Assembly (NCBI GenBank): GCA_951406725.2
Contig: OX597826.1
Coordinates: 40,858,001 to 40,922,000, forward strand
Reading direction: 5' to 3'
Length of the DNA: 64,000 nt
DNA from: Octopus vulgaris
Lineage: Eukaryota
Under the pieces are notes generated by a model that was not told where the DNA came from, did not search any database, and saw only the letters and a program-made list of their open reading frames with translations. Shown here in pieces: positions 1 to 64,000 of the stretch (positions are counted from its first letter, which is position 1; each line of letters starts with the position of its first letter). Made by a program: the position numbers and the translations under genes.

Positions 1-141
1 ATACAAGTATACCCTATTGATATTGTTGAAATACCAATGAAGGAGCCTTGGATTTAGGTTAGAAACCGGCTCTTTCTCTATTGACAAGAAATCTTGAAAT
101 AAAACTGAATTATGTCAAACATACATACATACATACATACA

Positions 142-175
<34 letters not shown>

Positions 176-179
176 AACA

Positions 180-1170
180 GTAGACTGAGTAGAATTATCA
201 GGGTTTGTTGAAATAGACTCGTTTCCAAGAATAGAGAAACACTGCCTTAGAAGCTTTTAATGTTAACATAACAGAAGAATACTTAGAACATCAGGAAGAG
301 ACCTTTACCGTTATATCCTTGATTTTAAGAAAGCGTTTAATCATGCATAACATGAATCAGTATGGCTCATAATGAAGAAATATAATATCAACGTTGCAAT
401 AATAGATCTTATAACAGGCGGCGAGCTGGCAGAAACGTTAGCACGCCAGGCGAAATACTTAGCAGTACTTTGTCTGTCCCTACGTTCTAAGTTCAAATTC
501 CGCCGAGGTCGACTTTGCCTTTCATCCTTTCGGGGTCGATTAAATAAGTACCAGTTACGCACTGGGGTTGATGTAATCGACTTAATGTCCTTGTTTGTCC
601 CCTCTATGTTTAGCCCCCTGTGGGCAATAAGGAAATATATCTTATAAAAATCATTGTATGACATGCAAAATGTCTGATTTTAATTATAAATTCATCAAAC
701 AACTGGTTTAAAACAACAGTTGGTGCCAGATTGGGTTTGTATTTTTCACAATAAACCTTCAGTGGATTTCTGTGATATCCACTGACGGAAAAACTTGAAT
801 CATTTGAAATATTAATGTAGGTAGCTAAGACTTTAATAATCTCCATTTTGCCCGATTTGATATCGGTCTCAGATAAAATGAAAAAGACTTAAAGATCTAG
901 CAACTCGTTTTAATACAGGTTCATGAACTGATGGAAAGCAAAGTACTAAGGAAAAGATAACTGAAAGCAAAAATTAAAACAGTGAACCCAAATTAAATAA
1001 CTGTGAAGACGCTCAATCATGTTGATTAAATTTAGTAAGTATCTGGGAAGAACACGAACAGAAGATGAGGGATCAAATTAAAAAGTGAAGTGCCAGAACA
1101 AATAGTAATTTCAGCTGCCCTGTATGGGTCCGAATTATAGCCGTTAGATGCTGAATTTAGACGGGCCGTC
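180..1170 (+). pseudogene. Decayed RTE-type LINE reverse transcriptase fragment, interrupted by a SINE
   Basis: Frames read DFKKAFNHA*HESVWLIMKKYNI and NWFKTTVGARLG..FS (RT motifs DFxKAFD and GVRQG); stops and frameshifts present. Confidence 0.7.
415..638 (+). mobile_element. tRNA-derived SINE family A, full length with 9-bp TSD
   Basis: A-box-like TGGCAGAAACGTTAG, B-box GTTCAAATTCC, conserved gccgaggtcgactttgcctttcatcctttcggggtcga body. TSD atcttataa at 406-414 and 639-647. Confidence 0.85.
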
Positions 1171-1490
1171 TAAAGCTTTGTGAGTGCATTTAGTGGACGG
1201 AAATTGAAAGAAGCCCATCGTATATATATGTGTGAGTGTGTGTGTGTGTGTGTGTATCTTAGTGTATGTGTTTATCCCCCATCACGGCTTGACAACCGGT
1301 TTTGGTGTGTTTACGTCTCCGTTATATAGTGGTTCGACAAAATGAACCGATATAATATGTACTTGGCTTTAAAAAAAGTTCCGGGGCTCGATTTGTTCGA
1401 CTAAAACCCTTCCGTGGTTACTGCTTCTGTTTGAAGGTGTAGTACATTCACTTAATTCACTTTATATCAACCCATGGTAACACGTGTTGC

Positions 1491-1534
<44 letters not shown>

Positions 1535-2202
1535 TATTGTTGTCGTTCATGTTGTTGTTATGGTCTCTTATTCACTCGTGGTTCAATTAACAATAATTAA
1601 GTGTCAATATTACAGTAAATATCGGAGCACTTAGTTTACAATTATTCTTGTGAAATTTGTTGTTAGTATTGCTGTTATTATTGTTGATGTTGTCACCGTT
1701 GTTGTTATTGCTGTTGTTGTTGTTATTGTTGTTGGTCGTGGTGGTTGTGGTGGTGGTGGTGGTGGTGGTGGAGGTATAAATATTGGTGCCGGTACTGGTG
1801 ATAGTTGTGGTGGTGGTGGTGTGGTGGTGGTGGTGGTGGTGGTGGTGGTGGTGGTAGTGGCAGTTGTGGTAAGGATGACGTGACGACGACGGTAGAAGTT
1901 TTGGTGCTGGTGCTGGTGATGGTGATGGTGTTGCTGGTGATACTGGCGGTGGTATTGGTGGTGGTGGTGGTGGTGGTGGTGGTGGTAGTGATAGCGGCGG
2001 TAGTAGTAGTTGTGGTGTTCTCAACACACACATGCACATGGCGTGACGTCAGTGGTAGCGATGGTAGTGGCGGAGCTGTAGTTTGGATGCTGATGGAGAG
2101 AGAGAGAGAGACAGAGAGAGAGACAGAGAGAGAGTCAAGAAAACCTCTTGATCTCATTTTGTGTTTTAAGAAACGTCCGTCGGTAATTGGTTTGGACACT
2201 AA

Positions 2203-2244
2203 TTACTGTCCGGCCGATAATAATCTGGAACTGTTCATCTCAGT
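2203..2244 (-). CDS. Possible short terminal exon of Hand (TEMNSSRLLSAGQ*)
   Basis: Acceptor-like tgttgtgtttctag followed by a phase-0 open frame to TAA, in a non-repeat island followed by UTR-like triplet-repeat sequence. It lacks the canonical RTGWPQ..WA motif, so it is speculative. Confidence 0.2.
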   Translation of the reverse strand, partial: TEMNSSRLLSAGQ

Positions 2245-2327
2245 CTAGAAACACAACACTAACTCCACCAACGCCGCCAACATCACAACCACCACCTAGT
2301 GCTATCGCTATCACCGTCATCATCATT

Positions 2328-2397
<70 letters not shown>

Positions 2398-2625
2398 CTG
2401 AAACTCTTTCTATCTCAGTTTTGTATGGTTGAATAAAATACAACTCCCAACAACAATCGTTAATTCTATCGTGATCATTATCATCATTAACAGCACTACA
2501 CTCTCTTACCCATCCACCCCACCCCAATCCAATACATAAACGCAAGCATGCGCATACACAAATACATACATACATAAATGCACACAAAAATACATATATA
2601 TGTATTCAGACATATATATATATAC

Positions 2626-2663
<38 letters not shown>

Positions 2664-3317
2664 CGCACCACCGCCAAAAATATCGCCACCACCACCATCA
2701 TCACCACCACTACCACCATCATCGTCATCACCGCCACGGCTATATAACTTATAGTCTACACTATCATATCAGCGTATACGTACATTCATTCCCACACATA
2801 TTTTCAAAAACCTACACTACCACCACCACCACGAACAACTATACCATTTCTGCTACTACCACCACCACCACCAATAATAACAACAACAACAACAACACTA
2901 TTCAATTATCTATCTGATCGAAATCAGTTGTCACGACAATTTCGCTCCAACTCCCAACGCCGACTCAGAAATATTCACAGTTCAAACTTTATATCAGTAA
3001 AAATTGAATTATCGCCATCAAGCGAGATATTTCTCTCGAGACGCACACAAACACACTTTCACTCACACATACACACACACACACATATAGCAGTATTTTA
3101 TGGTTTACCACTCTTGGTTAGTTTGCTGGAGTTCTCTTTTTATAAAAGAGGGAGGGATTGTTCTAGGAACCATTAGAACACTAGCAACAAAATATTGATA
3201 ATAAAGAATCATGCCATTTACATGTCAAGTGGACGTCAGAACATGTATATTTGAGGATATTTATATATGGATATGCATAAATGTGAATGCGTGAGAAGTG
3301 GGCGAATGCCGCTGCGC

Positions 3318-3414
<97 letters not shown>

Positions 3415-3499
3415 CGTGTATGTATGTGTGTGTATGTGTGTATGTGAGTGTGTCTGTATACTCACTCACACAAGATCTAGAATGTCTGTATACACACTC

Positions 3500-5040
3500 C
3501 AAGATCTAGAATGAAAAAAGAGATTTCAAGCTTAAATAGTTAGGTAAGAATAGTGTATGAACATCGACAGAAAAACATGCACAATTGACCCCGAAACTTT
3601 CACTATAGCTGTATCTAAACTGCATAATGAGAAGGCACCTGGGAGAGACTTAAGAGTTGGAGACTTGTGCAAGAGGCTGACTTTTTTACAAAATTCCATT
3701 AATATGCATTTTCAACTGGTCTATGAAAACCGAATTGAAATACCAAATTGGCCGGTTATAGCACGGACGAACCTTGTAGCCAAGAATGAAATCACCGAGC
3801 TTGCAGAAAGTTAGGGGGCAAGTGACCTGCCTAAACATTATGTACCACCTGTACATAAGTGACCTCAATCCAGGATCTTTGTGAACAACATTGTGACTGA
3901 GTAGGCAAGTAGAAAGAAGGACATGTAGGGGATGTGCCAAACAACTTCCGATAATCTAAGTTGTTTATCTGAAGTAGTTTATCTGCAAAGACCTTGTGAC
4001 AGTAATGGCTTGATTATATAGGAAAGCATTTGACTCTATTTCCCACTCATGGCTGCTGCAATCTTTACCTGCTCCCTTAGTTGCACCATTGAGTGAAGAT
4101 GAAGAATCAGTCTCCGAAACAAAACACGTGTACATCAATACCATTCTATCTCTCATTTTCCACACAAAGGATGTTACAAATACATTTATGAAAAGATATC
4201 ATATGAAGATGTTATGAATAAAGGCAGAATGACCCCAGAATATTACACCAGACTTTAAAATATATGGCAGTCAAAACTCCCTTCTTACAGTAAGACAATA
4301 TCCCACAATGCATTTTCAGTACCAGTGCTGATTCCAGCAATTGGGATACTTGACTGGTCTGTCGAGAAAATCTACTCCAAAGACATTAAAACCCTCAAGA
4401 TCCTTTCATCAACTGGAAACTTCCACAGTAACAGTGATATCGACCGGCTCTACCTAAGAAGAGATGAAGGAGATAGAGGCTCGAGATCAGTGCAGACAGC
4501 CTTCGAATGACTAACAAAAATAGATACATAAACTTAGTGTTGAAAAGCGCAAAGTAACAACGTCCAATATCGGCAGTGAGGTCCTTAGGAAGCACTACTT
4601 TCCTGTTAATCCCACCCCCATACAACCCCAGGACTAACATACCTCAAAGACCTGGATATGAAACGCTCACCATACCAAAAAAAAGATTATGCATAAGAGT
4701 GTTTCCCGAAGACAGTAACATCGACACAAAGTACAGCCTCTCTTGGACTCGTGTGTCCACTATATCACATCACATTTCGAAGATTAGTATTTGCAATGCG
4801 GGAGCGAGAGATTGCTACAAAATACATAACAAAAGAGATAGTGAAGTCTTTGGAGCCCCAATATGCAACCGAAAATGTAGAATGTCATATTTTCGTAGAA
4901 GATATCACACATTATATTAGCAGCTGCCTAAAAATGTCATCAAGGTACTTGTCTTCACTAATATGCATGCTATGCATTATACAGAAAGTATATAAAAGTA
5001 TGTGTAAAAAGTATAATAGAATATAACATAAATGAGTTCA
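3500..5040 (+). pseudogene. Decayed R4/Dong-like (RLE-type) non-LTR retrotransposon
   Basis: Peptides KLHNEKAPGRD, IPNWPVIARTNLVAK, GNFHSNSDIDRLYLRRDEGDRG and the CCHC-like EDITHYISSCLKMSSRY; many stops and frameshifts. Confidence 0.75.
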
Positions 5041-5257
5041 CTAGAAATCTGGAGAAATACAGATTAAACCGAGAGATAGCATTGTAAAGACCTCAGAATA
5101 TTTTCTAAGTGAACTGTAGTGAAACCAAAGCGATACTCAAACCTACATAGAAGTATACACATACCTAAATATGTACCAAAACACATTCATACACATATAT
5201 ACACTCAATATGAATGTAAATACTCATTCATATGTATCTATACATATATATGTGTAT

Positions 5258-5815
5258 TTTTATGCATATAGTAATGGCTCGATATATGAGTTAATCTGTT
5301 CCCGGAGATCGTTCGTAAAGCGAAAACTCATAAAGCAGAGCAATAATTTCTCAAAGTAGCAATGTTATAAATCGTAATTCGTTTCCAGTAAATATTTTAC
5401 CTACAAAATTTATTATATTCATAAATAAACGGCAATAAAACAACAGTAGAATGTAAAGAATATTTCATGTAAAGTAAAAAGAATATCAAGATCATTTATA
5501 GTAACAATAAAGTATTATTATTTTAATCGTTTTCTGAATCATTCGTACTACACTCATGCAAACCAACACTTGTAGACGTGATCGCCGATTCACAAGCACT
5601 CGTAGACGGATTTGTAGATGTCTTTTAAAACTCAAGTCTATAGTTGTTTGCTAAGAAGAAGCTTTTTTTTTCGCTCTCTATAAATTTCTCGTTAAAACGC
5701 ATATACATTTGTTATGATAGTAGAAACTTTTGCATTTCGTTCAAAATTTGGATCTTGTGCTTGAAAAATAAAACTCGCAAGCCCGAGGTCTCGTAAAGCG
5801 AGTCCTCGTACTTTA
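5258..5815. mobile_element. Possible decayed Tigger-like MITE
   Basis: tcgtaaagcga motif near both ends and degenerate agta...ctcg / cgag...tact termini. Confidence 0.35.
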
Positions 5816-6303
5816 TAAAGAGTCAATTTTGTATGTATACTTAGAGTTGAAGTATTAGTGTAACCATGATGTTCTAGTGATCTGATGGGCCAACTTTCTT
5901 CATCTGCACTACTTTGTAAATTTACAATTGTATTGTATATAGCGTAGCATGCATATTAGTGCAAACATGTAAAACACACTGAAATTATTGTTACATGATG
6001 AAAGCTACGAAATGACCATAATCCTAATGACAAATGGTTAAATAAATATATTCACTGCTTATACCTCCTGACATTTTATAGTTTACATCCTCCTCGCGGA
6101 ATAATTTCATTGATCTCCTGTATTGGATTACTCAGTGGTCTGCTAGCTAAGTCCATAAGAGGAGCTTTTTGTGATAACCACACGAGTCTATGGATTCATA
6201 AATTAGACTACAAATTTATATACATATACAAATTTATATGTATGTATGTATGTATGCATGTATGTATGTATGTATGTATGTATGAATGTATGTATGTATG
6301 CAT

Positions 6304-6366
<63 letters not shown>

Positions 6367-6497
6367 AAAAATAGAAAACTTTTTAGAAATTTCTATCGGT
6401 TTGTTTCGAGACACATAAATTATAATGGTTATTGACAATTTTTGTTTCGTCATATTTGGCATTAAATTTTTCTTTTGCCCTTATCTTGTAAATTATT

Positions 6498-6563
<66 letters not shown>

Positions 6564-6621
6564 AGTATGTATGTATATATGGATATATATATATATATAT
6601 ATGGAGGATATGTACACACAC

Positions 6622-6692
<71 letters not shown>

Positions 6693-7747
6693 TATATGGA
6701 TATATATATATGGAGGATATGTACACACATAGATATATGTACACACACACACTCACGCACGTGCGCTTACACACATACACACACACACACACACACGCAC
6801 ACACATACCTATAGTATTCATTTGTAATGAATCAAGTACTGCTAGTCTTTACTCTCCACTTTACAATTCGTTTTTTGTTTTTTGGGGGTTTTTTTTAATT
6901 CTAGATTCCTCTTTCCCCACCTTACACACCCACTGTGTTAGTGTATCATAATTATACGCGCGAGAACAAGCAGCTCTTATCATCTCTGCGTAATTGTTAT
7001 TACGCTAATTATTTTGCTATGTGTGTGTTTTTCATTATTATCTAAACTTAAAATAATGTGTGTATATATACACATGCATAAACATATAAATAACTAACGA
7101 CAAAATGGCGCCTAGTGGGTTGGTCGGGCTGATACTCAGTAGATTTGTGAACTTGTAATATAAACGATATTAAATTGGGTAACATCTACACGACTTAATT
7201 GACTGAGAAATTATCTTCACTAGTGGCTGCTGTCACACGTAACGTTTTTTAAGTTCTAGTTGTGTTTCACTGTTAGAAACAGACAGATGGGCATGTGGAA
7301 AGAAAGTATTACAAAAAAGTGAAAGAATGAGGCGGGAAGATTGCTAAACAATATTAATAAGCGAACGACAGATGATGTCTTGGGACTGCTGACTAGAAAT
7401 GGCGGATATACCGAAAAAGGATATAACAAACATGACAGAGTGTTCAACTATCTGTTGTAACATGCTTGAAAAAACAATCAGATAAAGAATCGCCTGCTTT
7501 GTGTAATTGTGAAATCATGTGTAAATGCATATATGGAGAGTGTGTATCTGCCTATGTGTGTGCCTGTTTATGTGTGTGTGTGTGTATGTGTGTGTCAAAC
7601 AGTATAATCTCACATCTAAGTGAGTGTGAGGACATGTACGCATGTATGTTTGTGCGTATATCAGTCACACACGCGCTCACACACGCGCACACGCACGCAC
7701 GCGCACTCATACATATACATACATATATACATACACACACACACACA

Positions 7748-7831
<84 letters not shown>

Positions 7832-8444
7832 CGATTCCAGCTGATAAACGCATTATATATATATATAATGCATGTCTGTATATATATACACACATATACA
7901 TATATAATGTATATATATATAAAGAGAGAGAGAGAGCATTTGGTTGAACTGAATATGTACTTGTACATATATCCGTATGTACATATACAAGGTTAATATG
8001 CATGTATATGCATGTATATACATATGCATTATACATGCGTTCGTGCGTTATGTATATAGACAGATAGACCGAAAAATTTTACATACATGTAAATATAGAA
8101 ATACATGTGTGTATGTATGTATGTATGTATGTATGTATGTATGTATGTATGTATGTATGTGTGTATGTATGTATGTATGTGTATACAGATTGTCTGCATA
8201 ATTTATCACAATTATGCTGTTTAAGTGAAATTGACGATATTTCGTCGTTTCTATGTTTCCTACGCCGCGATCAATTTACGTAGTTATATACACTATATAT
8301 ATTATGCGAATATGCACTAAGTATGTCTACATACATGTTATATACAGAAATATACATATTCAAGTATATATTTGCATAAACATTGATATGTTTTATGTAT
8401 TATGTATATGTGTGTGTGTGTAGACATGCATACAATATCCAGAC

Positions 8445-8515
<71 letters not shown>

Positions 8516-8666
8516 TAACATACAAACATATATATAGTATGCAAGTTTTAAACAACCTGCAGATGACAGCAGCAGTGGTCAACATTCAAATTTCACAAAC
8601 ACACAAACACACAAACACACACACACATAGATATATGTACACAGACACGTACACACACTCACATAC

Positions 8667-8701
<35 letters not shown>

Positions 8702-8703
<2 letters not shown>

Positions 8704-9209
8704 GTAAATCCTCGAGTATAAACCGCATTTTTTCCCCAAAATTTAAAGGTCAAAATCCCTAGTGCGTACTATATACGAGGTTAAAAATAAAAATATTTTC
8801 TAAGCAATGTCCGAGTTTCTATTTGATTATTCAGACGCATTTTGTGATGTCGGGCGCGAAAATACCTCAAGCTAAGCCTGAAAGCAATGAAGTCATAAAA
8901 GACCCATCCATAACTTGCAGTAAACAACAGTTATTAAACATTATTGCTGTTATTACTGTTATTTCTTTATTTTCTGCAAACAAAATGCACAAAAAAATCT
9001 ACACGTTTGCATCATGTTATATATACAATAATAATAAAGGACGTTACCGAATACTGTTTTACAAACCAAGGACGTTATATAGACCTCCTTGACTCAAGTT
9101 AGAGAAGGGATGTGTATTATACACAAGGTTTAAGTTTTTCAGAGGTACAGTCCCCTAAAAATCCCCTACGTATTATACTCAAGGGTGGACTATACTCGAG
9201 GATTTACGG
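8702..9209. mobile_element. pogo/Tc2-like MITE
   Basis: Perfect TIRs ccgtaaatcctcgagtata / tatactcgaggatttacgg, TA flanks, subterminal repeats of the type gtattatac.c.agg; no coding capacity. Confidence 0.85.
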
Positions 9210-9237
9210 TATATATATATATATATATGTATATGTA

Positions 9238-9430
9238 TTCAAAATGTGACCGCGTGTGTACCGTTGGCGATTTTTTTTCCTCTGTCATCCCTTCTCCTAT
9301 GTTTCCGACGAAGAGCTCCGATCGAAACGTTAAACCCTCCTTCTTTCCTTCTTTCCTGAGCGTCCAATAATACTATATTTGTTCAACGTCCTCGCGTTGT
9401 TGTGCTTTTTGTGCTTTCATGTTTGGATTA

Positions 9431-9432
<2 letters not shown>
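9238..9432 (+). mobile_element. Short (TA)n-associated repeat with hammerhead-like GAAGAGC...TCGAAACGTT (copy 1)
   Basis: Nearly identical to 40628-40840; similar motif on the minus strand at 33633-33830. Confidence 0.6.
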
Positions 9433-9486
<54 letters not shown>

Positions 9487-9653
9487 CACTAAAAATTAAT
9501 ATAAACAGTTAGGTACAATGTCATACCAGATCCACCCTCAAAGGATTTTGGTCGGACCGAGGGTATAACTGAAATCACGAGCAGAGTGTGCCACTGAACT
9601 TGGAGCCATGTGTTTGGGAAATAAACTCCTTACAACACAGTCATGCCAGCATA

Positions 9654-9690
<37 letters not shown>

Positions 9691-10243
9691 CACACACACA
9701 CACACATACACACGTGTGTGTGAATATGATAAATGCATATATATGTGTGTTTGTATGGATGTACGTATGTATGTATTTACTTGTGTGTGTATATATACTT
9801 GTATATATATGCATATACAAATATATATATACACACACACACGTGTGTGCATATGCACACATGTATGTATACATACATACGAGGTAGTCTTCATATGAGT
9901 TTGCGTTAGTGTATGTATATTTTAAATGAGTACCTTGTGTGTACATGTTTCAGACACTAGCTTGCGCACGCTGTATACTCACACACACATCATTTTATGT
10001 ATTAATACTGGTATAAATGATTCTCCCTAGCCACAACAAATATATATATATATATATATGAATAAATGAAAGAATGGAGTCTCTTTCATTTATTCATATA
10101 AAAAACACACAAATTTCCACACAAGAACCCGGAGTTTCTACCCTTGACAGGTCGCTTCAACCGTGTTTTCTGACGTGAATTTGCTACCCAGGTATCGATT
10201 AAACGAATTTTCCATGCTACGATAATTCATTCACCTACTTATA

Positions 10244-10308
<65 letters not shown>

Positions 10309-10667
10309 TTTTATTCTTTCTTTTATTGTCTTACTTGTTTCAGTCATTTGGCTGCGGCCATGCTGGAGCATCTAATTGAAGAGTCTTAGTCGATCAAATC
10401 TACCCCAGGACTTATTTGCTTTAAAGCCTAGCACATACTCGATACCACATTGCTTCTAGCTGCGAATTACGCTAAGAGTATAGATGTATACATACATATG
10501 GTGAAACGTATACATGTGTGTGTTTATGTATGTGTGATTGTGTGCGTTATATATATTATATATAAAAGTATATGGATAAATTTTATATATATATTATATA
10601 TATATATATATATACACATATATATACATACATATATATATATATACATACATATATATATACACAT

Positions 10668-10708
<41 letters not shown>

Positions 10709-10891
10709 CATATATATATATATATAATGTATCTATTATTTATATACATAAATATACCTAAATGTCTACATGCATATATACATATATATATATTTACATG
10801 TGTACGTGTATATAATATATGGATATACAGGCACATATATATATTATACAGGCACATATATATATATTATACATACATATATATATATATT

Positions 10892-11046
<155 letters not shown>

Positions 11047-11108
11047 CAACGGCGGTGCATCAGCATGGCTGCAGATTTGAGCTTAAACTAAAAAAAAAAA
11101 GAAAAACC

Positions 11109-11152
<44 letters not shown>

Positions 11153-11311
11153 AATATATTTATGTATGAATGTATGTATGTATACAGAGAGGAGAGATAG
11201 TAAGAGAAGAAAAGTTAGACAGACAGACATACAGGCAAACAGACAGACAGACGGACGGACGGACGGACGGACAGACAGACAGAAAGACAGACAGACAGAC
11301 AGACAGACAGT

Positions 11312-11390
<79 letters not shown>

Positions 11391-11806
11391 TAAAACTGCT
11401 GGTCGAACAAATATCCGATACATAAAACAGCTGAATTTCTTTCCATATTGTCTCTACTACAGACTCAAACTTTAGAAGTCTTTATTCGATCTCTCTTCTA
11501 GCGTACAATACGTCCAAGCCAGATGTTAAATGCTTTATATTCATGACGTACTATCTTGCTTGAATATTTTATAATTACAATGGTTATATTATGCAATGTT
11601 CATTTACCCTTCGTTTGTCTTGTATTGGGCGGTACATAACAATACACCTCGTTGTAAGTGTATGGTAAGCCAGTGTGGGCATATCGTACATACGTAATCA
11701 ATATAACAGTTGTAGCCGTAAAGTTTTCTATTTTCATGAAAGTAAACCAATTTATAATAGCACATTGATCTTTCATAACTTACTCACGGGTTTCCATGTA
11801 TGTCGT

Positions 11807-11847
<41 letters not shown>

Positions 11848-11849
11848 CA

Positions 11850-11921
<72 letters not shown>

Positions 11922-12133
11922 GGACTATCTGACTATCTATCTGACTATTTAAGCATATATAAATAAATATATATATAAATGGATGAATGAATTATCTTTT
12001 GTTTACCGTTAAGATTGAAAATTCAATAAACAGTTACCAGGGTAGCAAAATTCACGCAAGTAACACGGATGAAGCGACCTATTCAAAGGTAGAAACTCCG
12101 GGTTAATGTGCAGTAATTTGTGTAGTATTTACT

Positions 12134-12157
<24 letters not shown>

Positions 12158-12165
<8 letters not shown>

Positions 12166-12545
12166 TTAGTGAATTGAAGAAATGGAGTTGAACGAAGATT
12201 GAACAGAAATCGTTCTGTTTTTGTTTTTTCCAACGGATTTCCTATTTCTTCCTGAAGAGAAAGACACAATATGGTCTCCTTATTCAATCGGAATTTGGTA
12301 AATTGTGGCTTTCGAAACACGTGTAGAATGCAATAAAACGATTTCTGTTCAATCTTCGTTCAACTCCATTTCTTCAATTCACTAATAATATTAAAATTCA
12401 ATTATCCGCACCAACGCATGGTTGCAACACCATATGGTTGTACCTCCAACCGTGCTGTCTTCTGCTGTGATTTTTGCTACCAAGGTATCGGTTAAACTTT
12501 TGATTAATCTGCAACAAGATTATTCATCTTTCTATTTCACAAAAT
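12158..12545 (+). mobile_element. Fold-back, hammerhead-bearing Penelope-like element
   Basis: 57-bp perfect inverted arms 12158-12214 / 12337-12393 around the hammerhead, a 3' extension, and (TA)n flanks. Confidence 0.6.
12246..12330 (+). ncRNA. Type I hammerhead ribozyme (Penelope/retrozyme type)
   Basis: TTC-CTGAAGA(12252)-stem II GAAAG.CACAAT/ATTGTG.CTTTC-GAAAC(12314)-ACGT-GTA-GAA. Palindromic stem III loop; predicted cleavage after 12325; AATAAA just downstream. Confidence 0.75.
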
Positions 12546-12588
12546 ATATATATATATATATATATATAGCTCAGATATTTATTATTGC

Positions 12589-12625
<37 letters not shown>

Positions 12626-12656
12626 TGTATGTATGTATGTATGTATGTATGTATGC

Positions 12657-12687
<31 letters not shown>

Positions 12688-13078
12688 TATGTATGTATGT
12701 ATATGTATGTATATGTATGTATGTATGCATGTATGTATGTATGTATATATGTATGTATATATGTACTGGCTGTACTCCAGCATGACCACAGCCTTGGGGC
12801 TGAAGCATATAAAAGAATAAAATTATACATATATTCTTTTGGCGTACTGTTTTTATGATGTAAATATCAATATCCCTTCACCGTGTTTTTATAAGCTATG
12901 CCGTCCTTAATGTGGAATTTTCAAGCATGCTAATGTTAAGTATGATACTGTTAATGCTAGGTAATAAATTCTGTTGTATACATATAAACTATTGTTTTCA
13001 TATCTAATACGGTGACGGTACAAGGGGAGATACTGGGGAATATATCTGATATATGTGATGGCATGCACATACATGAAC

Positions 13079-13129
<51 letters not shown>

Positions 13130-13410
13130 CAGGTGTGCGTGTGTCTATGTGTTTATGTGTGTGTGTGTATATATATAGAAATATTTATATCTGTATATAT
13201 ATATATCATATATCATAAATCATATACATATTTCATCCTTCATATATATATATATATATATATACAACGACCTCAAACCCACAAGAGTAAACAAGAGAGA
13301 TAGAGACAGGCAGAAACAAGGAAAATGCCACTTGTATTTGAACACTATGCAAATATTCTTTAAAAAAACTTTTTTTAATTTTTCTAAATTTAATTGTTTT
13401 CCATACTTAA

Positions 13411-13444
13411 AGTTGAAAAAGTCTCAATGGCTGAAACCGGTACT
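13411..13444 (+). ncRNA. Variant minimal hammerhead-like motif (U3-A8)
   Basis: AG-TTGAAAA-AGTC-tcaat-GGCT-GAAAC-CG-GTA-CT, inside a ~230-bp island bounded by microsatellites. Confidence 0.4.
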
Positions 13445-13496
13445 GAAATGTTTTTTATAAAATTGTTTTAGCATTTTCTATCTGGACTTTTGTTTC

Positions 13497-13589
<93 letters not shown>

Positions 13590-14685
13590 TTATACTATGC
13601 TGTGGGATATAAGCTATAGGTAATGCGTTATGCCTGTATGTAAACCACCGCTGTGCCGTGTTTAATATACAGAAACTGTACTGATATGAATATAAATACT
13701 CAGTGATTTACTGAAAATATAAACACATAGGGATAAGTTTACTAAACAATTGTTCTAGATGTGTGTACATATATCTACAAAAAAGATTGTATGTTTGCAT
13801 GTATGTATGTGGGTATAATCACGAAAAATTTTCAAAAGTGTTCGTCCTGAGAAAAACAGATTCAATTTTCGAAATCTCCGTCTTAAATGTACGTTTTCGG
13901 TAATTAATAACAAAAAATAAAAAAGTATAATTTGCTGAGAGAACTCCACTTTTGGATTACCAAATCTGCGACTCTCTATCTCTATCGGGTTCTTCTTTTT
14001 ACGCCATTCTTCTCTGTCTGTATATACATTCATCACACTTTTTATCACTATCTGTCTGTATATGTATGTCTCTCACACATGCTACGCTACCTCACTCTAC
14101 CCCCCTCTCTTTCTCTCTCTCTCCCGATATTACATTGTAATACTATCAACAGCGTCTATCTAGCTCTATGTAAATTATTTACATGCCTCTTCGACCGTTT
14201 TACATAACTCTATTCATTAAAACTTATTAAAATTTATTACAACTTTTATTGTTGTGCTGTTTTGCTTTCATTTTATTTAAACTTCTTTCATTTTGTGATA
14301 GATATCAATCCCGCAGAAAATGGTAGCTTCCACGTCTTCTTTTCTGATTGGGTAAGAATTATAAAACATTTTTCTAAATGTTTTTCTAGAATAAATGAAT
14401 CATGAAAATAAGATTCCGCATGGAAAAGTACATCAATATACCAAAATCGTAAAATTTTCACAAAATGTAAAAAATTTTAAAATCTGTGAGAGCAACAGAA
14501 AGTGTACAAGGATGGAAACATACCAACATTAGTTGTGTAGAGGTAGTGGGGCCAAACATATATATGTTCATGCATATGCCTATACATATGTATGCATACA
14601 TATGTATACATACATATGCATATATATGGATTGTAAACATTTTACAAAGTGTATATCCAGAACAATTAAAATGAAGATTTGTACA

Positions 14686-15097
14686 TCTCTTTTACTCTTT
14701 TACTTGTTTCAGTCATTTGACTGCGGCCATGCTGGAGCACCGCCTTTAGTCGAGCAAATCAACCCCGGGACTTATTCTTTGTAAGCCCAGTACTTATTCT
14801 ATCGGTCTCTTTTGCCGAACCGCTAAGTGACGGGGACGTAAACACACCAGCATAGGTTGTCAAGCAATGCTAGGGGGACAAACACAGACACACAAACATA
14901 TACACACACACTTATATAAATATACATATATATACGACAGGCTTCTTTCAGTTTCCGTCTACCAAATCCACTCACAAGGCATTGGTCGGCCCGGGGCTAG
15001 AGCAGAAGACACCTGCCTAAGATGCCACGCAGTGGGACTGAACCCGGAACCATGTGGTTCATAAGCCAGCCACTTACCACACAGCCACTCCTGCGCC
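14686..15097 (-). mobile_element. tRNA-derived CORE-like SINE family B, full length
   Basis: Head ggcgcaggagtggctgtgtggtaag...ggttcagtccc, CORE-like ttaggcaggtgtcttct, internal (TG)n, tail ccagcatggccgcagtcaaatgactgaaacaagtaaaagag. Confidence 0.85.
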
Positions 15098-15284
15098 TCG
15101 GATATTTTTTATTTCGAACGTCAGTTTTACAGCATATTTGATTTAAATGAACCCTACTCATGTTTTTGCTGCATAGCCATTTTGAAATTGCATTTGTTTC
15201 CAATTACTTCCGACAGGCGACACTGATGAGGTCTGAAGCAAAATAACTGAATGTAGATTTAGCTAACATAATATTTGGTGAGTT

Positions 15285-15839
15285 ATTATAGTTTTTGAGT
15301 GCAAAGAAGGAAGATTTTGAGACTTGTTACCCCTATAAAAGTTGCTAAGAGGTTATCCCTATCCTGAGCCTAGGTTTGAATTTCGAATCGAGAATAGTAG
15401 ATCTTTAATTAGGTCAAAGTATAGTTTAAAAAAAAAAACACTAGCCTTAGGTGAATCATGAATTAGTATGCTTCAAATATAGCGTTACCAATTCAGATAT
15501 TACTATACCAATTCAGATATTACTATAACTAAATATAGGTTACCAATTCAGATATTACTATAACTAATTACTAATTCAAATATAATTTAATATACAAGAT
15601 ATGTGAAACATTATAGTTTTTGAGTGCAAAGAAGGAAGATTTTTGAGACTTGTTACCCCTATAAAAGTTGCTAAGAGGTTATCCCTATCCTGAGCCTAGG
15701 TTTGAATTTCGAATCGAGAATAGTAGATCTTTAATTAGGTCAAAGTATAGTTTTTAAAAAAAAACACTAGCCTTAGGTGAATCATGAGTTAGTATGCTTC
15801 AAATATTGCGTACAATAACTGGTTAGATATGTGAAACAT
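15285..15839. repeat. Local tandem duplication of ~200 bp with an internal 20-bp repeat
   Basis: 15285-15480 is nearly identical to 15610-15806. taccaattcagatattacta occurs three times in between. Confidence 0.85.
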
Positions 15840-16756
15840 ACTTGTGAAGCCAATTCCAATTGTTCTTTGTATGAATCATGTTTTAATTTAGTAGTTTGGC
15901 GGTCCTATATGTTTTGCAAGAATGTTCAAATATGTAGTTTTACGTAAAGAGAATAGCCATTCCTACGTTATACAAGCAAACTAAATATTACACTGGCATT
16001 TAGCATGTAAACTCAGGCACCTCCTATGTACGTGGTGCTTACTTAATTACGAATCACTTCCATAGAAGTATTTGAATGCTCTTCTGTAAAGGTGCAGACA
16101 TCTTAGCGCCTGTTCTTGCCTACTATTAAGCAACTGGTGTTTAGACGTGAAAATATGGAATATTTCTACTATGCAGAAAGTGCATATTTTCTCTCTATTA
16201 TATCCCATACCATATTAAAGTTAGTGTTTCTAAAACACACTTAAGCTCATGTTATGCGTTTTCTTTCCATCCGTAAATGAAGCTAAATGATTTTCCAGTC
16301 TCGCCTTCAAACTTGTCCAGCATGCACGAATATAAAGGCGCGAAATTCTACCTGACGTAACTTTATGCCTTTATACTATATTTTCCTCAAACATTAAGCG
16401 TTTAAGAGGAAGATTTTATTCTTTCCACAGTTACAAAGATTTTATCTTTCCAAATATATCTTGAGATTAAAGTATGATGATATTAATATTACCGATTGCT
16501 CCATTATAGAACGTTCTCTATCGTAATGGCTTTAGAAGATGTATTCTTTGTCTCCCAGAAAATTATAGGCGTCCTGTTACAGCTTTTTGTAAGACTGTAA
16601 CAGGACACTGAACAAAATGCCGGAATTGGTGAATTTTTATAAACAATTCCATCGATATTTACCGAGGATTTTCCAAATACCAGCTGGGTAAAATAGTTTA
16701 TTTCCCGGGTGAAGGACAACTTTTCATGAACACAAGCCACCTTCTTTATTTTTGTG

Positions 16757-16835
<79 letters not shown>

Positions 16836-16860
16836 GACAGAGACAGACAGACAGACAGAC

Positions 16861-16922
<62 letters not shown>

Positions 16923-18506
16923 CAAAGGCATAAAAATATCACGTTTTGCATGTGAATAAATATATATTTCACGTGTTTATTTGCGTGACAGTTGAATAAA
17001 GAAAGTGTAATAAATTTTCTGCTTTCGACGACCAATCACATCTCGATCCCTAATGTTTTTACGAGTATTTTTGCTTATATACTGTTACGCTCTTTCTTTT
17101 CTTACGAAGTTTGAATAATCAGCTCAAGTATTTTACTTTATTTGCGTTATTAATAGATTTCAATTAGATATTGACTGCGAAGATTGTAAACTCGTTTTAA
17201 TTCTTTTAGGTGTCCAAGCAATGAATCAAAAGCCGTGTAGCTTTCCAATAAATGTTTGTTTTGTGTCGGTCACTTAAGGAAAAAAATAATATGGAAATAA
17301 ATAATGGGACCGCTTGTGTAAAGGTACGAAGTGTTGTTTAGTAGTTCATGCTTGGTTTTGTGGTTTTTAAGTATTTTATTTTGTCTTTAATAAATTACAC
17401 CGCAAGGCTGTTAACAGTGGCCTGTGGAAATTTTAGGGATGTATTTTAGAGATATAATTGCAACATAAGAATTACGAGTTCAATTCTTAATGTAGTAAAT
17501 ATTTTAAAGTGTATTTTAGATCTTTCATGTTTATCTGTCATTGGACTGCGACCATGGTGGGGGCACCACCCTGAAGGATTTAGTCAAACAAATCGACCCC
17601 AATACTTATTTTTAAGCCTGCTACTTATTCTATCGGCTTCTGTTACCAAACTACTAGATTACGAAGAAGAAAACAAACTAACATCGGTTACACGACGGGT
17701 TTCGTTTAGCTTCTCTATACTAAAGACACAAGGCTTTGCCTGGCCTGAGTTGAAGACATTTGCACAAGGTGCCACGCAATGGCACTGAACCCAAGACCGC
17801 ATGGTAGGGAAGCTAGCTTCTAAACCACATAATCACGACTACATCTATGAAGATTTTATCCTAATAAAGTACGATTCGTCGAAGATTATTTTCCGGGAGT
17901 ATGGATTACATTCCATATGGATTACATTTGATCTTTCTATTAATATTTAAGCGGAAAATTTTTGTCGAAAGATAATTTTTGAATGTAGGAATATTAGAAA
18001 ACTGTCGATGCTAAAATTTTTAGATTTGAATTTTAAATTTAGTTCTAGCAAGTTATATCACTCAATACCAAAATATGTTTATAAGACATTTTAATTGGTC
18101 CGTTAAATCTTAAATCTAAAATTCAAACAATTTCTTTTCCCTTTCCTTTTTTCTTTTTTTTTCAATTTAAACAAGTTTAGGGTGTAATAATTCCAATGAA
18201 GGAATAATTTGGCATCAACTTCTTAAAGTACGGATTTCTTGATAAAGAAATAATTAGAAACCTTTTAGTTAATTGATTAAAAATGATGAGACGTTTCATT
18301 ATTTAAGTTGGGGTATACTTATCTATATTTAAAAATAAGAGGAAAAGACATTCAAGTGATTCAAAAGATAAAATGCATAGTAATGATATAATATAAAATG
18401 TATATAGAAAAGATATAAAATCTAAAAAGTCTTGTAAATACTACTGCTAGCTCTAGGAGAGAATGTATAAAAGTGTGTTAGTATAAGTTGGTTGTTGATA
18501 TCTTTT

Positions 18507-18578
<72 letters not shown>

Positions 18579-18587
18579 GGTGTGTAT

Positions 18588-18848
18588 GGAATTCCTGCTC
18601 CTGGAATTAACGTGCAAGTGCTGAACACTCCACAGACACGTGTACCCTCGAGGAGATTCAGCGTGATACAGAGTGTGACAAGGCTGGCCCTTTGAAATAC
18701 AGGTAAGAGTGAGTTCACCACCACCACTGCCGGAGACTCGTGGAGCTTTAGGTGCAATAAACACACACAACGCCCGGTCTTGGAATCGAAACCACGATAC
18801 TACGACCGTGAGTCCGCTGCCCTAACCACTGGGCCATTGCGCCTCCAC
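18588..18848 (-). mobile_element. tRNA-derived SINE
   Basis: Minus-strand head ggaggcgcaatggcccagtggttagggcagcggactcacggtc...ggtttcgattcc with A and B boxes; (CA)n tail. Confidence 0.75.
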
Positions 18849-19094
18849 ATACACACACACACACACATATACATATATATATATATACATATATATATAA
18901 CTATAAAATTAGAGAATGGAGAAACATACTTAAATCAGTAAAACATCAACTATCCGATGATACTCAATCCATACTTTAATACATCATTACATATGAGTAA
19001 AGGCAATATATAAAATGAAATGAGATATACAGTAATAGTAAAAAGATAAAGAGATATAAGTAAAAAATTTCAAATATAATATGCAAATAAATCA

Positions 19095-19210
19095 AAAACT
19101 GACAGCTGTTTCGGCAGTGAGGGCAGTCATACCTCATTTAACCTATAAGCCATAAAGGCAGGTATAAATGAGGCATTAACAAGGATGCCCCACGGCCTCT
19201 TCAGAGAATT
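19095..19210 (-). ncRNA. Type I hammerhead ribozyme, inverted twin of the 19443 copy
   Basis: Reverse complement of 19437-19552, lying in the left arm of the long inverted repeat. Confidence 0.75.
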
Positions 19211-19436
19211 AAATTAAATTTGTTAATATTAATATTAATAAGTACCGTAATATATACACTGTTATATATTTTGTTTTATTTTGTTCTGTTTACCTTCCTT
19301 TTTTGTACAAATGTGTATTATATTATATAAGTGTAGCATTATGATGTATAAGTTTTTATATTTTACATTTTTATATTTTTATATTTATATGTATATGATT
19401 ATATAATATTTTTCACTATTATAACAAATTTAATTT

Positions 19437-19552
19437 AATTCTCTGAAGAGGCCGTGGGGCATCCTTGTTAATGCCTCATTTATACCTGCCTTTATGGCTT
19501 ATAGGTTAAATGAGGTATGACTGCCCTCACTGCCGAAACAGCTGTCAGTTTT
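19437..19552 (+). ncRNA. Type I hammerhead ribozyme with long stem II
   Basis: CT-CTGAAGA(19443)-GGC.GTG.GGGCA..ATGCCTCATTTA/TAAATGAGGTAT..TGCCC.CAC.GCC-GAAAC(19535)-AGCT-GTC-AG. Predicted cleavage after C19546. Confidence 0.8.
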
Positions 19553-20166
19553 TGATTTATTTGCATATTATATTTGAAATTTTTTACTTATATCTCTTTA
19601 TCTTTTTACTATTACTGTATATCTCATTTCATTTTATATATTGCCTTTACTCATATGTAATGATGTATTAAAGTATGGATTGAGTATCATCGGATAGTTG
19701 ATGTTTTACTGATTTAAGTATGTTTCTCCATTCTCTAATTTTGTAGTATTAATTTACGGTAATATTATTACCTTTACCCATATAATACAATAGATGAACT
19801 GATTGTTTGACAATTTTTAACATCTATGTATTAATTTTGTTGGGTACCTATCTAGCAGTATATTGGATATATATTATCCCATGGTGGGTTGAATTTTCAA
19901 CCCCTATCTCACTTTATTACATATATATATATATACATATAGTATATAAGAAAAAGGGACAGGCAAAACAGGTTGCCTGACCGCATACCGAAAAAATAGA
20001 AATAGCAGTCAAGAATGCTTATTTCTATCAAAGTTGGACTCCGGGCATGACAGACCCTGTAATTCACATATGCAAAACAGAAGGAATAGATAACGAATAC
20101 GAAGTCTGGCGGATACATATATGTACATATATATATACATATATATATACATATATATATATATAC

Positions 20167-20275
<109 letters not shown>

Positions 20276-20315
20276 CTTATATATATATATAGAGAGAGAG
20301 AGAGAAAAGAGAGAT

Positions 20316-20354
<39 letters not shown>

Positions 20355-20369
20355 TGAATGTGTGTATAT

Positions 20370-20401
<32 letters not shown>

Positions 20402-20476
20402 ATGTATGTATATATAAATATATATGTATGTATTTACACTTGTGAATATATATATTGATGTGTATGCATGTATTTA

Positions 20477-20519
<43 letters not shown>

Positions 20520-22217
20520 GTATGTATATATATATATATATACGTATGTATATATATGTATATACATACATATACATATGTAAATAATATATATAAGTAT
20601 ATATGTATGTATATGTATGTGTGTGTGCTAATATATGTATGTGCTAACGTATGAATCATTAAATTATACAGCTTACATCTACATATATATTTATATATGC
20701 ATACACACACATACACACACACACACATTCATTCATACATACATACATACATACATACATACATACATACATACACGCATACATACATACATACATACAT
20801 ACATACATACATACATACATACATACATACATACATACATACACACATACACACATACATACACAAACACATACACACACACACATTCATACATACATTC
20901 ATACATACATGCATACATGCATACATCCATCCATCTATCCATCCATCCATACATACATACATACATACATACATACATACACACATACATACACACATAC
21001 ACACATACACACATACATGCATACATGCATACATCCATCCATCCATACATACATACATACATACATACATACATACATACATACATACATACATACATAC
21101 ATACATACATACATACCTATAGACATAAAAAAAAAACCAGACCGATGTTTCACTGCTTCTGTTTACAGCCAACTCAATGGGGTATATTCGACACCCACGT
21201 CTAGCCGACATTTTATACAATACAAAATCTGTTTTATCTCGAGTATTATATTTCTGTATTACTGTAGGTATTTCTATTTACTTATATTTTATCATCGTTT
21301 AACACATATTACGCGGATATATATTTCTATTAATGAATAAGGTCTATAAACAAACAAAATATCACAAGCGTATCTCACTGGAAAAAAAAAGAATATAAAA
21401 GTATATACATTTAATATATTTTGTTTAATACAAGTATACACACGTACAGGGAGAGGGAGGGAGAAGGAAAGAGAAAGATGGGAAGAGAGAAAGAGAGAGA
21501 GAGAGAAACATGCATGTATGTGTATATCGGTCGATGTTTGATGTTTACATATATGTGTGCATGTGTGTGTACGTGTGTGTATCTGTGTTTGTATGTGTGG
21601 GTGTGTGCATGTGTGTATGCATATATGTTTATGTATTTTTCATTCATATGTGTGTGTGTATGCATGTATGTATATGCATATGTATATGTATGTTTATGCA
21701 TATAAAATTTGTGTGTGTCTGCGTGAGGCGTGTGTGTTTGTGTGTGTATGTGTCTGTGTGTGTTTGTGTAAACACGCATAACGATACATATTAATGCTCA
21801 AGTCCTCCCCAAATCGTTTGACAACAGATGTTGGTGTGTTTACGCCTCCGTAACTTAGCAGTTCGACAAAAGAGATATGGATAGAATAAGTACTAGGCTT
21901 ACAAGGAATAAGTCGTGGGGTTGATTTGCTCGACTAAAGTCGGTGCTCCAGCATGGCCACAGTCAAATGACGGAAACAAGTAAAAGAGTATATATATATG
22001 TAATGATGTTTATGCGTTTGTATTATAGCAGAGAAACGTGAAATGAAGTGTTTTGTTCGAGAACACAGTGTGCCGCCCGGTGAAGGATTCGAAACCCCGC
22101 GATCTTATGCTCGTGAACGCAACACCTAAGGTACTAGGGCACTAGGCTATGCGCCTTCACACACAACCACACACACACATACATATATGTGTATATATAT
22201 ATATGTGTATATATATA

Positions 22218-22322
<105 letters not shown>

Positions 22323-22381
22323 TTGTATATTCACATTTATATATATACGTATATATGTATATATTTATACACACACATGTA

Positions 22382-22414
<33 letters not shown>

Positions 22415-22415
22415 T

Positions 22416-22454
<39 letters not shown>

Positions 22455-22957
22455 CTGTATGTATATATACATACATTTATATACATACACATATATGTAT
22501 GTGTGTATATCATATAATGTACACTGTACATAGTTATGAGTTACTTATAGTTCAAACATTGGAGAGTTTCCAAGTAATCTTCAGAGCCTGATGATTACTT
22601 GGAAACACAAGGCATAATATTAAAACCGCTCTACAAAATATCTTCAATGTATGGAAATATTTGTAGCGCATAACTATATACTGTATGCATAAAACAATAT
22701 TTATCTCTCACCGGTTGGATTACTTTTTTTTTAAGCTTACCTTAACGGAAAAGTAAATTATATATTGGAAAATGACAAAGAGTATCTGAAAAAAACCTCT
22801 CCCAAAACACCCTCTTCCGAAAACACAAACAGCAAATTCAACTCTAGACATTTTTTCAATTAATTTACACACACGCGCATGCACACAGACATGCACGCAT
22901 ATACACACACACACATGCACACACACCTACGATTAGTTCTTATCCAAATCCTGAGAG

Positions 22958-22996
<39 letters not shown>

Positions 22997-23484
22997 GGGT
23001 AAGGTTGTACTGTGGTTGGTACGGATATTTGAAATTGTATTTCAAGTTTGGTAACAATTAGATGGTGCGAGATGGAGGATTGGAAATTGAGGTCGAAACT
23101 TGGAATTGAAATTAAAAATTAAAACTTGAAGCCTAGAATTGCAAACTAAGAAGAGGTAAAGCCTAAAAACTCCAAAACTTAAGGGTTGTTGAACTGAAGC
23201 TGAACAAGCTGGCTTGTGTTAGAAGAGAGGTAGATGAATACATCATTCAAAATACCGCCAAAATACCGCCTGGATTTATATCAGATTTTAAATAAGGACC
23301 TGTACCTTCATGGAAATACCGACCACCACCCATATCCTCTGGAAAAAGATGGGTTGTGAACATTATTCTCCTGCGTATATTCTTCTACCTTCACTCTTTA
23401 TTCTTCTATTTACTACTTTATTCTTCTATTTTATTCCTTATAAACTGTGAATTTTATTTCTTGTAAACTGTAAATTTTACTTTG

Positions 23485-23558
23485 TCTCTGATGACGGAAT
23501 GCCCAGTGCGTAGACATACTAACCTACCGCTTGGGTTATCCCAGAAACGGCTGTAAGA
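23485..23558 (+). ncRNA. Type I hammerhead ribozyme
   Basis: TCT-CTGATGA(23488)-C.GGA.AT.GCCCA.GTGCG.TAG/CTA.CCGC.TGGGT.TAT.CC.CA-GAAAC(23544)-GGCT-GTA-AGA. Stem I is TCT/AGA; predicted cleavage after 23555. Confidence 0.65.
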
Positions 23559-24441
23559 TTTCAAATTCGCCTTACCCTAATTATTATAAATTACTTGAGA
23601 TACTTGTTCTACCTTGGTTTTGATTTTTTTCTCTAATATGATATACACCTGCTATAACGGAACCCTAATACGGATCTCTCGATCCAATCTTAGCTGTGAT
23701 CTTGGAACCTGACAGTCGACCAACTATAACACTTACTCAGAGTACCTATTCGTTTAGATCACAAATGAACTAAAACCCCTCATATTTTATATATATATGT
23801 GTGTGTGTGTGTGCGTGTGTGTGCGTATGTATGTGTGTATGTACGTGTGTACGTATGTGCGTGTGTATGTGTGTGTATGTGTGTATGTATGCTTGTATGC
23901 ATGAATGTATGCATGTATGCATGTATGTACGCATGCATGTATGTATGTATGCATGTATGTATGTATGTATGCATGTATGTATGCATGCATGTATGCTTGT
24001 ATGCATGAATGTATGCATGTATGCATGTATGTATGCATGTATGCATGTATGTATAAATGCATGTATGTATGTATGTATGCATGCATGCATGCATGTATGC
24101 ATGCATGCATGCATGTATGTATGTATGTATGTATGTATATATGTATGCATGTACGCATGTATGTATGCACATATGTATGTATGTATGCATGCATGCTTGC
24201 AATGTAACAGACAAGAAAGTAAATTTCGAACGCAGTCTGGCTGTGAAAACAGCCGAGAAAGATTGGGTATTTACTCGGACAAAAAGTTACTAGCAGACAT
24301 AAAGGCGTGAAATTGATGAAATCCTATGGACGATAACTGACGAGAATTTGACGACATTCTGTGTGTTTACCGTTCGTTCTGTTTGTTTGTGCTTTTATAT
24401 ATTGTGTTTTTTGACATATATATATATATATATGTATGTAA

Positions 24442-24675
24442 TATAATATGTGACAATTATTCGGTTGCCATAATAAAACTCCGATTTTCAGATGTCGGGG
24501 CGGAAACCTCGATAACTGAAGAGATGTCGGAGCAGGTTTCCGCCCCGACATCCGAATCTCGGAGTCTTATTATGGCAACCGAATAATTGTCACATATTAT
24601 ACTACAGATAAATTCCTCTATTTACATAATATCGAGGTCTCCTTCATTCTTTTGTTGTCTTACCATTACTATTAA
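24442..24675 (+). mobile_element. Fold-back Penelope-like element (related fragment at 41400-41505)
   Basis: Inverted arms 24442-24509 / 24534-24601. The tail ataaattcctctatttacataatatcgagg...ttcttttgttgtcttaccatt recurs at 41438-41497. Confidence 0.55.
24512..24570 (+). ncRNA. Decayed type I hammerhead ribozyme
   Basis: ATAA-CTGAAGA-GATGTCGG...CCGACATC-C-GAAT(mutant GAAA)-CTCGGAG-TC-TTAT. The inverted arm at 24470-24509 retains GAAA at the equivalent position. Confidence 0.55.
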
Positions 24676-24713
24676 TATATATATGTATATATATATTTAT
24701 ACATATATATATA

Positions 24714-24760
<47 letters not shown>

Positions 24761-24841
24761 TATCATATATCATATATATAAACTACATGCGCAGAAAAAC
24801 ACATTATATATACATGCTTGTGAGTGTGTGTGTATGTGTAC

Positions 24842-24876
<35 letters not shown>

Positions 24877-25175
24877 CTTGTGTATACATATGTGTGTAGA
24901 TGTATACATGTATATATTTGCAGAAGGTTTTCTTAAATCAAAAATTGTTAATTATATAAATACATATTTTCTGTTACTTATAGGTAAACAAGTTTAAAGA
25001 CCTGTAAAGGAAGTTTTTTGTTATATATATATATATATATATATATAAAGCACTTTTCACTATTTTCAGGTTTTCAAACACACGTCTTGTTCGGTAAACA
25101 TGTAACTGGTGTATTTTTCTGCTTTTTTTAAAACATTTTTATAGAATTAACTATTACTTGTATAAAAAAAAATTA

Positions 25176-25233
<58 letters not shown>

Positions 25234-25234
25234 T

Positions 25235-26045
25235 GGATCGGTGGATTGGCAGAATCGTTAGGGCATCGGGCAAAAAGCCTTGTGGTATTTGTTCTGCTCT
25301 TAACCTTCTTGTGTTCACATCAAATCTAACTTCTGTTCAACTTTGAATCAAATGTTAAAGTCGATGTAAATTTTCTAACTTTTCCCCAACAACAGCAGAG
25401 AAACAAAGTTGTACCTGTATTATAAATTACTGTTGTAATAAACATATTATCAATAACAATGATACTGTTTAACTATCAAAAGCTATATTGTTTGCTGTGT
25501 TTCTGTGATAAACTATATTTTCAGTGTTTAATCATTTAAATTGCATGATTTTCTTTCTTTATTTATTTGCGTAGGTAGCCTAACATTTGTAGCATGATCA
25601 AAGTATTTGATTATGAGTCTAATTGCTATTGATTATTTTGGATGAAAGTCTAAGCTACCAGAAAATGTAACTTTTTTATCATTCAATGTTCTCAGTTCCT
25701 TTTCCTTTCACTCCTCTGGTATCTGTTAAATAAATTACCAGTAAGAGTCTGGGGGGAGGCGATATAATGAAGTACCAGTTAAATACGGGGGTCGCTATAA
25801 TCCATTTGTTCCTCGCTAAAAAAAAGTTTTTACTTAACTTTCGCTTATGGAAGAAATTTAGCAGAGTCCTTAGAGCATCGGACAAAATGCCTTACGATAT
25901 TTAACTATGGACCTTTCACGCTCTGTGTTCAGACCTTTCCGAAGTTAACTTTGGATTTCATCCTTCCAGAGACGATAAAAAGATAAAGTCAAAAAGTACT
26001 GGAGTCAATATCATCGACTTTTTCTATGCCTATTTTAGAAACAAT
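25235..26045 (+). mobile_element. Decayed family A SINE copies in the Hand intron
   Basis: tggcagaatcgttagggcatcggg at ~25247, agtaccagtt...ggggtcg at ~25771, and gcagagtccttagagcatcggacaaaatgc at ~25861. Confidence 0.6.
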
Positions 26046-26103
26046 TGTTGTTGTTGGTTTTGTTGTCGTTGTGGTTGTTGTTTTGTTGTTGTTGTTGTTG
26101 TGT

Positions 26104-26162
<59 letters not shown>

Positions 26163-26175
26163 AAACTCAACTTAC

Positions 26176-26703
26176 CGTCTCTTTCCGTTTCTTGTCGTCT
26201 CTGCTCTCCAGTTTCTTGCTAAGTTCTGCTTTAAATCCAGCAGTGTCCACGAAAGAGGGATCATCCTTTGATAAGACGTCCATTAGATAGGCGATATAAC
26301 TCGTGGCTAGACGAAGAGTTTTTATTTTCGATAATTTTGTGTCTGACGGAACATTTGGTATACAACCACGAAGTTGAGCAAAAGCCATGTTTATGCTCTG
26401 AGTCCGTCGTCTTTCTTTTTTGTTAGCCGTGACTCTTCTTTTAATGACACGTAGCGGCCCTGAGTGTGTTTGTATGTGTTCGTAGGTGTAGGTTTGATAA
26501 TCGGAAGACAAGGAACCAGTTGTAGTCAGGTAGGAAGAATCGTTGCCTATTTGTGCGCTGGCTACAGTCGTGTCGTTTCCGTTAAGCATCCAATTTGGGA
26601 AGTAATGGTGTGGTGTCGGTTCCGGTGGATATTGGTAAAAATCGTGTACCATGGGCCCTGGATGATGGTAACCTTGGTTATATCCTGTCACGCTGAGACT
26701 CAT
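26176..26703 (-). CDS. Hand: Hand-family bHLH transcription factor (HAND2-like), main coding exon
   Basis: Translation [14 protein letters not shown]...[11 protein letters not shown]...[61 protein letters not shown]...GFKAEL matches the Hand bHLH, the N-terminal MSL..G / YF..W motifs and the FKAE motif. The exon is 528 nt (176 codons) and ends at ACG|GTAAGT (phase 0 donor, GT at 26175-26174). Confidence 0.95.
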
Positions 26704-26959
26704 TTCTCCGATGAAATCGGTGGGGTGGGGGCTTGAAACTGGATTCTGTTTTTTTTCCGCTAAGCCAAATATTTCCTCTGTCGGATCCACAATGAAATTG
26801 AAATAAAAAAGCAATGTTAATTAAAATATTAAAACATTTATTTTGCAAGGGTGGAGGATGAATTATTCATTATCATAATCATCATCCTTATTATCAACTT
26901 TTATTATTATTATTATTGGGCCTATGGATAATTTTCAGAAATCCCCGGCACTGACAATG

Positions 26960-27600
26960 CTACTAAGAAGTATTGCCGATTCGGGATAAACTCTACAGAC
27001 ATAGAAGTGTCGTCAGCCAGGCCTGCCCGAGATGCGCGCAGAGCGACAAAACTGTTCTGCACGCCCTCGTCCAGTGCCCGAGCATTGCTGACTTGTGGGT
27101 TTATGTCGAATATCTGCTGTCGCGTGTAAGACTAATCCGGCCGCCTTCATTTCGCCCCGCCGTCTTCCTTTGGCCGAGGAGGGCAAGCAGTGCTTCTCTG
27201 TCTGGTGGCCTTAGCGATAGAGGTTGTGCAGTGGACCAAGTTGAAAGGGCTGAAGATAGACACTTTCCTATTTGGCCAAACCCTCATCAACATTTTCAAA
27301 TTCCACTTGAAAAAGAAACAGAGAAGAAAGGGAAGTACTGCCACTCAGCAATTTTGTCATAAGGTGAGTGAATGTAGTGCGTATGGCTCGAGTGAACTAC
27401 ATCAAGGTTGGACGAAGAGGAGATGACGGAGAGGAGAGGGTAATCGTGGTTTTTGTGGGTTCCCACGAGCAACCTTTGGAAGTATCCCTTTTGGGGGGAT
27501 TTTACTTGTTTTAACTTTTATTGTTTTCCTTATTTACACGTTCCAATCCCACTCGTTTTGTATTGTCCTCTATTGTCCACAATCTTTTATATGAACCCTC
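26960..27600 (+). pseudogene. L1/Tx1-like LINE 3' fragment (zf-RVT region)
   Basis: LPIRDKLYRH...CPRCAQSDKTVLHALVQCPSIADLW CCHC motif; frameshifted. Confidence 0.75.
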
Positions 27601-27604
27601 AGTG

Positions 27605-27637
<33 letters not shown>

Positions 27638-27709
27638 ATTATTATTATTATTACTATTATTATTATCATCATTATCATTATCATTATTATTATTATCACT
27701 ATTATTATT

Positions 27710-28218
27710 GAGTGAGAGAGAAGTGCATACCATCAAAGTGTACCCATCATGACTTCTCGTCTGATTAGGGTACACCAGGCGCATGCATCACAACCATATG
27801 TGCGCGACATGGTGATCTATCAAAATAAACATCGCATGACCTTGCAGGTGAGAATTTTCTTCAGGTCGAGTAGCCCATCCTGCTTAAAAAGTCCCTGAAT
27901 AAGGGTTGTTTAAAGATGTTGAACGAAACACCCATGTTTCCAAAGGTGAATTATCTAAACCCCAAAGAATTTCTTTCAACACATCGCTATGATGCTCCCC
28001 CACTATTTCTGCTCGTGATCAGAGATGCATATATAGTCAGCCACTAAGGGATATGCTCAACTGGTTAAGGTCAAACAACTGACAAGTAAATCTGTGGTAT
28101 TGAGCAGAATATTTGCTGTAGCCCATCTTTTATACCAAGACAAAACAATGATAACGCTTCTAATCAGTTAAGATCTGCAGCCACGAAAGTCACTCTCTGG
28201 TACTGCATCAGGGCATTT
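27710..28218 (-). repeat. ~500-bp probable interspersed repeat embedded in (AAT)n
   Basis: Complex, non-coding, GC-richer block sharply bounded by triplet microsatellites; single copy in this window. Confidence 0.4.
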
Positions 28219-28261
28219 GTCATCAGCATCATCATCATCATCATTATTGTTATTATTATTA

Positions 28262-28467
28262 AGAGGCTAGCTGGCAGAATCGTTAACACCCGTTCAGGGT
28301 TCAAATTCTGCCGAGGTCGACTTTGCCTTTCATTTTGTTGTGATCGATAAAATAAGTTTTAGTTGAACCCTGTGTTCGATGTAATTGACTCATCCTCATC
28401 TCCCCCAAGCTGCCCTTGCGGAAAAATTTGAAATAATAATAATAATACTAATAATATAATAATAATA

Positions 28468-28538
<71 letters not shown>

Positions 28539-28539
28539 T

Positions 28540-28571
<32 letters not shown>

Positions 28572-28776
28572 AATTATATCAAGGCGGCGAGCTGAATCAT
28601 TACCAAGCCGAGCGAAATGCTTAGCAGTATTTCATCTGCCGCTTCGTTCTAGGTTCGAATTCCGCCGAAGCCGACTTTCGGATTCGAAGTAAGTAATAGT
28701 CAAGTACTGAGGTCAATGTGATCGACTATCCCCTCCCCCACCCAAATTTCGGTTCTTGTGCCTATAGTAAAAAAGG

Positions 28777-28830
<54 letters not shown>

Positions 28831-29031
28831 TAGGCAACGAGCTGGCAGAATCTTTAGCGTGCCGGTCAAAACGCTCAGGGGCATTTCGTCCGTCTTTTAA
28901 ATTCCACCTTTATCTTTCATTCTTTCGGAGTCGATAAAATAAGTACCAGTTGAACGCTGGGGTCGATGTAATCAATCGACTCATCCCATCCCCGCCCCCA
29001 AAATTGCTGTACTTGTGGCAAAATTTGAAAC

Positions 29032-29088
<57 letters not shown>

Positions 29089-29200
29089 CATATGTTTGAC
29101 TTTTGCTTTACATTTGCACAAGCTGGCTCCAAGTCTCACCCAGAGACCTCAAGAGACAAGCTGGATGTTCACGTTATGCCTAGGGTGCCATATATTTGGT

Positions 29201-29262
<62 letters not shown>

Positions 29263-29274
29263 CATCATTATTGA

Positions 29275-29307
<33 letters not shown>

Positions 29308-29762
29308 CATCATTATTGATATTATTATTATCATCATTATTGATATTATAATAATAATAATTATTATAATTAAGGCAGCGAAGTGGCAGCATCGTTAGCA
29401 CGCTGGACGAAATGCTTAGCCTTTCATCCTTTCAGGTTCGATAAAATAAGTATCAGTTGAACAGTGGAGCCGATGTAATTAATTAACCCCCCCCCCCCCA
29501 CACACACACACACACACATACAAATTTCAGGTTTGTGTCTATGTTACAAACGACTTATATTACCATTATTATTATTATTATGGTGGTAGAATTGTTAGCA
29601 CGCCGGACAACATTCTTAACTGCATTTCGTCTGGCCTTACGTTTTGCGCTCAAATTCCGCCGAGGTAAAGTTTGCCTTCCATCCTTTCACGGCCGATAAA
29701 ATAAGTACCAATCGACTCGCCACCTCTCGGAAATTGCTGACATTGAGGCAAAGTTTGAAACC
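28262..29762 (+). mobile_element. Cluster of five family A SINEs separated by (ATT)n
   Basis: Copies start near 28262, 28581, 28832, 29373 and 29580, all in the same orientation. Confidence 0.8.
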
Positions 29763-29781
29763 ATTATTGTTATTGTTATTA

Positions 29782-29827
<46 letters not shown>

Positions 29828-30062
29828 CCATGGTTTGAGAAAAACATTTCAAGTATTTCGTATAATAATAGTAATAATAATAATAATTTGCATTGTTGCT
29901 ATAATTCTGTTATTATTTTATCTTTTGCTCCTGAGATAGGGTCGATAGAATGGTGGTAAAAATTATTATAAATTTATATCTGGGATTGAATTGATGATAA
30001 TTTTTATCTTTGATGCATTTTAAATGAAGCATTAACAATGCTAACAAAGACAAACAAACATA

Positions 30063-30129
<67 letters not shown>

Positions 30130-30158
30130 TGTGTGTATTTATACAAATATATACATAT

Positions 30159-30201
<43 letters not shown>

Positions 30202-30213
30202 TGCTTTTATTCT

Positions 30214-30258
<45 letters not shown>

Positions 30259-30380
30259 GTCTGAATGCGAGTGAATATATGTATATAGTCACTCGCATAA
30301 TGCATACACACATACATATATACATACATACATACATACGTACGTATATACACATACACATGTATACATACATAGAGACA

Positions 30381-30432
<52 letters not shown>

Positions 30433-30601
30433 TAGATAGATATATATATTCAATGTATGTATGATATAACATAATATGATATAATATATATAATATATAA
30501 TACGTATATTGTATATATATAATAAAATATATCATATATATATATATATCATATTGTATTATATTATATTATAAATAATATAATATATAATATATATTTA
30601 T

Positions 30602-30641
<40 letters not shown>

Positions 30642-30756
30642 TATATTATATTATATTATTTATAATATAATATAATATAATACAATATGATATATATATA
30701 TATATGATATGTTATATTATATAATGTTATATCATAATATAATATATTATATTATA

Positions 30757-30865
<109 letters not shown>

Positions 30866-30866
30866 G

Positions 30867-30901
<35 letters not shown>

Positions 30902-30919
30902 TATACAATTTATACATAA

Positions 30920-30960
<41 letters not shown>

Positions 30961-30996
30961 ATATATACATATAAAATATATACACATATACATATA

Positions 30997-31083
<87 letters not shown>

Positions 31084-31189
31084 CCTATACACGCTCAGGA
31101 ACGCGCGCGCACGCACCGATATACCTACGGGGAAATATTTCAATATGAATGTCTTAATAAAACTAATATTCTCATGTGGTGAGAGGGAG

Positions 31190-31259
<70 letters not shown>

Positions 31260-31374
31260 CCTGGTCGCTTAGCCAGCGGGGTGGCGTCATTCGAAGGCTA
31301 AAACAATGCGAATACATTGTCACCAGCGATGTGTAGCAACATCTGATGGTCTGGTCGTTCACGTGATACGCGAG

Positions 31375-31455
<81 letters not shown>

Positions 31456-31646
31456 TGCGTGTGTGTATGTAGGCTATGTTTTCCAAAATGGAGGTGAATA
31501 CCCTTCTGCATGTCGTCGGCATGAAAAATATTTAGGATACTTTCCTACTTTTCTTAACATGAAACCAAAGGTAACTTTAATTCACAAAAAATAAACTATA
31601 TCCACCAATGCACTGTTGAGTAATCATATTCATCGTCCGACCTGTA

Positions 31647-31726
<80 letters not shown>

Positions 31727-31899
31727 ATATATGTATGTATACTTCTTCTTTCCATATATATATATATATATATATAAATTTGAGAAAAAAACCTCTATTA
31801 TGCAATTTAAACAATGATAGACATAAACCAAAAGATTAAAAAAAATAAAATATATATTTTTTTTTAAATCATATAACTAGATCACAAAAATTGGATTGA

Positions 31900-31937
<38 letters not shown>

Positions 31938-33510
31938 AATCCAAGCATGAACAAGCAAGAAAATATAAGAAAAGACAGCGTGGGGACGTGAAATGAGGGT
32001 GCATGGACAAGTAGTTACGGTGTTGCACTGACGATCGCTAGATTGCGATTTCAATTTCTAGACCGGATGGTGCGTTGTGTTCTTAAGCAAAACACTTCAT
32101 CTCGCACTGCACTGCGATCACTTCGACCCCAGACGCATGGTACACAGTGCACCTGATCAGACCACATCGATTTGATGGAGGGAGTGAGCTAATGTCCGGC
32201 ACGAACATTTGATCACTATCAACAAACTCATTCGTGCAGGTCGTTCGGCATAAGCACTGCAAAATCTCGGTTATCTCGTTAGAATTTCAGGGGAAGGCAT
32301 AAATCGATGACATCGACCACAATGCTTAACTAGAACTTTTTTTATCGACTCGGAGGAATTTGGACTTAAAACATACAGACAGACGAAATGCCGATAAACA
32401 TTTTGCCCGGTGTACTAACGATTCCACCAGCCCGCCGTCTTTATGTATACATGTATGTGTCTGGGGGGTGAGTTTGTGGATGGGGGCTGAGTTAGTGGAT
32501 GGATGGCTCTATATATATTTATATATATATATGGATATATATGCATACATAATGGTATATAAAGAAATACATACATGTACATATTTATACATATATTCAT
32601 ACATACACACACATTTATATACATGCATGCATGCATACATACATGCATACATACATACACATCTAAATATGTATATGTACACACAGATATATATATATAC
32701 ACACACACGTATGTGTGTGCGTGTGTGTGTGTGTGTGTGTGTTATAATCCAGTACAATGCTGAGAACAATTCCTTTTATTTCATTGATTTAAAATACTTT
32801 CGTCAAAAATCTTATGACTATCGATTCTCAATGAAACACTTGTAAACCATCTAAATAAATATATGGTCTTGCTTACTTTATTCTCTTTTGTTATTATAGG
32901 ATAAACTCTGGGAAGTTTTGTGGATTTCCAAACATATGCTTGATATAACAATCAATCTCCTAATTATCAGCTGTCTGATAGCCTACACCCGTGAATGAAC
33001 TTTATAGAGTGAACACCAGGGTTAACATCCTAATGAAATTACCATTTGTGTTTGTAACTGTGTGTGCAATTCATTGTACAATTGTAAATTTGAATAGGTT
33101 ACATATTTTTTTATTGATTTCAACAAAACTACTCTAAATTTCACCAAACATCTATAAATTTCGCCATGCCTTTCCGGATTCTGAAATTGAAGATTTTGCG
33201 TTCGTTCACATACATTTAACCAGCATCAATTAAATTAATATTTTTAATTTCGAAATGGCGAAGGAGGTGGTTTACCTAAATAAACTATGTTCTATCTATC
33301 TCCTTCTCATATATTATATACATATAAATGATTGATAATATATATACACACACATGCATACATGGGTACAGGGCGTCACCAACGGTGCAAATAACATGAA
33401 ATCCGTAAACAACGAGAAAAATGGAAAACAGGACAAGTAAACTCAGAGAAAGGACCCTTCATTAATTGTCGGCTGTCTATCTATATGTATTTATATATAT
33501 ATAAATACTC

Positions 33511-33580
<70 letters not shown>

Positions 33581-33632
33581 TTATAAATATATACTTATAT
33601 ATATATATACCTATATATGTATATATATATAT

Positions 33633-33830
33633 AGGGAGAGTTTACGAAAACAACAAAAGACGAAGACAGGTGGTGTACAAAACAAACAGATTTATTAGTA
33701 TAACGCTCGGGAATATAAAAAGGCTTTTGCGTTTCGAGCCTACGCTCTTCTACAGAAAAGGACACAGAAAAAGCAAGGAGAGAAACAAGGAGAGAGAAAA
33801 ATGTGTGTAGTGGCTAACGATCTATCTTAC
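33633..33830 (-). mobile_element. Short (TA)n-associated repeat with hammerhead-like motif
   Basis: Minus strand reads tagaagagcgtaggctcgaaacgc...aataaa. A fragment of its 3' end recurs at 36753-36785. Confidence 0.45.
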
Positions 33831-33863
33831 ATATACATATATATATATACGTATATATATATA

Positions 33864-33929
<66 letters not shown>

Positions 33930-34800
33930 CATACATATATACTTATATATATTATATAATATATATTATATATTCTTTTTATCAAACCTGAAGAGATCTT
34001 TACAAACTGTTACTCAGATTTTCATGTTAGCGTTCGTCTAACAGTTGTGTTCAGACACTAGTTTTTCGGCTGTAATATAAAGCATATTACTCTTCCTTTG
34101 GTATTCAGTATTATTTTTTCATCCTAGCTTTACATTTAAGTACTTACATGTGTATGTGTGTGTGTTTGTGCGCGCGCGTGTATATATATATAAGAGAACA
34201 TCGTGTTTTTTTTTTTTTTTTTTTGTATGTGTAAAAATTTAGTGTATAGCTGCTAAACACAACAACAGTCATAATTGTAAGATGACCACGATAAAGATAC
34301 TTCAGCAGCAATTTCTAAAATCAGGCAAATAATTTGATGTGTATTAAGTTGTTATCTCATGCATGCTACGTGACTATCAACCAGATTTCTCGATTTATTG
34401 TAGAGGTCAGCAACAAATATTGCACTGAACTGGACAGAACCAGAGATAAATTTAGAAAAGCATCCATATACGTACATGGAGTAAACTCATCCGGGCCCGG
34501 CCTAGTCGAGGCCATCACGATAGCTACAACTACCAACCTAGAAATGTCTACCTACTCTTCGCCTGCTAGAAACAGTAACCAAATTTTTCGCACATTTGGC
34601 GAAAAACATACCCAAACGATTAACGAAACACCAGTTATATTTGAAGATGTCGTCTAAACATATGGTGTCTGTTCAGAAAGAAATTTTTAAAATGGTTTGA
34701 ATGCTGTGACCATATCTTACTCCGATCAGCGGTCCCATGTAGTTTGTAAGCAAGCTTCTTAGCACATAGCCACTCCCGCGGCAAATATATATATATATAT

Positions 34801-35106
34801 ATCCTTAAATCCTTAAAAATGTTTTAGCCCGAAGGCCGCGGCCATGCTGGGGCACCACCGCTGAATGAGCTACACTAATTTGTGAATCCACCTCTGATAC
34901 GTAGCACTTGATCAACAAGGGAGTTCGATGCTGCTGCCCGCAACTGCGTCTCCTGTCGTGAGGTAGGTTCATCTGGGACTCCCGACAAGAAGAGATCCAG
35001 TTTCGTTTTAAAGAAACCCACATCCACACCATGTAAGTCTCTCAGGCATTTAGGGAGGATGTTACAGAGCTGTGGTCCTCTGAAACACAAGCTGTTGCAG
35101 TATCTG

Positions 35107-35110
<4 letters not shown>
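34801..35110 (-). pseudogene. CR1/L2-group LINE 3' end with intact tail
   Basis: NSLCFRGPQLCNILPKCLRDLHGVDVGFFKTKLDLFLSGVPDEP, then 3' UTR ggtgccccagcatggccgcggccttcgggctaaaac and a ttaagga repeat. Confidence 0.75.
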
Positions 35111-35154
<44 letters not shown>

Positions 35155-35563
35155 GCCGCAGATGCCGCAGGAGTGGCTATATGCTAAGAAGCTTGCTTAC
35201 AAACTACATGGGGCCGGGTTCACGGCCTTTGTGCATGTGTCTTCTGCTATAACCTCATGGTTCCGGGGTTCACAGCACCTCGTGCAAGTGTCTTCTATCA
35301 TCATTGCTTGACAACTAAAGTTGGTGTGTTTACGTCTCCGTGGTTCGGCAAAAGAGACCGAATATATATATAAGTATGTATATATTTATATATATATATA
35401 TAAAATACAAAGTTATATCTGGAGATCGTTAGTGACAACACTCAAAATATATAACAGACTGGAATTGTTGTGCTCAAATGAGCTGTATACACTTATTTAA
35501 TCCATGTGGTTAGGAATATATATATGTATGTATAAATATTTGTATGTGTGTGTGTGTGTACAC

Positions 35564-35651
<88 letters not shown>

Positions 35652-35711
35652 TACATGTTATACCCCACTATGGCTACAAGCTTAGGCTGAAACTCATAAC
35701 AATGAATAGTA

Positions 35712-35758
<47 letters not shown>

Positions 35759-35791
35759 TTATGTATATATTTGTATATATCTATATATATA

Positions 35792-36534
35792 CTAGCATTA
35801 AATACCCGTCATTGCCGGGTCATAGTGCTAGTGCATGTATATATGTCTATATATATGTGTACATATTACATGTACATCTATATATATATTCAAATGGCAA
35901 ATATGCGTCAATATATATATATACATCTACACATAAAATGCAAAATACAAAGTTATATCTTGATATCACTAGTGATAACAATACTCAAAATATATAACAG
36001 AGTGAAATTGTTAGCTCTTCTTTTTTCTCTACATTGTATACTTTATAGACAATAGTCTTTTCTTTAATTTAATATTCCATTTCTGCACGCTAATTATATT
36101 TTTAATTTATTCCCATTCATGTGAAACCACTTATTCAAGTTCAAATCATTGATGCAATTTTATACCAATTGCTATTTTTACTTTTGTATGTTACGATTAT
36201 ATTATACTTTAGTTTGATTTTAATTATTACTTACTACATATAATTTAATTGTTATTATTATTTTTATTGTTAAAGTGAAAGCATCTGACATAAAATAGAG
36301 AAATATTTTTGTTTCACTTTTAACACGTAATACTGAAATAGTGGAAAAGATATGATATTGCTATGGGCTCGCTCTAGGCAAGAAGTTGAACATTGTTTTT
36401 GCCCATGAAACTACATGGACACTAAGTAAGGCATGTGTAAAATTTGAATGAAATTGGTTGTGTAGTTCTCAAGTTTTAGGGAAACACACAGACAGACAGA
36501 CAGACAGACATTCTCAGTTTCATATATATAAAGA
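35792..36534 (-). mobile_element. Non-autonomous Helitron with (CTGT)n near the 5' end
   Basis: Minus strand starts tctttatatatatg...(tctg)n and ends acccggcaatgacgggtatttaatgCTAG^T. An internal segment (35943-36015) is also present at 35402-35475. Confidence 0.75.
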
Positions 36535-36588
36535 TATATATATATTTATATATATCTCTATATATATATATCTATTTATATATATAGT

Positions 36589-36648
<60 letters not shown>

Positions 36649-36666
36649 TCTATTTATATATATAGT

Positions 36667-36755
<89 letters not shown>

Positions 36756-36782
36756 GGGAAGGTTTACGAAAATAAACAAAAG

Positions 36783-36821
<39 letters not shown>

Positions 36822-36843
36822 TACATATGTATTTATATATTTG

Positions 36844-36877
<34 letters not shown>

Positions 36878-37275
36878 TATACATATATATATATATTTAT
36901 ATACACAATATATATATTTTTTTTTATTTACTTTGAGGAAAACAGAAACGTCTTAAAAAGGGATATGAACGTCCAAGCTTTATCGGTTTAATTTTATATA
37001 TCTATGAAATGTTTAGGAGTCCAGTATCACTTTATAGTATTGGTGTTTATTGTTTAATAATAGGCACCAATTAAATATATTACGGAAATATATGACACGA
37101 CTTTAAAGAAGAACAGTAGTAAACGAGTGAAGAACAAATGTATGTACATATATACATATATACATACATATATAAATACATATATACATACATATATACA
37201 TACATATATGCATATATACATACATATATGCATACATATATACATACATATATACATACATATATACATACATAT

Positions 37276-37308
<33 letters not shown>

Positions 37309-37518
37309 CATACATATATACATACATATATATATATACATCTATTCTTCATTCGTATGTACATGTATGTGTGAGTGTGTGTGTGCGTCCGAAGATATAC
37401 ACGGAGCGCAAAAGTAGGTATACAGTTATGAAGAAAACAGGTCAATATTTTAAGATGAGTATTGGACGTGTATTTTATTCATAACTGTATACCTACTTGT
37501 GCACCCCGCAGTATGTCA

Positions 37519-37577
<59 letters not shown>

Positions 37578-37579
37578 TA

Positions 37580-37925
37580 TATTGATGAAAAGGGCTCGCT
37601 AACTGTAGACCCCAAGAGATTAAGTGAAGCACTCAATAAACAATTCCAAAGTGTTTTTACCTCCCCACTGGAAAACATGAAAATAAGCAAACCTGATGAG
37701 TTCTTCAACACCTCTAACCTACAAAGGCGACCATCAATTATATTGACATTACAGATGAGGATGCATTGTCCGCAATTGACGAGATAAATCCAGACTCTGC
37801 AAAAGGCCCCGATGGACACCCAGATATTCTGTTACCAATATTCAAGAAAGCTCTTGCAAAACCACTGCAGGTGCTTTTCCAGAGGTCCCTTGAATGCGGT
37901 ACATTTCCTCAAGCGTTAAAAGAAT
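37580..37925 (+). pseudogene. CR1-group LINE ORF2 fragment upstream of the RT
   Basis: EALNKQFQSVFT...AIDEINPDSAKGPDGHP..LAKPLQVLFQRSLECGTFP. Confidence 0.75.
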
Positions 37926-37954
37926 GAATAATCTTAAAAGTGTTAAAAGAATGA

Positions 37955-37998
<44 letters not shown>

Positions 37999-38243
37999 TC
38001 AAAATAAGCAAAAGAATATCAAGTATCCGAAGATAGCATTACATTTACATAGATGTAGTGATTGCATTGTTCAATTAAATGAAGCCGCGTGAAACGGTCG
38101 TACTGTATCACTACATGATATCCTAACATATTTCGATTTTATTCACCTTACTTCGAGCGTTGCGGAAAATACCGGACTGACTTGATGCTTCGACTTAAGT
38201 ACCTAATTCAACTGAATCTTAATTATTTCTTTGATATATATAC

Positions 38244-38296
<53 letters not shown>

Positions 38297-38316
38297 TGTG
38301 TGTGTGTGTAAGTATT

Positions 38317-38562
38317 TATTCTTTATTCTTTTATTTTCTTCAGTCATTTAACTGCAGCCATGCTTAAGCACTGCTTTTAGTCGAACAAATCGACCCCAAG
38401 AGTTATTCTTTGTAAGCTTAATACTTATTCTATCTTTCTCTTTTGCCGAACTGCTAAATTACTTGGACGTAAACGCACCAACCTCGGTTGTCAGGCGATG
38501 GTGGGGGGACAAACAAAGACACACAAACATATATATACATATACATATATATATACATATAC

Positions 38563-38636
<74 letters not shown>

Positions 38637-38760
38637 GACGGTTTTCTTACAGTTCCCGTCTACCAAATCCATTCACAAGGCTTTGGTCGGCCCGAAGCTA
38701 CTGGAGAAGACACTTGCCCACTTACAGTGGGATTCAACCTCGAACAATGTGGTTGGAAAC
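38317..38760 (-). mobile_element. SINE family B (other partial copies near 1170-1410, 9525-9650, 10310-10480, 17520-17840, 21800-21990, 35165-35360, 47620-47780, 48470-48605, 56695-56795)
   Basis: Shared motifs ccaaatcca.tcacaaggctttggtcggcc and tagtcgaacaaatcgacccc. Confidence 0.75.
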
Positions 38761-38919
38761 AAGCAATAATAATAAATCTCTGAGCAAGGTATAAGCAGTA
38801 GCTGCACGACATCGTGAAGTATATTTGCCATCTAAATGTGGCTAACCCCAGGAAGACCTCCTCCACATTGTTTGTGCCCTCACTTTTTCGAGATCAGTAA
38901 GTTTTCTTCACTGGAAAAC

Positions 38920-38956
<37 letters not shown>

Positions 38957-39250
38957 TTGAGGACCACTACCCATCGCCAACTGGTGGTTGTCACACGCTG
39001 ATGACGGGTCAATACTCAGAAACCCGGGTCCGTGTGTATCACGTCAGGCTGGAGATGGGAACGATGACTTCCCCTTGCAAATACTTATAGAGCACAGATA
39101 GTGTGTCAATAGCCAGCTGGAGGAGTTGCCTTGTTGGGGCTACAAGTTACCGTATCATCAACTCTCGAGGGTTAGCCACATTTAGGTGACAAATATATAT
39201 CACGATGTCGTACGGTTACTGTTTATACCTCGCTCAGAGATTTAATATTG

Positions 39251-39253
<3 letters not shown>
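38761..39253 (+). mobile_element. Inverted-repeat element enclosing a hammerhead
   Basis: Diverged ~88-bp inverted arms 38761-38849 / 39168-39253, an internal (TA)n, and a hammerhead at 38992. Confidence 0.55.
38992..39036 (+). ncRNA. Minimal type I hammerhead ribozyme
   Basis: CACACG-CTGATGA-C-GGGT-CAAT-ACTC-A-GAAAC-CCGG-GTC-CGTGTG: perfect 6-bp stem I, 4-bp stem II, palindromic CCGG loop; predicted cleavage after C39030. Confidence 0.8.
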
Positions 39254-39307
<54 letters not shown>

Positions 39308-39387
39308 CAGTATATATATGTATATATAAGTAGATATATATATATATATATAACAGTATATATATGTATATATAAGTAGATATATAA

Positions 39388-39471
<84 letters not shown>

Positions 39472-39506
39472 CAGTATATATATGTATATATAAGTAGATA
39501 TATAAG

Positions 39507-39537
<31 letters not shown>

Positions 39538-39542
39538 GTATG

Positions 39543-39588
<46 letters not shown>

Positions 39589-39919
39589 CATAAGTATGTA
39601 TATATGTGTATATATATACATACGCACACGCACACACACGCACACACACGCACACATATCTATACACACACACAGACAACAAAAAGTCACCTGACAGTAA
39701 ATCAATATTCCATAAATACTTAATATTCAATTTTGTTTATTCATTCCAATTATGAATGTTTAATAATTAAATGGTGTGGGCTAAAATCAACGTGTTTTTC
39801 TTTTTTTTTTATTTCAACATTTGTTTATTTACTAGCGAAGTTTCATGTAAAATGATTGTTTGTTTTAATCTAAGAATTTAGTTTATTCTTATTTACTGTC
39901 AGGTGACTTTTGCCCAACC

Positions 39920-40610
<691 letters not shown>

Positions 40611-40627
40611 CACACACACACACACAT

Positions 40628-40835
40628 TTCAAAATGTGACCTCGTGTGTACCGTTGGCGATTTTTTTCCTCTGTCTTCCCTTCTCTGGATCTTTCCTTCT
40701 CCTATGTTTCCGACGAAGAGCTCCGCTCGAAACGTTAAGCCCTCCTTCTTTCCTTCTTTCCTGAGCGTCCAATAATACCATATTTGTTCCACGTCCCCGC
40801 GTTGTTGTGTTTTTTTTGTGCTTTCTTGTTTGGAT

Positions 40836-40840
<5 letters not shown>
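40628..40840 (+). mobile_element. Short (TA)n-associated repeat with hammerhead-like motif (copy 2)
   Basis: gacgaagagctccgctcgaaacgtta; homologous to 9238-9432; ends in (TA)n. Confidence 0.6.
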
Positions 40841-40925
<85 letters not shown>

Positions 40926-40926
<1 letters not shown>

Positions 40927-41150
40927 TAGTATTATAACCGGATTTTATTCGGGTTTACATGGGCCACATTTTAAAGATGAGGAATTTCGCCCTAGAGACC
41001 ACGCCTTTCAACTGAGCAAGCTTAAAGTTGCCATGCACTTTTAACATAGGTGTGCAAATTTTCAGGTCAATCCGACCACATTTACTAATACTTTTTCCTG
41101 CAAAGCTGCTTATGAGACATCGTCCGCCATTTTCACAAATATATAGTAGA
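40926..41150 (-). mobile_element. Short non-autonomous Helitron
   Basis: Minus strand A^TCtactatata...aacccgaataaaatcccggtt (hairpin)...CTAG^T. Confidence 0.65.
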
Positions 41151-41309
41151 TATAAAAGTATACATACACTTTTATTATAGCAAAATAAGCAACAAGGATA
41201 TCCAGACGTTATCCTTGTTGCTTACTTTGATTTTAATCACCTTATGTTGAAATTATATGGATAGTACTGTGCTAAATTCTGGTGCCTCAACTTAAGTACC
41301 ATATTCACC

Positions 41310-41393
<84 letters not shown>

Positions 41394-41502
41394 TGTCGAT
41401 GTAATATGTGACAATTATTCACATATTACATTTACAAATAAATTCCTCTATTTACATAATATCGAGGTGTCTTTCATTCTTTTGTTGTCTTACCATTTTT
41501 AT

Positions 41503-41561
<59 letters not shown>

Positions 41562-41848
41562 TATATAAACGTATATTCATAAAATAGGATAAAAATCACG
41601 TTAATGATTATTATCAGGTAGTCAGCATGGAAATATATATATATATACATATATATATATACATATATATATACATATATATATATATACATATATATAC
41701 ATATATATATACATATATATATATACATATATATATATACATATATATATATACATATATATATACATACATATATATATACATACATATATATATATAC
41801 ATATATATATACATACATATATATATACATACATATATATATATATAC

Positions 41849-41883
<35 letters not shown>

Positions 41884-41970
41884 CATATATACATATATAT
41901 ATATACATATATATATATATACATATATACATATATATACATATATATATACATATATACATATATATAC

Positions 41971-42011
<41 letters not shown>

Positions 42012-42012
42012 C

Positions 42013-42099
<87 letters not shown>

Positions 42100-42328
42100 T
42101 AGATAGATATATAGATATAGATATATATACATATATATATACATATAACTATATGTACATGTATATATATATACAGGAGAAGCAATTACGACAGAAAAAA
42201 AGACGGGTCATTCGTGACCTTCTTTACTCAGTCAAGTTACCAGATGTCCTTACTGTTTCGGGCAGTTGTGTGTGTATGTGTTTATGTATGTAGGTATCTA
42301 TCTAACTATCTATCTATCTATCTATCTA

Positions 42329-42371
<43 letters not shown>

Positions 42372-42668
42372 ATATATATAATTATTATTATCATTATTAT
42401 TATCATTATCATCATCATCATCATTAGTATTATATAAATATATAAATATATATATACCTTTTATTATGCTGGAAAGATCTTCCTAAACTGTTACTCAGCT
42501 TTACACATTAGCGTTAGTATGATTTCGGCTTTAATAAAAAGCATATTACGCTACCTTTGATATTAGAGTAGTGTTTTTCCAATTTGTTTTGCACTTATGT
42601 GCTTACTTGTACATGCGTGTATGCGTCTGTGTGCAAGCGTTTGTATGTGTGTATGTGCGTGCGCGCGA

Positions 42669-42710
<42 letters not shown>

Positions 42711-42749
42711 GTAAATATGTGCGTGTGTACGTGTGTGTAATAATAACCA

Positions 42750-42960
42750 TTTCTACTGGTGGTATAAGGCCTGAAATTTGTGGGACGGGACTTGTCGGTT
42801 ACACGACCTCAGTTTTTTAGTGGTACTTAATTTATCGACCCCCGAATGGATAAAAGGCAAAGTGCGCCTCAGCAGAATTTGAGCTCAGAATGTAAAGACA
42901 GATTAAATGCCGCTTAGCATTTTACCCGGCTTGCTAAAGGTTCTGCCAGCTCGTCACCGA
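42750..42960 (-). mobile_element. Family A SINE (further copies at 32290-32440 minus and 61095-61235 plus)
   Basis: Reverse complement of gagctggcagaa...gttctgagctcaaattctgctgagg...ggggtcgataaattaagtacc. Confidence 0.7.
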
Positions 42961-43155
42961 ATAATGATACAGTTATCAACTAACATGCATTAAACTGTCA
43001 AATATATATCAAAAATAAACACTGAATTGTCAAATATATAACAACATTTAATTTATTTTAATCATCAAATATATTTCAACACATTTATACTAAATTCTCA
43101 CATACATATCATGACATATACACTAAACATACTTTCATATACATATATATATATA

Positions 43156-43207
<52 letters not shown>

Positions 43208-43529
43208 CATACATACATATATATATATATAATACATATAAATATATATAATACATATATATATATAATACATATATATATATATATAATACATATATAT
43301 ATATATATAATACATACATATATATATAATACATGCATATATATATATATATATATATAATACATACATATATATATATATACATACATATATATATATA
43401 TATATATAATACATACATATATATATATATATAATACATATATATATATAAGTATATCTGAGTACGGGTATGTGTATATATATAGATATGGTGGGTGTGT
43501 TTGTGTGTGTGTATGTTTGTGTGTGTGTT

Positions 43530-43590
<61 letters not shown>

Positions 43591-44166
43591 ACACGCGTAC
43601 ATAGATGAAGGCAAACAGACAGACAGACAGACAAATAGAAAAAGAGACCGAATGTTGCGAAAAATACTGAACTCAGCGCACACGTTCATATGTGCACATC
43701 CATGCACACACACACACTCACACACATGCACACAAGCACGCACAAACACACTCACACTCACACACGCACACGAATTATATCTTTTTCCAAATTATATTTA
43801 CGGTGAATTAACATTAGTATTCCATAACGACAATGTAACCTTCATATGATTAAGGTATTCTTCAGCCTGATACGTAGCTAGCTGAGGACCCTACGTTGGG
43901 CAATTATTACATCAGAGGATCTACAAAGCAAGGAATCATATGTAGCCTGGATTTTACCTGTTCCATTCCCTCAATTTTTATTTTTATTCCCATTCATAGG
44001 GACTCAAGTTGCTGTAAAAATTATTTTCAGCTTTTCAAACTCCGATATGGGAAAAGCTTCCAACCTTCGCCAATAATTCACTATTTTAACCTACCACGGA
44101 CCGTTCGGAGCTTACACACTTCATGTCTTAGTTTTTTAAAATCTTATAATTACATATCGATATACA

Positions 44167-44554
44167 GAGGAGTGGCTGTGTGGTTAAGAAGCTTGCTTCC
44201 GAACCACATGGCTCCGGGTTCAGTCCCGAGGTGTGGCACCTTGGGCAAATATCTTCTACTATTTGCCTCGGGCCGACCAAAGCCTTGTAAGTGGATTTGG
44301 TTGACGGAATCTCAAAGAAGCCCGTCGTATGTGTGTGTGTGTGTGTGTGTGTGTGTTTATGTGTCTTTGTTCACTGATCACCACTTGATGACGGTGTTGG
44401 CGTATTTACGTCCCCGTTACATTAGCGGCTCGGCAAGAGATACCAATAGGATAAGTACTACGTTTTAAAAAATAGTCCTGAGGTCGATTTTTCGACAAAA
44501 ACCCTTCAAGACATTCAAATGAGTTAAACAAGTAAAAGGATAAAAGAATAAAGA

Positions 44555-44555
<1 letters not shown>
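44167..44555 (+). mobile_element. SINE family B
   Basis: aggagtggctgtgtggttaagaagcttgcttccgaaccacatggctccgggttcagtcc head, with body and tail. Confidence 0.8.
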
Positions 44556-44623
<68 letters not shown>

Positions 44624-44794
44624 TATATATACATATACACATACACATACATATACATTTATATATATATATATACATATATATACATACATACATATAT
44701 ACACATACATATACACTATATATATATATATATATATATACATACATATGCACATACATATACACTTACATATACATATATATATAAATACATA

Positions 44795-44871
<77 letters not shown>

Positions 44872-45021
44872 TAAATATACATATGCATACAAAAAAAATT
44901 ACAAAATGGGACAAGAACGCAAAACATCCAGATAGACGATACACAAAACACGGACATGTCATTCGAAGCCTTTAATCTTCAGTCAAGAACCGGATCATCC
45001 TCGCAATTTCGGCTATATATG

Positions 45022-45052
<31 letters not shown>

Positions 45053-45448
45053 GGTACCAGTTTAGTATGTTATCTACATACGTGTTTCTGGTATATACCT
45101 TGTGATCTATATTAGTGCAAATGGTATAGTTTATGATCTACACCGACTTTCAATCTCATTTAGATTTCATTCGTTGGAAGATTTTAAGATCAAATGAGCA
45201 AAATCTCTTTATTGCATTTTTAAATGATATACGCACTGTATACAAATAGTCGCAGTATTCATGTTTCTAGTATAAAATAAAAATCAATAAAAGATTTCTT
45301 TTACTTTTACATTTTTAAATGTTTAACTCACTACTCTAATTATAATTACAAATTTATAACAGAATTTTGAATGTAGATCACAAGCTAGTCTAGATTTAAG
45401 TTGCTGTAGATCACAACGACATATACATCACATACTAAACCGACACCC

Positions 45449-45638
<190 letters not shown>

Positions 45639-45769
45639 TTATACATATACATATATACATATATACATATATATATATATACATATATACAGATATACAT
45701 ATATACATATATACATATATACATATATACATATATATACATATATATACATATAATATGTAAAAGTAA

Positions 45770-45920
45770 AACAATATACAAACTGGGACAAGAACGTGAA
45801 ACATTTAGAAGACGACACAAAAAAAAAACACGAACGGGACATTCGAAGCCCTCAACCATCAGTCAAGAACCGGATCATCTTCGCAATTTCGGCTGATTTA
45901 TATATATATACTTATAAATA

Positions 45921-45977
<57 letters not shown>

Positions 45978-46042
45978 CATACATATAATATATATATATA
46001 TACTTATAAATATTATACATAAATATACATATATATATATAT

Positions 46043-46096
<54 letters not shown>

Positions 46097-46155
46097 CATA
46101 CATATATATATACATACATATATATATATATATATATACATACATACATTATATA

Positions 46156-46238
<83 letters not shown>

Positions 46239-46388
46239 CATACATACATATATATATATATACATACATATATATATATATACATACATACATACATATA
46301 TATATATACATACATACATACATATATATATACATACATACATATACATATATATATATACATACATACATACATATATATATATACA

Positions 46389-46424
<36 letters not shown>

Positions 46425-46472
46425 TATACATACATACATATATATATACATACATACATATATATATATACA

Positions 46473-46568
<96 letters not shown>

Positions 46569-46705
46569 TCAACCGAAATTGCGAAGATGATCCGGTTCTA
46601 GACTGAAGATTGAAGGCTTCGAACGTGTTTTTTGTATCGTCTTCAACCATCAGTCAAGACCGGATCTTGTCCCAGTTTGGCTGATTTATATATATATACT
46701 TATAA

Positions 46706-46766
<61 letters not shown>

Positions 46767-46811
46767 CATACATATAATATATATATATATACTTATAAAT
46801 ATTATACATAA

Positions 46812-46880
<69 letters not shown>

Positions 46881-46889
46881 CATACATAC

Positions 46890-46926
<37 letters not shown>

Positions 46927-46935
46927 CATACATAC

Positions 46936-47005
<70 letters not shown>

Positions 47006-47185
47006 CATATATATATATATATATATACATACATACATACATATATATATACATACATACATATATATATATACATACATACATACATATATATATATAC
47101 ATACATACATACATATATATATACATACATACATACATACATATATATATATACATACATACATACATATATATATATATATACA

Positions 47186-47249
<64 letters not shown>

Positions 47250-47269
47250 CATACATATATATATATACA

Positions 47270-47363
<94 letters not shown>

Positions 47364-47479
47364 TCAGCCGAAATTGCGAAGATGATCCGGTTCTTGACTG
47401 AAGATTGAAGGCTTCCGTGTTTTTTGTATCGTCTTCTAAATGTTTTACGTTCTTGTCCCAGTTTGTATTTTTTTACATT

Positions 47480-47480
<1 letters not shown>
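45770..47480. repeat. Inverted copies of a short repeat around a tandemly duplicated microsatellite block
   Basis: Unit (cagtcaagaaccggatcatcttcgcaatttcggctgatt) is forward at 45770-45900 and 46640-46690, and inverted at 46565-46645 and 47360-47480. The intervening TA/TACA blocks share diagnostic interruptions. Other family members at 44895-45015, 51840-51930 and (distant) 42180-42265. Confidence 0.7.
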
Positions 47481-47555
<75 letters not shown>

Positions 47556-47831
47556 AAGGGCACATATATTTATTAATTTACACACACACACACACACACA
47601 CAAGCAAAGATTTCTTTTAGCTCATACTTGTTTCAATCATTAAATCTGCGGCCACCCTGGGGTGCCGCCTTTAAGAATTTTTAGCCGAAGTAATCAACCC
47701 GAGAATTTTTTTTAAGCCTGGTACTTATTCTACTGGTGGAAACGGTGGTGGTGGAAGACAAACAGAGACACTAGACACAAAGACACACACACACACCATA
47801 CACACACTCACACACACCATACACACACACT

Positions 47832-47862
<31 letters not shown>

Positions 47863-48104
47863 ACACGCACACGCACATATATAAATATATATATATATAT
47901 ATATGTATTACGAGAGAAGTAAACAAAGATTGCTTTAAAAGCGTTGAGATGTCTAGAAAGTTAAGGATGTAATTTTTATTCTCAAACGCACGATAATGCT
48001 GATAATACATGAACAGGATAAACTACCCACATTTTGCAGAACTATGGATAGTTAATCCCGTCCATGCTATATTATTAGCATATATATATATATATATATA
48101 TATA

Positions 48105-48399
48105 AGTTCAGCAAAAATTTAGATTCCAATGAATATGGTACTTAATTTAGATGTAATCAGAATTTTGTATGGTGTTATCCATAAAAATTTGTGGGGTGAA
48201 TATAATCAAAATAAGCAACAAGAATGACTCCGGTAATTTGGTACAATTGTTTCGCACTACATCATTTTATTAAATGTTGTAAGTATTACAATTTAAGATG
48301 CTGAGTACTCAGCATCTTAAATCTGTTGTAATACTTACAACATTTAATAAAATGATGTAGTGCGAAACAATTGTACCAAATTACCGGAGTCATTCTTGT
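48105..48399. repeat. ~180-bp spacerless palindrome with one-sided extension (family also at 41181-41315 and ~37996)
   Basis: 48218-48399 is self-complementary about ctgagt|actcag. Each arm carries GAAAC-AATT-GTA. 48124-48222 is homologous to the reverse complement of 41215-41313. Confidence 0.75.
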
Positions 48400-48400
48400 A

Positions 48401-48471
<71 letters not shown>

Positions 48472-48810
48472 CTACAGGCTTCTTTCAGTCTCCATCCACA
48501 AAAACCACTTACAAAACTCGGATCTCCCCAAGTTGCCACCGATTGCGACTGAACCCAGAACAATGTTGTTAGGAGGCAAGCTGCCTACCTCCCAACCACT
48601 CTTGTACCTAGACAGAGAGACAGACAGACACACAGAGACAGACAGACATACAGATACATACATACATACATACATACATACATACATACATACATACATA
48701 CATACATACATACATACATACATACATACATACATACATACATACATACATACATACATACATACATAAACGAAATACTGAAATGCATAAATGAACTTAT
48801 ATATGTATAT

Positions 48811-48850
<40 letters not shown>

Positions 48851-48886
48851 AATATATCTATGTATATATGTATGTATGTATGTATG

Positions 48887-48920
<34 letters not shown>

Positions 48921-49091
48921 TATATGTATGCAAAAGAAACACAGGAAAGGGCTATGGCATCAGACTTCTTCATTCACCAAAAGCCAAGTATCAGAGGAGG
49001 TTTCAAATATTGGTGTAGCTAATGGTGTTTGTCCAGCATGACGACTGCTATATAACTTTAGAGGCATTAAAGATAGATATATATACACACA

Positions 49092-49130
<39 letters not shown>

Positions 49131-49331
49131 ATGTATATTCATAAATATACTTATACATGTATTTTTGTAATATGTATGCTTATGCATATAAGTATATATT
49201 TATATAAAAATATATATACATATATATATATGTATATATATATATAGATAGATGCACACGTATATACACACATATATACATACATATATATACATATATA
49301 TACATATATATATATATATACATATATATGC

Positions 49332-49378
<47 letters not shown>

Positions 49379-49582
49379 TATATATATATATATTTTATAT
49401 ATATATATATATATTATATATTTTTTATACATATATTATTGCGGCGTAACGTATATCTTGTTCTCTTATGTATATATATATATTTATACGTATTCATGTA
49501 TTATATATGATACCTAATAATACCCATATACACACACATATTCACAGATATACATGCTCGTATATATATATTATATATTATA

Positions 49583-49634
<52 letters not shown>

Positions 49635-49736
49635 CATACATAACTATATATGCATATATAAATATGTTTACATAAGAGACATACAAAGACATAAGTGTGT
49701 ACTTGTATGTATGTTTGTATGTATGTATGTACATAA

Positions 49737-49801
<65 letters not shown>

Positions 49802-49904
49802 CGGAGACAGATATACATACTTCTATATATATGCATATATGTATATATATATATATATATATATTATATTGTGCATGTATAAATATTCATATATATATAT
49901 ATAT

Positions 49905-50285
49905 ATTCTCTTTTGGTCTGTTATTGTTTTAATTGTTTCAGTCATTTCACTGTGACCATGCTGGAGCACCGTCTTTAGTCGAACAAATCGACGCCAGGAC
50001 TTATTCGTTGTAAGTCTAGTCCTTATTCTATCTGTCTTTTTGCCGAATCGCTATGTTACTGGACATAAAAACACCAACATCGGTTGTCAAGCGATGTTAG
50101 AGGACAAATGCAGACACACAAATACATACATTTATGCGACGGGCTACTTTCAGTTTCCGTGTGGCAAATCCACTCACAAGGCTTTGGTCAGCCTGAGGCT
50201 GTAGTAGAGGACACTTGCTCAAGGTGCCACTAGTGGGACTGAACCCTGAACCAGGTGGTTCTTACCACACAGCCACTCCTGCGCC
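49905..50285 (-). mobile_element. SINE family B
   Basis: Colinear with 14686-15097. Confidence 0.8.
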
Positions 50286-50604
50286 TCTATATATATATTC
50301 ATATATATTTGTGTGTACGAGCGTGTGTTTGTGTGTACGTGTGTGTGTATGTGTGTGTAGATAGATAGATAGATACATACATACATACATACATACATAC
50401 ATACATACATACATACATACATTACGTACGTACATAGGCAGCCAGATAGACAGACAAATCGTTATCATATGTGAGTGTATAACAGTAAGAGGTCTTCTAT
50501 TAAATAAACACTTAAAAAAAACAGCCGTCCCCAGTTTTGGGGATTTTTAATACTTGATGATATTTGCCATAATATTACATATTTGATCATGAACAGTTAT
50601 ATAT

Positions 50605-50710
<106 letters not shown>

Positions 50711-50906
50711 GTATAGATAGATAGATAGAAAGATAGATAGATGTACATAAATACATACATTTATTCGTGTATATAAACATATATACCTATACAATCAAAT
50801 ACATCTACAATATATATGCACATATGTATGCATACACACACGAATACATATTAATACGTACACGCACACACATCAATATATATATATACATACATACATA
50901 CATACA

Positions 50907-50939
<33 letters not shown>

Positions 50940-51309
50940 GCATGCATACATACATACATGTGTACACAATAGCAACCACACCAACTGCCAAAGAAACGAC
51001 AATTTCAAGGAAAAATAAAGAAATATTCAGAAACCGTGTTATGTGTTGTAGTAGTAGTAGTTGCAGTAGTTGTAGTAGTAGTAGCAGTAGTAGCTGATAT
51101 ACGGAATCATATATCTGGCGTTTGTCTTCACTTGTTCCATAGAACTGGCGACATTTCGTAACAGAATTGAGTCAATCCCTGACTTTGTGTCCACACTGTT
51201 TTTCAATCACTCCAGCTTTCCGACCGACCGACCAACCAGCCGACCATCTCACACAAACTGAAGCAACATTATAACAGTAGTAGTAGTAGTAGTAGTAGTA
51301 GTAGTTGTT

Positions 51310-51358
<49 letters not shown>

Positions 51359-51930
51359 CAGCAGCAGCAGCAGCAGCAGTGGCAGAGGCGGTGGCGACGG
51401 TGGTACAACTACTGGATGGAGAAATAGTTGTGTGAAATGATAAAGAAGAATCTCGCCTGAAAGGATGACGGTGGGAGGTGATTAGTGAGGAAGCTGGTAG
51501 CGAACTGCTGTGGGTGTGGTCTCTGAGTTGCAATAGCGGGGGATGCGGAGAGGGGGGGTCGTCTTGTGTGTCTGCTAAATTTGAAGTCCTAAAAATCACA
51601 GTAAAATTTTGGTTCTTATTTTGATTTCTGATTTTGTTAATCTTTGTTTTGTTTACGTTTGAGAATTACGACGACTGCGGTCATTCTGGGACATTGCATC
51701 TAGTTTGATAATCCGGATACAATCTCACTCAGCATAGCCGTAGTAAATAATTATATGCGATTACTGTCTTTAGGCACACAAACACACACAACACACATCT
51801 ACATGCATATATATACATATATATATATATATATACGTTTATTTGTATCGTCTGTCTGGATGTTTTGTTGTCCCTTTTTGTATCACTTACTTGTCCGGAT
51901 GTTTTGCGTTCTTGTCCCATTTTGTATTTG

Positions 51931-52019
<89 letters not shown>

Positions 52020-52030
52020 TGTATATATAC

Positions 52031-52093
<63 letters not shown>

Positions 52094-52095
52094 TA

Positions 52096-53384
52096 CTGAG
52101 TTATCCCAAAAACAATGAGGTTTTTTTAAACTTCTTTTATTTTACAAAATTAAGATAAACAATGTTTGTTTTTGTTTTTTTTATCTAAAATATATTCTCC
52201 TTCATTTTCTACAACGCTCTTCCATCTCTCTGGTAGACTTCCAAGGCTCCTCTTCCAAGATTCACTTGTCTGTGACAAAAAATACTCTCCCCCCACCCCG
52301 TACTGTTCTGACCTCGTCTACAGAATTCATATTTTTTCCGTTCAAAATATTTTTAAGGCTGCGGAATAATCAGATGGGGTAATGTCCGGCGAATATGGTG
52401 GGTAGAGTATCGTTTCCTATTCAAAGTATTCCAGCCTTTGGAATGTCATCCTCGCTGTATGTGGCCGAGCATTATCCTGATGGAAGAACACCTTTCGTCT
52501 TGAAACCAAAGATGGTCGTTTTTCTTCTTCGCTCACTTAGGCCGCTCAAGTTGCTCGCAGTAGATCTCCTTTGTTATCGTTTGGCTTGGGTCTAAAAGTT
52601 CAAAGTGGACTAAACCTTTCATATCTCACCAAACAAAAACAACACCCTACGTGCGGGAAGACGTTCTTTAGCCTTGGATGCTGGTGTCTCTCTTTCCCCT
52701 ACTCACTATCTTTGTTGCTAGACATTTTTATAGAGAACCCATTTCTCGTCACCAGTCACTATTCGGTCCAAAAAAAGGTTCATTCGTGAGAGGTGACAGC
52801 AAAAAAGAGCACACATTCACTCTCTGCGCGCGATTATACTCGGGGAGTTTGTAAAGAACCCATTGACCTAATTTGCTGACTTTTCTGATGACACGTAGGT
52901 GTCAATGAATGACTGAATGACCAAATCCAAGCTTCTCTGCTAGTTCCTCAAAAGTTACGATGGGATTTTGTTCCACCAGAGTTTGCAGGACGTCCTCGTC
53001 TAGCTCCACAGATCTCGCAGGACGAGGATCATCTTCTAGGTTGTAGTTTCCGGCTTGGAATTTCTGAAACCACTGTTGACACTGGCTTAGGCTTATTGTC
53101 CGATCCCCAAATACTGCATTAATATTCGTTGCACTTTCCAATGCGTTGTTGCTTTTATTGAACTCATAAAGCAAAATATGCCGAATGTGCTCCTTTGTCC
53201 CTTCCATTATAGCTTTGAAACAATAACTTAAAATTAAACTGCAGTTTTCAAAACTTGCTCTAAGAATAAGTGCAAGGTAACATTACTACCTTCTTTTATA
53301 GCAAGTTGATGCAGGTACTTTATCCTGTCCCCATCCGACTTTTAGTTCATGCAATTGAAAAAACTGCATTATTTATGGAATTGC

Positions 53385-53388
<4 letters not shown>
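52096..53388 (-). mobile_element. Decayed full-length mariner transposon
   Basis: MEGTKEHIRHILLYEF...WFQKFQAGNYNLEDDPRPAR HTH (53207-52902), PPYSPDITPSDY, LPERWKSVVENEGEY; diverged ~30-bp TIRs in TA context. Confidence 0.9.
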
Positions 53389-53438
<50 letters not shown>

Positions 53439-53442
<4 letters not shown>

Positions 53443-54324
53443 GGGGTACCGAAAACTAACCGGAGACGTTCTCTGCTGGACAAACCCCTTGTAGTTCAGG
53501 CTTCCGCCGATAGAAGCCACTTGATGCGACCCTCAGGCATCAGTCTGCCGCCCGGTGGCTTCAGGTGAGGTCGTACTGTCACGTGGTGCATCTTTCTTTT
53601 GCAGTGCTTCTTCCCTGTTTGTCGATTTTTGCAATGGCTGAAACGAAGGAACAGCGTGCCTCCGAGAAATTCTGTTTTCTGCTGGGAGAAACGGCGACCG
53701 AATCAGTTGTCATACAGCTTACAAGGGCGCTGACATGAGCAAAGCATAAGTTTACGAACGGTTTCTACGCTTTAGGAATGGTCACTTGTCGCTTGAAAAT
53801 CGAGCTCGTTCAGGACGACTGTCGAACTCCCGCACGAATGAAAACACCATAAAAACCCTTGAACTGATCTTGGAGGACCGTCACTGAACAATTGACGAAC
53901 TTGTTGATATGACTGATGTGTCTTGGAGCTCCTGTCAACGAATTTTGAACGAGGAATTGCGAATGAAAAGAGTTGCAGCAAAATTTGTGCATCGCTTGCT
54001 TACGGAAGATGAAAATCAGTCACGAATGCGTGTTGTGAACTAAAAGAACAGTTGAAAGTTGATCCTGAACTTTATTCGAAGGTCATCATTGGTGGTGAAA
54101 GCTGGTGCTACGGAATTTGCAGATGTGGAAGAGGTGAAGAAAAAAACAATGGAAATAATAGGCATCACTTTGCAAGAGTTCCAGCACTGCTGCGAACAGT
54201 GGAAAACGCGTCTGGAGCGTTGTTTCATATGGAGAATACTTTGAAGGCTATAAAAGTGTAAATAAGTAAAACTAAGTGGATAAAATAATATTGCAAAATT
54301 CCGGTTCTTTTAGGTACGCCCTCG
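53439..54324 (+). mobile_element. Internally deleted mariner transposon (different subfamily)
   Basis: TIRs gagggggtaccgaaaactaaccgga / tccggttcttttaggtacgccctc. MAETKEQRA..KFCFLLG, MKRVAAKFVHRLL, IIGGESWCY joined directly to the C-terminal FADVEEVKKK..EQWKTRLERC. Confidence 0.88.
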
Positions 54325-54336
54325 TGTATATACAGT

Positions 54337-54378
<42 letters not shown>

Positions 54379-56118
54379 CATAATACATGTGTGGTATATA
54401 GTGTATAATATATAAATGATAATTTTATATTTGGGTATACATCTTGTAGTATGCCGTTTATAGCCTGTTCACAGTACTCGGCTATCTGATGTCATCAACA
54501 GTATGTAGGTATATGCCACCGGACTTACTTCACGAATTCTTTCGTGTCCATAGAGTTTATAAGATAGATGAAAGAAGGAAAACAGTCACTGCAGTTGAAG
54601 CACGTGTAGGTCCCACAAAGCTGTTGTAAATAAGTGCTAAATAAAATTATGGACGTGAAAAATCTCCCTTCTCCTTATCATTAATACTTTTATTTACTCT
54701 ACGGAAAATATGCAGTCCTGAACAGAACATTCGAATTTACCCAGCGAGAAAAGTTACCAGCAGCTTATTGTTAGCTTGGAGACCATAAACGACTGTTGTG
54801 GTTAACCAGCATCTGAAACCGACTTAAGAGGAAACACGGTGACGCCAGGATATATCCCTCTATATATCCACTTTTGGATATATATATAATATATATATGG
54901 TTTCTGTATCGATCTTGTCCTTCCAAAAACACAAGTCTAGTTTTTATTATCAGATTATAAGTCTAGTTTTTATTATCAGATTGTAATCTGAGCAAGAGTA
55001 AAAGATTTGAAAGTTGTGTTAATAAGCGAAAAGAGATTTGAAAATGATACGATAAAGAATTGAAGATCAATCACTGTCTTCTGACATCGACTATTGACAA
55101 GAAGCAACAAGTGTCAGAGGAGAAACATATACATTGATACAAACGCAGAGAAACCAATGTGGTGGAGTTAACCAGTGCCATCTACCAGTGTTCAACGAGA
55201 AGAAAGCTTCCAAGAAACAGTGAAACAGAGATGGAACAGTGAGCTGATTCTGAAGAAGCAGCCATAATACAGGCTCAAAATAAAAATATAGAACTGACTT
55301 AAGAAGACACATTAACCGAACCGGGATGAGGCTGAAGAAAATAATGTAGACAGACAGAATTTTTATCTCATTCATACGTTAGTAATTCATGTACAAGTCA
55401 TACGGGACACAGATATAGATGACACTCGAGAAAGAGGTCTTTGCAAAATTGAAAAAAAATAGAAATTAAGGAACTTAAGAGAGGTTGTCTGTAATTGAGC
55501 ATTCTGTATCTTGAAAGCGACAAACTTTGACAACGAACTTTTGAAAGATTTTGCTCTGAGCTCTGAGGAAGGCCATGAAAACACTTTTTTAATGTTAATG
55601 TTTTTGATTAAAGTAGCTCATTTCTTTAAAATATATTTTAAAACCGACGGCCTAATGACAACAGGAAGTAGGATCTATAAAGCATCACACTGTCAATGAC
55701 ATGTAGTTGTGGTTATCTTAAAACTTTCTAACAAATAATATCTGGTAGATTATCGGTATTTTTTACACAATGTAACAGTATACTTTCAATTTCATCTTCC
55801 AAAATATTCTACAAGATATATACAAAGTTCAGTTACTGCAAAACTTTTCCACTGAATAAATTTCAGCAGTTGTGCATATATTTTTCAATCACTGGAGTAT
55901 CTAACAATAACATCTTCTGTTCTTTAGAGGAGAAATTGTGAAGTGTGAAATTTTACACAGTTGTCATCACCTTCGGTTTTATTTAGTTTTATTTAAAGCA
56001 CTCTTCCATCTTCTTTCTCTGGTGGAGTGGGGGGGGGTAGTGAGGAACCTCACTAGAGGAATCTCTCTTTATCTGTGTGTGTGTATATATACATAGATTT
56101 ATGTATAAGTATGTTTGT

Positions 56119-56218
<100 letters not shown>

Positions 56219-57781
56219 TGTGTGTATGTATGTGAAAACATAGCTTTGGTATTATTTATTCCCTATGACATATGCTTCGTTTCCCAGCTGGAGTTGCAGA
56301 AATAATGAAATATATGTAACAGGCAATAAATATTGCTAAATTTTTTATATGTAATTACTCTGCAAAAAGTATTTTTCAGTATTTTCAAATCTCATATAAA
56401 AATAACACATCTACAAATATACTTTGGAGTACTGGAATATGCAGATGTCCTTCATGAGGACACAGATAACAATCTTATTTACATACTGTATATGTATGTG
56501 TGCGCCTGTGCGTGTGTGTGTTTGTCTGTGTACGTGCGTGTTATATTTTGATTGGTATCTAAGTTCTTAGGAGTGTTCAACCCAGTCGATAACAAAGCGA
56601 TAAGTCTTTTTGAGTTAAGAGAGCTCCGAGTATTTGTAAATATGTGGTTGAGCTGTCAATGCATACACCCATATTTGTATGTATGTATGTATGTATACGA
56701 CGGGCTTCTTTCGGTTTCCGTCCACCAAATCCACTCGCAAGGCTTTTGTTGGCCTGAGTCTATAGTAGAAGACACTTGGCGAAGGTGCCACGCAGTAAAA
56801 AGATTTTTTAAAAAGACATACATACATACATACATACATACATACATACATACATACATACATACATACATACATACATACAGCATGCAAGCATGCATAC
56901 ATACATACATTCATACATAATTACATCCACACAGACATACATACAGGCAAAAAGGTGGTACTCATAGCTGTCTACGTTGAACAAAACAATATCCCATAAT
57001 ATTTTTGCAGTGCCATTGCTAGATCAACCACTTTGAATATTGCAATATTAGACTCGACACTTGATGAGATTTGTAGCCTGGACATCGCGTCTAGAGGTAC
57101 TAAACACCACTTGCAACTTTCACATTAACAGCGACACCGATAGGATCTGTGTGGTGAGACGAATGTATGTTGGCAGAACCATAAAATCGGTCCGAACAGC
57201 CTTCAAACGTTGCATTTTATCACTCAAACGACACCTGCTGAACAGTAAAGAAATAACCGAGTACATTACATGCGTACTCAAAGTGAGAGCAACAACTTCT
57301 TCAGAGTAGCGGAAAGACTCCTGAGCGGATACTTTTAGTGTACAACTGTGTGATGCAACCCAAGCTTAGAGAAACACCTATCATACCTGCAGAAAGCAAG
57401 CTAGAGAATAACAGTAGCATTGACAGGTAGAAGTACATACCTTTGCTATCTATAGAAGACAGCTACAAAATACCTAATGAAAAAGAGAGATAAAGATACC
57501 ACCAAAAATTCTCGTTGTGAAAGAAAATGTCGTTTGCTATACTAGTGTGGAAAATGTCACCCACATCAGTAGCAGCTGCCCCAAAATTTCAACAAGATAT
57601 TATTTATTTTTCGAGACACGACATAGTCGAAAATAACTATTTACTCAATACTATCCGCAGGAAAGATTGTCCAGCTGGATACATCAAAGGCATGACAGAA
57701 CCAAAATGTACTTAACCCTTTAAAAACAAAGAATATTGTTAGAATATTCTAATGACTGAATATTGATTGAATATTCCAATG

Positions 57782-58107
57782 GTGAAGGCGCATGGTTCAG
57801 TGGTTAGAGCGTCGAGCTTACGATCGTGAGGTTGTGAGTTCGAATCCCGGACCGGGATGCATGTTGTATTCTTGAGCAAGACACTTTATTTCACGTTGCT
57901 CCAGTTCACTCAGCTGTAGAAATGAGTTGTGACGTCACAAGTGCCTTTGCCTTTCCCTTGGATAACATCAGTGGCACAGAGAGGAGAGGCTGGTATGCAT
58001 GAACAACTGCTGGTCTTCCATAAACAACCTTGCCCGGATTTGTGCCTGGGAGGGTAAGTTTCTAGGTGCAATCTCATGGTCAGTCATGACCGAAGGTGGT
58101 CTCAACA
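57782..58107 (+). mobile_element. tRNA-derived CORE-SINE family C with 9-bp TSD
   Basis: Head gcatggttcagtggttagagcg...gttcgaatccc, CORE-like ttgagcaagacactttatttcacgttgctccagt. TSD attccaatg at 57773-57781 and 58108-58116. Relatives at 31994-32260 (+) and 22030-22160 (-). Confidence 0.85.
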
Positions 58108-58252
58108 ATTCCAATGACAGCAGCAGCCTGGTGCAAACACAATCGATCAGATATTGGTCTGTGGAACAGAGAACAGAAGTCGTACACAGCTGCAAAGGTC
58201 AGCTACTCAATGGATGTGAAAATTCAAGAGAATGAAAGCTTTTATGGCGAAC

Positions 58253-58720
58253 CCGTCGTCGTCGTCGTCGTCGGCTTTATCTCGTATCCGACAATTCAGT
58301 TTCTTCTTTGCTGAACGCTTCCCTTATGGTGATGACGTTGATGACTCTGTAAACCAATTCTAGCATAAGAAGAGTCGATGGTATTGACTGCATGACAATG
58401 TTGGTGGAGGACGAGGTGGATTCTGTTGAGCCTTCCTCTCCTGTTGTTTGATTTCTTCCTTTTCTCTTCTGGTGGCTTCGAAATTTTTGGTTCCGATGGT
58501 GATGGAACACCGCCACTTGGTACGGTCTCAGGATAGTGTTTCAAATGATTTAAGCTCAATTCCAATGGCTTTCAAGATTGCTTTGAATTAGTCCTTGTAT
58601 CTTCGAAGAAAGCGCGACAATATATCTGGACGTGTGTTCCACCAAAGCATGCTATCAGAATAATTTCCAATCACAAACGAACTACAACAAAGGTGCATCT
58701 TGGAACCTACGCTATTCTCC
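58253..58720 (-). pseudogene. RTE LINE 3' end nested in the R4-like element
   Basis: RTKWRCSITIGTKNFEATRR...RIGLQSHQRHH C-terminal zinc-finger region, (GAC)n tail, and flanking near-duplication tatggcgaac/tatggtgaac. Confidence 0.7.
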
Positions 58721-58899
58721 TTGTATGGTGAACTAAAGGAAAATTAAAGCTCTATCACCTTGGCTATGAAATTTCATATGTACCTATCACTATAGGTAAC
58801 CTCAGATTTACACACAAAAAACTTGAAATGCAGGGATTTTCTAAGAAAACGCAAAAGAAACTATCGTGCATCCTTCAAATCTAATCTATTAGCGGTATT

Positions 58900-59107
58900 A
58901 CTCTTTTACTTGTTTTAGTCATTTGACTGTGGCCATGCTAGAGAACAGCCTTTAGTCGAGCAAATCGACCCCAGAACTTATTCTTTGTAAGCCTAATACT
59001 TGTTCTATCGGTCTCTTTTGCCGAACCGCTAAGTTACGAAGACGTAAACACACCAGCATCGGTTGTCAAGCGATGTTGGGGGTACAAACACAGACACACA
59101 AACATAT

Positions 59108-59162
<55 letters not shown>

Positions 59163-59321
59163 TACGACGGGCTTCTTTCAGTTTCCGTCTACCAAATCCA
59201 CCCACAAGGCTTTGGTCGGCCCGAGGCTATAGTAGAAGACACTTGCCCAAGGTGCCACGCAGTGGGACTGAACCTAGAACCATGTGGTTGGTAAGCCAGC
59301 CACTTACCACACAGCCACTCC
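58900..59321 (-). mobile_element. SINE family B, full length
   Basis: Colinear with 14686-15097. Confidence 0.85.
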
Positions 59322-59758
59322 TAGTCCTATCGCTTTGTGAAAATATGTCATTCCAAAGAATCACTATCTGAGATTCTTTAAGTGAATATATGCGCATAAT
59401 TGGCTGTGTGCATCTCCAAGGAGACCTACGTAGAAAGTAATGATGCATGCACACATGTAAACAAACACATATGCACGCTCGCGCACACAAGCACCAAGCT
59501 ATTAAACCTAAGAACACAGTGTATTAGTGCAGGTGTATGCAGCGGCATACATGCACACACTAATACTCAATTATTATATTTACAAACCCCTGGAAAATAT
59601 CGTGTTTTGTTAGGGACTGGACTGAATCTAAAGAAGAACTTAAATAAATCCCCAAAGAAAAACATATAAATAGATATAGAAATATATATGTGCGTGTGTA
59701 CGTTTGTGCGTTTGTGTTCATGCGTATGTACAGAAAGGGTTAAGTACGAGAAGGGAAT

Positions 59759-60190
<432 letters not shown>

Positions 60191-60275
60191 GGAGAGGGCG
60201 GTTAGGTGCTGCGGCTAGTAGTGAACTGAGAAAATAACATTCACAACTCTACACACACACACACACGCACACACA

Positions 60276-60345
<70 letters not shown>

Positions 60346-60809
60346 CACAAATCCAGTCCTCTATACCATACATGCACAAACAGTACGGATATAATTCACC
60401 ATATCTGCTCCTGTAGGAACTAGCGTATTTGATACTTTACAAACCACGCCCACCTTGTATGACGTCTAGGAAGCATCACCCAATGAACTCCTGGAAAACT
60501 CCCATATAGCTGGTGAAACCGCAGGTAAATATTGTTCGCAGTGATGTAAGGATAAGTGGGCGGAGTGAATCGTAGGACTACCCACATTGTAAATATTCAT
60601 TTCTTTTCGTTTCTGTGTATATGTGTTTGTATGTATATGAATTGTGTGTGTGTGCATGTGTGAGTGTTTGTATATACATATGTAAATATTTGTGATGCGA
60701 GTGAATGATTTCGTTGCATTGGGTGAGACTGTATATTACGAATATGCGTGCGTATGTGAGAGTGTATTTGTGTGTGGTCGTGTGAGTGTAAGAAAACAGG
60801 AGTGAGAAA

Positions 60810-60868
<59 letters not shown>

Positions 60869-61491
60869 TGTGTTTGTGTGTGTGCTCGCGCGCGCGCGTG
60901 TATGTATGTATGATATCTAATAAACATATCGCTAGAAACAGCCGTCCACAAATTTGTGGGCTTTGTGATACCTGCTGGTATCATAACATACTTTAACCAT
61001 GGGTCACGGCTTAACTAGCCACGCCGCTGTAATCTGACATTTATATGCCACAGGGTGCATCCTTCTGCTGTCTTCATTATTTGTAAGTGTTAAGGAGGCG
61101 AGCAGGCAGAATCGTTAGCGCGCCGGACAAAATGTTCAGCGGTATTTCATCCATCTCTACGCTCTGCGTTCAAAGTCTGCTGAGGTTGATTTCGCTTGCC
61201 ATCCTTTTGGGGTCGATGAAATGAGCACCAGTTTAAATATACACGCACTCATACACACTAACACACACATCACTATCTACCTATACAAAAAGATAGATAC
61301 ATACATACCTGCATACATGCTACGTTCACAAATGCAAAATAGAAAGTACACCCACACATGCACACACACACGTTCATGCATATATCTACATATTATATTT
61401 AATTATGTGGTGAGTGTGTGTGTGTGTCTGTGCGTGCGTGCGTGCGTGCTTGTGTGTGTGTGTGTTTGTGTGTATGTGTGTTTGTGTGTAT

Positions 61492-61577
<86 letters not shown>

Positions 61578-61639
61578 GAGATCTCTTTCTCTTTTTAATT
61601 TCAGAGTAAATTTTAACCGGTCACCAACTTGGTAGCAAG

Positions 61640-61910
61640 GTTGTGAAGAGAAGTTTCTTATTTTAACCAACCTCCTTTCAATCTTAAGAAGGTCTTTACA
61701 GATTTTTATAGTTTCAAATATTGTGATCATTTGTAGAGTATGAATTAATGATTTGCGTTCTCTCCCCAAGATCCCATGATCAGCCACACAGCTTGCTCCA
61801 GATGAGTTGGCATGTAACCTGTTGCTCCAGTAATAATGGGTATGAAACTGAAAGTACATCTAGGGTGCTGGATTTGCAAACTCGTTATCAATGGCCCATA
61901 GACGTCTTCA
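61640..61910 (-). pseudogene. R4/Dong-like endonuclease C-terminal fragment
   Basis: EDVYGPLITSLQIQHPRCTFSFIPIITGATGY resembles the YG.L...F.FIPI.G..G stretch of the 58720-58860 remnant. Confidence 0.55.
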
Positions 61911-62099
61911 TGTATGTATGTATGTATGTATGTATGTATGTATGTATGTATGTATGTATGTATGCATGTATGTTTGTATGTATGCATGCATGTATGCATG
62001 TATGCCTGTATGCGTGTATGCGTGTATGCGTGTATGTGTGTATGTATGTATGTATGTATGTATGTATGTATGTATGTATGTATGCATGTATGTATGTCA

Positions 62100-62450
62100 C
62101 TCATCTGTCTCGTTTTATGACTACGAAGATGACTCTTGAGTCCAGCTTTACTGAGGGAGGGTCTTGCACAGACACTGCATGTCAGCATCATAGGAAGACC
62201 CTTCCCATCTGGAAGTGTAACAGCGATGCCCTTCCTGACATCCCTCCTTACTTTCTCATGTGCAACTCGAGATTTCTCAAAACTGTCTGTCCCCTCGTGC
62301 ACAATCCTTCTCCACCTGCTACGATCAATAGCTATACCTTCCCATGTGTCAGGAGAGATGCAAGCATCTCTTAAGGAAGCTTTCAGCAAGTCCTTATACC
62401 TCTTTTTTTGGTTTATGTGGAGGTCGTTCTCCTTTAGCTAACTCTCCATA
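62100..62450 (-). pseudogene. RTE LINE C-terminal fragment
   Basis: RYKDLLKASLRDACISPDTWEGIAIDRSRWRRIVHEG...CSVCAR...AGLKSHLRSH. Confidence 0.8.
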
Positions 62451-62565
62451 AACTACAGCCGGCTATTACCGGTAAAGGTTTTAGTTGCCAATTCTGTACA
62501 AGACATTGTAGAAGTATGTATGTATGTATGTATGTATGTATGTATGTATGTATGTATGTATGTAT

Positions 62566-62745
62566 GCTGGACGTTATTAAGGAAGTTCTCCAGAGGATGC
62601 AGAGAAACTAGCATGGAAGTACCAGCGATGGAGAGCACTGGTAGACCTGGTCGCCTCTACGCACGACGACGCTTCTGAGACCACTAACCCGGATGACTCC
62701 AGCCCCATCAAGCAAAAGCATGAGCAACCAAGAAGCAAGCAAGCA
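62566..62745 (+). pseudogene. RTE-like LINE extreme 3' end
   Basis: EDAEKLAWKYQRWRALV motif followed by an (AAGC)n tail. Confidence 0.45.
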
Positions 62746-63542
62746 TGTATGTATGTATGTATGTATGTATGTATGTATGTATGTATGTATGTATGTATGT
62801 ATCTATGTATGTTGATATACTTCTAATCTGATATTTAGTGTTGTAACCTTATAGCATAGTTGGATGGTTGAAAGGCGACCAAGGTCGGCCACTTGAAATA
62901 CTTTACTAAGTGAGGAAGGTAAAATACAAGAACTGTCAAAGAGTGGATGAATCCTGCAAAAGAGCCAACTAATATTTAGCAACAACGAACTACTCCAGGC
63001 AGTGAACTGCCCCACTGTTAGACCATTGGGAAATGATAGACCCCTAACTTAGAAATTTCATACAGCGTAGAATAATGGAAATAATGACAAATTTTCTTTT
63101 TTTTTTTCTTTTCTTTTTTTTTTAAGATCCACTAGAATCGGGGTAAGATTTCTCAGTTAACTAAAACTCTTAATTTTCTACTGCTCTAATGTTTTAGAGG
63201 AAATCAAGGCAAACCGTCCAGTAACCAAGGATCGGAATTGAATATTTTCCTTCAAATATTTTGGCCATTATGTCTTAAATCACTGTAGGAATTTTGTCAG
63301 TTCTGTTAACTATTCTCCACACAGAGTGTTGTGCAATTCACGTTCCTGGCCAATAAAAAAAAATGGAATTGTAAGGAGGATACATTACATGAGCTATTTG
63401 AGAGTTATTTGGAAAACTTTTAGTTTAGATGGGTGGATGATAACTACGAAGGTGATCGGTCGAACAGTTGAAAACATTGTGACTGATACACGTATTCTTT
63501 AATTGTATAAAAGAAAATTATATATACATATGTGTGTGTATG

Positions 63543-63588
<46 letters not shown>

Positions 63589-63597
63589 CATGTATAA

Positions 63598-63895
63598 TCT
63601 TTATATATAAAAGTGAAGTTGTGTGTCTGTCTCCTATGATTTAGATTCGTAACTACTCCCACATTTTGCGGTGCAGTGTAACCAAAAGCGGGTATCTTAT
63701 AGTCGTGATTCATATCGAGCCCTTCTGGGTATTAGCGCGCGTCTACGATGAGTCTACGATTAAAAAAAAATTTACCATAATTTTTTCCCATTTTTAATGC
63801 AATTTTTTGCTATTATATAAGGGAAGTAACTCTCTAAAAATGCTTATATAGTTTTTTCCCTTACAAACTCGAGCAACGCCGGGCGATACTGCTAG
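63598..63895 (+). mobile_element. Non-autonomous Helitron
   Basis: A^TC 5' end (tctttatatataaaag...tgtctgtc), subterminal hairpin ctcgagcaacgccggg, 3' CTAG^T. Confidence 0.8.
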
Positions 63896-64000
63896 TGTTA
63901 TATAATTCTATATATAAGATGTTCTTTAATTGTTTTATATCATTGGTTTATTATTCTTAAATTAAAACATTGCATTTACTTCTTTTTATAATATGGAATC

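Follow-up and report, generated by a model that had tools for sequence, protein, structure and literature searches.

A type I hammerhead ribozyme motif in a putative Penelope-like terminal repeat of Octopus vulgaris

Does the 45-nt segment at 38992-39036 of this stretch of Octopus vulgaris DNA (the window, 64,000 nt in all) form part of a self-cleaving ribozyme, and what kind of element carries it? An earlier note on the window had described the segment as a compact minimal hammerhead, the cleanest of its kind there, lying between inverted arms and predicted to be active as a dimer. We find that the segment is a real hammerhead ribozyme motif of an already known kind, with self-cleavage predicted from its sequence. 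The reading that we hold to be probable is that it represents the type I hammerhead of a pLTR-like 3' terminal repeat, in a high-copy family of retroelements mobilised by Penelope-like elements (PLEs), and that it is cut after C17 in dimers, as predicted.

Core and helices of the motif

The forward-strand letters are identical to those read before (CACACG-CTGATGA-CGGGT-CAAT-ACTCA-GAAAC-CCGG-GTC-CGTGTG). They match every position of the conserved hammerhead core (C3 U4 G5 A6 N7 G8 A9 / G12 A13 A14 A15 / U16 H17), as the consensus is given in the available part of PMC3088659. Three helices of 6, 4 and 2 pairs, with stem I open-ended, give a type I layout (Table 1). Stem I had been called perfect and stem III a 2-bp helix closed by CCGG with a palindromic loop; both descriptions are borne out by the pairing. 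Alignment of the core places the predicted cut after C39030, as had been proposed.

The bare core pattern was not significant, with two matches in the window against a mean of 0.53 (8 of 100 shuffles reached two). For a descriptor requiring a stem I of at least 6 bp and a stem II of at least 4 bp, the 38992-39036 site was the sole window match; of 600 shuffles made from the 45.8 kb of non-simple sequence, one contained a match of the same quality. The hammerhead call is upheld by this result and by the complete core. The second core-pattern match, at 22588, was rejected, as its stems were absent under the descriptors; it belongs to a near-perfect 18-bp inverted repeat (22568-22605) in which both strands resemble two hammerhead core boxes without stems, probably by chance. 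Rfam returned no hammerhead match at the gathering score and none among the 27 and 4 matches at E <= 10. Scanning metagenomes for the variant pattern gave seven loci, none of which had stems I and II (flanks judged by eye).

Two of the original descriptions did not survive. The motif is not minimal: stem I runs past an internal loop into five more pairs, for a total of about 67 nt with canonical proportions. Helix II has 4 bp and helix I 6 + 5 bp, whereas the minimal build has a long helix II and a short, unextended helix I. Pair probabilities for the extension were about 0.6 in a 67-nt fold and about 0.3 in a 301-nt fold, and a 45-nt construct would omit it. Bearing on the loop 1-loop 2 tertiary contact of non-LTR retrozymes, the internal loop has a single U on its 3' side and an A closes loop II. 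Nor is the word cleanest supported, given that a C·A opposition adjoins the core and that the copy is predicted to misfold as a monomer. Stem II, given before as CGGGT/ACTCA, does exist, but it opens with this opposition and retains only four pairs, one of them G·U. The base pair 10.1-11.1 beside the core is absent, whether the site is read as C39005·A39018 or as a G-C pair with one extra base on each side. With that pair absent and no ORF linked, we classed the motif as a variant; a U·U exception is known (PMC3088659 and PMC7229834, in the parts available).

Table 1. Coordinates of the hammerhead, its helices and the surrounding repeat copies
Feature	Position	Strand	Details
Type I hammerhead core	38998..39030	+	C3-A9 = 38998-39004; G12-A15.1 = 39019-22; U16.1 = 39029; C17 = 39030
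Stem Ia	38992..39036	+	6 Watson-Crick pairs, 38992-97 / 39031-36
Extended stem I	38981..39047	+	Internal loop 38989-91 / 39037; stem Ib of 5 pairs, 38984-88 / 39038-42
Extended stem I, outer end	38981-83 / 39045-47	+	3 further possible pairs
Stem II	39005..39018	+	4 pairs, 39006-09 / 39014-17, one G·U; 4-nt loop; C39005·A39018 opposition beside core
Perfect 8-nt palindrome	39022..39029	+	Monomer: 2-bp stem III + tetraloop; dimer: 8-bp helix III
5'-truncated copy (~300 nt) of the 3' end of a high-copy repeat	38954..39253	+	(TA)n at 38921-53 and from 39254
Second, inverted, shorter copy	38757..38917	-	Matches 39069-39257 with 32-nt deletion; no hammerhead
Probable 24-nt 3'-end stub of same repeat	12569..12592	+	Inside (TA)n; 22/24 identical, E 9.5e-5
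Unrelated multi-copy interspersed repeat	38636..38764		4-nt overlap with inverted copy; six other window matches

The palindrome has a predicted self-duplex energy of -14.9 kcal/mol. The predicted monomer structure of the window copy is a misfold in which 39005-09 and 39022-26 are paired (probability 0.73-1.0) and the pair probability of stems II and III is close to 0. Relative to the minimum-energy structure, the active fold costs 10.5 kcal/mol. A strand-swapped active dimer with an 8-bp helix III reached -41.1 kcal/mol, compared to -41.4 kcal/mol for two misfolded monomers. An inactive two-strand fold, at -45.4 kcal/mol, was 4.3 kcal/mol more stable than the active dimer, which counts against dimer cleavage in our preferred reading; all of these energies disregard the tertiary energy of the core. 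The prediction of dimer activity nevertheless holds, backed by the folding energies and by a palindrome-preserving change among copies of the repeat.

Variation among copies of the family

The segment 38954-39252 was compared with 4 of 24 matching public runs at 80% likeness. Contigs came from three of these (X1, X2 and X15) and reads from an RNA run with another species label (X23); 2845, 1958 and 318 contigs and 327 RNA reads aligned to the repeat. Summed depth at the hammerhead in X1 was near 200,000, against about 26-90 for single contigs. Depth does not translate into copy number, but values of this size point to a repeat family with very many copies.

Each of the 40 variants listed, of 115, reached at least 46% in some run, so the remaining 75 would be minority letters. 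Among the listed variants, none of the 23 positions of the core and stem Ia varied (stem Ia: 0 of 12), compared to 34 of 254 positions outside the motif (one-sided Fisher p = 0.043, for rows that are selected and non-independent, reads pre-filtered at 80% likeness and 75 of the 115 rows left out). Five listed variable positions fell inside the 45 nt, one of them in loop II, and all were compatible with the fold. For example, T39016C (67-97% of depth) converts the G·U of stem II to G-C and yields a perfect stem II. C39024T (51, 77 and 67% in X1, X2 and X15) and G39027A (43, 61 and 52%) together keep the palindrome. For their co-occurrence only lower bounds can be given, 37% of depth for X2 and 19% for X15, with none for X1. 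C39025T, at 46% in X23, leaves G·U pairs in the dimer helix.

The extension of stem I varied in both directions. G38987A (73-84% of depth in three runs) replaces G·U with A-U and perfects stem Ib. G38986C and C39045A, each near 50% in X23, would disrupt pairing in the extension, a point against our preferred reading. At 39005 and 39018 no variant and no deletion appeared among the listed rows, so the irregularity beside the core appears to be family-wide and not a decay of the window copy.

As judged from the aligned copies, the lack of common change in the core and stem I, the G·U to G-C change in stem II and the paired change in stem III show apparent selection on the fold. The covariation of the palindrome supports dimer-type cleavage as the predicted mode. 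The changes at 39024 and 39027 both fall on third codon positions of the frame that begins with the ATG at 39001, but a coding reason for them was discounted: other common changes alter residues, and the frame closes by 39090.

Elsewhere in the repeat, most family copies have a 6-bp hairpin with a 3-nt loop at 39120-39134 that is lost in the window copy (variant rows and loose ends). Summed depth at 39094-39123 and 39214-39243 exceeded that at the hammerhead; these segments are possibly more conserved cis-elements or common to other families.

Insertion pattern and affiliation of the repeat

The copy at 38954 begins 38 nt ahead of stem Ia. Both this copy and the 24-nt stub are embedded in (TA)n, which borders the inverted copy on one side. 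An insertion bias toward (TA)n is a weak sign, since 18,164 of the 64,000 bases of this AT-rich, animal-type window are simple repeat. The copy has no ORF, no partner hammerhead of the same family was found within 64 kb, and Pfam detected neither RT nor GIY-YIG domains in 145 of the 150 window frames of at least 55 aa.

Joints in other copies bear on how the repeat was inserted (15 listed of 17). Five of the 15 switch strand, with a different breakpoint each time. Another three are go-back joints that form partial tandems, each seen in 1-2 contigs; these include 39252>38965 and 39252>38988. Depth at the go-back joints was 18-74, compared to 18,890-129,659 at the 3' end, although units longer than the compared stretch would not appear. 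Loose ends behind the 3' end were heterogeneous (agreement 0.45-0.55), and those upstream had no common reading frame as judged by eye. The 327 reads of X23 ran in both directions, 75% of them continued into unlike sequence, and their ends did not pile up at the cut site.

A link to Penelope-like elements, also suggested by the earlier note, was sustained by this pattern. The available part of PMC8557442 gives inverted 5'-truncated partners, partial tandems and microsatellite targets as marks of PLEs; 5' truncation, an inverted truncated partner and partial-tandem joints are all found here. The lack of a read-end pile-up says little, as X23 carries another species label and a PLE hammerhead that cleaves in vitro is likewise without RNA ends at the cut (PMC11167929, in the part available).

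Metazoan PLE hammerheads offer the closest structural comparison. Their pLTR consensus has an extra base after A9, a G10.1-C11.1 pair and a palindrome (Cervera and De la Pena 2014, PMC4209133, as far as its available text goes). The window motif likewise is of type I, with an unpaired base after A9 (here C39005), G10.1-C11.1 in that register and a palindromic 15.1-16.1 segment; both occur mostly as solo truncated copies, with dimers predicted. In contrast to that consensus, it has one added A before G12, and unlike those hammerheads it has no ORF linked to it. AGAAA occurs in 1 of 56 entries in the available text of Fig. S3 of PMC4209133, in a row that is not assignable and perhaps as a text artefact. 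The S. mansoni minimal forms in the same source have the reverse build of the window motif, whose helix II is short, at 4 bp, and whose helix I is long and carries an extension.

Similar features recur in two other sources, each available in part. In Anolis Poseidon PAc (Frangieh et al. 2024, PMC11167929) the hammerhead lies in the terminal repeat of a PLE, as is probable for the window motif, and both have AT-rich targets and lack RNA-seq ends at the cut. The PAc ORF starts at stem II, whereas here the CG after A9 leaves no start codon there. The hammerheads of Lunse, Weinberg and Breaker (via the review PMC6765202) have a short palindromic stem III, a PLE association and dimer cleavage, all of which apply to the window motif, the PLE association as a probable one and dimer cleavage as a prediction. 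Data of Lunse et al. (RNA Biol 14:1499) may already contain the family or the C·A variant. Our literature search, with most subscription papers outside its reach, found no description of either.

Two other hammerhead families in the window have the same inverted layout as the copy at 38992-39036, a further point in favour of our preferred reading. The second family occurs twice, at 19443-19546 (+) and 19204-19101 (-), within 326-bp inverted arms (18900-19225 / 19422-19747). These arms differ at 1 of 323 compared bases, as for a very young PLE-type inversion. In its members, stem I has 2 bp, stem III is palindromic over 8 nt and the stem II region takes up 85 nt (z = -4.9 for the segment 19430-19560). 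The third family, at 12252-12325 (+), lies between 62-bp arms (12158-12219 / 12332-12393) that are 97% complementary. Its stem II region covers 55 nt and its palindrome 8 nt; position 17 is A, and stem I has 3 bp.

The window also holds features of other kinds. The interspersed repeat adjoining the inverted copy we take to be SINE-like, of the octopus type. An open frame at 26167-26814 (-), which starts about 12 kb from the hammerhead, has a bHLH domain (PF00010, E 1.6e-19) and is presumably HAND-like. A mariner-type HTH_48 remnant (E 9e-20) lies at 52905-53282 (-), a weak zf-RVT remnant, under its cut-off, at 26967-27359 (+), and a 202-bp direct repeat with 97.5% identity at 15285-15485 / 15610-15811.

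Predicted activity and competing explanations

In the PLE terminal repeat that we favour, the fold, its conservation in the family and the pattern of insertion are observed, while dimer formation, cleavage and a link to an ORF are the predicted parts. Two copies in one transcript, as in a partial tandem, would pair through their 8-nt palindromes to form a stable helix III. Each core would then be completed by the 3' strand of the other copy and cut after C17. The cut would release or trim the element RNA, perhaps helped by the element's protein, and a lone copy would fold away from the active shape. The window copy is probably a dead-end insertion, silent unless it pairs in trans, as it has no ORF and no partner hammerhead of its family within 64 kb. 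Weighing against this reading are the lack of a linked RT or GIY-YIG gene in the frames searched, the lack of an Rfam hammerhead match even at E <= 10, the absence of a read-end pile-up in the one RNA run of another species label, and helix sizes (6 and 4 bp with an extended stem I) that are those of canonical retrozyme hammerheads rather than of minimal PLE forms.

We tentatively propose, with more doubt than confidence, that the family is an active variant with C·A beside the core (or one extra A ahead of G12) and with a lock on the monomer built into its sequence. Bases 39005-09, made up of the extra C and the 5' side of stem II, are complementary to 39022-26 at the start of the palindrome, such that a lone copy would be in an off state and would be released only on pairing of two palindromes. 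By pairing logic, the common family variants keep the lock helix through G·U pairs. If this lock is true, thousands of copies missed by Rfam and strict descriptors would be a natural dimer-sensing switch, and PLE-type hammerheads would be undercounted.

The affiliation of the element has one serious competitor, which we regard as unlikely. As no RT or endonuclease gene is linked in the window, an autonomous pLTR and a non-autonomous, retrozyme-like derivative both fit. In a non-LTR retrozyme, tandem units of 300-450 nt would be cleaved to monomers, which would become circular and then be reinserted by PLE proteins, and the window would hold a dispersed monomer. The same enzymes would serve a PLE terminal repeat, but a retrozyme would lack an ORF of its own and would pass through a circular RNA. 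Arrays of 150-450-bp units in tandem mark non-LTR retrozymes; in the window the unit is solo, and the compared contigs hold the few go-back joints, units longer than the compared stretch being out of view. Canonical helix sizes and the extended stem I suit a retrozyme, as do the two go-back joints from 39252, and retrozymes are reported to derive from PLE pLTRs (bioRxiv 10.64898/2026.07.22.740005, in the part available). Axolotl HHR_Amex2 (Cervera and de la Pena 2020, available part of PMC7229834) has a 2-bp stem III with a tetraloop, U·U at the base of helix II and far better cleavage as a dimer. The window motif resembles this type I hammerhead in stem III, in a mismatch at the helix II base, in a helix I of canonical length and in dimer dependence, predicted here. 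However, its mismatch is C·A and not U·U, and its copies look dispersed and truncated rather than arrayed. The low contig number and depth of the go-back joints, the heterogeneous loose ends past the 3' end, as for dispersed copies, and the RNA reads continuing into unlike sequence all argue against a retrozyme. Retrozyme monomers are highly self-paired, but the 301-nt window copy is not (z = +0.66, with folds just as good in 76 of 100 shuffles).

It is improbable that the family is instead a relic, its cleavage disabled by C·A beside the core (or by the extra A ahead of G12) and its apparent conservation inherited from a few master copies. Mispairing beside the core usually marks cryptic mutants in repeats, and matches of this sort are rejected unless activity is measured (PMC3088659, in the part available). 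In addition, 8 of 9 tested Xenopus dimers did not cleave (available part of bioRxiv 10.64898/2026.07.22.740005), PLE insertion in vitro was not blocked by hammerhead mutants (PMC11167929, likewise), and read ends do not pile up at the cut. Against a relic stand the two-base change that preserves the palindrome and the unchanged core, in subfamilies otherwise divergent at about 13% of positions. An active natural ribozyme also tolerates U·U at this site (PMC3088659 and PMC7229834, parts available).

The inverted arms raise a further alternative, a MITE-like DNA transposon whose terminal inverted repeats enclose a captured hammerhead, which we consider very improbable. Arms of 81 bp with 87.7% identity (38768-38848 / 39169-39249; BLAST) do lie at both unit ends, and the length of 88 bp given in the earlier note was fair (about 89 bp with a 3-nt gap). 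These arms are a second truncated repeat copy, however, and not flanks of the ribozyme. Their similarity goes on inward with the 32-nt deletion, and that of the inner part was matched by 4 of 2000 shuffles. Inversion breakpoints vary between copies, a solo 3' stub occurs at 12569-92, and a (TA)n tract lies between the two copies. Of the 10 positions at which the two arms differ, the left arm has the letter more common in the family at 7.

A chance look-alike has a negligible probability: the bare core pattern is common and Rfam finds no match, but the stems recur in so few shuffles, and variation among copies so preserves the structure, that covariation refutes chance in practice.

For the PLE terminal repeat as we read it, the finding is largely expected, since hammerheads in Penelope-type repeats are well described. 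What is new is a small structural twist missed by standard searches. The natural covariation of the palindrome backs the dimer model from sequence evidence alone. The irregularity beside the core, apparently family-wide, is rejected by Rfam and by strict descriptors, which implies an undercount of ribozymes of this sort. Three hammerhead families in one 64-kb window, two with a very long stem II, would provide a test set for the role of hammerheads in PLEs.
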